DNA from: Candidatus Latescibacterota bacterium
GTDB lineage: Bacteria; Latescibacterota; UBA2968
DNA: 64,000 nucleotides
Direction of reading: 5' to 3'
Assembly (NCBI GenBank): GCA_965222605.1
Contig: OZ244960.1
Span: forward strand, 3,840,001 to 3,904,000
In this document: positions 1-64,000 of the stretch, piece by piece
Layout: each line of letters opens with the position of its first letter
Position numbering within the stretch: position 1 is the stretch's first letter
Position numbers and translations under genes: made by a program
Notes under the pieces: model-generated
What the model was told of the DNA's origin: nothing
What the model saw: only the letters and a program-made list of their open reading frames with translations
Database searches by the model: none

Positions 1-1256
1 TTCCCATTGAGCAGTGGATGACGCGACAAGAGATCATTGACGAGTTGAATAAGGAGGTGCCGCGCTATGTGGGGTTTCGGGTGTCGGTGGAATCTCGCAA
101 TTCGGGCGGGCGAGATCCTTATGTAAGTGTGTATTTGTACGGTCCTGATTTTGAAAAATTAGAAGATATGCTGGGGGAAGTGGAGCGGCGGTTGCAGCAA
201 ATTCCATCGGTGACGAGTTTGCAAAGCGATCTGGAGTTTGGCAAAGACGAGATCCGCATTCGCGTGAACCGCGCACAGGCCAAAAAGCACGGTATTCCGG
301 CAGAGCGGATCAGCCGCACACTGGCATATCAACTGCGCGGTGCAACATTGCCGCGGTTTCAGACGGATGATCACGAAGTGAATGTGCAACTGATTTTGGA
401 TGAATCCGACCGGCAATCGCTGGTGCAGTTGAAAAATTTTATGTTTGTGACCGATACAGGTGAAAAGTTGCCGTTGTCGAGTTTTGCAACTTTTGAAATA
501 ACCAAAGGTCCAGGCCATATTTTCAGGCATAATGGTCGCAACCGGTTGCGCGTGCGCGTTTATACGACCAAGGCCGATGTGGAAGGATTGTATCAGGAGG
601 TTGATCGGGTGATGGATGGGTTCACGCTGCCGAGGGGGTATGAGTGGAACAAGGGCGAGCGGTATTCGCTTTACAGCAGGGAAAGCCAGGCGATGACATT
701 TGCCGTGATTATGGCGGTCGTGTTTGTGTTTTTGCTGATGGGGGTGTTGTTTGAGTCGGTTATTTTGCCCTTTGCTGTGATTTTTTCGATTCCGTTTTCT
801 TTTCTGGGGGTGTACTGGGGATTGTGGTTGACGGGTACGACGATGGATTTTATGTCGAATGTGGGGGCAATTGTGCTGATTGGCGTGGTGGTCAACAACG
901 CGATTGTGCTGGTCGATATGATCAATCGGTTGCGCCAGGCGGGTATGGATCGCGTGGCGGCAATTATGGCGGCGGGTCACAATCGCTTTCGTCCCATTTT
1001 GATGACGACCTGCACAACGGTGTTCGGTTTGTTTCCCATGGCGATTGGCAGCAGTACGATGATGGGGATGCCCTACGCGCCGCTGGGTATTACGATGATG
1101 GGCGGGTTGATTGTGTCAACGGCGTTGACGCTGTTTGTGATTCCGCTGTTTTACGTTTTGTTAGATGATTTGCGCGGGTCATTGAAGCGGATTGCTGCGG
1201 TGAGTTTTCAGAGGTCAGAGCCGTGGGTGGATGATCCCGCGCAGGCGGCGGATTAA
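1..1256 (+). CDS. RND efflux transporter permease (AcrB/AcrD/AcrF family), C-terminal part; 5' end lies outside the window
   Basis: C-terminal TM helices with GVVVNNAIVLVD, RFRPILMTT and APLGITMMGGL, all typical RND signatures. Confidence 0.93.
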   Translation, partial: PIEQWMTRQEIIDELNKEVPRYVGFRVSVESRNSGGRDPYVSVYLYGPDFEKLEDMLGEVERRLQQIPSVTSLQSDLEFGKDEIRIRVNRAQAKKHGIPAERISRTLAYQLRGATLPRFQTDDHEVNVQLILDESDRQSLVQLKNFMFVTDTGEKLPLSSFATFEITKGPGHIFRHNGRNRLRVRVYTTKADVEGLYQEVDRVMDGFTLPRGYEWNKGERYSLYSRESQAMTFAVIMAVVFVFLLMGVLFESVILPFAVIFSIPFSFLGVYWGLWLTGTTMDFMSNVGAIVLIGVVVNNAIVLVDMINRLRQAGMDRVAAIMAAGHNRFRPILMTTCTTVFGLFPMAIGSSTMMGMPYAPLGITMMGGLIVSTALTLFVIPLFYVLLDDLRGSLKRIAAVSFQRSEPWVDDPAQAAD

Positions 1257-1279
1257 AATATTGCGGCGGGTTATAGAAT

Positions 1280-1323
1280 CACAAACAGAGGGCTGTGCTA
1301 TTTTGCGCGGCTCTCTGTTTGTG
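1280..1323. terminator. Long hairpin between convergent genes, likely a bidirectional terminator
   Basis: CACAAACAGAG(GGCTGTGC)...(GCGCGGCT)CTCTGTTTGTG inverted repeat between the RND stop and the SusD stop. Confidence 0.6.
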
Positions 1324-1340
1324 TATGCGATGGGAGGGGT

Positions 1341-2645
1341 CTAATTTACAGGGTCGGGAGGCGTATTGGGGTTGTTTAACCGCTCCTGGTCGGCATAGGG
1401 ATAGAAATTTCGATTTCGCTCAAAGGGATCGGATGAGGGGCCGGGTTGACCGAGGCGCCGGCTGTCTTCCCATCCAGTACCGTTCAGGAATAATTCCGCT
1501 CTGCGCTGCCGAAAAATTTCTTCTATCACGGCATCGACGGTTTGTGGACCGCTGTAGGGTGGCAGCGATGCCCCAATGCCAAAGGGATCTTGATCGGGTG
1601 TTTTTGTTCGAATAGCGTCTATTTCAGCGATTGCACCTGTGATATCTCCCACCATTGCGTTTGTCTCTGCCCTCGTCAGGGCCATTTCGCCGGGCAAATA
1701 TGCCGGAATAGGCGACGTGGCCGTGTTCCAAAAGCCGGATAGAGTTTCAATCTGAAAGGCATTGGGATTGCTCATGCGGTCATTTGGCATCATATAAAAT
1801 GCCAGTCTGGTATCGCCGCTGTCTGTGACCAGCGTTCCGAAATTGTCTCTTGGGGCATAATCATCCAGAACAAAAACCTGGGTGTAGATGGGGTTCTGAT
1901 TTTCGGCGTCATAAGTATAGACAGAAGTTGCCCCGGGATCGACGGTATTGGCGGCTCCAAGTGCGGCTTGATAATTTCCTGCGAACAGGTTATAGCGCGC
2001 CCGATAAGCGTGTATCGTGTTTAGGAGATCGAATCCTCGCCCCAGGATATCTGCGTTGAATTGAGCAGATGGCGGCGTAGCCTCGATGGTTTGGAGCGCG
2101 TTGTCCAACAATCGAATCGCTTCGGCAAATACCTCAGACCGCGAGATGAAAGGGGCTTGTCCATCGGCCTGTATATCTGTTGGTGCGCGTTCAAAAGCCT
2201 GTGCGATGAATCCCAGGCACATCGCTTTGTAAAGTTGAGATAGTGCGACAATGCCGCTGCGCGTACCTTCTGCGAGTGGCACATTGGGCGCGTTGTCGAT
2301 CAGGTCATTGGCTATTCCAATGATGCGATATGAGTCGAACCAAATCGCGCTGACACCGCTGTTCGCGCCAGACAAAAAGCTGAGGCCATCTTCTAATTGT
2401 ATAAGGTTGGAAAATGTCGTGTTTGCCGCAAATTCGCGGCTTGTAATTGCCGGATGACGCACATAGGCATCGACATTCTGGCTCGCGTAATCTCGTTGCA
2501 TGCCAATGGCGAGTGCGATGATGCCGTCACTGGTGCTTAAAACGCGCTCTTCCACAGCCTGGTTTGGATTTGATATGTTCAAATCGCAACCTTGTGTGAA
2601 AAAGAGCAGCAATGCCGAGAGAATACACAGGCGACTCGATTTCAT
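1341..2645 (-). CDS. RagB/SusD family nutrient-uptake outer membrane lipoprotein
   Basis: Lipobox TQGC; RRAELFLNG..W.D.RR C-terminal SusD motif; directly downstream of a SusC gene. Confidence 0.88.
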   Translation of the reverse strand: MKSSRLCILSALLLFFTQGCDLNISNPNQAVEERVLSTSDGIIALAIGMQRDYASQNVDAYVRHPAITSREFAANTTFSNLIQLEDGLSFLSGANSGVSAIWFDSYRIIGIANDLIDNAPNVPLAEGTRSGIVALSQLYKAMCLGFIAQAFERAPTDIQADGQAPFISRSEVFAEAIRLLDNALQTIEATPPSAQFNADILGRGFDLLNTIHAYRARYNLFAGNYQAALGAANTVDPGATSVYTYDAENQNPIYTQVFVLDDYAPRDNFGTLVTDSGDTRLAFYMMPNDRMSNPNAFQIETLSGFWNTATSPIPAYLPGEMALTRAETNAMVGDITGAIAEIDAIRTKTPDQDPFGIGASLPPYSGPQTVDAVIEEIFRQRRAELFLNGTGWEDSRRLGQPGPSSDPFERNRNFYPYADQERLNNPNTPPDPVN

Positions 2646-2661
2646 ATTCTTTTTTCTCCGA

Positions 2662-5574
2662 TTAGTGGTTCAAGCTTATACGAAATGCAATACTGCGCGG
2701 GATAGGCACTTCTACGAAGTCAAATCCGCGGACTGCGGTACGCTGTCCGGCGATGTTGGTTTCCGGATCATAACCGCTGTAGTTGTCTATGGAAAACAAA
2801 TTGCGGGCAATCAGGCTCAATTGAATGCTGCTCAATCCCGAAAGTTGGGGCTGCCAGCGATAAGACGCGGACAGTTCGCGCAATTTTACAAAGGATCCAT
2901 CTTCGATCCAGTGTTCAAAAATTCGGAAGACCCGCGAATTATAGCCAGCGGGGAGTTCGCCATTTAATTCTCGTTCGTAGTCTGTTAAAACGCCGAATGC
3001 GCTCAATGCGGCCAGGCGTCTGGTAAAATTGAACACATCGCCACCTATGATGGCGTCCCATTGCGCGCGAAATGACCAGTTTTGCCCCACTTCGATCTGA
3101 TTGATCAATGAAGCGGTAAAGTCCGGGTTGGGATCTCCAATAATTTTGCGATCGGCCGCTTGAATCGGGAGATTGTTTTCATCGCGTGCGATATTGCCCT
3201 GGGCATCGCGTTCAAAAGCCGTACTGAAGAAAACCCCAAGGGGTTCGCCGTTGGTGGCCGAGACCTGGGAAAACGAATTTGGGATGATCAATCGCCCGCC
3301 CTCAATGCCATTGACTTTGTTTTTATTGGTCGAATACGTGAAGGTCGATTCCCAGCGGAGATTGGGGCGTGCAAGTGGAATCGCGCGCACGAGGAGTTCC
3401 AACCCGGTATTGTCCATGGTACCGACATTTTGCAAGGCCCGCGAATGACCTGTGGAGGGGGATAATGTGCGGAACAGCAACAAGTCGTCGATGTGTTGAT
3501 CGTAATAGGTCAGTTCTACGCCCAGGCGATTGGACAGGAGGCTAAAGTCTGCACCTACTTCAACTTCCCTCTGTCTTTCGGGTTTGATCGTTCCGCCGAG
3601 TTGCGTGCTGGGCACCAGGCCGGGGTTGCCGTCATAAGAAGATGCATTGTAATTGGTCAAGCGGTCATACGGTCCAATAGCTGTTTGACCCCCTGAAGTG
3701 CCTATGGAGGCTCGCAATTTGAAGTCTGGAAAGATGTTTTGAAGTGCGCCATTTTGCCAGAAGCCCGCATCTGAAATGAGGTAGGAGGTACTGGCTTTTG
3801 GATAAAATTGCCAGCGATTATCCACGTCATAGACCGAGGAGGCGTCGATGCGGGCAGCACCTGTGATAAAAAGACGATTGGCGATCCCGAAGGTTTGCTG
3901 GATAAATCCGCCATAAATGGTCTTTTTGCTTCTAAATTCGCCTGCGACGACGTTTGCACCGCTCGATACGACTCTTGAAACGGGACTCAGATCTTTGGCT
4001 TCTGCGCTGAAGTTTTCCCCTTTTTCGTATTGTAGGGTTCCGCCAATTCGCGTGGTCGATTGCACCTGAGGGAATATGTGCCGCTGGTATCTGAGGTTGA
4101 TGTCGTTGTTGAGTTGCAAAAAATCGAATACGGCTCTTCGAGAAAAGCCATTTGTCAGACCCGGCGCAGAGGTGCCGGCGGGTATAAATGCGATGGCCGT
4201 CTGGTCGTAGGCATCGACGCCCAATGTATAGTCGATGCTCAATCCAGATAGTGGGGTTGCATTTAGCTGTGCGTTTCCAATATAGCGCGTGATTTCTTGT
4301 GTGAAATCATATTGATCAATGACTTCTAAGGGATTGGCGAGAACGCCGTCGCTCGGATAAACACCGGTCGCGGGGTCGGGTGTGAGATTATAGGTATTGG
4401 GGCCAAAAATAAAACCTGTCAGCGCGCCGTAGTTCGAATTTAACCCGCCGTTGGGTATGTCATTGCTTTTGCTAAATACGAAATTTCCGCCTACAGACAA
4501 GGTTGCCCAGTTCGACAACTCCTGGTCGATGCGCGTTCGGCCACTGATCCGCCGAAACAATGTGTTTTCAACCACGCCTTGATCGGCGAGATAGGATCCA
4601 GAGGCAAAATAACGGGTATTCCCAGACCCTCCCGAAACCGATGCATAGTGCTCCATTCCCGTGGCGCGTCTAAAGATGAAGTCCTGATGGTCAAAGCGTT
4701 GCACATCGGAGCCATCGGAATTTTTGTTTCCCCTATTGTCAACGGTTGCCCGATTTACAGGCAGTGTTTTGCGTATTTTTGACGTTGAAAGACCATAAGT
4801 ATAGGTTATGCGAGGCTTGCCCTGTGCGCCGCGTTTTGTAAATATTTGCACGACACCGTTGTTTGCACGCGATCCGTAAAGGGCTGCTGCTGCTGCGCCT
4901 TTTACGATTTCAATGCGTTCTACATCGTTTAGATTGAGATCGATGAGTCGGTTTTGCGCCCCGCCGCCAAGTCGGATGAGTTCGGGGGAATCGTTGTTCA
5001 CAATGACACCATCCACCAAATAGAGGGGGTCGGCATCGCCCAGGACGGTACTGGTTCCGCGCAAGCGGATGGTTACTCCGCCAGCTGGATTGCCCGAATT
5101 TTGCTGAATGAGAGCACCGGCTAATTTACCGGTCAACGCTTTGTCGAGGGATGTGGCGCCAGTCGATTCCAATTGGCGAATGTTCAGGGTGGATATGGCA
5201 TTTCCCAGTTGCTTTTTGCTGGCTGCTACGGAAAGGCCGGTGACGACGATTTCATCGAATTGCAAGGCATCTATGCTAAGTTGAAAAGAGACTTCCGCAA
5301 GTCCGTTGTTTTGACGAATGGTTTGTCTGGCGGATTTGTAACCGACAAAACGCGCTTCGATAGTGGTTTCCGCTTCTGGCTCTGGCAAATATAGCGCGAA
5401 ATTGCCCTGAGCATCCGTGCTGGTACCAGCTGTTGTTCCAACGATAACGATATTGGCACTGGGCAGGCCCTCGCCTCGCTCGTCGGTGACTGTGCCTTTA
5501 ATGGTCAGTTGGGCAAAGGCCGAAATGGGGATGCTGAGAAAGAGACAAGCGGCAAAAAATAATCGAGATAACAT
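2662..5574 (-). CDS. SusC/RagA family TonB-dependent receptor
   Basis: Signal peptide, carboxypeptidase-regulatory-like N domain, plug motifs DPLYLVDG and KGAAAAALYGSRANNGVV, YSGYDPE near the C-terminus. Confidence 0.95.
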   Translation of the reverse strand: MLSRLFFAACLFLSIPISAFAQLTIKGTVTDERGEGLPSANIVIVGTTAGTSTDAQGNFALYLPEPEAETTIEARFVGYKSARQTIRQNNGLAEVSFQLSIDALQFDEIVVTGLSVAASKKQLGNAISTLNIRQLESTGATSLDKALTGKLAGALIQQNSGNPAGGVTIRLRGTSTVLGDADPLYLVDGVIVNNDSPELIRLGGGAQNRLIDLNLNDVERIEIVKGAAAAALYGSRANNGVVQIFTKRGAQGKPRITYTYGLSTSKIRKTLPVNRATVDNRGNKNSDGSDVQRFDHQDFIFRRATGMEHYASVSGGSGNTRYFASGSYLADQGVVENTLFRRISGRTRIDQELSNWATLSVGGNFVFSKSNDIPNGGLNSNYGALTGFIFGPNTYNLTPDPATGVYPSDGVLANPLEVIDQYDFTQEITRYIGNAQLNATPLSGLSIDYTLGVDAYDQTAIAFIPAGTSAPGLTNGFSRRAVFDFLQLNNDINLRYQRHIFPQVQSTTRIGGTLQYEKGENFSAEAKDLSPVSRVVSSGANVVAGEFRSKKTIYGGFIQQTFGIANRLFITGAARIDASSVYDVDNRWQFYPKASTSYLISDAGFWQNGALQNIFPDFKLRASIGTSGGQTAIGPYDRLTNYNASSYDGNPGLVPSTQLGGTIKPERQREVEVGADFSLLSNRLGVELTYYDQHIDDLLLFRTLSPSTGHSRALQNVGTMDNTGLELLVRAIPLARPNLRWESTFTYSTNKNKVNGIEGGRLIIPNSFSQVSATNGEPLGVFFSTAFERDAQGNIARDENNLPIQAADRKIIGDPNPDFTASLINQIEVGQNWSFRAQWDAIIGGDVFNFTRRLAALSAFGVLTDYERELNGELPAGYNSRVFRIFEHWIEDGSFVKLRELSASYRWQPQLSGLSSIQLSLIARNLFSIDNYSGYDPETNIAGQRTAVRGFDFVEVPIPRSIAFRISLNH

Positions 5575-5703
5575 GTATATTTCTCCTTATATTTAAGCAA
5601 AATGTAGCCGATTATTGAGCGGTTGTCATGGTGTTTTTTAGAATTGCTCAATGTTGTTATTTTGGGAAATTTGGAGAATATCACAAAAGGAGGATAAGGT
5701 ACC

Positions 5704-5868
5704 ATGAGTGAGTCGAGTGATCCGAGATATACGATGGGACGCAGTGAGGGAGAGACGGAGCGTTTGATTCAGCAGTCACAACTTTACGAGGCTGTGACGC
5801 GGCATTTTTTTCAGGTCGAAACGCCCGCTTCTCTTGCCACCGCATGTAACTGCGTGGGCACGGCTTGA
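5704..5868 (+). pseudogene. N-terminal fragment of a class I SAM-dependent methyltransferase
   Basis: Strong RBS GGAGG, then MSESSDPRYTMGRSEGETERLIQQSQLYEAVTRHFF, a typical methyltransferase N-terminus; the frame runs into unrelated sequence and stops at codon 55; absent from the ORF track. Confidence 0.55.
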
Positions 5869-5917
5869 GGCATAGGGGTTATTAATACTGTTCCTAATTT
5901 TATGTCAGGAGGTTGTT

Positions 5918-6152
5918 GTGTTGCGAGGTTTTTGCCATGTGATTGTGGTGGTGCTCGGTGTAGGGCTGATGTGGGGCTGTGGTGGCGAGCGGGTGATGCA
6001 GTCGCAGATGGTAGAGGCAGAGGAGCAAGTTGGACGACCGCTGAGTAAGTTGGCTGTGCAGACGGATGCGTCGCAGGCTGTGGTGGTGGCGACTGTGCTT
6101 CGGGATGGTGCACCTGTAATTGGTGCGAAGGTGGCGTTTTCGCGTTCTATAA
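5918..6152 (+). pseudogene. N-terminal fragment of a secreted lipoprotein
   Basis: RBS AGGAGG, lipobox MWGC, VVATVLRDGAPVIGAKVAFSRSI; the frame then runs out-of-frame into pyrE. Confidence 0.45.
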
Positions 6153-6173
6153 ATGAAACACTGGGGGACCACT

Positions 6174-6689
6174 ATGACCCGATCCAAACTCGGGCACCGC
6201 ATTTATCAGACGTCGCATTTGACCGGACAATTTACGTTGCGCTCTGGCGCGATTGCCACAGAGTATTTCGACAAGTATCAGTTTGAAACCCGTCCCGAAC
6301 TTCTCTGCGAACTCGTCTCACATCTCCAGCCTTTGATTCCCGACAATACAGATGTTCTCGCAGGTCTCGAACTCGGTGGCGTGCCCATTGCGACTATGCT
6401 TTCTCAGTTGTCTGGGTTGCCCACATGTTTTGTGCGAAAAGAAGCCAAAACTTATGGCACTTGCAAACTCGCCGAAGGTATTGACATATCTGGCAAGAAT
6501 CTTCTGGTCGTTGAAGATGTCGTCACTTCTGGCGGGCAAGTTGTTCTATCCACTCGGGACCTTCGCAACCTGGGCGCGCGCGTTTCGCAGGCGATATGTG
6601 TGATTGACCGCGAGTCCGGTGGCGCAGAGAATCTCGCCAAAGAGGGTATTGAACTCCGCGCGCTGTTTCGGATGAGTGAGTTGACGTGA
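6174..6689 (+). CDS. pyrE: Orotate phosphoribosyltransferase
   Basis: GQFTLRSG..ATEYFDK, RKEAKTYG, PRPP-binding VVEDVVTSGG. Confidence 0.92.
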   Translation: MTRSKLGHRIYQTSHLTGQFTLRSGAIATEYFDKYQFETRPELLCELVSHLQPLIPDNTDVLAGLELGGVPIATMLSQLSGLPTCFVRKEAKTYGTCKLAEGIDISGKNLLVVEDVVTSGGQVVLSTRDLRNLGARVSQAICVIDRESGGAENLAKEGIELRALFRMSELT

Positions 6690-6711
6690 CAGTGGGGGCG
6701 GAATCGGTCTT

Positions 6712-7293
6712 ATGAGTACCTTTCAAAGGATTGCGACATCCCTATCAGCGTATCAACCCAATACGCGTTTGGAAACGGATAAAACGCAGGCGGCTGTTGC
6801 TGCGGTTTTTCATCCGCGACGGGATGATCTCTATCTTCTTTTTATCGAGCGTGCGGCGCATCCGACAGACCCCTGGTCGGGGCATATTGCCTTTCCCGGT
6901 GGCACAGCCGAACCCGAGGATCCCGATCTCAAATACACGGCTGAGCGCGAGACTCGCGAGGAACTCGGGCTTGATCTGAGCAGCGCGCAATACCTCGGTC
7001 GTCTGGACGATGTCACGGGCGCGACGCTGCCCATCCAGGTCGCGAGTTTTGTTTATGCGACCCATCAGGACGTTGAAGTTGCGCCCAATGATGAAGTACG
7101 CGACGTTTTTTGGACGCCTTTTGCACATTTCGTCGATTCTTCGCGGTGGCAAACGCTCAATCTCGAAGGTTGGCGCAATATGCCGGCTATTGATTTGCTC
7201 GGTTCCAAACGTCCCGTGCTGTGGGGGCTGACCTATCGCATGGTCGCGCAATTGGCGGGGTTTGCGGGTATTGATTTACCCCAAAAGCCATAG
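6712..7293 (+). CDS. Nudix hydrolase, CoA pyrophosphatase (NudL/PCD1)-like
   Basis: DPWSGHIAFPGG...TAERETREELG Nudix box, LWGLT. Confidence 0.88.
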   Translation: MSTFQRIATSLSAYQPNTRLETDKTQAAVAAVFHPRRDDLYLLFIERAAHPTDPWSGHIAFPGGTAEPEDPDLKYTAERETREELGLDLSSAQYLGRLDDVTGATLPIQVASFVYATHQDVEVAPNDEVRDVFWTPFAHFVDSSRWQTLNLEGWRNMPAIDLLGSKRPVLWGLTYRMVAQLAGFAGIDLPQKP

Positions 7294-7345
7294 AAGATCG
7301 TGCTGTTTGGGACCGAGGTAACTTTAATCCCAATTGAGGAGAACA

Positions 7346-8188
7346 ATGACTGAACTCAAACAAAAGGCGACACCAGATCGCGTTGAGATATTCCGCAGCG
7401 AACAAAAAGATCCCATTCTTGTTCAGTTCGCCAAAGCCGACACCCGTGCCTACATTCACCCCATTGTGGCACCCGACGGCAATGGTATCCTCACCGAAGA
7501 TACCCCTTCGCACCACCCCTGGCAGCATGGCCTTTATGTAGGTCTCAACGAAGTCAACGGAGTTGGCTTCTGGACAGAAGGACTACAGGAACGGCGCAAA
7601 GATCAGGACGGGACCTTTCACCCCGAACCGATCAGCAATACAGATGTACACAATAACACTGCCACCTGGACCGTTACCAGTGAATGGCGAGATCCCAACG
7701 GTGCGCCCATGCTGACCGAAACACAGGCATGGAGCTTCATCGATCAGGGCGACACGTACGATATCGATATCAACTGGTCCCTCACCGCATCAATTGATCT
7801 CACTTTTGGTGAATACGCCTATGGCGGTCTCTTTCTTCGAATGCCTTACAAAAGAGATCTCGGTGGAGAGGCCATCAACAGTGAGGGTCAGACCAATCGC
7901 GACGCTGAAGGACAACGCGCACAATGGGTTTCTGTCTCCATCCCCATCGAAGGACGCACCGACTGGGCAGGCATTGCGATGATGGATCACCCCACTAATC
8001 CCGAGCATCCCAACCCCTGGCGCGTTGACGGCCAACTCGGTATCGTTCCCAGCCGCTGTATTGCTGGTCCCTGGACGCTGGCACAAGGTGAGACAACCAC
8101 AAGTAAGTATCGGTTGTTTGTATTCTGTGGCAGAACGAATATTTCGTGTATTGAAGAAAATTGGGTCAATTTTTCGAATAGTAAATAG
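7346..8188 (+). CDS. DUF6807 ('PmoA family'-annotated) protein, probably carbohydrate-active
   Basis: YIHPI...HHPWQHGL, YGGLFLR, DHPTNP..P.PW motifs; RBS GAGGAG. Confidence 0.65.
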   Translation: MTELKQKATPDRVEIFRSEQKDPILVQFAKADTRAYIHPIVAPDGNGILTEDTPSHHPWQHGLYVGLNEVNGVGFWTEGLQERRKDQDGTFHPEPISNTDVHNNTATWTVTSEWRDPNGAPMLTETQAWSFIDQGDTYDIDINWSLTASIDLTFGEYAYGGLFLRMPYKRDLGGEAINSEGQTNRDAEGQRAQWVSVSIPIEGRTDWAGIAMMDHPTNPEHPNPWRVDGQLGIVPSRCIAGPWTLAQGETTTSKYRLFVFCGRTNISCIEENWVNFSNSK

Positions 8189-8228
8189 TCGATAAACCCG
8201 CCGCTCTTCTACTTCTCCATCCTATTTC

Positions 8229-10229
8229 TCATTCCACGATCCGAAGTTTGTCTTCTGCACCATACAGGCTATAGACTTTCTGTACCTGATCCAATTCCCT
8301 TTCTTCAATTCTTATGGTGAGTGGCCGGGGGGCAAGCAGTGAGAGGAGTCCCGGTCGCCCGATATGTCGGGAGATGTAGGGTACGACCCCTTCCTGTCGG
8401 TAGCGCTGCGTATGGTGCGGCTCAATTCCCCCTCTGGAGCCGAGGATGATTTCGGATATTCGATCGTCCAGGATTGCCGCGTACAGGGCGATGTCATCGA
8501 CGTATCCATAGCAGGCTGCCTGCTGAATACCCCGCTGTTTCAGGAGGTCCAATACCTCAATTACGTGCTGTACGTTGGCCGTTGTCGAAGGTTCTCCCAG
8601 CAGCATCCCGCTGTCGTCCAGGCCGACACAATCCAGGGCCAGGACGGTTGTGCCAGAAGTTAGCAGGTGCCGCACTTCGCTCGTTTGCAGGGCACCCTGT
8701 TTGGTGCGGCTCTGGTGGAGATAGAGGGCTGTATTTTCTGATGTATGCTTTGGCGTTAATAGAAAGGATGAGAGGCCGAGAGCACCGTAGCGGATTTCTT
8801 CCGCAGTAAATACATCTTCTTCAAATGTTCGGATGGTTTCGGGTGAGATGTGCGGCTTGTTTTCGGGTATGGCGAGGGCTTTCGCCACCGATTCCCGCAG
8901 GGTTATCCGTACGCTTTTCCAGTCTTCCAGTTTTTGCGGAATGTCCAGCTTGGGTGGCAATCCTTTCATGATCGATGCCACCCATCCCCGCATCGCAAAT
9001 TCCGGTTTTTCATAGCCTTTCGGCGGCAAGCAGGCGAGTTCGCGAGTCGGTACAGGTACCACATTTAGATCGACGACTACGGTTCCGGCGTAGTGCTTAT
9101 GGCTTTTATAGCCCTGCTCGATATCGATTCCGTGTGCATCTGTCCAATCTCCCAGATAGACTTCTGGTAGTCGTTGTACTGCTTCTGCGTCGAATTTCGG
9201 CATGCCCAGGTGCTTTTCCACCCAGGCGAAGGCGGGTTTGTTGAGGAAGTATGGCCGGTGCCCGCCCTTTGGGGTGATGTGGATGTCGAACCGATCCACA
9301 ACGCCGCAAATGTCATAGACCCGTTGCACTTGTCGGCAGGTTTCCAGTAGTCCACGATAAGCAGCGGGAGGATAGTCCCACTCGCCGGCCAGGATGAGCG
9401 TGGCACATCGGGGGGCGCCCATCGCGATTTGTTCCGGCATATCGACGTAGTGCTTGAGGCGATAAGGACGCCATTCGCAACTCAGGTCGCCCACAATGTA
9501 GTCGAAATGGGTTACCCAGGAGGCGGGCAGGCTGAGGGCCAGGCGGTCGTCCGTGCAGAGGACGTTCATGGTGATGGTGCAGCCGAGAGAGTGGCCCACA
9601 CAGCCGATCCGATCGGTATCTACTTCGGGACGGATATGGAGGTAGTCGATGCCGCGGGTGATGTCGTAGGTCATTTTGCCGATGACTGAGCGGCCCACTT
9701 CAAAGCACCGGTCAATTCTGAAGTCCAAACGGTGACCGCGTATTCCCGGGCGGTTTTCTTCGTCCCGTTCCTCTTCGCCCACAGGGTCGGGGATGAGGCA
9801 GATGATGCCCGCTTTGGCGTAGATCTGGCCCGCGTAGTGGTTGTAGAACGCGCTTTTGCTCCCGCCGTGACCGCTGGGAAAGATGAGGGCTGGGACCGGA
9901 AAGGTTACGTCTTTTGGCAGGAAGAGGTGAGCGGCTACAGAGGAACCCGGTTCGGCGTCGTAGATGACTTTTTCGATGGTGAAGTCGTCTCTTTCGATTT
10001 TCCCGACCGTGCGGGGGCTAAGGGGACCGCTGGTTTCAGGGAAATCGAAGACTGTGCGGAGGCTGGGGCGTAGCCTGGCGGTGTGGGTCTCCCATTCTTC
10101 CCGGGTACCGGGGAAGGTGTCGCTGATCCGCTGTCTGGGGAGTTCTGACAGTTTTTCTCGCAGGTAAGCCACGTAGTGGGCCTGTACTTTTGTGTGATCG
10201 AGATATCTGTGTGTGTTCACGGTGTCCAC
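8229..10229 (-). CDS. Alpha/beta hydrolase (acetylxylan esterase / dienelactone hydrolase-like), two-domain
   Basis: IEKVIY, PALIFPSGHG, RPEVDTDRIGCVGHSLG nucleophile elbow. Confidence 0.75.
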   Translation of the reverse strand: MDTVNTHRYLDHTKVQAHYVAYLREKLSELPRQRISDTFPGTREEWETHTARLRPSLRTVFDFPETSGPLSPRTVGKIERDDFTIEKVIYDAEPGSSVAAHLFLPKDVTFPVPALIFPSGHGGSKSAFYNHYAGQIYAKAGIICLIPDPVGEEERDEENRPGIRGHRLDFRIDRCFEVGRSVIGKMTYDITRGIDYLHIRPEVDTDRIGCVGHSLGCTITMNVLCTDDRLALSLPASWVTHFDYIVGDLSCEWRPYRLKHYVDMPEQIAMGAPRCATLILAGEWDYPPAAYRGLLETCRQVQRVYDICGVVDRFDIHITPKGGHRPYFLNKPAFAWVEKHLGMPKFDAEAVQRLPEVYLGDWTDAHGIDIEQGYKSHKHYAGTVVVDLNVVPVPTRELACLPPKGYEKPEFAMRGWVASIMKGLPPKLDIPQKLEDWKSVRITLRESVAKALAIPENKPHISPETIRTFEEDVFTAEEIRYGALGLSSFLLTPKHTSENTALYLHQSRTKQGALQTSEVRHLLTSGTTVLALDCVGLDDSGMLLGEPSTTANVQHVIEVLDLLKQRGIQQAACYGYVDDIALYAAILDDRISEIILGSRGGIEPHHTQRYRQEGVVPYISRHIGRPGLLSLLAPRPLTIRIEERELDQVQKVYSLYGAEDKLRIVE

Positions 10230-10267
10230 CTTTCAGAGAAGAAGTTCCGGAAACAAGAAAATCGGAT

Positions 10268-10339
10268 GTGAACCCGGGGGCAATAAAAAAATGAGCGCTT
10301 CCGATTTGATTTCTGCTTGATTTATCCCCCCGGGTTCAC
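10268..10339. repeat. Perfect 13-bp inverted repeat in a divergent intergenic region
   Basis: GTGAACCCGGGGG (10268-10280) / CCCCCGGGTTCAC (10327-10339). Confidence 0.8.
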
Positions 10340-10408
10340 GACTTTAACGCGGGCAGGAGATGAGGTCGATACTGGTTTTTAATACTAATTTGAGAAGGAT
10401 TATCCGAT

Positions 10409-11170
10409 ATGGCGGAACGCAAGAAGTTGTTGATTACGGGGGCAGCGGGCAAGATTGGGACGGCGCTGCGAAAGCATCTGCGGAACCGATACGATTTTCG
10501 ATTGATGTTTCACTCTCAGATTCCAGACGATCTGGACGAGAAGGACGAGGTGGTGGTTTCGGATATTTCTAATTTTGAGGCAATGGTAGAGGCGGCTGAT
10601 GGCGTAGATGCGATTGCCCATCTGGCTCTTTTTAGAACCTGGCAGGGGATGCCGAATGCACAGAGGGCGCAGGTGACGTTTGATGTGGATATGAAGGGAA
10701 CGTACAATATCTACGAAGCAGCGCGGATTAACCGGGTGCCAACGGTGGTCTATGCCAGTACGAATCACGTAACTGGAATGAACGAGAAGGAGGGCATTTG
10801 TTCGGAGCCTGACAAACCCGTGCGCCCGGACGGGATCTACGGGGCTGGCAAGGCGTTTGGAGAGGCTCTGGGACGGTTTTACGCCGATCAGTACGGAATG
10901 CGGGTGTTTTGTTTGCGGATCGCCAATTTCAATGGGCTGGATGAACCGGGGCGAGATTATGAGCCGGGGCAGTCCCGCTGGTTCAGTCCTCGGGATATCG
11001 CTCAGATGACCTGGCGATGCATTGAGGCAGAGGATCTGAAGTTTGAGATTTTCTACGGGGTGTCTCGGGGGGGCGAAGAGAAGTGGGATTTGTCCAATGC
11101 GCGGGAACTGATAGGGTACGAGCCGGAGGATGATGGTTCTCTGTCGGAACACCGGGCGAAGTATAAATAA
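10409..11170 (+). CDS. NAD-dependent epimerase/dehydratase (uronate dehydrogenase-like extended SDR)
   Basis: LITGAAGKIG, YASTNHVTG, YGAGK (YxxxK). Confidence 0.88.
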   Translation: MAERKKLLITGAAGKIGTALRKHLRNRYDFRLMFHSQIPDDLDEKDEVVVSDISNFEAMVEAADGVDAIAHLALFRTWQGMPNAQRAQVTFDVDMKGTYNIYEAARINRVPTVVYASTNHVTGMNEKEGICSEPDKPVRPDGIYGAGKAFGEALGRFYADQYGMRVFCLRIANFNGLDEPGRDYEPGQSRWFSPRDIAQMTWRCIEAEDLKFEIFYGVSRGGEEKWDLSNARELIGYEPEDDGSLSEHRAKYK

Positions 11171-11183
11171 GGAGAGGAATCGC

Positions 11184-11957
11184 GTGACAGACGAAGAGAG
11201 GTACCTGTTCGATTTGCATGGCTATCTGGTGCTCCGCGGCGTGCTAACGCAGCAGGAGGTGGATGAACTGAACGAGGTCTCGGACCGGGTGTACCCCAGA
11301 GATTACTCGGATGGCAACGATTCCAAGGGGCGCCGCGGCATTCGCAACGTCCGCTATGTCTCCCGGTGGGAGCCAGTCTGCCAGCGGCTGCTTGATCACC
11401 CGAGAATTGTGCCGATCCTGGCGGAGTTTCTCGGTCCCAAATTCCGCATTGACCACGATTACGCCATGTTCATGAACGCTGGCAGCGACAGCGGGAATCT
11501 GCACGGCCTGCCAGAATTGGGTACGCATCGATACTACTACTACCGGGATGGACAGGTGCGGACGGGTCTGACCGTCGTGACTTTCATGCTGGCTCCAGCC
11601 GGGGCGGGTGATGGTGGGTTTGTATGTATTCCGGGTAGCCACAAGGGCAATTTTCCTCAGAATCTGCCAGAGGATGTACGCACGTTGAAGAGAGTGCCGC
11701 CCTATGTGGTACAGCCCGAGGTGGATGCAGGCGATGTGGTCATTTTTACCGAAGCTTTGACCCACGGAACGAAGGGTTGGCGCGGTACCCATGAACGGCG
11801 TGCCTTTCTTTTCAAATACAACCCGGGACATATGGCCAATCAGGTGTCCTACGACCCGGCGGACTACGTTGAACCCACGCCACAGCAGCAACGGATTATG
11901 ACTGCCCCGTCGGTTGGCAGTCGGCCCAATGTGATCGCTCCGGACTCTACCCAATAG
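11184..11957 (+). CDS. Phytanoyl-CoA dioxygenase (PhyH) family protein
   Basis: GTG start after GGAGAGG; RYLFDLHGYL, IPGSHK, GDVVIFTEALTHG. Confidence 0.85.
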   Translation: MTDEERYLFDLHGYLVLRGVLTQQEVDELNEVSDRVYPRDYSDGNDSKGRRGIRNVRYVSRWEPVCQRLLDHPRIVPILAEFLGPKFRIDHDYAMFMNAGSDSGNLHGLPELGTHRYYYYRDGQVRTGLTVVTFMLAPAGAGDGGFVCIPGSHKGNFPQNLPEDVRTLKRVPPYVVQPEVDAGDVVIFTEALTHGTKGWRGTHERRAFLFKYNPGHMANQVSYDPADYVEPTPQQQRIMTAPSVGSRPNVIAPDSTQ

Positions 11958-13176
11958 GTGCTGCGTTGAAATAGTCCTCATTTCCAAAATAGGGAAACAT
12001 TCCGAATCCCGCTTCCCGGTCTCGGTGTTCCCATACCAGGCCGGTTTCGCAATAACTCAGCGATCCGTGTGCTGGTGGTGAAAACTCGGGATGCCCCAGT
12101 AAATCGCTTCGGAACCAGACGCTTCGGTGCCGAAAACAAACCCCCTTCTCCAGATTTTCCCGCATAAATTCCACGATATGCGGAAAGGTGCGCTGGAATT
12201 CTGTACCCCGCCCGTATTCAATATGTGTCTTCAGCCCCTCCCCTGCGGCTTGCACCTCACCCATTGACATCGGTATCCCATTTTTTAGAAATAGCGCGTC
12301 CGTATTCGGATCTACCACCACCCACTTGCCAAACTGATCGAACCAGACCTCCGCTACAAAATGTCCATTGAAACCGTTCACTTCCTCTGTCAATACCGCG
12401 CACCGGGCCGGAATGCCAACGGCTTGAGCGCAACTCACAAAAGCCGCTGCATAGTGTACACACATTGCCACTGGCCGTTTTCCATTGTGCCCAACCTGCC
12501 CCGGAGCCCAGGCCAACAGGGTTTCGGCATCCCACGGCGCATACTGTTCTGCCCTTGTTGAACTGGTGTGTTCCCAACTGGATGCCAGCCAGGCAGATAA
12601 TGCGCGTATCCGTTTGATCAGTGGTCCCTCATCACGTGCTACCGGCGGCAGCATCCGTCTTAAGGATTCAAATCTGGGTGAATCTGCAATTTCCCATACC
12701 ATAGGCGGCGGTGGGGGATCCTCTCCTTCGGCTAACCTGACCCGAATGATGTATTCACCCAGAACCGCGTTTAAGTATCCCATCCGCTCACTGCGCCAGG
12801 TCTGCCCGCCATCATCGCTTACCGCGCTATCTGGCGTGGAATGTCCCGCTTCCATTGCCAGTGACCAGCCGGCCATTGCCGTGTGATCGGTCCACAGTTC
12901 AAAGGTGTTCTCGCCTTCCTTCAGTTCTGCCACCGATATTTCATACCATGAATACGCTCCGCTCCGCGTCGGTTTCAGCGCGGCAATTTTCTCACCATTC
13001 ACTGCCACCCGCAAGGGCGCGTCGTTTTCCGGATAGGGTCGGGCAAGAATATAAACTATCCCTGGCGCGTTTGTCGCAGGCAAAGTGAGCGTTTTGCGCG
13101 CCCGCCGAAAAATCGTTAATTCCTCACAAAGAGATGGCATTACCCGCCCCTCTTCGCTGTAGTATAATCGGCTCAT
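11947..13176 (-). CDS. Transglutaminase-like domain protein
   Basis: Cys-His-Asp triad motifs AMCVHYA, GHFVAEVW, WVVVDP. Confidence 0.75.
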   Translation of the reverse strand: MSRLYYSEEGRVMPSLCEELTIFRRARKTLTLPATNAPGIVYILARPYPENDAPLRVAVNGEKIAALKPTRSGAYSWYEISVAELKEGENTFELWTDHTAMAGWSLAMEAGHSTPDSAVSDDGGQTWRSERMGYLNAVLGEYIIRVRLAEGEDPPPPPMVWEIADSPRFESLRRMLPPVARDEGPLIKRIRALSAWLASSWEHTSSTRAEQYAPWDAETLLAWAPGQVGHNGKRPVAMCVHYAAAFVSCAQAVGIPARCAVLTEEVNGFNGHFVAEVWFDQFGKWVVVDPNTDALFLKNGIPMSMGEVQAAGEGLKTHIEYGRGTEFQRTFPHIVEFMRENLEKGVCFRHRSVWFRSDLLGHPEFSPPAHGSLSYCETGLVWEHRDREAGFGMFPYFGNEDYFNAAPIG

Positions 13177-13263
13177 GTCAGCACCCCTTGTTGAAAAAAG
13201 CTTTATACGTCGCTGTACCATAATATAAGAATTTATGTACATCTCTCACCCGAATAAGTTACC

Positions 13264-13292
13264 TTGACACCGCCAGAGTCATACGTTAGTAT
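13264..13292 (+). promoter_or_regulatory. Sigma70-type promoter upstream of tnpB
   Basis: TTGACA-N17-TAGTAT. Confidence 0.55.
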
Positions 13293-13343
13293 GTTGATCA
13301 ACGCAGCTTCAGTGTGATGCTATAAAAAAGGTGCAATTAGAAA

Positions 13344-14465
13344 ATGATCAAAACACACAAAATAGCACTATTGGTCAATAACAGGCAAGCCACGCTTTTG
13401 TCGCGTCATTGTGGTTTTGCGCGTGTAGCATATAATTATGCACACCAGTTCATGTGCGATCACCTTGAAGAGACAGGCGAAATACTGCGTGTAGCCGCCT
13501 TAAAACGTGCCTTTAACAAGATCAAGTATGACGAATATAAGTGGTGCAAAGCGTTGAGTCAAAATGCGGGTAAGAATGCTATTCATGATTTGGATTCAGG
13601 CATTGAAAAGTGGCTCGATGACAAATTGCCGAACCGCAAGCCTAAAAAACGCAAGCGGTCACATGGACAATCGTTTCGTGCAGATAATGGACCAGGAACG
13701 GTCTGCGTTGACAGACGGCGCGTTAAGTTGCCGAAAGTTGGCTGGCTGACGATGCGCGAAGCGTTGCGTTTTGACGGATCAATCAGGACAGCGACAATAA
13801 TTAAAGAGGCGGGACGCTGGTTTATGTGCTTATCCGTGAAAGTGGCTGATTCGTTACCGCCAAAGCGTAAGATTGGTAGCGTAATGGGTATAGATGTCGG
13901 CGTGAAAACACTGGCAGTAACGTCTGAGGGCGACTTCATTGAGAATCCGAAGCCACTGGTAAGACATCAAAAGAAGTTACGCAAAGTTGACAAAGCCATT
14001 GCACGGTCAAGAAATGTGTATGGCAAAAACAAGAGAAGCAACCGTAGAGACAGAAAGTATGCACAGCGACAAAAATTGCATGCCCGAATAAGAAATATCC
14101 GCGATGACCTACAACACAAGGCTACATCCGCCATCGTTGAGGCGAAGCACGTTAGAAAAGTTGTTGTAGAGACCTTGCAAATTAAAGGCATGCTTAAAAA
14201 CCGCAAACTTTCGAGGGCGATTGCAGATGCGTCCATGTCGAAGTTTATATCTAAGCTGAAATACAAGTGTGACTGGTCTGGTATCGAATTTGAACAAGCA
14301 GATATGTTCTTTCCGTCCACAAAGACATGCTCTTCTTGTGGAAACAGAAAAGCGCATATCGGCTTAGATATTCGTACTTATACGTGTTATGCTTGTAGTA
14401 TGGTGATGGATAGAGACTTAAACGCTGCAATCAATCTAAAACAATATCAGACGCGGTTAGCTTAA
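13344..14465 (+). CDS. tnpB: RNA-guided endonuclease TnpB (IS607/IS605-type), RuvC triad intact
   Basis: N-terminal HTH (HKIAL..NNRQ..L...CG.AR.AYN), RuvC D in GIDVG, E in VVVETL, Zn ribbon CSSC/CYAC, D in DRDLNAAINL. Confidence 0.95.
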   Translation: MIKTHKIALLVNNRQATLLSRHCGFARVAYNYAHQFMCDHLEETGEILRVAALKRAFNKIKYDEYKWCKALSQNAGKNAIHDLDSGIEKWLDDKLPNRKPKKRKRSHGQSFRADNGPGTVCVDRRRVKLPKVGWLTMREALRFDGSIRTATIIKEAGRWFMCLSVKVADSLPPKRKIGSVMGIDVGVKTLAVTSEGDFIENPKPLVRHQKKLRKVDKAIARSRNVYGKNKRSNRRDRKYAQRQKLHARIRNIRDDLQHKATSAIVEAKHVRKVVVETLQIKGMLKNRKLSRAIADASMSKFISKLKYKCDWSGIEFEQADMFFPSTKTCSSCGNRKAHIGLDIRTYTCYACSMVMDRDLNAAINLKQYQTRLA

Positions 14466-14586
14466 CCGAGTCTCAAAACGGATGTGGAGAATTGTAAGAC
14501 CTATGCGTTTATAGGCTGAATCTGTGAAGCGTCAATTTAACAATAAATACCTATTTTTGTATGTATTTACAGGTTTAAAGGAGCGG
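14449..14586 (+). ncRNA. TnpB omega-RNA (reRNA) scaffold, 3' part; boundaries approximate
   Basis: Hairpins CGGTTA/TAACCG (14454-14468), CCTAT/ATAGG and TAAATAC/GTATTTA (14544-14569); the GTGGAG...GTAAGACC...TGAAGCGTCAA layout is typical of tnpB right ends. Confidence 0.65.
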
Positions 14587-14594
14587 AGGACGGA

Positions 14595-15695
14595 ATGAGC
14601 AATGATCACGAAGACAGAGCATCGAGTATTCGCGTTACGGGATTGACTGCGATACCGATTGGTGTGAAGGGATATGTCAAGATCGAGACGAGTGCAGGGA
14701 TTACTGGCTGGGGTGAGATCAATAACATGGAGACAAATGTGACCTGCGCGCTTGCAGAGTCGCTTTCCGAGTTGATTATTGGAGAGAATCCCACGCGCAC
14801 GGAACACCTCTGGCAGCGGATGTTCCGCGCACATCGAAATATTCGCAATGGTGGTCTGATGGTTCACACGATTTCCGCGATTGATATGGCGCTGTGGGAT
14901 ATTTGTGGCAAGCTGCACGGGGTTCCGGTGTATCGCCTGTTGGGCGGTCCGTGTCGGGACAAGATATGGATGTATCCAAGTCCAAAGGCGATCAAGACCG
15001 GGCCGGGTGGTGCCCAATATTTCGCGGGTACGCCTGCCGAGATTGAGGCAATCGTTCAGAAGATTGTGGATGCGAGGGAGAAGGTGGGACACGACGGTGC
15101 CGTGATGTTCGATGCTCATAGTTGCCTGCCACCGCCCCTGGTCAGACAGTTCGCGGGCTATTTGAAGTCCGATGACTTGCTGTTTTTGGAAGAGGCGTGG
15201 GTGCCGGGGAATATAGAAAATATGAAGAAGGTCCGCGAGATGGTGCCGGTGCCTCTTGCGACGGGTGAGCGAGATCGCACGATCTGGGAGGTGCGGGAGA
15301 TTTTGGAAGCGCAGGTGATTGACGTGCTACAGCCTGATTGCGGTCACGGCGGAGGGATTACCCAGATGAAGAAGGTGGCTGCACTCGCCGAAGCGCATTT
15401 TGTCCCCATTGCACCGCATTGCACGATGTCCCATCTGGGTTTGACGGCCAGCCTGCATGTCGCAGCGTCGGTGCCGATGTTTTTGATCCACGAGGGCTAT
15501 GCGGGTGTGCTTCCCGAAGATGTGGCGATTAAGACCTGGGAAATGGATGACGAAGGCTATGTGTCGTTGCCCGAGGGACCCGGGCTGGGCGTTGAGGTCA
15601 ACGAAGCGCGCGCAATCGAAGTGGGTCGGGATCCAGCGCGTCAATTCAAGTGGCCAAATGCGAGGCTTCGAGATGGAGCGGTGTCGGATTATTGA
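14595..15695 (+). CDS. Mandelate racemase / galactonate dehydratase-like enolase-superfamily enzyme
   Basis: SAIDMALWDI.GK, PVYRLLGG, FDAH, LEE, ATGER, QPD, APHC. Confidence 0.9.
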   Translation: MSNDHEDRASSIRVTGLTAIPIGVKGYVKIETSAGITGWGEINNMETNVTCALAESLSELIIGENPTRTEHLWQRMFRAHRNIRNGGLMVHTISAIDMALWDICGKLHGVPVYRLLGGPCRDKIWMYPSPKAIKTGPGGAQYFAGTPAEIEAIVQKIVDAREKVGHDGAVMFDAHSCLPPPLVRQFAGYLKSDDLLFLEEAWVPGNIENMKKVREMVPVPLATGERDRTIWEVREILEAQVIDVLQPDCGHGGGITQMKKVAALAEAHFVPIAPHCTMSHLGLTASLHVAASVPMFLIHEGYAGVLPEDVAIKTWEMDDEGYVSLPEGPGLGVEVNEARAIEVGRDPARQFKWPNARLRDGAVSDY

Positions 15696-15717
15696 GAGGT
15701 CGAGGAGGAATAGGCTG

Positions 15718-16725
15718 ATGAGTACGGAAGCGAAAAAGATCTACGACGAGGCGATTGTTATAGATGGTCTGAGCATTAGCAACTGGGAGAGCGACGCGGT
15801 GTTCAGGCGTTTGCGAGCCGGTAATATCACCGCTATCAATGCCACGGTGGCAACGTGGGAAAATTTTGTGCAGACTATGGCGTATCTATCGGCGTGGATG
15901 CGGCGCTTTCGCGAGCGCGATGATATCTTGCAGGTGAAAGAGACGGCCGATATTTACACCGCCAAAGAGCACGGCAAAACCGGGATCATTCTCAGTTTTC
16001 AGAATGCCTCGCCCATAGAAAACGAGCTGGATCGCCTGGGGCTGTTTCTCGCTCTCGGCGTGCGCGTGATTCAACTGACCTATCACGAGACCAATTTGCT
16101 GGGTAGCGGTTGCTGGGAGCGAACCGATGGTGGCCTGAGCAATTTCGGCGTGGATGCGGTGCGCGAAATGAACCGGCTCGGTATTGTTATCGATTTGTCG
16201 CACGTCGGTCCGAAAACGACAATGGACGCCATCGAGATGTCCGAGCAGCCGGTCGCCATTACCCATGCCAATGCGCGCAGTTTTTGCGGTCATCCTCGGA
16301 ACAAGGAAGAAGATGCGCTCAAGCTCCTCGCCGAAAAGGGCGGCGTTGTGGGTGCCACGTCATTCGCGAATTTTCTCCCTAAGGGATTCGATTCGACTGT
16401 CGAGGATTTTGTCGATGCCATTGACGATATGGTGGAGCGGGTCGGCATTGACCACGTGGCTATCGGCACCGATTCCACACACGATCAGCCGCTCGAGTTC
16501 TGGCATTATATCGGTTCGCAGCAGGGCACGAAGTTTCCCTCGACTTTTGCCGATGGCTCGGTGCCATACACCGAACTGAGCTTTCAACCGAAGGGAATTG
16601 ACAGCCCGGCGGAGTTTCCCAATCTGGCCGAGGCACTCGTCAATCGCGGGTACAGCGCCGAGGATATCACTAAGCTGTTGGGCGGAAATTGGATGAATCT
16701 GTTCGAGCGGGTGTGGAATGTCTGA
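15718..16725 (+). CDS. Membrane/renal dipeptidase family (M19) metallohydrolase
   Basis: QLTY, DGGLS.FG, IDLSHVG, THAN, HPRNK, IGTD, LGGNW. Confidence 0.9.
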   Translation: MSTEAKKIYDEAIVIDGLSISNWESDAVFRRLRAGNITAINATVATWENFVQTMAYLSAWMRRFRERDDILQVKETADIYTAKEHGKTGIILSFQNASPIENELDRLGLFLALGVRVIQLTYHETNLLGSGCWERTDGGLSNFGVDAVREMNRLGIVIDLSHVGPKTTMDAIEMSEQPVAITHANARSFCGHPRNKEEDALKLLAEKGGVVGATSFANFLPKGFDSTVEDFVDAIDDMVERVGIDHVAIGTDSTHDQPLEFWHYIGSQQGTKFPSTFADGSVPYTELSFQPKGIDSPAEFPNLAEALVNRGYSAEDITKLLGGNWMNLFERVWNV

Positions 16726-16900
16726 AGCAGCGGCCACCCACGTCCCGAGCGCGGTCCGTGAAGCGCATCCGGAAATCCCCTGGCGGGCGTCCAGGCCCAA
16801 ATCCTTTCCCCATCCATACCGTTCACCTCTGAGACAAGAGGTTCTCAAACCTCTTATAACTGAGATCAAATCCGTCCAGACCATTCACAGGGTCACCTAA
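16718..16900 (+). pseudogene. Remnant of a DUF86/HepT (HEPN) toxin gene
   Basis: EAAATHVPSAVREAHPEIPWR matches the GEA..HIP..VR..HPEIPWR core of DUF86; the N-terminus and the Rx4H motif are missing. Confidence 0.6.
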
Positions 16901-16915
16901 CGACAGGAGAAGGAC

Positions 16916-17293
16916 ATGATCGACAACATCCACAAAATTGCCCTGGTCAGCGACGATATCGAAGAGGCCGTGCGATTTTATACCCGGACCCTGGGCCTGG
17001 TGGAAATTGAGCGCTTTCACAACGAGGACGACGAGGATTTCGTCTTTTTGCAGGCCGGAGATATCATTCTGGAATTGATGCCCCAAAAGACCATGGACGC
17101 AGAAGTGGGTTTTCACCATATATCCTTTAAGGTCGACAGCGTTGACAACAGCGCCCAGGAACTCGAGGACAAGGGCGTGGGCATTGCTGTGGAGCCTTTC
17201 GACGCCGAGGGAACCGACATCCGGCTGAGCTTTTTCAAAGGGCCGAATGACGTGCTCCTGCAATTGTTTCGGCGCGAATCCGATCACGCCTGA
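16916..17293 (+). CDS. VOC / glyoxalase family protein
   Basis: IHKIALVSDDIEEAVRFY...LG, GFHHISFKV. Confidence 0.85.
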   Translation: MIDNIHKIALVSDDIEEAVRFYTRTLGLVEIERFHNEDDEDFVFLQAGDIILELMPQKTMDAEVGFHHISFKVDSVDNSAQELEDKGVGIAVEPFDAEGTDIRLSFFKGPNDVLLQLFRRESDHA

Positions 17294-17308
17294 ATTGAGA
17301 GGTTTGCT

Positions 17309-18145
17309 ATGAAAGTAGGTGTTTACGCTTCGATGTTCGGGAAGGATGATCCTCCGCGCCTGGAAAGCGTGGAAAGCTATATCCAACTGGCGTACCAATT
17401 GAAGCTGGATGTGATCGATTTCCACAGCGGGCGCGGATTCCGGTCAAAGCAGCCGGCGTACTTGCTCGAGGTGAAGATGCGGTGCCTCAGGTACGGGCTG
17501 TCGGTAGGGTATCTGGCTTCGGGTGGGCATTTTGTGGGATCCGATGCGGACCTGGCTGAGAAACTGGCCAAAGCCAGAGCAGATGTGGATACGGCCGCGT
17601 TTATAGGTGCGCCCATGATCCGGTTGTTTTGCGGGATGCCGCAGGAGGATGCTGAAGTGCAGAGGCGGGAAATTCGCTGTTTTCAGGATGCGGCCGATTA
17701 TGCCGCAGAGAAGGGGATTGCTGTAGGGCTACAGAACCATCCTTCTACAGGAGAAGATGTGCTGCGGATTCTGGAACAGACGGATCGGGACAATTTTACG
17801 CTTATTATGGACACCGGACAGTGGGTCGGATCGCCTGCGCGGAACAAGGGGGTGCCGGACCCTGAGGTGGATATTTATACGTTTATGGAACAGACAGCGC
17901 CATATACGGCCCATGTCCGGGCCAAGTTTTACAAGATCGATACAGGAGAGGAGGCGTGGCTGAATTATCCGCGGATTATTCAGATTCTGAAGGATATGGA
18001 CTTCAACGGGGCTGTCTCGGTGGTCTTTGAAGGCAAGGATTTGAATGCGTGCGACGATACGGAGGTGATTCGGCTGGCGGTAGCCCACCTGCGCGAGGTG
18101 ATTGCAGAAATTGATCTTCCTAAAGATTACAACTCGATACATTAA
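17309..18145 (+). CDS. Sugar phosphate isomerase/epimerase (TIM barrel)
   Basis: GAPMIRLFCG, LQNH, MDTG, HVRAK, VVFEG. Confidence 0.8.
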   Translation: MKVGVYASMFGKDDPPRLESVESYIQLAYQLKLDVIDFHSGRGFRSKQPAYLLEVKMRCLRYGLSVGYLASGGHFVGSDADLAEKLAKARADVDTAAFIGAPMIRLFCGMPQEDAEVQRREIRCFQDAADYAAEKGIAVGLQNHPSTGEDVLRILEQTDRDNFTLIMDTGQWVGSPARNKGVPDPEVDIYTFMEQTAPYTAHVRAKFYKIDTGEEAWLNYPRIIQILKDMDFNGAVSVVFEGKDLNACDDTEVIRLAVAHLREVIAEIDLPKDYNSIH

Positions 18146-19224
18146 AACGTCTCGCCATGTTTTTCGATCAGGTCTTCATTCCATTCGATGCCGAGACCGG
18201 GCGCGTCGTCCATAATGACATGTCCGTCTTTAAATTCTAAATCGCCTACCATATCTGTGCTGAAGTTTCGCAGGTAATTTTCCACTACCAGTCCATTATC
18301 TACCGCGGCGACTACTACGCAACCCAGAGCTCCTTGTCCATGGGGGGCCATTTGCAGGTGATGGGCGCTGGCCATGGCCGCAATTTTCATCCATTCGCTG
18401 ATTCCGCCGCAGTTGTTTGGATCGGCCTGTACGATGCGTACACCGCCGCGTTCGATCAGGTCGCGAAATCCCCAGCGCGTGGCTTCGTTTTCTCCACTGG
18501 CAACTGGATAATCCAGTGCCTCGGCGACCTGTGCTGAGCCTTCGAAATCATCCGGGCGCACGGGTTCTTCATACCAGTAGGGGTCACAGGGTTCGATCAT
18601 GCGTCCGAATCGAATTGCGGTATGCGCGTCCCAGGCATTGTTCGCGTCGATCATCAGCGCGATGTCGTCGCCGATTGCTTTGCGAACAGCGTGTACCCTT
18701 TCGGCGTCTTCTTTCAATGTGACGCCCGGCCATCCCACTTTCATTTTTACCGCTTGAAATCCCTGACTTACATAGGTTGTCATTTCTTCACAGAGTTCTG
18801 GTATGCCCTTGCCTTTTTCGTAATATCCACCCGCGGCATAGGCCCATAGCTTGTTTTGTACGCCGCCGAGCAATTTCCACACGGGTTGATTGAGTATCTT
18901 GCCTTTCAAGTCCCAAAGGGCGTTGTCGGCTGCGCTGATTGCGTTGATGTATTCGCCTTTGGCAATGGGTTTGCGCGTGCCGCCCATGAATAGTTTTTCC
19001 CATAAGTACGCGATCCGCATGGGGTCTTCGCCGATCAATTTTTCTTTTAATGTGTTCAGTTTTGTCCGCACAGATCCCGAACACATGGTCATGCCTATCA
19101 AGCCTTCATCTGTATATATCTCCAATCTGGCACGGGACTTGGAGCGCGTGGTGACAATCGAGTTCCAGAATGGTTTTTCGAGGCGTTGTTTTACAATAGT
19201 TATCTTAATATCTGTGATTTTCAT
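18142..19224 (-). CDS. Mandelate racemase/muconate lactonizing enzyme family protein
   Basis: ALWDLKGK, KMKVG (KxK), MIDANN, YEEP, ASGEN, APH. Confidence 0.92.
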   Translation of the reverse strand: MKITDIKITIVKQRLEKPFWNSIVTTRSKSRARLEIYTDEGLIGMTMCSGSVRTKLNTLKEKLIGEDPMRIAYLWEKLFMGGTRKPIAKGEYINAISAADNALWDLKGKILNQPVWKLLGGVQNKLWAYAAGGYYEKGKGIPELCEEMTTYVSQGFQAVKMKVGWPGVTLKEDAERVHAVRKAIGDDIALMIDANNAWDAHTAIRFGRMIEPCDPYWYEEPVRPDDFEGSAQVAEALDYPVASGENEATRWGFRDLIERGGVRIVQADPNNCGGISEWMKIAAMASAHHLQMAPHGQGALGCVVVAAVDNGLVVENYLRNFSTDMVGDLEFKDGHVIMDDAPGLGIEWNEDLIEKHGETF

Positions 19225-19405
19225 TGTGGTCTCCTGTATAAAAAATCTGAATATGTAGTGGCTTTGTTGCAGGAATATAAAGTGCATCCCGAATGCGACA
19301 ATGGAAATCTCACCTGTTCTGGTATTGCTTGTGCTGTTCTGGGTGACGGGTTATCATATTTCACAATGGATTTTTTACGAAAAACTGCCAAGGAGGTCAG
19401 AGTTT

Positions 19406-21145
19406 ATGCAAAAGAGATCTATTACCGCAACCTCATCCGAAATTATCGTAGAGCAACTCGCCGGGCTGGGCGTGCAGTATGTGTTTAACAATTCTGGCTC
19501 TCGGGAGGCTCTCTTTTTTGATGCGCTCCACGTCAATCCCAATGTTCACGGCATTTTGGGGCTTCACGAGGGTAGTGTGGCCGCGATGGCAGGGGGATAT
19601 ACGCAGGGGAATCTCGATCCGGCTGTGATGGTCGTCCACCTGGGTGCCGGGCTGGCGCAGTGTTTGGGGCAGTTGATCAATGTCTGGAGTGGTAGCCTGC
19701 CCGTGGTGGTGCTCACGTTTGCGGGAGATACGGGGAGTTATGGAGACCGGGTGGGGCTGGATTTGACGCATGATGTGGGACCAACTTCGATTGCGAAGCC
19801 TTTTACCAAGGCGAGTTGGACGGTGATTGAACCGGATGGATTGCCCCAGGCGATTGAGCGCGCGCTGCGCGTTGCCAAAACACCGCCGGTCGGTCCGGTT
19901 CATCTTGCTGTTTACGACCGTTTGCTCGGAAATGAAATGGTTACTACAGAGATTCTTGAGGGAGAGATTCAGTCCGTAAGGGCGGGTTATCCGGCAGATG
20001 AGGATGTCGAAGCCGTTATTCGCGCGCTGTCCGATGCCCAGCGTCCGCTTTTTTATGTTGGGGATGGTATTTGGAAGAGTGGGGCCGAGGCGCGGGTTAC
20101 GGCGTTGGCAGAGCAGTATGGATGCCCGATTGCGGGTACATGGACGGAGATGCGCAGGACTCCGCAAAGCCACAGTCTGCACTGCGGACGGATCGCAGAG
20201 GCTGTTGCCGAGGTGTCACCCGATCTGATTGTGTGCATTGGCGTGCGTCACAATGGTCGTGGGAAACCCCAGGATTTTGATGTGTTATCGGGTGCGCAAC
20301 GCCTGATTGGAATTGGGCCAGATGTCGAGAATTTTACGAATCTTCCGGGATTGGATCTCGCGATTTTGGCAGATGAGTTCAGGACGCTTGAATGCCTTGA
20401 ACGCGCTTCGCCTCAGATGTCTTTCGCCGAGCGCCTCGCCCGTGCTGAGATGCACGCTGCTTCACTTCACGCAAAGCGAAAAGCGGCGGCAAAGCGCGTG
20501 GCGCAGCAGACCGGGCAAGTCAGACCCTGGGTGCTGGTGGATGCAATCGATCAGGGTTTGGAGAGGTTGGGCGGTGGTTTGACGATGGTCGAGCAATACG
20601 CCGTGCCAATAGATAGTCGAGGAGATGCTTATGGCGCGGGGCGCAATGCCTATATCCGAGCGGCTGGGGGATCGGAGGGTTATGGGATTGGCGGGACGAT
20701 TGGTTTGAAACTGGCCGTGCCGCACAAGCCCGTGGTTGGGTTGGTAGGCGATGGGTCGATGTATTATGCCGATTCCGGGCTTTGGACTGCTGCTCACCAC
20801 CAGATCCCGGTGCTTTTTGTGATTCCAAATAATCGGGCTTATGGTATTGTGGCGACCAATTTTGAGCGGGCGGGTGGTGTGATGAAGGAGACAGGAGAAT
20901 ACCCGGGCGTGGTTTTGGATGGGATTGATCCGGTGAAAATTGCAGATGGGTTTGGTGTGGAGGGGATGCATGTCGATGAAGAATCGGATCTGGAGGGTGC
21001 TATTGCGCGGGGATTGGATGTGGTGGAAGGCGAGGAACGCCCCTTTTTGCTGGATGTGAAATTGCCTCTTGGGCTGCCCGGGGGTGGACGGGCGGCAACG
21101 CCTTTTCAATTAACGGAGATTCGGAGCAAGGCGAGTGCGGCGTAA
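19406..21145 (+). CDS. Thiamine pyrophosphate-dependent enzyme (benzoylformate decarboxylase-like)
   Basis: LHEGSV..MA.GY, GDGSMYY...NN TPP-binding motif; RBS AGGAGG. Confidence 0.88.
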   Translation: MQKRSITATSSEIIVEQLAGLGVQYVFNNSGSREALFFDALHVNPNVHGILGLHEGSVAAMAGGYTQGNLDPAVMVVHLGAGLAQCLGQLINVWSGSLPVVVLTFAGDTGSYGDRVGLDLTHDVGPTSIAKPFTKASWTVIEPDGLPQAIERALRVAKTPPVGPVHLAVYDRLLGNEMVTTEILEGEIQSVRAGYPADEDVEAVIRALSDAQRPLFYVGDGIWKSGAEARVTALAEQYGCPIAGTWTEMRRTPQSHSLHCGRIAEAVAEVSPDLIVCIGVRHNGRGKPQDFDVLSGAQRLIGIGPDVENFTNLPGLDLAILADEFRTLECLERASPQMSFAERLARAEMHAASLHAKRKAAAKRVAQQTGQVRPWVLVDAIDQGLERLGGGLTMVEQYAVPIDSRGDAYGAGRNAYIRAAGGSEGYGIGGTIGLKLAVPHKPVVGLVGDGSMYYADSGLWTAAHHQIPVLFVIPNNRAYGIVATNFERAGGVMKETGEYPGVVLDGIDPVKIADGFGVEGMHVDEESDLEGAIARGLDVVEGEERPFLLDVKLPLGLPGGGRAATPFQLTEIRSKASAA

Positions 21146-21324
21146 AAAAGTTCTTCGGATGACGCAGATTTAATCGTCGAGGGACAATGGGTAAAATAGC
21201 AAGTTTAAGTTGCATATTGCCATTTCTTCGGTTATGTTAGGCGTCCTGGTTCAGTGCGAGATTACTGGTCTTTACAATGGCTGACTGTTAATCATTTTTT
21301 ATCCTCTTTTTGGAGATAATTCTT

Positions 21325-22437
21325 ATGGCACTTAAAGTTGGTGTTGTTGGTATGGGTGGTATTGGCAACCGGCATGCGGGCTGTCATGCAGAAGACGACC
21401 TTGCAGATCTCGTTGCGGTGTGCGATGTTGTCAAAGAGTCCGCGGATAGGGCTGCGGAAAGACACGGTGTTAGAGCTTATTATAGCCTCAAAGACATGTT
21501 GGAGAATGAAGACCTGGATATTGTCGATGTCACGACCGGGGGCAATGAGAACGGCAGTTGGCACTACGAACCCACGATGGAGGCTCTCGCCGCTGGCAGA
21601 CACGTTTTGTGTGAAAAACCCCTGTCCAACGATATTGATGAAGCCCGCGATATGGTTGCTTATGCCGCAGAACAAAATCTGTACCTCGGTTGCAATCTCA
21701 ACCATTACTTCTCTCAACCAGCGGACAAAGCGCGAGAATATATCTCAGAAGGCAAAGTGGGGGAACAAATTTATTGTATTCACAAGATGGGTTTTGCAGG
21801 GGGCGAAGCGACTTATAAGCCAAGCAAAGCACCCAAAACGTGGGGGCATCCCTATTTTCACGTCAAGGCTTTTCTCACGCATCCTTTTAGCGTGATGCGA
21901 GATTTTTGTGGCAATATCACCCATGTGCAGGCATTTTTTGACCGCCCCAGTTTTCGCAAGCAAGCGGGCGATCTTATGATTTCTCTCAACAGTATTCACG
22001 TGCGCTTTGAAAGCGGTGCGATGGGTTATTTGCTGAGCCAGCGCGGCGATACTACCTTTGGCCTGGGCGGCTGGTGGAGCGTTGAAGTGGCGGGTACGCG
22101 CGGGACTTTTTGTATTGAAAATTGCGTTGAAAAAATCACTTTCTGGCCCGCGCCTGGCACAGCGCCTATGCCGGAGAATATGTCGCACGGTGCCTCGCCC
22201 GATCCCATTGTTGATGATTCGGGGATTACTAACTTTGACGCCACCTTTCCCTTTCGCATCCACGCTTTTCTCGAGGATGTTACGAATGGTGTGCCCAGGG
22301 AAGAACTCCGCGCTTCGGGGCACGATGCGCTCGCTGCACTCGAATACACATGGGCGGCAATTGAGTCCTATGAAAATGGCGGTGTGCTCGTCACGCCCAA
22401 TCCACTGCCTTTGCTCAAACGAGATCCGATGACTTAA
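21325..22437 (+). CDS. Gfo/Idh/MocA family oxidoreductase
   Basis: VGVVGMGGIG, HVLCEKP. Confidence 0.9.
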   Translation: MALKVGVVGMGGIGNRHAGCHAEDDLADLVAVCDVVKESADRAAERHGVRAYYSLKDMLENEDLDIVDVTTGGNENGSWHYEPTMEALAAGRHVLCEKPLSNDIDEARDMVAYAAEQNLYLGCNLNHYFSQPADKAREYISEGKVGEQIYCIHKMGFAGGEATYKPSKAPKTWGHPYFHVKAFLTHPFSVMRDFCGNITHVQAFFDRPSFRKQAGDLMISLNSIHVRFESGAMGYLLSQRGDTTFGLGGWWSVEVAGTRGTFCIENCVEKITFWPAPGTAPMPENMSHGASPDPIVDDSGITNFDATFPFRIHAFLEDVTNGVPREELRASGHDALAALEYTWAAIESYENGGVLVTPNPLPLLKRDPMT

Positions 22438-22442
22438 AAAAC

Positions 22443-22478
22443 AAAAAACGGGATCCGATTCAGGTGTCCCGTTTTTTT
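22443..22478. terminator. Intrinsic (bidirectional) terminator
   Basis: AAAAAACGGGA...TCCCGTTTTTTT. Confidence 0.8.
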
Positions 22479-22538
22479 AGATAGTCTTTGTCAGTGGTGC
22501 ATGAAGGCGAGTGAACGATGTGCTACTGCGGTAGCAGG

Positions 22539-22901
22539 TCAATGCTTCCTGTGCAATATCGGTGATGTAATGGGAACCATTTCAATAGCAGATGGTGTAT
22601 AGGCCGATAGCGGCAGGATTTCTTTGATGGGTGAGCGTTGAAGAATATCTATAACCATATCTCTCAGTGCATCGGATAGGTCGCTCAGACCAGTCAAAGG
22701 AAAACTCCGAGGCCCTATATTCGTTTGTTGCGTCAAAATTGAATAGTCGAAAAATATCAATCCAACAGCTTTGCGTTTGGCCTTATCAATCCGAAGCAGA
22801 ATATGATCATTCAGCTCAATGCCCGTTGCTTTAACATTGGGTTCAAACGATACATAGAGTGTATCACTTTCTCTATCGTAGTTGAAATTTGGTTCATTCA
22901 T
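22539..22901 (-). CDS. DUF2283 family protein (putative antitoxin)
   Basis: FNYDRESDTLYVSF N-terminal motif; 4-nt overlap with the upstream ORF. Confidence 0.7.
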   Translation of the reverse strand: MNEPNFNYDRESDTLYVSFEPNVKATGIELNDHILLRIDKAKRKAVGLIFFDYSILTQQTNIGPRSFPLTGLSDLSDALRDMVIDILQRSPIKEILPLSAYTPSAIEMVPITSPILHRKH

Positions 22902-23230
22902 ATTGTCATAGTCTCTTTTTGGTACGCTGTGAGAATGTAATTGTTCGCAATCTCATGGCCGTTTACTTCCCGAAATTTGAAAAGGACAATGGCGACGATA
23001 TGGGTATTGTCTCCGACCAGGTCGTCAAAGGATTTGCTGTATCGGTATTTATGAAAATTTAAAGGCTCTTGTTTGCGTTGCCCCAGTAGAATCGTATCCC
23101 GAAGATGTGTTTCAAAATCCTGCATCTCATAATGGTTCCAGGGGTCAATAATGTGCTTCCATCTTTCATCGGTAAGATAGATGGTGTTGCCATATCGATC
23201 TTCAACCGTCCATCGTCTGCCAACAGCCAT
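22898..23230 (-). CDS. Putative RelE-like/DUF4258-type toxin
   Basis: IYLTDERWKHI...YILTAY; translationally coupled to the DUF2283 gene. Confidence 0.6.
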   Translation of the reverse strand: MAVGRRWTVEDRYGNTIYLTDERWKHIIDPWNHYEMQDFETHLRDTILLGQRKQEPLNFHKYRYSKSFDDLVGDNTHIVAIVLFKFREVNGHEIANNYILTAYQKETMTI

Positions 23231-23471
23231 GCAATTTCCTATTTACACAATGAAAAGAAATATGTGAAAAGTCAAGTATGTTGTATTCATTTCACACTGT
23301 TCAACTTGAACATATCGTTCATTATACCTGCAAATTTCAGGTTGTATTTCACTCCTGCAAATTTCACGCCAGTCTCTTTTGGAGATTAAGAAATAGTTGT
23401 GAAATCGAGTTGAGCAGTGTATGTTATCGCTGTCAAAGAATATCCAATCTCATTCAACAAAGGAAATAACT

Positions 23472-23816
23472 ATGAATCTGAGAGAAGAAATCAAGGACGA
23501 TATCGCGATTCTCACTCTTACAGGTGAATTGATGGACGGGCCTGACGTTTTGCCATTTCACGCGCATATCAAGCAACTCGTGGAAGATGGCACGAATCGC
23601 GTGATTGTCGATTTTTCTGCTGTGAGATGGTTTGGCAGTGCGATGCTCGGGGTTCTCACCGCATCTCTGGCGACTGTCAAAGCTGCAGGTGGCGATTTGC
23701 GCCTGGTGGGTATTACCAGAAGAATCGAGAGTATTCTCATGGTTACGTCTCTGGCTTCGGTCTTTCAAACGTTCAGAACTGTGAATCGCGCTATGGTCAG
23801 TTTTAAGTATGAATAA
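23472..23816 (+). CDS. STAS-domain anti-sigma factor antagonist
   Basis: ILTLTGEL, VIVDFSAVRWFGSAMLG, GGDLRL. Confidence 0.9.
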   Translation: MNLREEIKDDIAILTLTGELMDGPDVLPFHAHIKQLVEDGTNRVIVDFSAVRWFGSAMLGVLTASLATVKAAGGDLRLVGITRRIESILMVTSLASVFQTFRTVNRAMVSFKYE

Positions 23817-23894
23817 TGAGCAGTGAGACAATGCGGGTGGGAGGCTGTGTTGTGACATACTGGGGCGCCCGCACACCCGGTTTGACAATTGACG

Positions 23895-25121
23895 ATGTCA
23901 CATTCTGAACTCACCCGCAGCGTTCGATTATATCCGATTTATGCCCCCCTCGCGCAGGCGTATTTCTGGCTGCCTATTTTTTTTCTCTATTTCAACCAGC
24001 ACATGCCCATTGAGCAGGTGCTGCGTCTCGAAGCTATTTATTATGTCGCCGTTGTTATTCTCGAAGTGCCCTCCGGATATTTGTCCGATACCCTGGGTCG
24101 TCGTCTGACCCTTCTGATCTCTGCTGTTTCAGCGATCTTTGCGTATGGTCTCTTTTTTTTGGGTGGCTCTTTTGGCGTTTTTGTGCTGGCGCAAATTGGG
24201 TTGGCTGCAAGCATGGCTTTTCGATCTGGTACGGATACGTCGTTTCACTACGATCTGCTCAAATGTTTGGATCGAGAAGACGCATATCCCCAACGGGAAG
24301 CACGCATTATGCAGAATGTTTTTATTGCTTCAGCGGGTGCTGCGTTCATTGGAGGGGTAGGCTCTATCTATGCTTTGCGCGTCGCTTATGGTTTGTCTCT
24401 GTTGGCGGCCTGCGCGGCGTTTGCGCTGGTCTTGTCATTTGCCGAACCCGACCGAGAGGCCAGCCATGTGCTCAGGGGGCAGGCTTCGGGATTTTTTTTT
24501 CAGATTCGCGCGTGTCTCGCTTATCTCGGCCAACCTGTGCTCGGGTGGTTGATGTTGTTTTCCGTTTTTATGACGGTTATCAACCATATCCCCTATGAAT
24601 TTTATCAGCCCTATATCCAGTTGCTCGGAGGCGAGGCTCCCACTCCGTTGCTTACGGGTTTACACACGGCGTTGACGATGGGCATTGCCGCGTGGTTTGC
24701 AAAACAGAGTATTCGCCTGCGCGATCATCTCGGTACGCGGTCAGCACTTATGCTCAGTACAGGGGTGCAGGTTGTTCTCATTTCACTGATGGGGTTCTTT
24801 TTTCACCCTGTTGTCGCGCTTCTTTTGACTTTTCGCTCTGTCCCACGGGCACTTATGCTTGCGCCCCTCAATGCGGCAGTTGTTCCGCGCTTGCAACAAC
24901 ACCATCGCGCGACGTATCTTTCGATTCAGAGTCTGATTGGGCGTTTGTCATTTTCGCTTTGTCTTGCTCTTCTCGCTGGTGTTTCATCGTCCGAAGTTTT
25001 AGATGTTGCGCTATCGCATACGCTTTTGCATTGCGCGATCTTTGCCATTGCGGGGTGCGTTGTCCTCGCCGTTATCGCTGTTATGATTCCCAGGTCGCGG
25101 TGGCGGTTGACGTCCGAATAG
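23895..25121 (+). CDS. MFS transporter
   Basis: About 12 TM segments, EVPSGYLSDTLGRR motif A, SGTD. Confidence 0.88.
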   Translation: MSHSELTRSVRLYPIYAPLAQAYFWLPIFFLYFNQHMPIEQVLRLEAIYYVAVVILEVPSGYLSDTLGRRLTLLISAVSAIFAYGLFFLGGSFGVFVLAQIGLAASMAFRSGTDTSFHYDLLKCLDREDAYPQREARIMQNVFIASAGAAFIGGVGSIYALRVAYGLSLLAACAAFALVLSFAEPDREASHVLRGQASGFFFQIRACLAYLGQPVLGWLMLFSVFMTVINHIPYEFYQPYIQLLGGEAPTPLLTGLHTALTMGIAAWFAKQSIRLRDHLGTRSALMLSTGVQVVLISLMGFFFHPVVALLLTFRSVPRALMLAPLNAAVVPRLQQHHRATYLSIQSLIGRLSFSLCLALLAGVSSSEVLDVALSHTLLHCAIFAIAGCVVLAVIAVMIPRSRWRLTSE

Positions 25122-25130
25122 GATTTGATT

Positions 25131-26579
25131 ATGAACTCATTTTCCAAAAAGCCGAATTTGTTATTTATCTTTACGGATCAACAACGCGCGGATACGATGC
25201 GGTGTTATGGCAATGATCATATTGATACGCCGCATCTCAATGCGCTTGCGGATAAGAGTTTTGTTTTTGAGAATGCCTATGTCAGTCAGCCGGTGTGTAG
25301 TCCCTCGCGCGCCACGATGTTGTGTGGTCTTTACCCGCATACCGCGCGCGTGCCGGCGTGCAATGTTCCGCTGCCTCGAGATGTGCAAACTATTGCGGAG
25401 ATGGTGTCTTCCGATTATTGCTGTTGTTATAATGGCAAGTGGCACCTCGGCGATGAAATTTTTCCGCAGCACGGTTTTTCCGAATGGGTTGGTACCGAGG
25501 ATTCGTACCGTCGCTCTTTTTCGAGTTCTGAACGCCACGCATACCGCAGTGCTTATCATCATTTTCTCGTGGAGAATGGTTTTGAACCCGAATCCGAATC
25601 AGAAGGTCAGCGCATTTTTTCCCGCCATGTTGAAGCGAGTATGGATGAACCGTTTACCAAAGCGTCTTTCCAGGGCGACTGCGCTGCCCAATTTATACGC
25701 GCCTGTGGCGATGATCCCTTTGTGCTTGCTGTTTCTTATCTGGAACCGCATCCACCGCATACCGGGCCATTAAACGATTATTACGATCCCTCAGAACTTC
25801 CCGTTGGTCCCACATTTCGCCAGAAGCCGCCGACCAATGCGTCTCTTCTCAATCGCGTTTTATCTGCTTATTATATGGAGTCTGAAGAATACGGTTACGA
25901 TCTTCGCACAGACGAAGGTTGGCGTGCTGTTCGCGCGCGCTATTATGGCAATGTTACGTTGATTGATCGCTCTGTTGGCAAAATTCTCGCTGCGCTTGAA
26001 GATAGCGGGCAGGCGAATAATACCATTATTATTTTTACCAGCGATCACGGCGAGATGGTGGGTGATCACGGCATTTTGGGGAAGACTGTTCTGTACGAGG
26101 AATCCGTCAAGGTTCCGCTTCTTATCCATGTGCCCTGGTTGACCAAACAGCAGCGTATGATCGGTGGCAATATTTCGCATATTGATCTTGTGCCTACGCT
26201 TCTGGATTTGATGGACGAACCCATTCCCGATCATTTGCAAGGCGAGAGCCGCGTTCCTGTGCTGAATGGGGATGTAACATTATCGGAGAATGATGTTTTT
26301 ATTCAGTGGAACCGCAGTGACGGCCATCCGCGTCCGGGCGAGGCCGAGGTCAATCCCGCTATGAGTACGCCCTGGCGATCTATTATTTCCGCCGACCGCT
26401 GGAAGCTCAATCTCAGCGCGCACGATCAGTGTGAACTCTACGATCTCAACACCGATCCCTGTGAGACCGTTAATCATTTCGACGATCCCGAATGCCGAGG
26501 GCGTATCCGAGACCTGACCGAGCGTATTCGACAGTGGCAGGTGCAGACGAATGATCAGACTCCGTTGCCTGAGATTTAG
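25131..26579 (+). CDS. Sulfatase (formylglycine-dependent, Cys-type)
   Basis: KPNLLFIFTDQQR, CSPSR, GKWHLG, SDHG, ELYDL..DP.E. Confidence 0.95.
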   Translation: MNSFSKKPNLLFIFTDQQRADTMRCYGNDHIDTPHLNALADKSFVFENAYVSQPVCSPSRATMLCGLYPHTARVPACNVPLPRDVQTIAEMVSSDYCCCYNGKWHLGDEIFPQHGFSEWVGTEDSYRRSFSSSERHAYRSAYHHFLVENGFEPESESEGQRIFSRHVEASMDEPFTKASFQGDCAAQFIRACGDDPFVLAVSYLEPHPPHTGPLNDYYDPSELPVGPTFRQKPPTNASLLNRVLSAYYMESEEYGYDLRTDEGWRAVRARYYGNVTLIDRSVGKILAALEDSGQANNTIIIFTSDHGEMVGDHGILGKTVLYEESVKVPLLIHVPWLTKQQRMIGGNISHIDLVPTLLDLMDEPIPDHLQGESRVPVLNGDVTLSENDVFIQWNRSDGHPRPGEAEVNPAMSTPWRSIISADRWKLNLSAHDQCELYDLNTDPCETVNHFDDPECRGRIRDLTERIRQWQVQTNDQTPLPEI

Positions 26580-26594
26580 CAGGAGATTGATGGC

Positions 26595-27494
26595 GTGAAA
26601 ACGCAGGAAAGAAAATGGTGGTTGGCAATTTTATTGGGGCTTCCATTTCCGGGACTCGGTCAAATTTATAATGGACAACTCACAAAGGGTATTCTGTTTT
26701 ACGCTCTAAATTTGGGAGGGGTATTTTTATCGTCCCTCATCATTTTGGGAGGTCTTGCGATTGCCCCTCTGAATCTTGGAGTAGCCATACTTTGTTTGTT
26801 GGTCATCTACTTTTTCATTGCCTGGGATGCATTCAAAACAGCAAAAAAATCAACTCGAAATTTTCAGTGCAAAAGATATAATCACTGGTTGGTTTATCTG
26901 GTAGCAATTGTTGTGATACTGTTCGTTTCTGAAATAGTCATGAGCCCAATTCTGAGAACCTGCTTAATTAGAACGTTTAGTATTCCCAGCATGGCAATGG
27001 CGGATACCCTTTTGAGTGGCGATTACATATTTGCAAGTATGTCTGCCTATGGAATTAGAATCCCATTTGTGGGGAATCGCGTGATAGGTACTGATCGGCC
27101 AGACCCAGGGGATTTGGTCATTTTTAAATTTCCAAAAGATCCCAAACGCGCGTTTATCAAACGATGCATAGCAATTGAAGGGCAAATAGTAAAAATAGAA
27201 GATAAGGGTGTGTATGTGGATGGAAAGCGATTTGAGGATGCTGAAGGCGTTAAGAACGAAGATATGAGAATGTGGGACAAACAGAATAGCCCACGAGATA
27301 ATTTTGGTCCTTATACCGTTCCCGATGGGCACTTCTTTGTTCTGGGCGATAACCGAGACGATAGTTACGACAGTCGATTTTGGGGCGCTGTTCCAATAGA
27401 AAATTTACTTGGCAAAGCTATCCAGATTTATTTTTCTGAAGATGAAAAGAGTGGGAAAATCAGATGGCTTCGGATTGGTCAAATACCCAATTAG
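26595..27494 (+). CDS. Signal peptidase I-like protein with extra N-terminal TM helices; catalytic Ser replaced by Ala
   Basis: Box B IPSMAMADTL, box D FIKRCIA, box E GDNRDDSYDSRFWG. Confidence 0.8.
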   Translation: MKTQERKWWLAILLGLPFPGLGQIYNGQLTKGILFYALNLGGVFLSSLIILGGLAIAPLNLGVAILCLLVIYFFIAWDAFKTAKKSTRNFQCKRYNHWLVYLVAIVVILFVSEIVMSPILRTCLIRTFSIPSMAMADTLLSGDYIFASMSAYGIRIPFVGNRVIGTDRPDPGDLVIFKFPKDPKRAFIKRCIAIEGQIVKIEDKGVYVDGKRFEDAEGVKNEDMRMWDKQNSPRDNFGPYTVPDGHFFVLGDNRDDSYDSRFWGAVPIENLLGKAIQIYFSEDEKSGKIRWLRIGQIPN

Positions 27495-27531
27495 ATGCGT
27501 TTCCCGATGTTGTGTAGCAAGGAGGATTGTC

Positions 27532-28389
27532 TTGTATCTAAATTATAGGCGAGAACAATTTGCCCGCGATGGGTTCTATGTGTTTGAGAATATTCTCGAT
27601 TCTGTTCTGGTGGATCGATTGCAGCGCTTCAGCGATGATGTGCTCTCCGAACAGGAGCTAGAGCATTTTGAGATGCATCGCACGACCGGGAGTATGGTCA
27701 TGATCGATTGGGCTATGGCGTATCAGAATCCGGTCATGGCTGAACTCATCGCCCACTCCGGCGCGCTCGCAGCGTTAAAACAGCTCGGGTTTGATGAACC
27801 AAAGTTTGGGCACGGTCGCATTATCAGCAAGCCGCCGCATAGTCCACCGCTGTTCTGGCATGAAGATGGTCGTTTCTGGGATGATCCGGTGAGCTATACG
27901 ACGCAGCCCATTCAATGTTTTTTGATGTATTATTTGACAGATACTATGCCGCAAAACGGGTGTTTGCGCGTGGTTCCGGGATCGCATCTCAAGCGTCATT
28001 CATTACACGACGAGATTTCTCCGAGCCATACAGACGATCTCAGAACATTTGCCAATCCCGATGATCCGGGGTTTTCGAGGGTGGATGAAGAGATCGATGT
28101 TCCCGTAAAAGCTGGCGATCTCGTGATGGGTTACGGCAGCTTGTTGCACGCTTCGCATGCGAATCAGACAGATCAGCGCAGGACTGTGCTCACGATGTGG
28201 TACTATCCTGACTTTGTGGCTTTGCCAGAGCGCACGCAGGCCACGGTCGCTCTGGCAGAAGGCAATAACAGTGATACTGTGTCATCGGGTAAAGAGATGC
28301 AGACCCTGATGGAGCCGCTCAGAATCGCGTACGATGGCGAGGCCGAGCCGATAGAAATACAGTGGATACCGGGTGAGGAACTGAAGTGA
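27532..28389 (+). CDS. Phytanoyl-CoA dioxygenase (PhyH) family protein
   Basis: TTG start after GGAGG; WHED (HxD), NGCLRVVPGSH, LLHASH. Confidence 0.88.
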   Translation: MYLNYRREQFARDGFYVFENILDSVLVDRLQRFSDDVLSEQELEHFEMHRTTGSMVMIDWAMAYQNPVMAELIAHSGALAALKQLGFDEPKFGHGRIISKPPHSPPLFWHEDGRFWDDPVSYTTQPIQCFLMYYLTDTMPQNGCLRVVPGSHLKRHSLHDEISPSHTDDLRTFANPDDPGFSRVDEEIDVPVKAGDLVMGYGSLLHASHANQTDQRRTVLTMWYYPDFVALPERTQATVALAEGNNSDTVSSGKEMQTLMEPLRIAYDGEAEPIEIQWIPGEELK

Positions 28390-28419
28390 GAAGATGCACA
28401 ATTAGAAAAGAGGTTAAAC

Positions 28420-29457
28420 ATGCCAAAAGTCCTTCTCGCGTCTAATAAACGCATCCGCGATAGCTATTTTTCGCCGGAAGAACTCGCCCGTCTCGAGACC
28501 TTCGCCACATGGGATTGGTTTGAGTGCGAGGGTGGCGGTATTTACGAGGCTCATCACGACCCTGAAACCATTGCACGTTTAGTTGAGCGCGTTGGGGATG
28601 TGGATGCTGTTGTCGTGTGCCACGGGTGCCCCACCATCGATGCTGAGGTGATGGATAGTGCGCCGAATTTGAAATTGGTTGGGGAACTGGAGGGCGACCG
28701 CTTTGCTGCGCGGGTAGATCTCGATGCTGCCTGGGAACGCGGCATTCGCACGGTTGATACGACTCAGGGGTCGTCTTATCCGGTTGCCGAATGGGCGCTC
28801 GCGCTTATCCTGATCGCGCTACGCAATGCGGGTGCGGCGTTTCGCCGCATTATCGCTGGCGATACAATTGGTGCTAAAAACCGCGATATGCACGGCATGC
28901 TATTCGGCAAGCGTGTCGGTCTTATTGGGTGCGGGCACATGGGCCGCCGTCTCATTTCTTTTTTGCGTCCTTTTAATACGGATATCTGGGTTTATGATCC
29001 GTATTTGTCTCGCGATATTGCCGAGATTGTCGGTTTTACGCAAACTTCGATGGATAAGATTTTTTCTGAGTGCGATGTTATTGTCTGCGTTGCCCCGCTT
29101 ACACCGCGCACCAGAGGTATGATTGGGAAACGCGAACTCGATCTCATCCCGTCCGGTTCGGTTTTTGTCAATGTATCGCGCGGCGCGATTGTCAATTCCA
29201 ATGCTCTTATCGAGCGCCTCAAGAGAGGTGATATTACCGCGGGTCTCGAGGTTTTTGATCCCGAACCTATTCCCCCCGATAGTGAGATTATTCATCTTCC
29301 CAATGTCTTTTTAAGCCCGCATTTTTCGGGCTATACAGGCGATGATTATCCCCCTTTCTTCAGACTTATGGTCGATGAATTTGATCGCTTTTTTCAGGGC
29401 CACGAGACGTGGTTTGATCTTACGCCTCAATCGCAGGCCAATCGCAGAGGCGACTGA
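28420..29457 (+). CDS. D-2-hydroxyacid dehydrogenase family protein
   Basis: GLIGCGHMG, NVSRG, EP, SPH. Confidence 0.9.
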   Translation: MPKVLLASNKRIRDSYFSPEELARLETFATWDWFECEGGGIYEAHHDPETIARLVERVGDVDAVVVCHGCPTIDAEVMDSAPNLKLVGELEGDRFAARVDLDAAWERGIRTVDTTQGSSYPVAEWALALILIALRNAGAAFRRIIAGDTIGAKNRDMHGMLFGKRVGLIGCGHMGRRLISFLRPFNTDIWVYDPYLSRDIAEIVGFTQTSMDKIFSECDVIVCVAPLTPRTRGMIGKRELDLIPSGSVFVNVSRGAIVNSNALIERLKRGDITAGLEVFDPEPIPPDSEIIHLPNVFLSPHFSGYTGDDYPPFFRLMVDEFDRFFQGHETWFDLTPQSQANRRGD

Positions 29458-29527
29458 TCGCTTTTTCAATTTTCGCGTTTTGGGTATATTTAAACCCGTT
29501 TGGAGTATAACTATATTGGGAGATATT

Positions 29528-29929
29528 ATGTTTCGCCTCTATCTCGCGGCTGTCTGCGGTATTTTGATGGCTTGTCAGAATCCGCCAGAACAGAAAGCCG
29601 AACCCCCTCAGCGACCTCAGTTTGCTGCGGCAGATATTGAAAAAGGTAAGGCTCTTTACAAGAAATACGGGTGCGCGGTTTGCCATGGTCGCAACGGCCA
29701 TGGCAATGGTCAGATCGCGCGTACTCTCAATCCAAGGCCCCGCGATTTTCACGATCCCAAGGTTTATAAATACGGGCGTTCGGTTGAGGCTGTTTCGCGT
29801 ACGATCCTCAAAGGCACGCTCAATGAACGGGGTATGGGTATGCCCGGGTATCCCCAAATCTCCGAAGAAGAACGCGGGATTATCTCCATTTTTATTGTTT
29901 CGCTACAGGATCAGGATGTTCGGGATTAA
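29528..29929 (+). CDS. Monoheme cytochrome c lipoprotein
   Basis: Lipobox LMAC, CAVCH heme motif, distal GMP. Confidence 0.88.
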   Translation: MFRLYLAAVCGILMACQNPPEQKAEPPQRPQFAAADIEKGKALYKKYGCAVCHGRNGHGNGQIARTLNPRPRDFHDPKVYKYGRSVEAVSRTILKGTLNERGMGMPGYPQISEEERGIISIFIVSLQDQDVRD

Positions 29930-29932
29930 AGG

Positions 29933-30481
29933 ATGTTCAGGATAAAAGATTGGGCAGGAAGGTTCGTACGAGTTGGTGCTTCTTCAGCGCATGCGCAAGC
30001 ACAACGACTCTGGTTTGCACCTGTAGTGTACCCATCTGTGTTCATCTGTGTTCATCTGTGGTTGCTTTTGGGGATGGGATGCAGTGATCGGGATATTTCT
30101 TCGGTTACCGTCAAAAATGCATGGGTGCGGCAGAATATTCCGCCACAGACGATGACGGCGGCTTATTTGTTTATTCACAATCGCGGTGCTGCGACTGCGC
30201 TTATTTCTGCTTCTACACCTGCGGCTGAGGTTGCCGAGATTCACGTTATGACGACTGATGGAAATATTATGCGTATGAAAAAAATTGACCGTTTGCCGAT
30301 TCCGGAAAATGGTTCGGCGACTTTGCAACCCGGCGGCAACCATCTTATGATCATTGGTCTCAGACGCGATTTGGCTCCGGGCGATTCCCTCGCGCTTACG
30401 CTCACTTTTGCAAATGGTCAGGTGCAGACGCTTCGGGCACCTGTTGTTTCGATTCAGGATGAAGGATTACAGCGCAGATGA
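29933..30481 (+). CDS. Copper chaperone PCu(A)C (start uncertain)
   Basis: AWVR, EIH(x)..MRM, LQPGGNHLM. Confidence 0.88.
   Translation: MFRIKDWAGRFVRVGASSAHAQAQRLWFAPVVYPSVFICVHLWLLLGMGCSDRDISSVTVKNAWVRQNIPPQTMTAAYLFIHNRGAATALISASTPAAEVAEIHVMTTDGNIMRMKKIDRLPIPENGSATLQPGGNHLMIIGLRRDLAPGDSLALTLTFANGQVQTLRAPVVSIQDEGLQRR
30033..30063 (+). repeat. 10-bp tandem repeat (CATCTGTGTT x about 3)
   Basis: catctgtgtt catctgtgtt catctgtggtt. Confidence 0.85.
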
Positions 30482-31071
30482 ATGCGATCTGTAGTATAGG
30501 TTTGGCCGCTTTGCTGTTGCTATTTATGGCCTGTAAACCGCTTGAGCGCACGCCGAAATCCGATCCCGATCTTACCCTTTCTGCCGAACCCTATCCTTTT
30601 GGCGGCGATTTGACGCTTGTTGATCACGATGGCAATCCATTCCATTTGGCCGATCAACGGCGTCCATTTCTTCTCTTTTTTGGCTATGCGAGTTGTCCCG
30701 ATGCGTGTCCTCAAACTATGGCGCGGCTTGCCAGTGCTTATACGATTTTAGGCGAAGATGCACGCGCTCTCGGGACGCTTTTTGTCAGTGTTGATCCCGG
30801 GCGCGATTCACCACAAATGCTCAAATCTTATTTGTCGCATTTTGAGGTGCCGGCCATTGGTCTTACAGGGGTGCAGGATAGCATTGATGCGGTGGTCAAA
30901 CGCTATGCCGCTCATTATGAAATCGGCGAGCGGAATTCCGCGGCGGGGTATCTTATCGACCATTCCCTCTATACTTATCTCATTGACCAGAACGGCGATT
31001 TGCGTTTCTTTTTTCGCCCGTCTCATACCGCCGAAGAAATCGCAACTGTGGTTCGTCAATTGTCCAGGTAG
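30478..31071 (+). CDS. SCO1/SenC copper chaperone
   Basis: FFGYASCPDACP (CxxxC), VSVDP.RD, IDHS. Confidence 0.93.
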   Translation: MNAICSIGLAALLLLFMACKPLERTPKSDPDLTLSAEPYPFGGDLTLVDHDGNPFHLADQRRPFLLFFGYASCPDACPQTMARLASAYTILGEDARALGTLFVSVDPGRDSPQMLKSYLSHFEVPAIGLTGVQDSIDAVVKRYAAHYEIGERNSAAGYLIDHSLYTYLIDQNGDLRFFFRPSHTAEEIATVVRQLSR

Positions 31072-31118
31072 ATTTTGAACTTAGACTCTGAGGAATCAGG
31101 AATTAAGAGAAGCGAATA

Positions 31119-32267
31119 ATGACTGACACAATAAAATCGGCTGACTACGCTGCTTGGCTGAACGGGCTGAAGTCGCGCATTCAATCGGCACACCTCAGCG
31201 CGGCACGCTCAATCAATCGCGAGATGATCCTGCTGTATTGGGACATTGGACACGGGATTGTGGAAAAGCAGGCAGAATTGGGCTGGGGCGACTCGGTCAT
31301 TGAACGACTCGCTTCGGATCTGAGCAAAGTTTTTCCTTCGATTCGGGGTTTTTCTAAACAGAATATATGGAGAATGAAGCAACTTTATTCGATCTACTCC
31401 TCACCTGAATTTCTCTCACAGGTTGTGAGAGAATTAGAACACGGTTCAACATGGCAAGAGATTGTTGCGGAATTGCCGGCTATACAACGTGCGCCGAAAA
31501 ATGTCTCACAGGCTGTGAGAGAACTGGTCGCAGCGGTTCCGTGGGGACATCATGCGAACGTATTGGCAAAGATAAAGGACCATGCTGAGCGCCTATACTA
31601 CCTCCGTGCCACTGTGAAGTTCGGCTGGACAAGAAATGTATTGATGAATCAGGTCAAGGCCGGTGCTTACGAGCGGTCCTTGGCGGAAGGTAAGTCGCAC
31701 AACTTTCCTGCCGCATTGCCTGAACATTTGGTCAAGCAGGCAGAGGAGGTGCTCAAAAGCTCTTATAATCTCGAATTTTTGGGGATTTCACGCGAAGTAA
31801 AAGAGCGCGAACTTGAAGGCCAGCTTATCGAAAAACTACAGGATTTCATCCTTGAATTGGGATACGGTTTCTGTTTTGTAGGAAGACAGTATCGCGTGGT
31901 ATTGGGTAGCAAGGAGTATTTCATTGATCTGCTCTTTTATCACCGATTTCTCAAGTCGCTGGTCGCTTTCGAACTGAAAGTTGGGGCATTCAAGCCGGAA
32001 TATGCCGGTAAGATGGATTTTTATCTGAATCTGCTCAACGAAAAAGAGCGTGCCACAGACGACAATCCTTCCATCGGCATCATACTGTGCGCGGACAAGG
32101 ACAATCTGGAAGTAGAGTTCGCTCTGAAGAGCAAAACCAATCCCATCGGCGTGGCGGAATACCAGGTGCAATCGACTTTGCCGAGAGAATTGAAAGGCAA
32201 GCTCCCAACGTCCGAGCAACTGAGCGCGGCCCTGCATCTACCGATAAAAGAGAAGCATAGAAGGTAG
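31119..32267 (+). CDS. YhcG/DUF1016 PD-(D/E)XK nuclease family protein
   Basis: LYWDIG, GFS..N...M, FILELGYGFCFVGRQ, IDLLFYHR, ELK. Confidence 0.92.
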   Translation: MTDTIKSADYAAWLNGLKSRIQSAHLSAARSINREMILLYWDIGHGIVEKQAELGWGDSVIERLASDLSKVFPSIRGFSKQNIWRMKQLYSIYSSPEFLSQVVRELEHGSTWQEIVAELPAIQRAPKNVSQAVRELVAAVPWGHHANVLAKIKDHAERLYYLRATVKFGWTRNVLMNQVKAGAYERSLAEGKSHNFPAALPEHLVKQAEEVLKSSYNLEFLGISREVKERELEGQLIEKLQDFILELGYGFCFVGRQYRVVLGSKEYFIDLLFYHRFLKSLVAFELKVGAFKPEYAGKMDFYLNLLNEKERATDDNPSIGIILCADKDNLEVEFALKSKTNPIGVAEYQVQSTLPRELKGKLPTSEQLSAALHLPIKEKHRR

Positions 32268-32298
32268 CTCATGCCGGAACCAACAAGAGGAGAAGACC

Positions 32299-33320
32299 AT
32301 GTCAGAACAATCAGAGGAGAAGAAGATCGCTTGGTTCAACAGGGCTAAACCGTGGGGCAAGGACGCGTTCAAGATATTTAAGAAGGCCAGTCGTGTGTTT
32401 ATAGGTTATCCCTAAAAAAAAAGTGGGGTGAAGTGTGATCCCCACGCGCTTCGCTCTTATCTCGTTGATCCAACCTGTTCCGATGATGAATGGGAGTACT
32501 ACAAACCAAGTGGGCGAAAAGGGGGGATGCTAGGAACCGTAATTTCATTCGCTACGTAACGAAGGGATCAATTGTCGTCATCCCTCGCCCGGAGGAAGGT
32601 GCTATTTATGTTGGTCGCATCAACGGCCCGTTCAAGATTGTCGATTCATCGGACTGGGGAGAGGACTATCTAAGACTTCGGGAATGCCAAAAGCTTGAGC
32701 GAAAAGATGAGCACATTGCAGAGGTAGCACAAGGCTGGCTGGTAGATGGATATAGGCGTTTCCCTCTGTCTGTTGTTCCGGGATGGATGCGTCGTTCAAT
32801 GTTTGGTCGGTCAACTTTTGGTAAATTCGAAGATTACCACCCGATTGACACGAACACGACGTCTTGGGGCGTGCTCAATCAAATCCTCAAAGGCCAGTAC
32901 AAGGTTCCGACATGGTGGACGCTTGATCTTGAGGAAATCAAGCGTCGTCTCGTTGATACGATGACCGCGAACGCGTTTGAACATCTCGTTGTATTATTGC
33001 TTCAGATCGAGCACCGGAACGAAATCTGGCACCAGACCGGTGGTCCTGGCGATGGCGGAATTGACGGGCTCGGAAGCAATGAGAACGGCGATGTTGTCGG
33101 TCTGATGCAGGCGAAACTTTACTGTTCATCACCCTTGAACTTGGGTAATCTAGGCCACCAAAGATCACTGCGACGCTACGCGGCGATTCTTATTCCGGAA
33201 AAACCAAGGCTGCCGACCGATGGAACGGAGCTTCTGGACTTGGAATGGATTGCGGGTGCAGTGCACCGCCACTGGCGAACGCTGCCGCAGGCACGCGCCA
33301 TGCGCATTGGGGAAGAGTAA
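32299..33320 (+). pseudogene. Mrr-like (type IV) restriction endonuclease disrupted by an in-frame TAA and a frameshift
   Basis: ATG 32299 after GAGGAG; TAA at 32413; frame switch near 32517-32526; C-terminal AFEHLV...GGPGDGGIDG...MQAK Mrr catalytic motif. Confidence 0.7.
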
Positions 33321-33433
33321 AGTTCTATGTTGGACAAGGGTGCGACGACTCGAGAGAAGGCATTTCGCTCAAACAGTTTATCGATGCTGGCAATGGTCGA
33401 GAGAGCGTCGGCGATTGAGAATTGAGAGGAGCC

Positions 33434-34426
33434 ATGATTCCAACAGAAATCAAACGGGCACATATTTTGGATGCTCTACAGCGCATCAGCCGAGAGGGCG
33501 TTCCTCCGCGGAGGATTAGCCGAGGGTATTGTCTGGTAAAAGCTGGGCATCACTTTCCTCCGAAGTACACCATTGCCTTGGCTCATGAAATAGCTACTGG
33601 ACAGATTCTGTCCTCAAATGAGTTTTCAGGTGGCTCCGAGTCCAACAGCTTTCTCAAAGCCCGCGGCTTTGATGTGGTTGAATGCAATTGCGGCTGTAGC
33701 CTTCCGTTTGGCCCAATCACGTCCCCGTCTGGCCCGTCCGTAAAGAAAATACCTAAGAATCCATCCACACGTCATTCTGAGCGGTGTCCAGAATGCAAGA
33801 TACGTGTCCGCGAACTCCTGGAGCGTATATATGGGACCTGCCTGCAGAACCACAGGTTTTCTTGGTCAGCACACCTCTCTTTTTACGCAGGAACCTCCAT
33901 TTTCCCTACTCTACGGAAAGTGGCGACGGCTCTGGAATCATACCGGGGCTTCGATTTTGAAGATTTCGTAAGGGCCAAAACGGTGAGACCCTGTGACTTC
34001 TGGGTCCCCGACCCCGGTTTCATTGTGGAGTTCGATGAGAGCCAACATTTTACAAGCCCACGGAAGTTGGTGCTTTCTGCATACCCTGATGATCATCCTA
34101 TAGGATTCTCCAGAGATCGTTGGATTGCCCTTTGTGGGAAGCACAATGCCAGGGATAACGATCCCCCTTACCGAGACGAGCAGCGGGCATGGTATGATAC
34201 GCTGAGAGACCTTCTCCCCTCACTTGAAGGACTTCAGCCAACTGTGAGAATATACGCCTCCGATTACGCCTGGTGTTCACTTGACCCCGATAGCAGTAAC
34301 GACTTGCTACAGTTCTTGGAATACCTGGATGAACTGGAAGAGAAATACTTGGCCTTACATCGCTTAGAGAAGCCCGGCAAGCGTTGGACCTTAGACGAGA
34401 TGGAGCAAGGTTGGGACAAAGTATGA
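33434..34426 (+). CDS. Putative nuclease: ScoMcrA/McrB-like N-terminal domain plus PD-(D/E)XK-like domain, with an antitoxin-like C-terminal tail
   Basis: HFPPKYTIALA...FSGG.ESN.FL..RGF; CDF...FIVEFDESQHF; tail LEYLDELEEKYLALHRLEKPGKRWTLDEMEQG. Confidence 0.55.
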   Translation: MIPTEIKRAHILDALQRISREGVPPRRISRGYCLVKAGHHFPPKYTIALAHEIATGQILSSNEFSGGSESNSFLKARGFDVVECNCGCSLPFGPITSPSGPSVKKIPKNPSTRHSERCPECKIRVRELLERIYGTCLQNHRFSWSAHLSFYAGTSIFPTLRKVATALESYRGFDFEDFVRAKTVRPCDFWVPDPGFIVEFDESQHFTSPRKLVLSAYPDDHPIGFSRDRWIALCGKHNARDNDPPYRDEQRAWYDTLRDLLPSLEGLQPTVRIYASDYAWCSLDPDSSNDLLQFLEYLDELEEKYLALHRLEKPGKRWTLDEMEQGWDKV

Positions 34427-35544
34427 CGCGAGATGATCTTAATGCGCCTCCCACAGAGGGGATCAAATACGCCGGGTCTAAGTTGAGACTTCTTCCGCAT
34501 ATCCTGCAACTAATAAAAAAAGTTGGTGCAAAAACGGTTTTGGATGGGTTCTCGGGCACGACGAGGGTATCGCAGGCACTCGCACAGCTAGGCTACACGG
34601 TCGTTTGCAATGATATTGCGGTTTGGTCGAAGGTTTTTGGGATGTGCTATTTGCTGAATAAAAAGAGGCGAGAGGATTACCAACTGCTTATTGAGCACCT
34701 CAATGCGGTTCCGCCTGTGGATGGGTGGTTTACGGAGTACTATGGGGGTCAGCCCAATAATGGCTGTGCGATACAGAGAGATGGACGCAAGAAGCCGTGG
34801 CAAATACACAATACCCGTAAATTGGATGCGATTCGGGAGGAGATCGACGCGCTTAAGCTCGATCCCGTCGATGAGGCTGTGGCACTCACAAGTCTGATTT
34901 TAGCTCTGGATCGTGTCGATAGCAGCTTGGGGCATTATGTCTCTTATCTCAAGGACTGGTCGCCTCGTTCTTATAAAGAACTCGTGCTGAAGGTGCCGAA
35001 TATTTTTCGATCATCGGGGGAACATCAGGTATTTCAAAGGGATATTTTTGATCTCGTTCCTCAGATATCTGTTGATCTGGCGTATTTCGATCCTCCTTAT
35101 GGATCAAATAACGAGAAGATGCCGCCATCGCGCGTGCGATACGCTTCGTATTACCATGTGTGGACGAGTGTGATCCGCGCCGATAAACCAGCCCTTTTCG
35201 GGAAGGTCAATCGCCGCAGGGATACGTCGGATACTGTGGCGGCATCTGTGTTTGAGGAATTTCGGCGGGGTGAGGGGGGGCGCTTTATCGCTGTTGAGGC
35301 GATTGAGAATCTGATCGCGGCGACGCGAGCGCGGTGGATTATCCTGTCGTACAGTTCTGGCGGGCGGGCGACTGCCAGGGCGTTGAACGATGTGATGCGG
35401 CGCAATGGCAAGCTGATAGATGTGGTCGCGCTCAATTACAAGAAGAATGTGATGGCGGGGATGAAGTGGACGAATGAATGGTTGAGAGATGCAGAGCAAT
35501 CAAATCGGGAGTTTTTGTTTTTACTCGAGAAGAAGGTAGCCTGA
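34423..35544 (+). CDS. N6-adenine DNA methyltransferase (Dam/D12/FokI-like)
   Basis: IKYAGSK, DGFSGT (motif I), YFDPPY (motif IV), ILSYS. Confidence 0.9.
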   Translation: MTRDDLNAPPTEGIKYAGSKLRLLPHILQLIKKVGAKTVLDGFSGTTRVSQALAQLGYTVVCNDIAVWSKVFGMCYLLNKKRREDYQLLIEHLNAVPPVDGWFTEYYGGQPNNGCAIQRDGRKKPWQIHNTRKLDAIREEIDALKLDPVDEAVALTSLILALDRVDSSLGHYVSYLKDWSPRSYKELVLKVPNIFRSSGEHQVFQRDIFDLVPQISVDLAYFDPPYGSNNEKMPPSRVRYASYYHVWTSVIRADKPALFGKVNRRRDTSDTVAASVFEEFRRGEGGRFIAVEAIENLIAATRARWIILSYSSGGRATARALNDVMRRNGKLIDVVALNYKKNVMAGMKWTNEWLRDAEQSNREFLFLLEKKVA

Positions 35545-35552
35545 CAAATACT

Positions 35553-36299
35553 ATGTCTCCAATTCTCTTTGAATACGGGCCGATTCGCATCGGCGTTTAC
35601 GGTGTTATGCTCGCGGTTGGTTTGCTTTGTGCGTCGTGGGTGCTCAAACGCGGGTTCCGTCGTCGTGGTCTTGATCCCACGCTGTCAGACCGCATTGCGT
35701 TTGCCGCTGTGATTGGCGGTATTGTGGGCAGTAAAATTTTTCACGTTTTCGAGTATCCCCACGCTTTTGTCGCCGATCCTTTTGGTACGATTTTTTCCTC
35801 TGTGGGTTGGGCCTGGTATGGGGGTTTTTTAGGCGGGGCTGTGACTGTGCTTTTCTGGCTTCGCCGTTATAACGCGCTCGATTGGCCCGCCCTGGATGCC
35901 ATTGCGCCGGCTCTTGTGGTGGGGTACTTTTTTGGGCGAGGGGGATGTGAGCTTTCGGGCGATGGATGCTATGGTATTGCCACGGATTTGCCCTGGGGCA
36001 TGGCTTATCCCAATGGTCTTGTGCCCACGCTCGATTTTGTGCATCCGACGCCGATTTACGAGATGATTCAGATGGTTTGTATTTTCGGGATTTTGTTGGC
36101 TCTGCGCGATCGTCTCAGACCTGGTAGGGTTTTTGGCCTTTATCTCGTTTTGATGGCTGTTGCCCGCTTTTTTGTCGAGTTTGTGCGTCTCACGCCCGAG
36201 GTTTTTATGGGTCTCACGGTGCATCAGTGGGTCAGCATTGGTCTCGTGGTTACAGGGATTTATCTCATCAATCTGCGTCGAAGAAGGCCTCAGAATTGA
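35553..36299 (+). CDS. lgt: Prolipoprotein diacylglyceryl transferase
   Basis: [28 protein letters not shown]. Confidence 0.9.
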
Positions 36300-36333
36300 C
36301 AAAACTGTGGTCCCGATTTATTTTCTAACTCAC

Positions 36334-37833
36334 ATGGATATTCGATTTTACAATACGCTGACGAATCGCGAAGAAGTTTTTGAGCCGCTCGATCCTCCGA
36401 ATGTGGCGATGTATTCCTGTGGTCCAACGGTGTACGATTTTGCCCATATCGGCAATTTCAAGACTTTTTTGTTTTCCGATGTGCTCCGTCGCTTTCTCGA
36501 TTTGGTCGGTTATAATGTTACCCATGTGATGAATATTACCGATGTGGGACACATGACGGATGACGATGTGGCCGATGCGACTGGCGAAGACAAAATCGCG
36601 GTGGCTGCGCGCAAGCTCAAAGAGGCCAAAAAATTGGGCACGTTGCCCGATGATGCGGTTTTCAATCCCGATGATCCATATCAGGTGGCGCAATATTTTA
36701 CGGATGCATTTGTCGAAGATGCGCGTTTGCTGGATATTAAAGTGGCGCACGATTATCCGCGCAATATGCCGCGTCCCACGGAACATATCGACGCCATGCA
36801 GGTGATGATTCAGAAGCTTTTGGACAAAGGCCACGCCTATATTGCCGATGATGGTGTCGTTTATTTTAGTGTTGAATCTTTTCCCGAATACGGTCGTCTG
36901 TCGGGCAATGATCTCGAACAACTTATCGCGGGTTCGGGTGGGCGCGTGCTTGAAGAACACCAGGCGATCAAGCGCAATCCCGCTGATTTCTTTTTGTGGA
37001 AACCCGATCCGTCTCATATTATGAAATGGCCTTCTCCATGGGGTGAGGGGTATCCCGGCTGGCACATCGAATGCTCGGCCATGGCGATGAAAATGCTACG
37101 GCGCGAGGTTATTGATATTCACACTGGGGGCGAGGATAATATTTTTCCGCACCACGAATGCGAGATTGCACAATCGCGTTGTGCGACGGGGCATTCTCAT
37201 TTTGCCAGGTACTGGATTCACTCGCGCTATCTTATAGCCGAAGGCGAGAAGATGTCCAAGAGCAAGGGCAATTTTTTCACCGCGCGCGATGTGCTCGAAG
37301 GCAAGATAACCGGTCGTCCTGTTCATCCTTCGGTTTTGCGTTACGAACTCATCAAGACGCATTATCGCACGCAGACCAATTTTACGCAAAAAGGTCTTCA
37401 AGATTCGGCCAGTGCCGTGCAAAAATTTCACGAGTTTGGGCAAGGACTCGCTCAGGCGGCGAATGGCAGTGCGACGGAAGTCGGCAACGATCATCCCGTT
37501 ATTGCCGATTTTCTCAGTGCTCTGTCCAGTGATCTCAATATTAGTGCAGCACTTGCTGTGGTGCATAACTGGATGGGGCAAGAGGTAGATGACCCGTCCG
37601 AAGCGCTGGATGTGTTTGACAAGATCAATAGTGTGCTCGGCATTGCGGATGTCAATTCGTCTGAATCATCGGATGAGACAGATATCGGCGAAGCGATCTG
37701 CAAACAGATTGACGAGGCCCGAGCATCCAAAGATTACGATACTGCTGATCGTCTGCGTCAGGAACTCATTGACGCGGGGTACGAGGTTCGCACTACGCCG
37801 GAGGGGACGGTTGCAGTGAAGAAGTTGGCGTAG
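36334..37833 (+). CDS. cysS: Cysteine--tRNA ligase
   Basis: [35 protein letters not shown]. Confidence 0.97.
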
Positions 37834-37843
37834 AAGAAGGTGG

Positions 37844-38824
37844 ATGACTTTTATGACTTTTCCCATTACCCGCATGCGCCGTTTGCGCGGGAGCGAGACC
37901 ACGCGCCGAATGGTGCGTGAGAATCACCTGCGCGTTGACGATTTGATTATGCCTCTGTTTGTGTGTCCGGGCAGAGGCGTAAAAAAAGAAATTGGGTCTA
38001 TGCCGGGCAATCATCAGATGTCGATAGATGTCGCGGTTGAAGCATGCAAGGAAATTGCCGATTTGGGTATTCCCGCGGTGATTCTTTTTGGTATTCCCGA
38101 TCACAAGGATGCGCGAGGCAGTGGGGCTTATTGCGATGATGGCATTATTCAGCGTGCGATATCTGCGATTAAAGAACATGCGCCTGATCTTTATGTGATT
38201 ACGGATGTGTGTTTGTGCGAATATACGGACCACGGGCATTGTGGTGTTATTGTGGATAACGATGTGCATAATGATGAGACGGTCGATTTGCTTGTCAAAG
38301 AGTCCCTTTCCCATGTGCGCGCGGGTGCAGATATGGTCGCGCCTTCTGATATGATGGATGGCCGTGTTGGAGCTATTCGCTCTGCTCTGGATGCCCAGGG
38401 GTTTGATCGCATACCGATTATGGCATATTCGGCCAAATACTGCTCGGGGTTTTACGGTCCATTCCGCGAAGCGGCAGAATCCGCGCCACAATTTGGCGAT
38501 CGCCGGTCCTATCAGATGGATCCGGCAAATGGCGACGAGGCCATGCGCGAAGTGGCTCTGGATATCGAGGAGGGCGCAGATATTGTTATGATCAAACCCG
38601 CGTTGCCCTATCTGGATATTATTTACCGGGTCAAATCAGAGTTTGGCGTGCCGGTTGCCGCGTACAATGTCAGCGGCGAGTTTGCGATGCTCAAAGCTGC
38701 TTTCGCAAATGGATGGCTGGATGAAGATCGGGTGCGAGACGAGGTTCTGGTGAGTATTAAACGCGCGGGCGCAGATCTTATTCTGACCTACTTTGCGCGC
38801 GATATTGCGCGGGTGTTGAGGTGA
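37844..38824 (+). CDS. hemB: Porphobilinogen synthase (ALA dehydratase), Zn-binding Cys type
   Basis: [38 protein letters not shown]. Confidence 0.97.
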
Positions 38825-38833
38825 GAGGTTTTT

Positions 38834-39253
38834 ATGGATATTACGATTGATCGCATTATGCAAAATTTTGATATTCTCACAGATTGGGAAGATCGCTACC
38901 GGTATATTATTGAACTCGGTCGCAAATTGCCGTCTTTTGATGAGAAATACAAAGTTGATACCAATCTCGTGCAGGGGTGTGTGAGCCAGGTGTGGCTCAT
39001 AACCGATGTTCGAGATGGCGAGCCTCCTGTGATCGAATTTCGCGCAGATAGCGATGCCCAGATTGTCAAGGGTCTGGTCGCTATTTTGTTGTCGCTATAT
39101 TCCGGTAAGAGCGCTCGAGAAATTCTCACGGCTGATATTCGCAGCATTTTTCAAAAGCTCGAGCTCGCCAGGCACCTCAGTATCAACCGCGCCAATGGCT
39201 TTGCCTCTATGGTCAAGCGCATTCACGAACTCGCGCTTGCCACAGCGGCATAG
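38834..39253 (+). CDS. sufE: SufE family sulfur-transfer protein
   Basis: DWEDRYRYIIELG, VQGCVSQVW, DSDAQIVKG, R.NG. Confidence 0.92.
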   Translation: MDITIDRIMQNFDILTDWEDRYRYIIELGRKLPSFDEKYKVDTNLVQGCVSQVWLITDVRDGEPPVIEFRADSDAQIVKGLVAILLSLYSGKSAREILTADIRSIFQKLELARHLSINRANGFASMVKRIHELALATAA

Positions 39254-39266
39254 GGTGAGGAATAAT

Positions 39267-39310
39267 AAAAAGGGCCTTTGAGAGAGAAACTCATAGGCCC
39301 TTTTTTTTTT
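39267..39310. terminator. Intrinsic bidirectional terminator
   Basis: AAAAAGGGCCT-TGAG...CTCA-AGGCCC followed by T10. Confidence 0.85.
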
Positions 39311-39324
39311 GAAACTATATGTTG

Positions 39325-40170
39325 TTAGACTATCAACGCGTTTTCCGCTTCTTTGCGGTGTGTCAATAGCGGACCGCGCACACCGCGCTCAATTTTGGCA
39401 TAAGCATCGTGGTTGTGGATACTTTCATAATTGTTGCTCGATACGTAAAACCACGAGATGCGCTCTTCGTCCATCATGGATAGCAAATCTGTCGCCACAT
39501 CGCGCACAATGTCTTCGACAAATTTGGGGTTGTTATATGCGCGTTCGGTTACGTATTTTTCATCTGTTCGTTTCAGAATGGGATAGAGTTGACACGACGC
39601 ATGGTATTCGCCGATGTCGATCAAATCTTCAAACCAGATGAATTCATCCTCATAAGGCCGCACGTCCATTGTGATTTCAGAACGTTGATTGTGTGCGCCG
39701 TAATCGCTGATTTCTTTGCTACACGGGCAGAGGCTTGCCACGTTGGCACGCACGCCGATCAGCTTGTCTTGCATGCCCTCATTTGTCAACATTGCCTTAA
39801 ATTCACAGTTGTAGTCCAGCATGCCTTCAATGCCTGTGATAGGTGCTTTGCGCGATAAAAAAATGGGAAATGCCATGCTCATAAACGCTTCTTCAGCTTC
39901 TAATAATTCGAGCATTTCTTTGAGTACGATGTGTACGCTATCAGGTGTAAAGTGTTTGTGTTGCTCATTCAGGGCAATCATAAACCGCGACATGTGGGTG
40001 CCTTTTTGGTGGTGGGGCAAGCTCACGGTCATGGATAGATTGGCCACTGTGTGAAATTCACCATTATCGCGTAGCGGCAAGGTCAAAGGATAGCGCACGT
40101 TGGATACACCGACCTGGTCGATTTCAATGCCGCGTTTGTCATGTGAATTTTGTATGTCTGGTAGAGTCAT
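39325..40170 (-). CDS. folE2: GTP cyclohydrolase I type IB (FolE2)
   Basis: IDQVGV, KGTHMSR, SLCPCSK, GAHNQR, LKRTDEK, NPKFVED, ESIHNH. Confidence 0.95.
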   Translation of the reverse strand: MTLPDIQNSHDKRGIEIDQVGVSNVRYPLTLPLRDNGEFHTVANLSMTVSLPHHQKGTHMSRFMIALNEQHKHFTPDSVHIVLKEMLELLEAEEAFMSMAFPIFLSRKAPITGIEGMLDYNCEFKAMLTNEGMQDKLIGVRANVASLCPCSKEISDYGAHNQRSEITMDVRPYEDEFIWFEDLIDIGEYHASCQLYPILKRTDEKYVTERAYNNPKFVEDIVRDVATDLLSMMDEERISWFYVSSNNYESIHNHDAYAKIERGVRGPLLTHRKEAENALIV

Positions 40171-40227
40171 TCTGTTCTCCGTGGCGGAATTTTCAAAAGT
40201 TCCGCCTAATATACCGTAAAATGCAAA

Positions 40228-40503
40228 ATGGTCAATCCTATAAAAATCTTCGATAGAGTGTTGGCAACGATAGCGCGTGTGATCATCAAGGGCTATCAAT
40301 ATGTGCTGTCGCCTCTGATGCGCTTTTTTGCCATTGCGTCCAGTCCATGCCGCTATCAACCCACATGTTCGCACTACGCCCTCGAGGCTTTTCGCCAGCA
40401 TCCCTTTGCGTATGCTCTTTCTCTTGTGATACGACGTATTTTGCGCTGCCATCCGTTTGCTAAAGGTGGGTACGATCCGGTTCCTCCGCCTTCCGATCAA
40501 TGA
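40228..40503 (+). CDS. yidD: Membrane protein insertion efficiency factor YidD
   Basis: YQ..LSP, CRYQPTCS.YA, RILRCHP...GGYDPVP. Confidence 0.92.
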   Translation: MVNPIKIFDRVLATIARVIIKGYQYVLSPLMRFFAIASSPCRYQPTCSHYALEAFRQHPFAYALSLVIRRILRCHPFAKGGYDPVPPPSDQ

Positions 40504-40507
40504 TTTT

Positions 40508-40858
40508 TTACCTCGCCAACATCCTGCCCAGAGGTCGTCCGCCGAGCAGGTGCATGTGGATATGATACACTTCCTGGCCTCCGTTGCGATTGCAGTTGAT
40601 GATGAGGCGATACCCGTCTTCTGAAATGCCCTTATCTGTTGCGATTTTTGCCGCTACAGTTATCATGCGCCCGAGTGCTGGTTCGTCTTCTTCTTGTACG
40701 TCGTTGATTGTGGGGATCAATTTATTCGGCACTATCAATATGTGGATGGGTGTCTGGGGGTTGATGTCTCGAAAGGCGGTTACCAGGTCGTCTTGATAAA
40801 CGATGTCTGCATTGATTTCGCGTCGAATAATTTTGCTAAAGATCGTTTCTTCGGCCAT
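40508..40858 (-). CDS. hinT: HIT family purine nucleoside phosphoramidase
   Basis: [34 protein letters not shown]. Confidence 0.93.
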
Positions 40859-40967
40859 TGTTCTCTCCCTGGTTGGATGTTTGCGAACGCAAAACTGTAT
40901 GATAGCGAATAGGATCGGTTTTTGCCAACTCGATTTTGACTGTTGGTTGAAAATCAATACAAAATTC

Positions 40968-40996
40968 TTGATGTTATAAAGGTAACACTGTATATT
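40968..40996 (+). promoter_or_regulatory. Putative sigma70 promoter for rpmG-rpmB with an overlapping palindrome TGTTA-N6-TAACA
   Basis: TTGATG-N17-TATATT; palindrome at 40972-40987. Confidence 0.45.
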
Positions 40997-41055
40997 TCAA
41001 CTTCTTGCCCCGCCGCGTGTTGGCGGTTTAACAAAAAAAGATACTGGAGGAAGCT

Positions 41056-41220
41056 ATGGCTAAGCGACAGGGCAGCCGCACTCTCATTAGAATGAAAAGC
41101 ACAGAGAGTTCGCACTATTATCACACGGAAAAAAATCGACAGAATCATCCCGATCGCCTCGAATTGAAAAAGTTCGATCCCATACTGAGGAAGCATGTGG
41201 TGTATCGGGAAGATAGATAG
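41056..41220 (+). CDS. rpmG: 50S ribosomal protein L33, Cys-free (C-) form
   Basis: Manual translation: [54 protein letters not shown]; RBS GGAGG; below the ORF-track size cutoff. Confidence 0.95.
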
Positions 41221-41248
41221 CGATAAATATTGAGAAGAGGATTTTTCC

Positions 41249-41491
41249 ATGGCCAGACGTTGTAGTATTACGGGTAGGGGACCGCTGAGTGGCAATCACG
41301 TGTCCCACTCCAAACGAAGAGTCAAGCGGGTGCAGAAACCCAATTTGAAGAGCAAGCGCATTTACGTTCCCGAACTGGGTCGCTTTGTGCGTATCAAACT
41401 TTCGGCTCGCGCACTGCGAACGGTGAACAAAAAAGGTCTTTTACCGTATCTCAAAGATCGTGGTCTTTCAGTGGAGGAAGTTACGTTATAG
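41249..41491 (+). CDS. rpmB: 50S ribosomal protein L28, single-Cys (C-) form
   Basis: MARRCSITG..PLSGNHVSHS..R.KR...PNL. Confidence 0.95.
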   Translation: MARRCSITGRGPLSGNHVSHSKRRVKRVQKPNLKSKRIYVPELGRFVRIKLSARALRTVNKKGLLPYLKDRGLSVEEVTL

Positions 41492-41514
41492 TTAAAAATT
41501 AAATCTGTACTCTC

Positions 41515-41663
41515 GGATTTGGGTTGCAGTATAAGGGAAAACGGTGAAAATCCGTTGCGGTCCCGCCGCTGTAACTGGGGATGTTTCTTGCACTATGCCA
41601 CTGGTAAAAACCGGGAAGGCGCGAGAAGCATGAGACCCAGAAGCCAGAAGACCTGCCTGAATC
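41515..41663 (+). ncRNA. Cobalamin (AdoCbl) riboswitch
   Basis: AAGGGAA.ACGGTGAAAATCCG.TGCGGTCCCGCCGCTGTAA...GCCACTG...GGGAAGGC...AAGCCAGAAGACCTGCC B12 box; P1 GATTTGGGT/GCCTGAATC; upstream of btu-like genes. Confidence 0.95.
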
Positions 41664-41744
41664 TTAGACCTTATTGATTTCCTCGTGGATTGGGAAAAGG
41701 TGAGATCATGCGTGCGTTTCGGCTTTTTATCGCGTACAGCTATG

Positions 41745-41781
41745 TCCCTGATTTCCGCAAGGAAGTCGGGGATTTTTTTTT
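41745..41781 (+). terminator. Riboswitch-controlled intrinsic terminator
   Basis: TCCCTGATTTCC-GCAA-GGAAGTCGGGGA followed by T9. Confidence 0.85.
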
Positions 41782-41796
41782 GGGAAAGCGAGGCGT

Positions 41797-42915
41797 GTGT
41801 TGAATCTAAAAATATGGATACAGATGATATGTTGTATCGGGGTTTGGACCATACCTGTTCAGGCGCAATTGTCTTTGCAATATGCGCAGGGTTTTCGCGT
41901 TGATTATTTCGATGCGTACAGGGTTGTAACAGTGCTCGCGTCCGGGAGTGGAACACAAAAAAAGTTTCAGTATATCCTGGTGCAGCGCGGGGATAAGTCG
42001 CCCGATGGCTATGAAGGTGTTCCGAGAATAGAAATTCCCGTGCGGACTGTGATTACGACATCCACGACGCATCTGCCACATATCGAAAAGCTCGGTGAGA
42101 TTCATAGCCTGATTGGGATTGATAATATCAAGTACGTCAGTTCAGAGGCTGTCAACCAGCGCTTTGCGGCGGGTAAGTTGGCCGAAGTTGGGCGAGATAG
42201 GTCTATTGATTTGGAAAAAGTTCTGGTGCTTCAACCCGATCTCGTTATTACAGATTCGCAAGCGCAAGATAATGCCCTTGTTGCACTTCAAGAAGCGGGT
42301 GTGCCCGTTGTGATTAACGCTGCATACGCGGAACCTTCTTTGCTGGGACGCGTGGAGTGGATCAAATTTGTGGGTACTTTTTTTGATAAAGAAGGGCTGG
42401 CATCGGCCCAATTTGATAGCATTGTTGCGAGGTATGAGGCGCGCAGAGCTTTGACCCAGAATTTGCCGGCAGATAAGCGTCCCACTGTTTTTGTGGGGTC
42501 TCTCTGGCGCGGAACCTGGTTTATGTCTGGAGGAAAAACTTATGCCGCACAGTTGCTCAGAGATGCAGGGGCAAATTATCTGTGGGCAGATGATGGTTCA
42601 CAACAGAGTTTGGCGCTCGATTTTGAAACGGTTTACGAAAAGGCGCACGATGCGGATTGCTGGATCACGATGCGCAATGCGTGGTATTCTCGAGACGATG
42701 TTGTTGCCGAGGACGCGCGTTACAGAAAATTCGCGGCGTTCAAGACGGGGAATGTTTTCAATGCCAATGCGCGTCTCAATGCGCACGGGGGCAATGATTA
42801 TTGGGAAACGGGGCTTATTGAGCCAGATGTTGTGTTGGCTGATATTATTAAAATTCTACATCCCGACCTGTTGTTAGACCATCAACTCAAGTATTATCGA
42901 AAGCTCGATCCATAG
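41797..42915 (+). CDS. ABC transporter substrate-binding protein (BtuF/Fe-siderophore class)
   Basis: Class III SBP motifs IPVR.V...STT, E...LGR.EWIK, DYWE; first gene after the B12 riboswitch. Confidence 0.85.
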   Translation: MLNLKIWIQMICCIGVWTIPVQAQLSLQYAQGFRVDYFDAYRVVTVLASGSGTQKKFQYILVQRGDKSPDGYEGVPRIEIPVRTVITTSTTHLPHIEKLGEIHSLIGIDNIKYVSSEAVNQRFAAGKLAEVGRDRSIDLEKVLVLQPDLVITDSQAQDNALVALQEAGVPVVINAAYAEPSLLGRVEWIKFVGTFFDKEGLASAQFDSIVARYEARRALTQNLPADKRPTVFVGSLWRGTWFMSGGKTYAAQLLRDAGANYLWADDGSQQSLALDFETVYEKAHDADCWITMRNAWYSRDDVVAEDARYRKFAAFKTGNVFNANARLNAHGGNDYWETGLIEPDVVLADIIKILHPDLLLDHQLKYYRKLDP

Positions 42916-42918
42916 CTT

Positions 42919-45114
42919 ATGAAAACGATGCGTTTTTTAATTTTTTTGATTCTTTGCGCGAATACGCCGCTTTGGGCAGCACAGATTGTTGGTCGCGTTA
43001 CTGATGCGGAGACCCGAATGCCCATCGCAAGTGTGCGTGTTCGCGTTCTCAATACAGATTTTGCGACGCAGACAGATGAGAGCGGGCGCTTTGTTTTTTT
43101 TGATCTGATGCCCGGTACTTATACGCTTTCTGTGACACATGTGGCTTACGGTGTGGGTCAACGCACGGTCCGCGTGGCCGAAACGGCTGAGGTTTTTATT
43201 GCGCTGTCTCACAGGACGCTTCCCCTCGATGAGTTTTCGGTGATTGCCGATCCGATAGGGGCCAGCGATATTCACAGGAATCCGGCGTATGCGACGGTTA
43301 TTACGCGCGAAAGTTTTGAAGGTAGAGAAACATCTTTGCCCGATGTATTGGCTGAAGCTACGGGCGTACACGTCAAACGCCTGGGTGGGTTGGGCACTTT
43401 TAGCACGCTTTCATTGCGCGGTTCATCAGCCGATCAGGTTGAGGTTTATCTCGATGGCATTTTGCTCAATACCGCTTTTGGTGGGGGAGTAGATCTCAGC
43501 AATTTGCCTTTGGCTCACGTCGGACAGATTGAGGTGTATCGCGGTGCAGGTGCTGGCGGCAATGGACTGGGTGGTACTGTGCATGTGCGCACGCGACGGA
43601 CGCAAAGGCGATGGTTTCATGGGATTCGAGGATCTTGGGGTGCTCTTGATACGCGGTTGCTGAGTGGGGTGTTCGGAGGCGGGTTTGGTCAGTCGGAGTT
43701 TCTCGTTGTGGCTGATTATGCACATAGCGATAACGATTTTGCATTTCTCGATGATAATGGCACGGAATACAATGCCGATGACGATGTTTGGAGCAGACGT
43801 CAGAATAACGATCATCGATCTTTCAATTTGTTGGGCAAGTGGCGTCGCGCTTTTGGGGAGGATAGAATTTTATCCATCCACGAGACCGCGCACTGGAAAT
43901 ATCAGGGCATGCCCGGTATTAGCAATAATCAGTCGCAGAATGCACATTTGGACGCTTTCCAGACGATGACGGAGATCGCTTATGAAGATCGCGTTCTGTT
44001 GCGGGGCGTGAATACGCGGCAATCGCTTTATGTCACGCATGTCAAAGAGCGGTTCCGCGATCTGGATGGCGAAATCGGGATTGGTCGCCAGGATAACGAT
44101 TATCTCACGCGCACTTATGGGTGGCAGGGCCGTTTGCAAACGGTTTTGTTTTCGCGCTGTGATATCGCGGCTGCGATTGGTTTGCACAGGGAGACTTATT
44201 TGCCCACGACGCGCGTCCGGTCTGTCGCCAATTTGTTCGATAGTCAGCGGTGGATTTTTTCCGCACGCACGGGTCTCGATATTTCTTTGCCAGGTGAGAT
44301 CGGCATCTGGTCTTTTGGCGCGGAACAACGGCGGATATACAGTTCGTTTACGGGTGCCAGTCCTTTTAATTTTTCGCCGTTCGCGCCCGATTCGGCCAAT
44401 ACGCGCAATCTCACCAGTCTGCGCTCAGGTGTGCGGTTAGATCTGGCATCTCATCTGATGTTTAAGGCCAATGCGGGGCGCGTATTTCGAGTGCCCTCTT
44501 TTTACGAACTTTTTGGTGATCGCGGCGGTGTGGTCGGCAATGTCAATCTCAGGCCCGAGTATGGTCTCACGTGGGATGCGGGTCTGCGTTATGCAGATGG
44601 GATGACTACCTTAGAAAGCGCGTTTTTTGACCATCGCTATGAGGATTTGATCCAGTTTGTTCACACGTCACAGGCTACGTCGCGTCCGGTCAATATCGGC
44701 AAAGCGCGTGTGTATGGGGTTGAAATGACCGCGCAAAGACGCTTTGGTTCTCGGGTCGATCTGTCGGGTAATTACACGTATCAAAAAGCTACCGATAAGT
44801 CCAATATCCCCCATTTGAATGGCAATATTTTGCCCAATCGCCCGCCCCACGCACTATTTGTTCGTGCGACGATGCGCCTGGGGCGCTGTACTGTGTTTTA
44901 CGATTATACGTTTGAAGATGGCAATTTTCTCGATCGGGCGAATCGGCGTCCACTATTTTCGCGGCATGTTCACAATGCGGGCGTGAAAGTGGATACGAGA
45001 TTGGGGTTTCACATTGGATTGGAGGTGAAAAATTTAACCGGGGCACAAATCGCCGATACCTGGGGTTATCCGCTGCCGGGCCGCGCGTTTTTTTTGAGTG
45101 TGAATGCGGATTAG
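42919..45114 (+). CDS. TonB-dependent receptor, BtuB-like
   Basis: Plug SLRGS...QV.VYLDG, IEVYRG, R.PSF.EL, GN..LRPE, GYPLPGR; in the B12 operon. Confidence 0.88.
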   Translation: MKTMRFLIFLILCANTPLWAAQIVGRVTDAETRMPIASVRVRVLNTDFATQTDESGRFVFFDLMPGTYTLSVTHVAYGVGQRTVRVAETAEVFIALSHRTLPLDEFSVIADPIGASDIHRNPAYATVITRESFEGRETSLPDVLAEATGVHVKRLGGLGTFSTLSLRGSSADQVEVYLDGILLNTAFGGGVDLSNLPLAHVGQIEVYRGAGAGGNGLGGTVHVRTRRTQRRWFHGIRGSWGALDTRLLSGVFGGGFGQSEFLVVADYAHSDNDFAFLDDNGTEYNADDDVWSRRQNNDHRSFNLLGKWRRAFGEDRILSIHETAHWKYQGMPGISNNQSQNAHLDAFQTMTEIAYEDRVLLRGVNTRQSLYVTHVKERFRDLDGEIGIGRQDNDYLTRTYGWQGRLQTVLFSRCDIAAAIGLHRETYLPTTRVRSVANLFDSQRWIFSARTGLDISLPGEIGIWSFGAEQRRIYSSFTGASPFNFSPFAPDSANTRNLTSLRSGVRLDLASHLMFKANAGRVFRVPSFYELFGDRGGVVGNVNLRPEYGLTWDAGLRYADGMTTLESAFFDHRYEDLIQFVHTSQATSRPVNIGKARVYGVEMTAQRRFGSRVDLSGNYTYQKATDKSNIPHLNGNILPNRPPHALFVRATMRLGRCTVFYDYTFEDGNFLDRANRRPLFSRHVHNAGVKVDTRLGFHIGLEVKNLTGAQIADTWGYPLPGRAFFLSVNAD

Positions 45115-45153
45115 GTGGATGAAAGGTTCTTTTTTACGCAAGAGGAGGATGTG

Positions 45154-46386
45154 ATGAGATGGTTTTTAGTTGTTCTGTTTTTTGCATCAGAAGCACTGGC
45201 AAATCAGGCGGTTATTACGACGACGGATTATAGCAGTGGTAGTTTTTCGAGTATGGATCTCAGCACAAATACGGCAACGCACGATCATTTGACTATTCAC
45301 TCGGATGCGGCGGTGCGGACGTATCGGGATAAGGTGTATATTCTCAATCGTTTGAGACAGGATAATGTGATTGTTTTGAGTCGCAGTGATCTGAAGACGC
45401 CATTGACACAGTATTCGACGGGCAATGGTTCAAATCCGCACGATATGGCTTTTGTCAGTGAGGAGAAAGCGTATATTTCGCGGTATGAGCGCACGCAATT
45501 GCTAATAGTAAATCCCATTACGGGCGATTCACTGGGTGCGGTAGATTTATCGGCATTTGCAGATGCGGATGGTTTGCCCGAGATGAATCAGCTTGCGCTG
45601 TATGACAATTATTTGTTTGTCGCGTGTCAACGGCTGGATCGAGATAATGGATTTGTGCCGACGGATGTTTCGGTGATTGCGGTTGTCGATGTGATGACGG
45701 ATCAGGTGGTGGATGTGGATGCAAATACAGCGGGTGTGCAGGGGATTGTGATGGCGGGTAAGAATTCCGTGAGTGCAGATCAGCGGCATGACAAATGGAT
45801 TTTGAGCACTGTCAATTCATTTTCAGACTTCACCGATGGGGGTATTGAAGTTGTTGATTTGGAAAATTTGAGGAGCGAAGGTATTGTTATTGATGAGATA
45901 GCTTTGGGCGGCAATACAAATTCTTTAGCGATGATTTCTGACAACAAGGGGTATGTTGTTGTTTCAGATGCGAACTTTGTCAATGAGGTGAAAATTTTTG
46001 ATCTGACGAGGCAGTCTGTATCATCGCGTTTAAGCGGTGTCTCTGGTGGTTATATACCTGATTTGGGCGTATTCGGAGGGCGGTTGTACGTTTTGGATCA
46101 AGGGAGTTTTGTCGATCCGACATCTGCTGGGGTGCGGGTCTATGATGTGAAGACGGATCAGCTTGTGGCCGGTCCGATCAGTACGGGGCTGCCGCCTTCG
46201 GGTATTGCATTTGTGGGCAGTGTGGCTGATTTTAATGGCGATTGTGTGGTTGATTTTAGCGATTTTTTGGCTTTTGCTTCCGCGTTTGGGAAAATAGAGA
46301 GCGATGTCAGGTTCGATTTAAACGGCAATGGTTCGGTTGATTTTCCCGATTTTCTGATTTTTGTTTCGGAATTTGAAGGTGAATAA
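45154..46386 (+). CDS. Secreted beta-propeller (YncE/BtuG-like) with a C-terminal dockerin/EF-hand-like duplicate
   Basis: Signal peptide, [14 protein letters not shown] propeller repeats, tail [14 protein letters not shown]...[14 protein letters not shown]. Confidence 0.72.
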
Positions 46387-46415
46387 AAGCCTTTATTTTC
46401 GTTAGAGAGGTTTCT

Positions 46416-46976
46416 ATGAGTGCCAGAAAAGAGACAGAACGCAAGCGGCATGTGAAAAAGGGTCTGGTGATGGTCAATACCGGAGATGGTAAGGGTAAGA
46501 CCACAGCCGCGCTGGGGGTGATGACCCGCGCATGGGGGCGCAAGATGCGCGTGGGCGTGATTCAGTTTTTGAAGCATGAGAATGCCAATTTTGGCGAGAT
46601 TCGCGCGGCCAGGCGCATGGAGATCGATTGGATTGGTACGGGCGATGGGTGGACGTGGACGAGTAAGGATATAGATGAGACACAGGCTCGGGCATTGCGC
46701 GGCTGGGAAGTGGCGCAGGAGCGGATTGTTAGCGGGAATTACGATCTGTTTATTTTGGATGAGTTTACGTATTTGATGGCTTTTGGCTGGTTGGATGCGA
46801 CAGAGGTGGTGGCGTGGTTGCGAGAGCACAAGCCCGAGATGTTGCATGTGATTATTACAGGACGCGATGCGCCAGACGAGTTGATGGATTTTGCCGATAT
46901 GGTGACTGAAATGCGCGAGATTAAGCATCCGTTTAGTGATCAGGGTATTGTTGCTCAACCCGGGATTGATTTTTAA
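46416..46976 (+). CDS. cobO: Cob(I)yrinic acid a,c-diamide adenosyltransferase
   Basis: [35 protein letters not shown]. Confidence 0.95.
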
Positions 46977-47033
46977 GATGGATGAGTTTATCGATGCTGG
47001 CGGTTTTATATGTGTTCCTAATTCCAGAGGTAT

Positions 47034-48044
47034 GTGGTGGTTGAAGCGATTCTTAAAACACAAAATCTCGCTGTGGGTTATAAACACGGTCGTCGTTCAT
47101 CTCGCGTTGTGGCTCGCAATATAGATGTGTCGCTCCGCCGTGGTGAATTTGTGTGTTTGCTGGGTCCCAATGGTGCGGGCAAATCCACGCTTATACGCAC
47201 GCTTGTGGGGATGCAGCCGCCGCTCGATGGGCATGTTTATCTTATGGGTAGAGATATCGCGGATATGTCTGCAACAGAAGTTGCACAGGTGCTCAGCGTG
47301 GTGCTCACAGATCGCATTAGTGTTGGTATTATGGCTGTGCGCGATTTGGTCGGTCTGGGGCGATATCCCCATACGGATTGGATCGGACGCTTTACCGATG
47401 AAGATGAACGGGTTGTTTCCTGGGCGATTCGGGCGGCCCGCGCTGAGGATTTGGCATATCGCAATGTGGCAGAACTCAGCGATGGCGAGCGTCAAAAGGT
47501 TATGATTGCACGCGCGCTGGCGCAGCAGCCCGATCTTATGATTCTGGATGAACCTACGGCTTTTCTCGATTTGCCGCGCCGCGCTGAAATCATGGCTTTG
47601 TTACAAGATCTGGCACATTCTACGGGTAAGGCGATTTTGCTTTCAACACACGATTTGGATCTGGCGCTGCGCTGTGCAGACCGTATCTATCTTTTGCCGT
47701 TTGAGGGCGCGTTGCAGACCGGTGCGCCTGAGGATTTAATTCTCAATGGTGCATTTGAAGGTGCGTTTCAGAGTGATGGCGTGCGTTTTGACGCAGATAC
47801 GGGTGCGTTTAAGCTCAATGCACAACGGGGCCGCGCCTCAGTTGCTGTTTCTGGGGAAGGGCGACGCGCGTATTGGACAAAGCGCGCGCTGGAGAGGGCC
47901 GGGTTTCGAGTGAGAGATGCGGGGGCTGAGTGGTGTGTCGATATTCGCGAAGGTGATACCTGGTGTGTTGAGCACAGTGGATCAGTTCGGGAATACGATT
48001 CTATTTGCGATTTGATTGCGGCACTGAAAAGCGATCATGGATGA
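47034..48044 (+). CDS. ABC transporter ATP-binding protein (BtuD/FecE-like)
   Basis: GPNGAGKST, LSDGERQK, ILDEPT, STHD. Confidence 0.92.
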   Translation: MVVEAILKTQNLAVGYKHGRRSSRVVARNIDVSLRRGEFVCLLGPNGAGKSTLIRTLVGMQPPLDGHVYLMGRDIADMSATEVAQVLSVVLTDRISVGIMAVRDLVGLGRYPHTDWIGRFTDEDERVVSWAIRAARAEDLAYRNVAELSDGERQKVMIARALAQQPDLMILDEPTAFLDLPRRAEIMALLQDLAHSTGKAILLSTHDLDLALRCADRIYLLPFEGALQTGAPEDLILNGAFEGAFQSDGVRFDADTGAFKLNAQRGRASVAVSGEGRRAYWTKRALERAGFRVRDAGAEWCVDIREGDTWCVEHSGSVREYDSICDLIAALKSDHG

Positions 48045-49127
48045 ATGGGGGTGATCGGGATGGAGGCTCAAAACAAGGATGAAGCGCGAGGAGGATCGCG
48101 GCGTGCGGTTATTGTGCTGGGGTTATTTTTTCTGCTCCTGATCGCGTTCGGTTTGAGTTTGTCGCTGGGGTCGGTTCGTATTCCATTCGCAGGTTTGTTT
48201 GGCATTCTTACGGGTGGAGAAGTGTCTTCTCCGGCATGGGCGATTATTGTTCATACAATTCGACTGCCCAAGGCGATGACCGCTGTGTTGGCGGGTGCGG
48301 CGCTTTCTGTGAGTGGGTTGCAGATGCAAACGCTTTTTCGCAATCCGCTGGCAGATCCTTTTGTGCTGGGTATCAGTGCTGGCGCGAGTCTCGGCGTTGC
48401 TATTGTGGTGCTGACGGTGGGTTCGATTGGTAGTGCGCTTATCGCGGGGTTGGGTTTTCTGGGCGATTTGAGTTTGGCTGTTGCGGCTATTATAGGTGCT
48501 GCCACTGTGTTGGGGTGCGTGCTGCTAATTTCTCGCAGTGTGCAGAGTGTGATGACGTTGCTGATTTTGGGTCTGATGTTTGGGTATGCGACCGGAGCTT
48601 TTGTCAGTATTTTGATTTATTTTAGCGTTCCCGAACAAATTCAGTCGTATATTTTGTGGACTTTTGGCAGTTTTGGGAGTGTGACATGGCGACAGATGCC
48701 CGTGCTTGTCTCTGCTATTTTTTTGGGGCTTTTGCTGGCGTTTTTGTGTATTAAACCGCTCAATGCGCTTTTGCTCGGGGAAAATTATGCGCGCAGTATG
48801 GGTCTGAATGTCAAGCGCATCCGATTATGGATTTTGATCAGTGCATCGATTCTGACGGGCGCGACCACTGCTTTTTGTGGTCCGATTGCGTTTTTGGGTC
48901 TGGCTGTGCCGCATCTTTGTCGCAGTTTGTTGCATACGTCGGATCACCGCGTGCTTATGCCTGCGGTCACTTGTCTGGGGGCGACGCTGGCACTGCTATC
49001 CGATTTGATTGCCCATTTGCCGGGGAGTCAATTTGTTTTGCCGCTGAATGCAGTGACGTCCCTGATTGGCGCACCAATTGTAATCTGGTTTATTCTGTAT
49101 CGCAAAAATTTGAGTCAGGCGTTTTAG
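48045..49127 (+). CDS. FecCD/BtuC family ABC permease
   Basis: IRLPK, QTLFRNPLADP..LG, GE.YA.S.G, GPIAFLG. Confidence 0.93.
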   Translation: MGVIGMEAQNKDEARGGSRRAVIVLGLFFLLLIAFGLSLSLGSVRIPFAGLFGILTGGEVSSPAWAIIVHTIRLPKAMTAVLAGAALSVSGLQMQTLFRNPLADPFVLGISAGASLGVAIVVLTVGSIGSALIAGLGFLGDLSLAVAAIIGAATVLGCVLLISRSVQSVMTLLILGLMFGYATGAFVSILIYFSVPEQIQSYILWTFGSFGSVTWRQMPVLVSAIFLGLLLAFLCIKPLNALLLGENYARSMGLNVKRIRLWILISASILTGATTAFCGPIAFLGLAVPHLCRSLLHTSDHRVLMPAVTCLGATLALLSDLIAHLPGSQFVLPLNAVTSLIGAPIVIWFILYRKNLSQAF

Positions 49128-49135
49128 TATGGATA

Positions 49136-49924
49136 TTAATTATTCGGACTTTGCTCGAGGGTTTCCAGCCAGCGATAGCCGTAGGTTGGGATGTTGGATG
49201 ACGGTGGGGTTGTGCTGCTGGTAAACATGTTGAATCGCTCGGCTCGCAGACGGTAGCTATAGTTGTGCCAGGGCTGGAAGTTCACGATTTCACTGCGGAA
49301 GGCTTCGCCATTGACGACGTTGCAGTACACGGGGTAGTTGTCGTCGCATCTGGTTCTGTGAGGTCCTACGGTTATTTCTTCTTCTGTGCCCGTCACTTCA
49401 GTTTTTGAGACTATTTCAGTCAATACGTATCGGCCATCGCTGTATTGGTTTGCGTTGAGGGTATAGTGATAACCGGTTTCGTAATCAAAGTTGGTGATGA
49501 TATCGTCGTATGGTACACCGTTAATCAGCAGGCAAAAGTCGTCTATTTGCACACATTTTACTCGCGTTGGTCCCACAGATAAGGTTGCAGGAGTGGATGG
49601 CGCGCGGGTTTTTTCCAGTTGTTCCAGCAGGCGATAACTGTATTGGCCGGCATCCTGCGGCGGTTCTTCTCCATCCCAGGGGTCGTATTTGCCGATTCGC
49701 AGACGATAGTTGTAGCCCGCTTCGAAGTTGAAGCCCTCAATGCCGTCGTAGAATAATGAGCCGTCAACTACCATGCAAGACTGTTCGCCCACGCCATAGC
49801 ATCTGGCCAGGGCTGGGCCGACGGTTACTTCCCGTATCTCAATGTATTCGGAATTGGTCGGATCCAACGGAACTTCACAGGCAGTAAGGAACAGAGCGAA
49901 GAGGAAAAACCATCTGGTGAGCAT
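49136..49924 (-). CDS. DUF4377-like repeat lipoprotein
   Basis: Lipobox LTAC; three repeats of VGP....C...C..V.G....I..F.......Y.L. Confidence 0.65.
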   Translation of the reverse strand: MLTRWFFLFALFLTACEVPLDPTNSEYIEIREVTVGPALARCYGVGEQSCMVVDGSLFYDGIEGFNFEAGYNYRLRIGKYDPWDGEEPPQDAGQYSYRLLEQLEKTRAPSTPATLSVGPTRVKCVQIDDFCLLINGVPYDDIITNFDYETGYHYTLNANQYSDGRYVLTEIVSKTEVTGTEEEITVGPHRTRCDDNYPVYCNVVNGEAFRSEIVNFQPWHNYSYRLRAERFNMFTSSTTPPSSNIPTYGYRWLETLEQSPNN

Positions 49925-50125
49925 TGGATTACTCCTTTTTGTACGGCGCGGTAACGGTTTACGATATTAAACATCGTGAAGGGCAAATGGGTTCCTTTAT
50001 ATGAACATTGATTGACTTTCTGAGGTCAGTCCCTTAAATTTTCTTCTCAGAAGAAATACAGTCTCACGCTTGCCGAAATGATGAAAGAAAAGTAAATTTT
50101 GCAGCAGAAACGAAGGAGGTTCACC

Positions 50126-50368
50126 GTGGCTGAAACAATGCTCGAAGAAGATGGTCACCTGCTTTTGCCGCAAGAAATAAGGGAGCATCTACATCTCCAT
50201 CCAGGAGACAGATTGAATATTGTTATTCAAAACAATGGAGATGTGGTTATAAAATCAAATCTGCGAGATGTTCGGGATTTGAAAGGTATTTTGCCCCCTC
50301 CCTCTAAGCCGGTCTCTATTGAGGATATGAAACGGGCTATTCGTTTGCGAGGTAGTAAAAATCAATGA
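50126..50368 (+). CDS. AbrB/MazE-family antitoxin
   Basis: GTG after GGAGG; G.LLLPQEIRE.L.L.PGD; coupled to a PIN gene. Confidence 0.85.
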   Translation: MAETMLEEDGHLLLPQEIREHLHLHPGDRLNIVIQNNGDVVIKSNLRDVRDLKGILPPPSKPVSIEDMKRAIRLRGSKNQ

Positions 50369-50751
50369 TGGGCTTGGATACCAATGTACTCGTTCGTTAT
50401 CTTACGCAAGATGATCCTGAACAATCGAGAATCGCAACACGCGAAATTGAGACAGATAACGTCTCCTTTTTCATCACATCCATGGGCATGTGCGAACTTG
50501 TTTGGGTGCTGGAAACGGCATATAATTATGACAGATCAACGATTTCAGACACACTTAAAAAAATACTTCAAACACGTCAATTCGCTTTTGACGATAGAGC
50601 ATTGATGGAGAAAGCACTGGCTGATTATAAAAAAAATAAAGAGGGTTTTTCGGATTATCTACTTGGTCATGAAAGCAAACAAGCTGGATGTGATAAAACA
50701 CTTACATTTGATCGTGCGCTGAAAAATCACGCGCTATTTCAAACCCTTTGA
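50365..50751 (+). CDS. VapC/PIN-domain toxin
   Basis: GLDTNVLVRYL, E.VWVL, FSD, TFD. Confidence 0.9.
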   Translation: MMGLDTNVLVRYLTQDDPEQSRIATREIETDNVSFFITSMGMCELVWVLETAYNYDRSTISDTLKKILQTRQFAFDDRALMEKALADYKKNKEGFSDYLLGHESKQAGCDKTLTFDRALKNHALFQTL

Positions 50752-50767
50752 AAATCGGGAGTTTGTT

Positions 50768-51031
50768 GTGTCACTCATCACAGTAACCCTTGATACCGAT
50801 CTGGCAGTTCTGTTGCAGGAACTTAATCAGCCTATTCAAGAAACGGCTCGTGAGATGATTATTCTGGAGCTATATCGTCGAGGAAGTATATCCAGTGGCA
50901 AAGCGGCTCAATTATTGGACATGTCACGCTGGGAATTTATTCAGCATGCATCTCAATTGGGCATTGCTTTTTTTGATCTCAATGCGGAGGAATGGAAGCG
51001 CGAACGACTTCAGGCTGATGAGACTGAGTAA
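50768..51031 (+). CDS. UPF0175 family protein (putative antitoxin), orphan
   Basis: LY..G.ISSGKAAQLL.MSRWEF. Confidence 0.85.
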   Translation: MSLITVTLDTDLAVLLQELNQPIQETAREMIILELYRRGSISSGKAAQLLDMSRWEFIQHASQLGIAFFDLNAEEWKRERLQADETE

Positions 51032-51136
51032 TTGATATTACGCACGGATGCATGTCACTGTTGGAATAAGATGGGATATTTTGTATATTTAAGAGGTCAA
51101 AAAGCCTGGTTTAATTATTAAAGGCACAATATTGAG

Positions 51137-51415
51137 ATGAATCTACACACCAAACATCCACTCGTCAAAGCCCTGGTTGCCGTATTGCTCGTTGGCGCGT
51201 TTGCCTTTGGATTTGGGCATGTGGTTGACCATGTTGAGCATGGTATCCATTGTGTTGTTTGCGATTGGGTTTATAGCTTTTTGGGTCTTATCAGTGCCAT
51301 AGTTGTTTTTGGTGCGTTATACGCCTGTTGTTTTTTCGCTTCGCCGAACGCCACATTAGTATCCCACCAGTTTTTCCTCTCGCCTCAGGGCCGATCCCCT
51401 CCGGTAGTCTCCTGA
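51137..51415 (+). CDS. Small membrane leader protein with His/CxxC and C-terminal RSPP (DUF2946/CutF/CruR-like putative arrest peptide)
   Basis: N-terminal hydrophobic segment, HVVDHVEHGIHCVVC, second hydrophobic segment, ...PQGRSPPVVS*. Confidence 0.7.
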   Translation: MNLHTKHPLVKALVAVLLVGAFAFGFGHVVDHVEHGIHCVVCDWVYSFLGLISAIVVFGALYACCFFASPNATLVSHQFFLSPQGRSPPVVS

Positions 51416-51554
51416 ATCTCGTAAGACAAACTTTTGCATTATCTTTTCATTTTTTGTATTTTTACGCCTTTTTTGCGAGCGCGGGCAGTGTGTCTTCCTC
51501 TGTGTGCTCTGCCCGTGCGGGCTGTACAGGTGATTTTACCATTCAGGAGACTGT
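51404..51554 (+). promoter_or_regulatory. Anti-SD / SD sequestering long-range stem
   Basis: AGTCTCCTGAAT (51406-51417) is the exact reverse complement of ATTCAGGAGACT (51541-51552), which contains the SD for ATG 51558. Confidence 0.75.
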
Positions 51555-51557
51555 ATC

Positions 51558-52049
51558 ATGTTTTTTGCAAGAAAAACGTTTCAACGCACTTTTGCCGTTG
51601 TGGCAGTTCTGACTCTGTTTGTGATTGGTTGTGGCAGCGAAGATCCCATGTCTGAACACGAAGAACATTTCGAACCCGAGGGTCTGGTTCTCATAGATTC
51701 GGGCAATCGGTTTTTCCGCTATTTTCAAGGACAGATTGATGCCAGTGGTGGTCGGGTAGGCGAACTCGAAGTTCCCAATGGTGGACTTACCGCTCAATGG
51801 AGCATTCGGTTCCTCGATGAAGATGGCGACGAAATTGATCCACCGGATGAGCCAGATGACAAATTTACCTCGACCATTGCCGATCCCACTGTTGTCGAAG
51901 TTTATCAGGCTCCCGCAGATGTGGGAAAATTTGAATTCCAGCTGCGCGGCCTCAAGGTAGGCGAAACCACTATTGTCCTCGAAGTCACGCACGACGATCA
52001 TATAGATTTTCGCACGGTCCCCATTCCCGTGCGTGTCGTAGATCAGTAA
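51558..52049 (+). CDS. Lipoprotein, putative metal-binding partner of the TonB receptor
   Basis: Lipobox VIGC, EHEEHFEPEG, HDDHIDF. Confidence 0.7.
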   Translation: MFFARKTFQRTFAVVAVLTLFVIGCGSEDPMSEHEEHFEPEGLVLIDSGNRFFRYFQGQIDASGGRVGELEVPNGGLTAQWSIRFLDEDGDEIDPPDEPDDKFTSTIADPTVVEVYQAPADVGKFEFQLRGLKVGETTIVLEVTHDDHIDFRTVPIPVRVVDQ

Positions 52050-52056
52050 CTGTCTT

Positions 52057-52096
52057 GCCCTCACCCGGTTTTCCCAGGATAGAGTGAGGGCTTTTT
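52057..52096 (+). terminator. Intercistronic hairpin with U-tract
   Basis: GCCCTCAC...GTGAGGGC TTTTT. Confidence 0.5.
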
Positions 52097-52114
52097 CTCA
52101 GATAGAGATACGTT

Positions 52115-54316
52115 TTGAAATTCACAGCTTCTATTCTGGTTGTTGTGTTCTGTTTTTCCGCGATCAGCGCGTCGGATGAGACGCGTTTGCTCGAGGGATA
52201 TGTTTTTGATAACAAGACTCAACGCGCAATTGGCAATGTCGATATCAAACTCGATGATGGCGCAGCGGGCACGATAACCGATGAACAGGGCCGTTTTGTC
52301 CTGCGTCTATCGGAGGGCGTTCATCGCCTGTCTTTTTTTCGTCTCGGCTATCGGACAGCGCGTCGAGAAGTGAAGGTCTCAGGCTCGAAACTTCCCATTC
52401 TGTACGTCGAAATGGTCGCCCAGGAAATCCAGATTGATACCATTAACGTGTTGGGAAAAGATGCGGAGACTCGCTTTGAAGAATTGTACGAAGCCACTGG
52501 CGTGCTTTCTGGAGATGAACTTCAGAAGAAATACAGCCTCACGCTTGCCGAGACGATGAAAAACGAGATTGGCGTTGCCATCCGCAGCATGGGCCCTGCA
52601 CCTGCTCGACCAGTTATACGCGGCCTCAGTGGCGACCGCGTGCAGATCAATATAGACGGTATCGAGACCCGTGATCTGTCTGCCACTTCTGCTGATCACG
52701 CTGTTACTCTCGAACCTTTTAATTCAGAACGCCTCGAAATTATCCGGGGGCCGCGCACGCTGCTTCACACGGCATCGGCTATTGGCGGGGTTATCAATGT
52801 CGTGAAACAGAAAATTCCCGAGGAGCATCCGCAGAGCATTTTTGGCAGTGTTGGTGCTTATGGAGAGACGGTCAATCGGGGATATCTCTCAGCCGCTGGT
52901 ATTACAGTGCCCGTGGGTCCGCTCGCGCTTTATGCCGAGACCACGTACCGCAATACCCGGGATGTGCAAACCCCCATTGGCAGGCTCGCCAATACACCTA
53001 TTGACACGCGCACGCATACGCTCGGTCTGTCATATCCCACTGATCGGGGGTATGTCGGTGCCTCTTTTGATCAGTTCGATACCCAATACGGCATTCCCGG
53101 CGGATTTATTGGCGGGCATCCCAATGGTGTAGATCTGGATATTGAGCGCCGCGTGTTTGATGGCAAAGCGGCCTACCATTTTGATCGCCAGGTGCTCAGT
53201 AGCGTAGAGATGGATTTTACCAGGACCTTCTATCATCACTTCGAGTTCGAATCCAGCGGCAGTATTGGGTCCGAGTTTTTGTTCCACGACTACGGCGGCG
53301 ATCTCAAATTGCATTTGAACACACAAGGCCAGACGCGAAATACCGTTCTCGCTCTCGGCTTTGGCCATCACAATCTCAAATTGGGCGCGTTTGTTTTTAC
53401 GCCGCCCACGCGAGAGCAAAACGCCTCCTTAGGTCTTTACCACGAATTTACCTATCGCGACATCGAATTTCAGGCCTCTGCTCGTTATACGTATGCCGAC
53501 TTTGATCCGCGTCCCAGAACAAGGACGACCGCGGATCTCGATGTAGATCGCACCTTTCACGCATGGTCTGCGGCGATCAGTCCGCTTGTGTCCATTACCG
53601 ACCGGGTAACCGGCGGTTTGAACCTTAGCCGATCCCAGCGCGTGCCCACGATTGAAGAGCTATACAACGATGGGCCGCATTTAGCTGCGTACACTTTTGA
53701 GGTGGGCAATGTCGATCTCGAGGCCGAAACGAGTCTGGGTTTCGAGGTTTTTTTTCACTATTTGCAACCAGGTCTCAATTTTGTTTTGAGCGGATATTGG
53801 AACGAGTTTGATATTTATATTGCTCCGCGCAATACCGGAGAGATCAATTTCGCCCAACTTCTGCCGATCTACGCTTCCGATGGTGTTGCCGCGCGATTTT
53901 TGGGTGTGGAGATGCATCTGGGGTGGCGTTTGAATACCCGTCTGAATCTGGAATTTAACGGCAGTTACGTGCGCGGCGAGAATAGGGATGAGGATTTGCC
54001 CTTGCCCGAAATGCCGCCGCTCAAGTTTGTTGGTAGCGCAACCTATGAGCACCCCTGGCTTACTGTTGGCGGGACTGCGGAATTTGTCGCAGGACAGGAT
54101 CGCGTGGATATATTCGAAGAGCCTACGGATGGCTATGCTGTTTTCAGTGTCTATGCCCAGCGCGACATTAACACCGACCATACCCGCCATAGTATTATTC
54201 TCTCTTTGGACAATCTTTTCAATACGGAATACCGCAACCATCTCTCGCGCATTCGATCCGTGATGCCCGAAACAGGGCGGAGTATTAAAGCGCATTACAA
54301 GATGTCTTTCTTTTAA
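52115..54316 (+). CDS. TonB-dependent receptor, ZnuD-like (metal uptake)
   Basis: GP..ARPVIRGL.G.RV, S.TSADHAV, YHHFE, ELY.DGPHLA, YRNHLSR. Confidence 0.85.
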   Translation: MKFTASILVVVFCFSAISASDETRLLEGYVFDNKTQRAIGNVDIKLDDGAAGTITDEQGRFVLRLSEGVHRLSFFRLGYRTARREVKVSGSKLPILYVEMVAQEIQIDTINVLGKDAETRFEELYEATGVLSGDELQKKYSLTLAETMKNEIGVAIRSMGPAPARPVIRGLSGDRVQINIDGIETRDLSATSADHAVTLEPFNSERLEIIRGPRTLLHTASAIGGVINVVKQKIPEEHPQSIFGSVGAYGETVNRGYLSAAGITVPVGPLALYAETTYRNTRDVQTPIGRLANTPIDTRTHTLGLSYPTDRGYVGASFDQFDTQYGIPGGFIGGHPNGVDLDIERRVFDGKAAYHFDRQVLSSVEMDFTRTFYHHFEFESSGSIGSEFLFHDYGGDLKLHLNTQGQTRNTVLALGFGHHNLKLGAFVFTPPTREQNASLGLYHEFTYRDIEFQASARYTYADFDPRPRTRTTADLDVDRTFHAWSAAISPLVSITDRVTGGLNLSRSQRVPTIEELYNDGPHLAAYTFEVGNVDLEAETSLGFEVFFHYLQPGLNFVLSGYWNEFDIYIAPRNTGEINFAQLLPIYASDGVAARFLGVEMHLGWRLNTRLNLEFNGSYVRGENRDEDLPLPEMPPLKFVGSATYEHPWLTVGGTAEFVAGQDRVDIFEEPTDGYAVFSVYAQRDINTDHTRHSIILSLDNLFNTEYRNHLSRIRSVMPETGRSIKAHYKMSFF

Positions 54317-54347
54317 TTTAGCGGTCCGATATGCTGCCCTTTACCAC

Positions 54348-54386
54348 GCCCCAGTTCAGTCTGCTGATCTGGGGCTTGCTCTTTTC
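54348..54386 (+). terminator. Probable terminator after the receptor gene
   Basis: GCCCCAG-TTCAG...CTGA-TCTGGGGC followed by a T-rich tail. Confidence 0.5.
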
Positions 54387-54463
54387 GAGGTCAAATCCTA
54401 TCTTTTGATTTGGGAAGGATAAAAAATAAATTTTGTAGCAAAATACACAAATGGAGGCCTGAA

Positions 54464-54703
54464 ATGGCAACCGATTCCATGTTGGCAGAAATTTTGAATA
54501 CAACGCGTTCTCTGTCAGTTGAGGAGAAAGTTCAATTGATTCGGGGTATGACCGATCAAGTCGAACAAGATCTTAAAGGTATAAAGAAGACTCAAAAGAG
54601 ATCTCTACGAGGTGTCTGGAAAGGACTGGACATCACAGATAGAGAGATTCGTCAAAACCGCGAGGAAATGTGGGGCAATTTCCCTCGAGAGGTTTCCCAA
54701 TGA
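54464..54703 (+). CDS. Putative antitoxin
   Basis: LS.EEK..LI, RSLRGVWKG..IT..EI...R.EMW; ATGA-coupled to a PIN gene. Confidence 0.7.
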   Translation: MATDSMLAEILNTTRSLSVEEKVQLIRGMTDQVEQDLKGIKKTQKRSLRGVWKGLDITDREIRQNREEMWGNFPREVSQ

Positions 54704-55101
54704 CTCGTGCAGTCACCGATACGCATGGTTTGATCTGGTATTTGGAGGGTAGCGTTCTTTTGGGATCCAAGGCCAGCCAAATTTTTGATGCCTGTGAACA
54801 AGGCGACGCTTTCATTTATATACCCACGATCTGTTTGGTCGAGATTCTTTATTTACAAGAAAAAGGTCGTATTCCACTTGAAAACCAGCAACTACTTCAA
54901 GATAATCTAAAAGCAGGTGAGAGCAATTTGGCTTTGGTAGATCTAACCCAGGATATTGTTCACAAAATAGCCGAGATACCCCGAACAATAGTGCCTGATA
55001 TGCCTGACCGCATCATTGCGGGTACTGCGCTGTATATGGAATTGCCGCTGATAAGTAAAGATGAAAAAATTCAGCAATCACAAGTAGCAACAATCTGGTA
55101 A
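54700..55101 (+). CDS. VapC/PIN-domain toxin
   Basis: VTDTHGLIWY, E..YL, DMPDRIIA.TA, LISKD. Confidence 0.9.
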   Translation: MTRAVTDTHGLIWYLEGSVLLGSKASQIFDACEQGDAFIYIPTICLVEILYLQEKGRIPLENQQLLQDNLKAGESNLALVDLTQDIVHKIAEIPRTIVPDMPDRIIAGTALYMELPLISKDEKIQQSQVATIW

Positions 55102-55129
55102 GTAGTCATTGAAACAGGAGTCTGTTGAC

Positions 55130-55843
55130 ATGCATCATTCCACTGAATCGAAAGAAAAACTCGATATTCTCGAACATGGCGCGCCTGTTGATGGGGAGCC
55201 GCAAACGAGTGATAGGCGGCTTTACATGCAGTTGCAGGTTTTTACGGGTGTCGGAGATGTCTATGCCGTATCTGAGGCACTCGAACGAAGTGGTCTCGAT
55301 GCGGCGCTCTATCTCGACGCGCACGATCCCTATGGCATTGGTATTGTTTTTTTGGCTGAATCACCCGATTTGTTTGTTACCGATATTCGCGCGCTGCTCA
55401 ATAGCGATCCATTCTCTGCCTGTACACGTCGTCCTGAACTCACCATGCTCGGGCGCACGTATGCCACGGGTTACGAGCCGGATCTCAAATACGCTCTTAT
55501 TGACCGACCGCGCGATAATGTGCTCAATCCCGAGTGGCCCTGGGCGATCTGGTACCCACTGCGCCGCAATGGGGCTTTTGCCCGCCTTGACCACAGGGAA
55601 CAGCGCAAAATTTTGATGGAGCACGCATCTATCGGACGCGCTTATGGACGCGAAGATTACGCGCACGATATTCGCCTGGCCAGCTATGGTCTCGATGCCG
55701 ATGATAATGATTTTATCATTGGTTTGATCGGTGCAGAACTCTATCCGCTCTCTCGCGTTGTGCAGGATATGAGAAAAACCCAGCAAACCGCACTTTATAT
55801 CGAAACGCTGGGTCCTTTTTTTGTGGGGAAAAAATATGAATAA
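55130..55843 (+). CDS. Chlorite dismutase / coproheme decarboxylase (ChdC/HemQ) family protein
   Basis: WYPLRR, LMEHA.IGR, YGLD..DNDF.IG, GPFFVG. Confidence 0.8.
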   Translation: MHHSTESKEKLDILEHGAPVDGEPQTSDRRLYMQLQVFTGVGDVYAVSEALERSGLDAALYLDAHDPYGIGIVFLAESPDLFVTDIRALLNSDPFSACTRRPELTMLGRTYATGYEPDLKYALIDRPRDNVLNPEWPWAIWYPLRRNGAFARLDHREQRKILMEHASIGRAYGREDYAHDIRLASYGLDADDNDFIIGLIGAELYPLSRVVQDMRKTQQTALYIETLGPFFVGKKYE

Positions 55844-55900
55844 GGGTGAGGATTAGTGATTGGTAAAAAATCGATAGCTGTTAATAGGAGAACAGGTGTT

Positions 55901-56708
55901 ATGCACGGAGATCACAGTGAAAGAGTCAGACTTAAGGAAGCTACAACCATTATCATTGCAGGTGGGGTCACAAACGGCATACTGGGAGCCGTAAAAATCG
56001 TCCTCGGTAGTTTTACAGGTTACCTCCCATTGATTGCTTCAGGGGTCCACTCGCTGTCGGACATTGTATCCGATGTCGTGGCTTGGGTCGCCGTGCTGAT
56101 GGGATCGCAGTCTAAGAAACAGCATGAAGATTTAAGGTTTCATTATGGTCGCCGTCGTATCGAAACTCTCCTGTCGCTTTTTGCAGCTTTTCTTCTGGCG
56201 TTCGTGAGTGTAGAACTGATCCTTGATGCTTTTGGCTATCACGGCCACGGTCATGGGATGTCCATAAATATTGTGAAAAAAGCGGAGATGCCTGTTACTA
56301 AAGACGATCATGGTCATGAACTTCCCGTAGAAACGCCTGATGCGAAAGAGGATCACGGTCACGAGCATCCCACAACGTCTGATACCAAAGAGGCCCACGG
56401 TCATGAACTTCCCGTAGAAACGCCTGATGCAAAAGAGGCCCACGGTCACGAGCATCCCATAGGCCATGATGAAGATGGCTCAAGTTATTTGTTCCTCATC
56501 AGTGTGGTCATCATCATTTCAATAATTGCCAAGGAAATATTTTTTCGCATTACTCGGCGAACCGGATATCACGATAGCAGAAGGGCATGATATCGCTAAA
56601 CAGGTCCGTGAGAATATTATGGATCAAGTGCCCAATGTGATTGATGTGACCACCCTGTTGACGCCTAAAGGTGAATACGTGCGGCAGTTTCTGGATTCGG
56701 ATGCATAA
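55901..56708 (+). pseudogene. Cation diffusion facilitator (CDF) with a His-rich loop, broken by an internal deletion/frameshift
   Basis: HSLSD, FHYG.RRIE in frame to 56590; the C-terminal dimerisation-domain remnant PDITIAEGHDIA...V.DV lies in another frame (to 56708); TM5-6 are absent. Confidence 0.75.
56300..56460 (+). repeat. Coding tandem repeat with an 87-bp period (four HGHE units)
   Basis: HGHELPVETPDAKE(D/A)HGHEHP occurs twice; cttcccgtagaaacgcctgatgc is repeated 87 nt apart. Confidence 0.9.
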
Positions 56709-56716
56709 GTGCTTTC

Positions 56717-57463
56717 TCACAACTTTTCCAAAATCATCTTACGCATCGCATATGCCATCAGGGGTGGGCACCATTTGCCCAGGAGGGCGAGCATTCGATT
56801 GTTGGCACCTGGGACGATAAGGTGTCTTTTCTTTTTTATGCCGCGAAAGATGTGGTGCGCCAATTTTGCGGGTGGCATGCGTTTTTCTTCGCGTGTGTTG
56901 TGTGGGCTGTGACGCCGCGCGTGGGCTGTGCGCGTTGGGCCGGGGAAAACTGTCATGACGTGAATATTCTGCGGTGCAAGGGCGATGGATAAACTGCGTG
57001 CGTAGGAGGCTAACCCGCTCTTGGTTGCAGCATAAGTTGCAGCACCCGGATAGCTTGTGTAGTGGGAAAGGGAGGAGATGAAGATTATGGACGCGCCTTT
57101 TGCGATCAGGTCGGCTTTTAGCAATGCCGCTGTGAGCACCATAGGTGCGTAGAAGTTCACGGCGATTATTTGTTCTTGATTTTCTATGTCTATGTTGGGA
57201 AATCGCCCCACGGCGTTGATGCCCGCGTTGTGAATCAATACGTCAATGGCTTTTCCCTGGATCAGTTCGGGGAGAACTCGCGCGATGTCCGTTTCAGAAC
57301 GCAGGTCTGCAATGACAAATCGCGCATTCAATTCCCGTTCGACTCTCGCTGCGCCCGCGGTATCTATATCCACGCCCGTTATGGCATGTCCCGCCTGTGC
57401 AAAGCAATGGGCAAGTGCTTTGCCGATTCCAGCCGCCGCGCCTGTAATGACCGCGTGTTTCAC
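56717..57463 (-). CDS. Short-chain dehydrogenase/reductase
   Basis: GTG start overlapping the upstream stop; VITGAAAGIG, HNAG, YAATK. Confidence 0.88.
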   Translation of the reverse strand: MKHAVITGAAAGIGKALAHCFAQAGHAITGVDIDTAGAARVERELNARFVIADLRSETDIARVLPELIQGKAIDVLIHNAGINAVGRFPNIDIENQEQIIAVNFYAPMVLTAALLKADLIAKGASIIFISSLSHYTSYPGAATYAATKSGLASYARSLSIALAPQNIHVMTVFPGPTRTAHARRHSPHNTREEKRMPPAKLAHHIFRGIKKKRHLIVPGANNRMLALLGKWCPPLMAYAMRKMILEKL

Positions 57464-58194
57464 GTTGCACGCACCATAGAGTTGACCATGCCTTCGCAAT
57501 AGCGTCCCAAAAATCGCGCCCAGGCGTTTCGCCGTCCAATTGTCACGACAAAACGCCGTCCATCTATCGCCTGTGTGATTTTTTGGGCGACCTGTTCTGC
57601 CGGTGGAAATCCTTTTGTCTTTTCGTTGTCCATGCCAATTTTTCGATGTAATCCCGTGTGTGTTGCACCCGGGTGAATGATCTGTACATTTATGTCGCCC
57701 TCGATTTGCAAATTGCGTCCCAGCGCGTTGAGGGCTTCTTTGCTCGCTGCGTACACGGCGTAATCGGGACAGGGAAAGGCATGTGTGATTGAGCCGATCA
57801 ATACGAGTTTTCCATTGGTTTTTTTCAGGTATGGAATCAGGGCGTGTGTCAAGCGCAAAGGGGCCATGAGGTTGACTGCGAGGATGTCTCGAATGCTTTC
57901 CGCGCTTTGCTCTGCGATGGATCCGAAATATCCGGTGCCAGCATTCTGAATCGCCAGATCTATGGCGTCGATTTTTTGCGCGTTCAGAAATTCGCATACC
58001 CGATTTGCACAATCGTTCTGCGATAGGTCTGCACGACAATATGTGTCTTTGGTGTACAACGCATCATTGAGTGCGCTCAGTGCGCGTCTGCCCACCATTA
58101 CCAACCGTTCTCCGCGCGCCCGATAGATTTTTGCAAGTGCCCGACCAATCCCATCTGTTGCGCCGGTGATCAAGACTGTTTTTTTTGATTTCAA
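57460..58194 (-). CDS. Short-chain dehydrogenase/reductase
   Basis: LITGATDGIG, QNAG, YAASK. Confidence 0.88.
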   Translation of the reverse strand: MKSKKTVLITGATDGIGRALAKIYRARGERLVMVGRRALSALNDALYTKDTYCRADLSQNDCANRVCEFLNAQKIDAIDLAIQNAGTGYFGSIAEQSAESIRDILAVNLMAPLRLTHALIPYLKKTNGKLVLIGSITHAFPCPDYAVYAASKEALNALGRNLQIEGDINVQIIHPGATHTGLHRKIGMDNEKTKGFPPAEQVAQKITQAIDGRRFVVTIGRRNAWARFLGRYCEGMVNSMVRAT

Positions 58195-58292
58195 AAAGGT
58201 TTCCTCACCTTTATCCCTGGCTGTGTGGATTTGCGCTTGACGCTTTTCTTTTCGTCATGTACTATGCTCCTAACTTAATGCAGGAGTTCCAC

Positions 58293-59495
58293 ATGATCCA
58301 GCGTCTTGAAACCCTTTATTATCAGTGTTTGCGTCATATCGAACAGGATCTCACACCTTTCCACATGCTGGTTGGTGCCAATGGTAGCGGTAAGACGACT
58401 TTTCTCGACGCTATTGCATTTTTTGGGGATTTTGTGCGCGATGGCCTCGATGCAGCTATTTACGGCCGGGCGAGTGATTTACGCGATCTGACCTGGCACG
58501 GTTTTGCAGATCGATTTGAAATCGCTGTTGAATTGGCTGTGCCCGCGCACGAATCCAATCTGTTTTCCGATCGGAATTTTTCGCGGTGTCGATACGAAAT
58601 CGCTATTGGCGTGACCGAAGAAAACGGTGAAGTCGGGATTCTCTCCGAGCGGGTGCTTTTGCTCACAGATATTCAGCGAGATGATCGCGCTGTTCAAGAA
58701 TCGCTTTTTGTCGTAGATAAGCCCACACCGCAAACTCTGGCGACGCCCAGGCTGCGCGGCGTCAAAACCATTGTCAATAAAGTACCTGGTGGCAATGATA
58801 AATTTTATGATGAATCCGGCACGGGATGGGATCCTTCTTTCAAACTCGGCGCGAGGCGTTCAGCTCTGGGCAATTTGCCCGAAGATGAATCGCGTTTTCC
58901 CATCGCAACATGGCTCAAACACATTCTTTCATACGGCATTCGCAAATTCGATCTCAACGGCGAACGCATTCGCCGCCCCAGTCCACCAGGGCAACCGCGC
59001 ACGCTGTTATCCGATGGTGCCAATCTACCCTGGGTGGTTGCTGCCCTGAAAGAGAATGAGCCGAGCAAGCATGCAGCCTGGCTGGCGCTTTTGCGCACTG
59101 TTTTGCCGGGTTTATCGGCTGTTCACACGGTTGTGCGTCCCGAAGATCAACACTGCTATCTCGTGGTCAAGCACCACAATGATCTCGAAACACCGTCGTG
59201 GATGTTGTCCGATGGAACTCTGCGCTTGCTGGCTCTAACATTGCTGGTTTATGCGCCCGATGGCGATGGGATATGTTTGCTCGAAGTTCCGGAAAACGGT
59301 CTTCATTCTGGCGCGGTAGAAGCGGTCTTCAAGGCATTTAGTGCTGTAGCACAACACGAGGATAGGGCGCGTGCCCAAATTTTGACCACTACGCATTCGC
59401 CCGTTGTTCTCGACCTGGCTGATCCGGAGCAATTGCTCTGTTTTGTGACTACTGAAACAGGTGCGACACAAATTGTATCGGGTGCTGACCAGTAG
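58293..59495 (+). CDS. AAA_21/ABC-type ATPase (defence-associated, MAD3-like), degenerate Walker B
   Basis: GANGSGKTT, LSDGTLRLL, LLEVPENGLH, TTHSP. Confidence 0.78.
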   Translation: MIQRLETLYYQCLRHIEQDLTPFHMLVGANGSGKTTFLDAIAFFGDFVRDGLDAAIYGRASDLRDLTWHGFADRFEIAVELAVPAHESNLFSDRNFSRCRYEIAIGVTEENGEVGILSERVLLLTDIQRDDRAVQESLFVVDKPTPQTLATPRLRGVKTIVNKVPGGNDKFYDESGTGWDPSFKLGARRSALGNLPEDESRFPIATWLKHILSYGIRKFDLNGERIRRPSPPGQPRTLLSDGANLPWVVAALKENEPSKHAAWLALLRTVLPGLSAVHTVVRPEDQHCYLVVKHHNDLETPSWMLSDGTLRLLALTLLVYAPDGDGICLLEVPENGLHSGAVEAVFKAFSAVAQHEDRARAQILTTTHSPVVLDLADPEQLLCFVTTETGATQIVSGADQ

Positions 59496-59560
59496 TGCTG
59501 GGTGGGCTGATGGCTGTTGACATATATGTAGCCTCCTGTTATATTGGTTTTACTAATAAT

Positions 59561-59639
59561 ATCTGACGCAACTGGCGAATATCCGGATAACCGGAGGGGA
59601 GCGTTAGAACTAAAAATTCAAGGGGTCGATCGCCTGGGC
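59561..59639 (+). ncRNA. ZMP/ZTP (pfl) riboswitch
   Basis: GCAACTGGCGAA..CCGG-ATAA-CCGGAGGGGAGCG...GTCGATCGCCTGGGC; directly upstream of purH. Confidence 0.88.
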
Positions 59640-59673
59640 TCAATCCGTTAGAGGATTGGGCTTTTTTTCTTTT
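59638..59673 (+). terminator. Terminator overlapping the 3' end of the ZTP aptamer (expression platform)
   Basis: GCTCAATCC-GTTAGA-GGATTGGGC TTTTTTT. Confidence 0.85.
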
Positions 59674-59688
59674 CAAGAGGATTGTCTT

Positions 59689-60864
59689 ATGTCTCAAGAT
59701 GGACTGATTCTTCGCTATGGTTGCAATCCGCATCAATCTGATGCGCGTGCGTACTCTCTTGATGGCAAATTGCCTTTCGCGGTGCTCAATGGCGCGCCGG
59801 GTTATATTAACTTGCTCGACGCGCTCAATTCATGGCAACTCGTGCGCGAGCTTAAAGAGGTGCTCAATCTGCCAGCGGCTGCTTCTTTTAAGCACTTAAG
59901 CCCTGCTGGTGCGGCTGTTGCCGTTCCCATTTCCGACGCGCTGCAACGGGCGTATTTTGTCGATGATTTCGATCTTTCGCCTCTGGCTACGGCTTATGCC
60001 CGCGCTCGGGGTGCGGATAGGCTTTCTTCTTTTGGCGATTGGGTGGCTTTAAGCGATGAGGTGGATCAATCGACTGCGCGCTTGCTCAGTCGCGAAGTGT
60101 CCGATGGTATTATTGCGCCGGGCTATCAACCGGAGGCATTCGATATTCTTAAGAAAAAAAAAGGCGGCAGTTATGTCATTCTCCAGATGGATGAATCGTA
60201 CGCGCCTGCTGGCCCGGAAACCCGCGATGTTTTCGGCGTTGTTCTGGAACAGACGCGCAATGCCAGGACTGTTAACACAGATATTCTCACGAATATTGTG
60301 ACAAAGAATAAAGAGGTCTCTCCCGAAGCACAGCGCGATATGCTCGTGGCGACTATTGCTCTTAAGTACACGCAATCCAATTCGATGTGTTTTGCCTTTG
60401 ATGGGCAGGTTATCGGCAATGGCGCGGGGCAGCAAAATCGCCTGGCCTGTACGGACATTGCCGCGGGAAAGTCCGAGGCGTGGTACTTGCGCCAGCATTC
60501 GGATATTCTCGATTTCAAATTTAGAAAAGGTCTCAAACGCCCCGAGAAGATCAACGCTATTGAAGCCTATTTGCGCGGCGATATGACTCGTGAGGAACGT
60601 CGGGTTTGGGAAGCGTGTTTCGATACTGTGCCCCTGCCTTTGAGCGAGGACGCGCGGCGAGCGTGGATTAGACAAATGGACGATATTGTGCTCAGTTCCG
60701 ATGCGTTTATCCCTTTTCGAGACAATATTGATCGGGCTGCTCGCACGGGTGTCAAATATGTGGTTGAGACCGGAGGTTCAGTGCGCGACGACGATGTCAT
60801 CGCAGCTTGCGATGAATACGGTATGCTTCTGGTTATGACCGGGGTGCGTTTGTTCCATCATTAA
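59689..60864 (+). CDS. purH: AICAR transformylase (monofunctional PurH lacking the IMP cyclohydrolase domain)
   Basis: LRYGCNPHQ, GYINLLDALN, SFKH.SPAG, KYTQSNS, SSDAF.PFRD, GGSVRD, RLFHH. Confidence 0.92.
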   Translation: MSQDGLILRYGCNPHQSDARAYSLDGKLPFAVLNGAPGYINLLDALNSWQLVRELKEVLNLPAAASFKHLSPAGAAVAVPISDALQRAYFVDDFDLSPLATAYARARGADRLSSFGDWVALSDEVDQSTARLLSREVSDGIIAPGYQPEAFDILKKKKGGSYVILQMDESYAPAGPETRDVFGVVLEQTRNARTVNTDILTNIVTKNKEVSPEAQRDMLVATIALKYTQSNSMCFAFDGQVIGNGAGQQNRLACTDIAAGKSEAWYLRQHSDILDFKFRKGLKRPEKINAIEAYLRGDMTREERRVWEACFDTVPLPLSEDARRAWIRQMDDIVLSSDAFIPFRDNIDRAARTGVKYVVETGGSVRDDDVIAACDEYGMLLVMTGVRLFHH

Positions 60865-60879
60865 AACTGCTGATTGCCA

Positions 60880-60965
60880 AACCTTAACGTAACGTCAAAG
60901 TTTTTCGTTGACATTGATGTTGTGTTAAGGTATATTTTTTCTAACTTTAACGTAACGTCAAAGTT
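60880..60965 (+). promoter_or_regulatory. Two 23-bp palindromic operators flanking a sigma70 promoter
   Basis: AAC(C/T)TTAACGTAACGTCAAAGTT at 60880-60902 and 60943-60965; TTGACA(60908)-N17-TATATT(60931) lies between them. Confidence 0.85.
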
Positions 60966-61000
60966 TGTCTGTTCCGCTCATAAAAACGAGGTGATTTGTT

Positions 61001-61507
61001 GTGTCAAAATGCAATGATGGTTTGATACATATTGGGAAATTGGCAAAAGAAGCCGGCACGACCACCCGCACAGTGCGCTATTACGAAGAGATGGGGCTGA
61101 TATGTCCCGAATGTCGAAGCAGCGGTGGTTTTCGATGTTATTCCCACGAGCAACTTGCGCGGTTGCGCATGATCTTGAGTCTGAAAGAGATGGAATTTGA
61201 TCTCGAACATATCAAGGTCATTATTGACAAACGAGAAAAACACAAAACCGCAGGCGAACTCGCGCATGATATTCTCGAAGATCTCAATGGTCGTCTTCGT
61301 GAAGTTGAAGAACAGATTGCACACTACAAGCATATACGCGAAACACTGACCCAAACCATAGCCAGTATCTGCGCGTGTTTGCCCTGTGATCTCAGAGTTG
61401 AAGAGCGTCTCTGTCCAGCGTGTCAAACGCTCAACCAACCGACGTGTCAGTCCGTACCATTTTTTCACTCCCTATCAACTGCCGAGACACTGGAATTAAA
61501 ACTATGA
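61001..61507 (+). CDS. MerR family transcriptional regulator with a Cys-rich C-terminus
   Basis: IGKLAK.AG.T.RTVRYYEE.GL...RS.GGFR.Y; tail CACLPC-x8-CPAC-x7-C. Confidence 0.9.
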   Translation: MSKCNDGLIHIGKLAKEAGTTTRTVRYYEEMGLICPECRSSGGFRCYSHEQLARLRMILSLKEMEFDLEHIKVIIDKREKHKTAGELAHDILEDLNGRLREVEEQIAHYKHIRETLTQTIASICACLPCDLRVEERLCPACQTLNQPTCQSVPFFHSLSTAETLELKL

Positions 61508-62412
61508 AAAAAGAACAAAGAAAATCAGCAAATCTCCCGTATAAAACCACTACGGGACAGGCTCTATCTGGAAGCGATTCCCCTTTGGGTGATCCTTCCC
61601 AAGCACAACTCACAGATCTTTATTTGCGCGATATTCGCAAATACACCCCGCTTTCCCGCGAAGATGAAGTCAAAGCCATCAATGCTGCGCGCAAGGGCAA
61701 TCAAAAGGCACTGAATCATCTCATTACAGCCAATTTGCGCTTTGTTGTGCGCGTGGCTGGCGAATATACGGGGCGCGGATTGCCCCTTTCCGATCTCATT
61801 GCCGAGGGCAATATGGGCCTTATACGCGCTACTCAAACATACGATCCCGAGCGCGGGTACAAGTTTATCACTTATGCGGTGTGGTGGATTCGCCAGGCCA
61901 TGCTCTCTGCTCTCAATCGCCAGACGCATCCGGTGGCGTTTCCGGTCAATCAAATAGATGATCGCGATGCGCTCAATAAAGTGTCTGCCGCACTTTCACA
62001 AGAATACGGTCGCGTTCCCACTGTTGACGAGTTGGCTTCAGAAACCGATTTCTCAACTCGACGAGTGCATAAGGCGCTTCAAACAAGTCTGGCATCTGTC
62101 TCGCTTGACGGGCCAGTATATGAAGATAGTGACCGCCGGTTTGCCGATGTTGTTCCCGATGATGCACCCCAGCCAGATGAGGATGTGCACGCCAACCGAT
62201 TGCGCGATCTTTTGCACAAGGGCCTGGCCGATTTGCCCGAACGCGAAGCCGAGATTATCAACCGCTATTTTGGCCTGGATGTTGACAACGCAGAATCGCT
62301 GGAGCAAGTGGGTAAGCGCTTTCACATTAGCCGCGAGCGCGTGCGCCAGCTCAAAGACCGCGCGCTTGGGCTGTTGCGCCAGCACATGGATGTAGAAGAG
62401 GTTGTATTATAG
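61504..62412 (+). CDS. Alternative sigma70 factor (RpoD/RpoS-like, lacking region 1.1)
   Basis: YLRDI, ANLRFVV, DLIAEGN.GL, KFITYAVWWIRQ, SLD, SRERVRQ; ATGA overlap with merR. Confidence 0.92.
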   Translation: MKKEQRKSANLPYKTTTGQALSGSDSPLGDPSQAQLTDLYLRDIRKYTPLSREDEVKAINAARKGNQKALNHLITANLRFVVRVAGEYTGRGLPLSDLIAEGNMGLIRATQTYDPERGYKFITYAVWWIRQAMLSALNRQTHPVAFPVNQIDDRDALNKVSAALSQEYGRVPTVDELASETDFSTRRVHKALQTSLASVSLDGPVYEDSDRRFADVVPDDAPQPDEDVHANRLRDLLHKGLADLPEREAEIINRYFGLDVDNAESLEQVGKRFHISRERVRQLKDRALGLLRQHMDVEEVVL

Positions 62413-62423
62413 AGGAGTAATAG

Positions 62424-63254
62424 ATGATTATCGATACGCATATCCATATTTACGATCCCACTCGTCCAGAGGGTGTGCCTTTTCCCGAACCAGATGACGA
62501 GATTTATCGCCGCGTTATGCCCGAAGACTACAGAGTGCTGGTCGCGTCTGAAGGTGTTACGGGGGCTATTATTGTCGAGGCGAGTACATGGGTTGAAGAC
62601 AACCAGTGGGTGCTCGATGTGATCGAAGATGATCCGTTTATCGTGGGACTGGTTGGCAATCTCGATCCGCGGGCTGAGGATTTTGGCGATCATCTCAATC
62701 GCCTAAGTCCCAATCCGCTCTTTTTGGGTATTCGCCCGCGCACTCATCCCTGGGAGCGAGAAGATTTGGGCAAGATGGCGGGTGCTTTTGAAAAGCTTGT
62801 CGAACACGATCTTGAACTCGATTCGGGGATCGGCGATGCGGTTGTGGAAATCGCGCGTCGATTGCCCGATCTTCGCATTGTGATCAATCACTGCGGCAAT
62901 GTCCCGGCAGATGGCAATCCCATTGCACCCGAGCGTTTGGAGCTTATGCAAAAAGCCGCGGAACAGCCCAATATTTTTTGCAAGGTGTCGGGTTTGATGG
63001 ATTTGCGCTGTCAGGTTATTCCGGCGCCCACAGATCTCGATTTTTATGTATATTTGCTCAACGCGCTCTGGCATCTTTTTGGTGAAGATCGCGTGATTTA
63101 CGGCAGTGATTGGCCGGTTCTCGAACGCAGCAAGCGCACCCCTGCCGAGGCGCAACGCCTTGTGTATGATTATTTTTCTCAGAAGGGTGATGCGGTGTTG
63201 GAGAAGTATTTTTGGAAGAATGCAAAGGTCGCGTATAAATGGCTCGATAGATGA
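62424..63254 (+). CDS. Amidohydrolase_2 family (sugar lactonase-like)
   Basis: IIDTHIH, INH, CKVSGL, YGSDWPV. Confidence 0.88.
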   Translation: MIIDTHIHIYDPTRPEGVPFPEPDDEIYRRVMPEDYRVLVASEGVTGAIIVEASTWVEDNQWVLDVIEDDPFIVGLVGNLDPRAEDFGDHLNRLSPNPLFLGIRPRTHPWEREDLGKMAGAFEKLVEHDLELDSGIGDAVVEIARRLPDLRIVINHCGNVPADGNPIAPERLELMQKAAEQPNIFCKVSGLMDLRCQVIPAPTDLDFYVYLLNALWHLFGEDRVIYGSDWPVLERSKRTPAEAQRLVYDYFSQKGDAVLEKYFWKNAKVAYKWLDR

Positions 63255-63264
63255 GGTTCGAACT

Positions 63265-64000
63265 ATGCAAATTATCCCTTCTGGCGGCGCACTGGGCGCG
63301 GAAATTCGGGAGCTTGATATTTCGCAGGCACTCGACGATGACACCGTCCAGGCTATTCGCCAGGCATTGCTCAATTACTGTGTTGTGTATTTTCGCGATC
63401 AGGATTTGAGCGAGGAAGATCAGATTCGCTTTACCGATTATTTTGGTCGCGCAGTCGAACACGTTCGCAAACAGCTCGACCGCGAACACAAAGAAATTTT
63501 TATTGTTTCCAATATTGAAGAGAACGGTCAGCCCATCGGTGCTTTGGGCGATGGGGAGGTTAGCTTTCACTCCGATTTGTCATATCTCAAGCGGCCTGGT
63601 ACGATTTCCGTTCTTTATGCTCTTGAAATTCCCAGTGCAGGGGGCAATACCCAGTGGTGCAATTGTTATGCCGCGTATGAAGCGTTAGATGAAGATATAA
63701 AAAAACGGCTCACAGGATTGCGAGCCGTACACCGTCATTATGTTGGAGAACAAAATCCACCCGAACGCGTTGACCATCCGGTCGTGCGCACCCATCCAGA
63801 AACCGGGCGCAAGTCGCTTTATGCCGGTCCCCATCTGACCAAATATATTCTCGATATGCCCACCGATGAAAGCGACGCGCTTCTCAAGGCGCTTTTTGAG
63901 CACGCCGCCCGTCCCGAATTTTTGTGGACCCACATATGGGAGGTCGGCGATCTGGTGATGTGGGACAACCGCCCCACGATGCATCGCCGCGAACCCTTTT
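63265..64000 (+). CDS. TauD/TfdA family 2-oxoglutarate dioxygenase, runs off the window
   Basis: Manual translation: MQIIPSGGALGAEI..., FHSDLSY (HxD), HPVVRTHPETGRK, MWDNRPTMHRR. Confidence 0.9.
   Translation, partial: MQIIPSGGALGAEIRELDISQALDDDTVQAIRQALLNYCVVYFRDQDLSEEDQIRFTDYFGRAVEHVRKQLDREHKEIFIVSNIEENGQPIGALGDGEVSFHSDLSYLKRPGTISVLYALEIPSAGGNTQWCNCYAAYEALDEDIKKRLTGLRAVHRHYVGEQNPPERVDHPVVRTHPETGRKSLYAGPHLTKYILDMPTDESDALLKALFEHAARPEFLWTHIWEVGDLVMWDNRPTMHRREPF

Follow-up and report, generated by a model that had tools for sequence, protein, structure and literature searches.

To our knowledge, copper is the only metal for which sensing by an arrest leader has been demonstrated, the examples being CruR, CutF and CopL (the last by genetics). 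The three belong to Pfam DUF2946 and come from Pseudomonadota. In Bordetella pertussis, CruR (Bp2923) acts through Rho-dependent termination, with a spacer of 162 nt (PMC9426467). The RAPP motif is necessary for control in DUF2946 leaders, and the distance from CxxC to RxPP in these proteins is 45 residues, give or take one or two (PMC9426467). PMC12992588 describes a demonstrated arrest in CruR, with the two proline codons in the P and A sites. CutF of Rhodobacter capsulatus is a translated, exported leader that has a Cys motif and, at its C terminus, a Pro-rich stalling motif; by stalling there, the ribosome can open the structure that masks the SD of the following gene (PMC9973294; bioRxiv 10.1101/2025.02.05.636593).

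We describe here a candidate leader of this kind in the window, a stretch of 64,000 nucleotides from a Candidatus Latescibacterota genome (contig OZ244960.1), with the features listed in Table 1. Our favoured interpretation, held with moderate confidence, is that it represents a CruR/CutF-type arrest leader with CutF-like SD unmasking of an uptake operon. A sequence-only reading of the same DNA had proposed a 92-residue ORF with terminal GRSPPVVS and RSPP codons at 51392-51403, an exact reverse complementarity between 51406-51417 and the segment 51541-51552 that contains the SD of the ATG at 51558, two G-U pairs extending it, and an inner stem at about 51479-51518. All of these elements are present in the sequence.

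Table 1. Features of the leader locus and the genes that follow it, in positions of the window.
Feature	Position	Strand	Basis or remark
Promoter-like site TTGGAA, 17 nt, TATATT	51061..51089	+	9/12 matches; upstream of leader
Leader ORF, DUF2946-like (CruR/CutF-like)	51137..51415	+	92 aa
First hydrophobic segment, residues 12-27	51170..51217	+	read from sequence
His-rich loop with CxxC (H28, H32, H35, H38, C39, C42, W44)	51218..51268	+	alignments
Second hydrophobic segment, residues 45-67	51269..51337	+	read from sequence
RSPP codons CGA TCC CCT CCG, proposed arrest motif	51392..51403	+	three codons before stop
Anti-SD arm: last three codons, stop TGA, 2 nt beyond	51404..51417	+	inverted repeat, fold
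Inner hairpin nested within long-range helix	51479..51518	+	inverted repeat, fold
SD arm ATTCAGGAGACTGT of lipoprotein gene	51541..51554	+	GGAG at 51546-51549
Lipoprotein, 163 aa, one Ig-like domain, conserved EEHFExEG and HxxHxD	51558..52049	+	alignment, predicted fold
TonB-dependent receptor, N-terminal CarboxypepD_reg domain, ZnuD-like	52115..54316	+	Pfam domains, NCBIfam

The translated leader (plus strand) reads MNLHTKHPLVK..HVVDHVEHGIHCVVC..GRSPPVVS. Its CVVC codons lie at 51251-51262, and codon arithmetic places R86, S87, P88 and P89 on the RSPP codons, 43 residues after CxxC. The next nine nucleotides (51404-51412) encode V90, V91 and S92 and are followed by the TGA stop (51413-51415). 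The N terminus has a basic n-region and a 16-residue hydrophobic stretch, and residues 12-27, which follow K6 and K11, are likely to form an export signal or signal anchor; the family consensus ..GAFALAFGH.. (AFALA-FGH) resembles an AxA site. The second hydrophobic segment varies in sequence across the family and keeps its hydrophobicity. By eye, the promoter-like block can be recognised 5′ of several orthologous leaders, and a TTGACG..TATATT pair 5′ of distant RAPP-type leaders. An arrest-leader pattern gave 70 raw matches in the genome, among which this leader alone had a convincing hydrophobic N terminus.

Homologues of the leader (19 proteins of 90-94 aa) are 65-90% identical in sequence, and the leader is found in 62 of 168 Latescibacterota genomes, including all 20 others of its genus. 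Across 29 near relatives R86, P88, P89, C39, C42 and the histidines at 28, 32 and 35 are invariant while the codons vary, with two to three different codons each for R86, P88 and P89. A profile search of 1.84 billion representatives produced 19 matches to the leader family; their alignment, with a mean column identity of 29%, leaves C39 and C42 as the sole invariant positions and H28, R86, P88 and P89 as the sole nearly invariant ones. In each of the two alignments C39 and C42 are constant in 20/20 rows, and H28 changes rarely if at all. The layout of CxxC, 42-45 residues, R(S/A)PP, one to five residues and a stop is shared by 37 of the 39 family sequences, the exceptions being P0013 (SSPP) and P0037. 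RAPP replaces RSPP in 5/39 family proteins and also in many distant loci. These comparisons indicate that the ORF is a real, conserved protein-coding gene, and that selection at the protein level acts exactly at CxxC and R(S/A)PP. A four-member sub-alignment searched against genome contigs gave no loci, a metagenome scan gave one (L083), and the ten distant-member clusters that were looked up are all singletons with no name or an obviously unrelated automatic one. A search by motif and spacing (CxxC, 42-45 residues, RxPP, stop) can recover such leaders where profile searches fail.

The Pfam model for DUF2946 (PF11162, gathering cut-off 23.7 bits) does not match the leader at E values up to 1, and it scores above the cut-off in none of the 168 Latescibacterota genomes. 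Below the cut-off, a same-genus paralog ending SRAPPVVF reaches 22.5 bits over profile positions 47-117, and seven of ten distant members reach 10.8-19.5 bits, each of the seven aligning its CxxC-to-end portion with profile positions 53, 54 or 59 to 117 of 117. A language-model search for the leader returned a 'putative DUF2946 family protein' first, at 0.93, and at 0.90 a cluster with PF11162 on 54% of its members; a further word-indexed search, made with the wide profile, brought up 26 proteins, none of them carrying PF11162. Because the leader has the published DUF2946 signature in its spacing and stop distance, we conclude from sequence comparison that it is a divergent relative of the CruR/CutF leaders and no independent invention. 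The earlier reading had brought in CruR and CutF as analogies; the likeness holds, but the relationship goes beyond analogy. Members of this family may already be included in the published lists of DUF2946 and RAPP/RGPP proteins (PMC9426467, PMC9973294, PMC12992588).

RSPP is a plausible arrest core. In PMC12992588, RSPP is reported among RAPP-type peptides only as a variant partially permissive in ApdA/ApdP and as a product of random arrest screens, and it is described as under-represented in proteomes. The genome-wide scan in that paper extracted RAPP and RGPP only, so the leader family lies outside its net. Counted in crudely called ORFs of at least 200 aa from this genome, RSPP occurs 13 times against 19.3 expected, a mild depletion (ratio 0.67) compared with the same ORF set's ratios for RGPP (0.12), RAPP (0.28) and RAGP (0.23), so that RSPP alone may be a weak staller.

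At the RNA level, the last codons of the leader and the SD of the lipoprotein gene form a 12-nt inverted repeat (51406-51417, AGTCTCCTGAAT; 51541-51552, ATTCAGGAGACT) that is 100% complementary, with 123 nt between its arms. It is extended by two wobble pairs, U 51405 with G 51553 and G 51404 with U 51554, and its GGAG lies 8 nt 5′ of the ATG at 51558. In this genome the 16S rRNA ends ..GGATCACCTCCTT.., which allows the host ribosomes to pair with an SD. A perfect inverted repeat of at least 12 nt within 51100-51700 arose in 7 of 1000 dinucleotide-preserving shuffles. When the 201 nt of 51380-51580 are folded, the helix is the closing stem of a structure of −65.5 kcal/mol (z −4.46; as good in 0/200 shuffles), and the SD is unpaired in the centroid structure once 51404-51413 is removed from the fold. 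The inner stem, 51479-51488 with 51509-51518, has 10-nt arms at 90% complementarity, and the inner hairpin alone folds at −25.2 kcal/mol (z −3.37). An Rfam scan of 50900-52200 at E values up to 1 gave no matches, which rules out a known riboswitch there. The spacer between leader and lipoprotein gene contains no promoter-like sites on the plus strand and no intrinsic terminator-like sites.

Sequence comparison also shows that this helix is conserved in near relatives. In 27 sequences compared at 14 pairs, the paired share of cells is 93.1%, and it drops to 38.1-57.5% when the arms are slid. Three cells at two pairs are compensatory (G-C to A-U in L016, A-U to G-C in L041, A-U to U-A in L042b) and 17 are C-to-U wobble changes. 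A duplex z of −2 or lower was found at 25 of 27 near loci versus 4 of 14 more distant ones, and pairing between the SD core and the leader tail appears in the minimum free energy fold at 25/28 near loci, 6/14 distant loci and 31/42 overall. The covariation is thin, the double-change pair count being reached by 116/500 shuffles and the covariation score by 14/500, among sequences that are closely related to one another. Even among near relatives the helix is weak in L013, where a TAA stop is left uncompensated (z +0.12), in L008 at 4001 (z −0.37), and in L083, which has two mismatches without compensation. The inner hairpin occurs in many near relatives and is missing or different in L009, L013, L014 and L015-L017. 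In the paralogs L005 and L007 (leader at 4001) RSPP is kept and the next gene is an ABC gene without SD or helix; in the distant RAPP-type clade, where spacers are 287-511 nt, tail-SD pairing is in most loci no better than in shuffles. We therefore reject the helix as a family-wide feature. The sequence-only reading had called for conservation of CxxC and R(S/A/G)PP in orthologs, which is borne out, and for covariation and conservation of the anti-SD/SD pairing, which hold for near relatives in the paired cells and the three compensatory changes, but with thin statistics and without extending to the two paralogs or most of the distant clade. This comparative evidence, motif selection together with a helix kept in near relatives, supports the proposed anatomy overall.

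The leader heads a putative operon of genes of metal-transport type, as DUF2946 leaders do. Its lipoprotein matches no family in Pfam or NCBIfam; the AF2 model has a mean pLDDT of 79.6, and a Foldseek search of the PDB found nothing more specific than generic Ig-like domains (SbsC, Rib, filamin, lambda tail tube), so the fold gives no clue to function. A gene of this lipoprotein family follows the leader in 42 of 60 distinct, though not mutually independent, instances; elsewhere the leaders are followed by a MacB-type ABC system with DUF3299, by MerC, or directly by a TonB receptor. The receptor is ZnuD-like and no ZnuD equivalog: its best NCBIfam match is ZnuD (NF038289, zinc piracy TonB receptor) at 231.1 bits, far under the 950-bit cut-off, and its closest solved structure is ZnuD 4rdr (E 7.1e-39, versus 2.7e-11 for OprC). 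Behind a same-genus paralog of the leader lie genes for an ABC ATPase, a MacB/FtsX permease and a DUF3299 protein, the same make-up as ZrgC, ZrgB and ZrgE of the Zur-regulated Vibrio zinc importer zrgABCDE, as described in PMC9817125. That importer also has a small protein, ZrgD (DUF2607), which we treat as a lead only: the language-model search for the leader returned a DUF2607 cluster at 0.89, and no sequence-level match links DUF2607/ZrgD to the leader. The earlier reading had suggested zinc, nickel or cobalt in place of copper; the ZnuD-like receptor and the ZrgCBE-like genes behind a leader paralog are circumstantial support for zinc as a likelier metal than copper. Four metatranscriptome runs give short contigs over 50900-52500. 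Those in the leader cover 51163-51377 with identical sequence, those in the lipoprotein gene span 51686-51857 and 51686-51882, and others lie in the receptor gene. The spacer is not crossed by any of them, transcript ends are beyond what contigs can reveal, and carry-over of DNA is possible.

What follows on how such a switch might work is inferred throughout, from the stall and the way it ends to the metal involved and the sign of the control. The nascent chain would carry an export signal followed by the His/CxxC metal site, with GRSPP 43 residues after CxxC, and the ribosome would pause when Pro88 occupies its P site and Pro89 its A site. With a footprint modelled on the CruR toeprint quoted in PMC12992588, the paused ribosome would cover approximately 51383-51413, including the CUCC (51409-51412) that is otherwise the pairing partner of GGAG. 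The helix 51404-51417 / 51541-51554 would be blocked, the SD of the lipoprotein gene freed and the lipoprotein-TonB receptor operon translated. Once the arrest is released, the ribosome would terminate at the TGA and leave, the helix would re-form and the SD would be hidden. Release would most likely come from metal binding to the exposed His/CxxC loop, or from membrane-insertion pull, the proposal made for CruR. Since the genes under control serve uptake, the logical direction is that metal sufficiency would release the stall and shut the operon off.

Plain translational coupling, which we think unlikely, would dispense with regulated arrest altogether: the small ORF would be a stable two-segment membrane protein in metal uptake, and terminating ribosomes would open the helix. 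Precedents that count in favour of coupling are rpmI-rplT of E. coli and the MS2 phage, in which upstream coding sequence masks an SD over a long range until translation lifts the masking. The stop codon lies within the anti-SD arm, so a terminating ribosome must melt that arm, and the RNA part is explained without arrest; near relatives, moreover, keep the whole 92 aa at 65-90% identity, and the depletion of RSPP is only mild. However, beyond the near relatives only the histidine, CxxC, R(S/A)PP and their spacing survive, which is the pattern of DUF2946 leaders, where RAPP is necessary for control (PMC9426467), and unlike that of a folded functional protein. The RxPP motif is fixed at one to five residues from the stop, and paralogs that lack the helix still keep RSPP.

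The helix bears on two further explanations. In one, control would be transcriptional as in CruR, with the stalled ribosome keeping Rho, or some other terminator mechanism, from acting in the spacer and with a secondary role for the SD helix. CruR itself works in this way with its 162-nt spacer (PMC9426467), and the distant RAPP-type leaders have long spacers (287-511 nt) in which tail-SD pairing is mostly not significant; but the spacer in the window appears by eye U-rich and C-poor, and hence a poor Rho loading site, intrinsic terminator-like sites number zero, and a helix of 12-14 bp with compensatory changes needs an explanation of its own. We consider transcriptional control improbable. 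Least credible to us is that the complementarity is a functionless by-product, a CU-rich Pro/Ser tail pairing with any GA-rich SD. Proline codons do yield CCUCC-like words, and in some loci other leader segments pair with the SD about equally well (internal minimum −21.6 against −21.4 observed in L003, −23.1 against −19.6 in L010). Yet the pairing runs for 12-14 bp, past the SD core into the stop codon and two nucleotides beyond, a repeat this long was found in only 7/1000 shuffles, and the paired share of cells, 93.1%, never exceeds 57.5% once the arms are slid, three cells being compensatory. We regard a functionless by-product as very improbable.

Returning to the arrest leader with SD unmasking, the locus would extend such leaders to an uncultured phylum, a sequence family missed by Pfam, an RSPP core variant and, probably, zinc. 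A bolder proposal, which we offer tentatively and regard as possible though doubtful, is that no nascent-chain arrest sensor for zinc precedes this one. A natural RSPP arrest peptide would use its His/CxxC loop to read periplasmic or membrane-proximal zinc, the anti-SD would lie in its own last three codons and stop, and zinc importers of several phyla would be gated by such leaders. If so, the arrested ribosome itself would be the element that unmasks an uptake operon and, taken with the DUF2607/ZrgD lead, leaders of this kind on zinc importers would have been missed by Pfam DUF2946 and RAPP/RGPP scans. The RNA part is unusually simple, one helix between the stop region of the leader and the next SD, which would make the locus a compact, directly testable model for a stalled-ribosome switch acting on a downstream gene.

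Like SecM, ApdA and ApdP (PMC12992588), the leader would be a small exported or membrane protein with an R-x-P-P/G-P core near its C terminus, upstream of the gene it controls, whose stall exposes the downstream SD; those peptides monitor the Sec/YidC machinery, whereas this leader is proposed to sense metal. With CruR it shares the position at the head of a TonB-dependent transporter operon, an invariant CxxC, RxPP three residues before the stop, a matching CxxC-to-RxPP spacing (45 residues in CruR, 43 here and 42-45 in the family), and an N-terminal export signal, which in the leader is a putative one. The two differ in motif and size (RAPP and 145 aa, against RSPP and 92 aa with a second hydrophobic segment) and in output, Rho-dependent termination in CruR and a conserved SD-masking helix here. 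The CruR operon comprises a copper TonB-dependent transporter and then a PepSY_TM gene, whilst here an Ig-like lipoprotein precedes a ZnuD-like receptor and, unlike CruR, the leader is unmatched by the Pfam DUF2946 model. CutF resembles it in the Cys motif, the C-terminal Pro motif and the masking of the downstream SD. CutF has CxxxC and a PPP-type motif in place of CxxC and RSPP, and its anti-SD lies in an intergenic stem-loop, whereas here the last three codons and stop of the leader pair across 123 nt. CutF turns on a detoxifying oxidase when copper is present; the target here is an uptake operon, and regulation of the opposite sign would therefore be expected.

The leader, a 92-residue ORF upstream of the lipoprotein and TonB receptor genes, encodes in order MNLHTKHPLVK, a hydrophobic stretch, GHVVDHVEHGIHCVVCDW, a second hydrophobic stretch and the C-terminal SHQFFLSPQGRSPPVVS; the sequence and a codon count bear out the two hydrophobic stretches and the terminal RSPP described in the sequence-only reading. 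That reading also claimed that the end of the leader is the exact complement of the Shine-Dalgarno (SD) region of the lipoprotein gene, with two G-U extensions and an inner stem, and this observation was confirmed in every detail by repeat finder and fold. The two arms form a 12-nt inverted repeat, 100% complementary, with 123 nt between them, and the G-U pairs lengthen the helix to 51404/51554. The ATG at 51558 has GGAG (51546-51549) 8 nt before it, and the 16S rRNA of the host genome (G000) ends in GGAUCACCUCCUU, so the SD of the lipoprotein gene is usable. When 51380-51580 is folded, this long-range helix is the closing stem (-65.5 kcal/mol, z -4.46), and among 1000 dinucleotide-preserving shuffles of 51100-51700, 7 produced a perfect inverted repeat of at least 12 nt. 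A scan of the spacer between leader and lipoprotein gene gave neither a promoter-like site on the plus strand nor a terminator-like one, and an Rfam search of the leader region had no match.

Features of the leader and of the long-range helix (window positions)
Feature	Position	Strand	Sequence or basis
Promoter-like site, upstream of leader	51061-51089		
Leader ORF, 92 aa	51137-51415	+	sequence reading
Codons R86-S87-P88-P89	51392-51403	+	codon count from 51137
Codons V90-V91-S92	51404-51412	+	
Stop codon	51413-51415	+	TGA
Anti-SD arm	51406-51417		AGTCTCCTGAAT; repeat finder
Inner stem	51479-51488 / 51509-51518		repeat finder
SD arm	51541-51552		ATTCAGGAGACT; repeat finder

Several further features of the region were observed. 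A second hairpin at 51552-51583 (AUGUUUUUUGCAAGAAAAACGU), also present in the 51380-51580 fold and arising from the conserved MFFxRK codons, spans the ATG of the lipoprotein gene together with its opening codons, and may further mask initiation. A terminator-like hairpin (GCCCUCAC..GUGAGGGC then UUUUUCUC; -19.5 kcal/mol, z -1.78) lies at 52057-52098, between the end of the lipoprotein ORF and the beginning of the receptor ORF; the pattern scan missed it because its loop is long. This hairpin could lower expression of the receptor relative to the lipoprotein. The cation-efflux (CDF) ORF at 55856-56590 matches only profile positions 2-91 of 198, followed by a repeated His-rich stretch (..KEDHGHEHP.., ..KEAHGHELP..) and a stop, and a 60-aa ORF in another frame (56526-56708) overlaps its end; the gene may be frameshifted or split. 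Small toxin-antitoxin-like ORF pairs flank the operon at 50099-51031 and 54670-55101, the latter encoding a PIN-domain protein. The leader interior (51163-51377, 215 nt) is identical to short sponge metatranscriptome contigs, and contigs of 172 and 197 nt match the lipoprotein gene within 51686-51882 with 4 and 10 differences. Leader and lipoprotein sequences therefore occur in RNA libraries and may be transcribed.

A word-indexed search returned 19 proteins of 90-94 aa with 65-90% identity to the leader, and all 17 genome loci matched by an alignment of the relatives are Latescibacterota MAGs. With one genome per species, a profile search placed the family in 62 of 168 Latescibacterota genomes. 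It was present in 20/20 other members of the window's genus, often in two or three copies, and the window's own genome has one. In 29 near relatives R86, P88, P89, C39, C42, H28, H32 and H35 are unchanged while their codons vary, so it is the peptide that is under selection. When 1.84 billion cluster representatives were searched with a profile (19 matches in all), relatives at 22-36% identity were added; in the resulting distant alignment (mean column identity 29%) invariance is limited to C39 and C42, with H28, R86, P88 and P89 alone coming close. The conservation of CxxC and of an R(S/A/G)PP motif was proposed as a check, and this family keeps CxxC with R(S/A)PP: 37 of the 39 sequences compared (the window protein and P0001-P0038) have the layout CxxC, 42-45 residues, R(S/A)PP, 1-5 residues and end, the exceptions being P0013 (SSPP) and P0037, which has no such motif. 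At one locus (L053) a TonB receptor is preceded by a tandem pair of leaders, tandem leaders occur at three more (L042, L049, L052), and two leaders lie about 3.3 kb apart at L002, L003, L008, L010 and L011; the whole module of leader, lipoprotein and receptor occurs twice in tandem in many genomes of the genus.

Conservation of the SD/anti-SD pairing in orthologs, also put forward as a check in the sequence-only reading, holds for most near relatives and is not significant at most distant loci. Across 27 near-relative leader-to-start sequences (14 named pairs, 378 cells), standard pairs fill 93.1% of helix cells, compared with 38.1-57.5% when the 3′ arm is slid by 1-3 columns. Changes on both sides were found in two pairs and three cells: a TAA stop with UAGGAG (G-C to A-U, L016), A-U to G-C (L041) and A-U to U-A (L042b). 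In 17 cells a leader-arm C-to-U change, including a Ser-to-Phe change at the last codon, keeps a G-U pair. The shuffle control is not overwhelming, since the observed helix was equalled in 3/500 shuffles for percent paired, 14/500 for covariation score and 116/500 for double-change pairs. The duplex of leader tail and SD has z <= -2 in 25 of 27 near loci, the failures being L008 at 4001 (z -0.37) and L013 (z +0.12), which has a TAA stop without compensation; minimum free energy (MFE) folds from leader tail to start join the SD core to the tail in 25 of 28 near loci. A single metagenome locus (L083) keeps an 8-bp core with two uncompensated mismatches. In genus g5 (L045, L058) the SD has another partner, the Arg-Ser-Pro codons (GUUCUCC with GGAGAAC); the register differs, but a ribosome arrested at the motif would still cover it. 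Pairing was mostly no better than in shuffles for the RAPP-type clade with 287-511-nt spacers, and among 14 distant loci z <= -2 was reached in 4 and the MFE fold paired SD with tail in 6. The paralogs that precede an ABC operon (L005, L007) have neither SD nor helix and keep RSPP; the arrest motif is therefore the constant of the family, and masking of the SD by the leader's own 3′ end appears, from these comparisons, to be the solution of the window's clade.

In vitro, CruR arrests with its two Pro codons occupying the P and A sites (PMC12992588). If the leader arrested ribosomes similarly, Pro88 (51398-51400) would occupy the P site and Pro89 the A site, and the stretch of mRNA held would reach some 15 nt beyond 51398, to around 51412-51413. 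The ribosome's footprint would cover 51404-51412, including the CUCC partner of GGAG, and the four remaining pairs (51414-51417) would be unable to close the 123-nt loop; folded alone, 51414-51560 leaves the SD unpaired in the centroid structure. The mechanism first proposed, in which arrest at RSPP frees the SD of the uptake operon, is the best supported and probably correct. Its serious rival is plain translational coupling without regulated arrest, in which a ribosome terminating at the leader stop melts the same helix. We judge this rival rather unlikely. Melting by termination would be brief, and arrest would add dwell time.

The next gene belongs to the same lipoprotein family, marked by CG(S/K)(D/E)DP..EEH(F/Y)E.EGLV, in 42 of 60 distinct leader instances collected from relatives' loci, which are not independent because most come from a few genera; one of the 42 (L030) has lost the lipobox Cys. 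An apparent lipoprotein at L050 was rejected, being really a MerC-family gene (E 4.6e-16) that follows a GRSPPALS-ending family member after a gap of about 285 nt (980-1987). In other genera (L041, L045, L048, L054-L056, L058-L060, L066) the lipoprotein has 413-417 aa and comprises three tandem copies of the window protein's single Ig-like domain, each keeping the (E)EF/HxAEG and HxxHxDF motifs. E35, E36, H37, H145, H148 and D150 are kept across both forms, and the fold is modelled as a generic Ig-like sandwich. The best NCBIfam match of the receptor is ZnuD at 231 bits, far below the cut-off of 950, with TonB-copper at 67 bits; its closest solved structure is ZnuD 4rdr (E 7.1e-39, versus 2.7e-11 for OprC). 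A same-genus leader paralog heads an operon for an ABC ATPase, a MacB/FtsX permease and a DUF3299 protein; at L005 and L007 this ZrgC/ZrgB/ZrgE-like operon (ABC_tran; MacB_PCD+FtsX; DUF3299) follows the first leader, with a second leader-lipoprotein-receptor module close behind it. In Vibrio, the components described for the Zur-regulated importer of zinc, ZrgABCDE, include an ABC ATPase, a permease of the ABC type and ZrgE, a DUF3299 protein (PMC9817125), and the CutF authors raise the possibility that copper is not the metal sensed by some CutF-like proteins (PMC9973294). From this context, zinc is our best guess for the metal. A language-model search with the leader also returned, at 0.89, a cluster of DUF2607, to which ZrgD belongs; ZrgD is a small, functionally uncharacterised product of the Vibrio operon (PMC9817125). 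As a lead, ZrgD-like proteins could likewise be leaders of this type.

Against the Pfam model of DUF2946 (PF11162, cut-off 23.7 bits), the family of CruR and CutF, the window protein gave no match at E up to 1, and matches over the cut-off occurred in 0/168 Latescibacterota genomes. Sub-threshold matches of 10.8-19.5 bits were obtained for 7 of 10 distant members tested, each aligning its part from CxxC to the end with the stretch of the profile that starts at position 53, 54 or 59 and finishes at 117, the last position. A same-genus paralog whose sole notable difference is SRAPPVVF for GRSPPVVS reached 22.5 bits (positions 47-117). In the language-model search the top rank went to a cluster named 'putative DUF2946 family protein' (0.93, 168 shared features), and a cluster with PF11162 on 54% of members came at 0.90. 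These consistent near misses lead us to call the leader DUF2946-like, a divergent branch outside formal Pfam membership.

As far as sequence can indicate, its signature is the published one of DUF2946 leaders. The CruR family of Bordetella pertussis is defined by CXXC and RAPP, its gene heads a TonB-dependent transporter operon, and RAPP mutants are reported to lose expression and CXXC mutants copper control (PMC9426467). Across Gram-negative phyla, small exported proteins ending in RAPP or RGPP are reported to show enrichment at positions upstream of TonB receptor genes; the genome scan took those two motifs only, and the same account gives RSPP as under-represented in proteomes, partially permissive in ApdA/ApdP and recovered from random arrest screens (PMC12992588). 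In crudely called G000 ORFs of at least 200 aa, RGPP (3 observed, 26.1 expected), RAGP (10, 43.7) and RAPP (8, 28.3) are strongly depleted, in agreement with the proteome-wide avoidance it describes.

No published description was found in the article texts searched on CruR/DUF2946, RAPP arrest peptides and Latescibacter. The finding is real and introduces no new principle. With CruR the leader shares its target, a TonB receptor operon; with CutF, also a DUF2946 protein, whose stall lets the ribosome unfold a stem-loop shielding the cutO SD (PMC9973294; bioRxiv 10.1101/2025.02.05.636593), it would share the output, SD unmasking. Its own features are RSPP, the lack of a Pfam match, an uncultured phylum and a probable tie to zinc. 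Overall it is a diverged leader of the CruR/CutF kind, with the target of the first and the output of the second.
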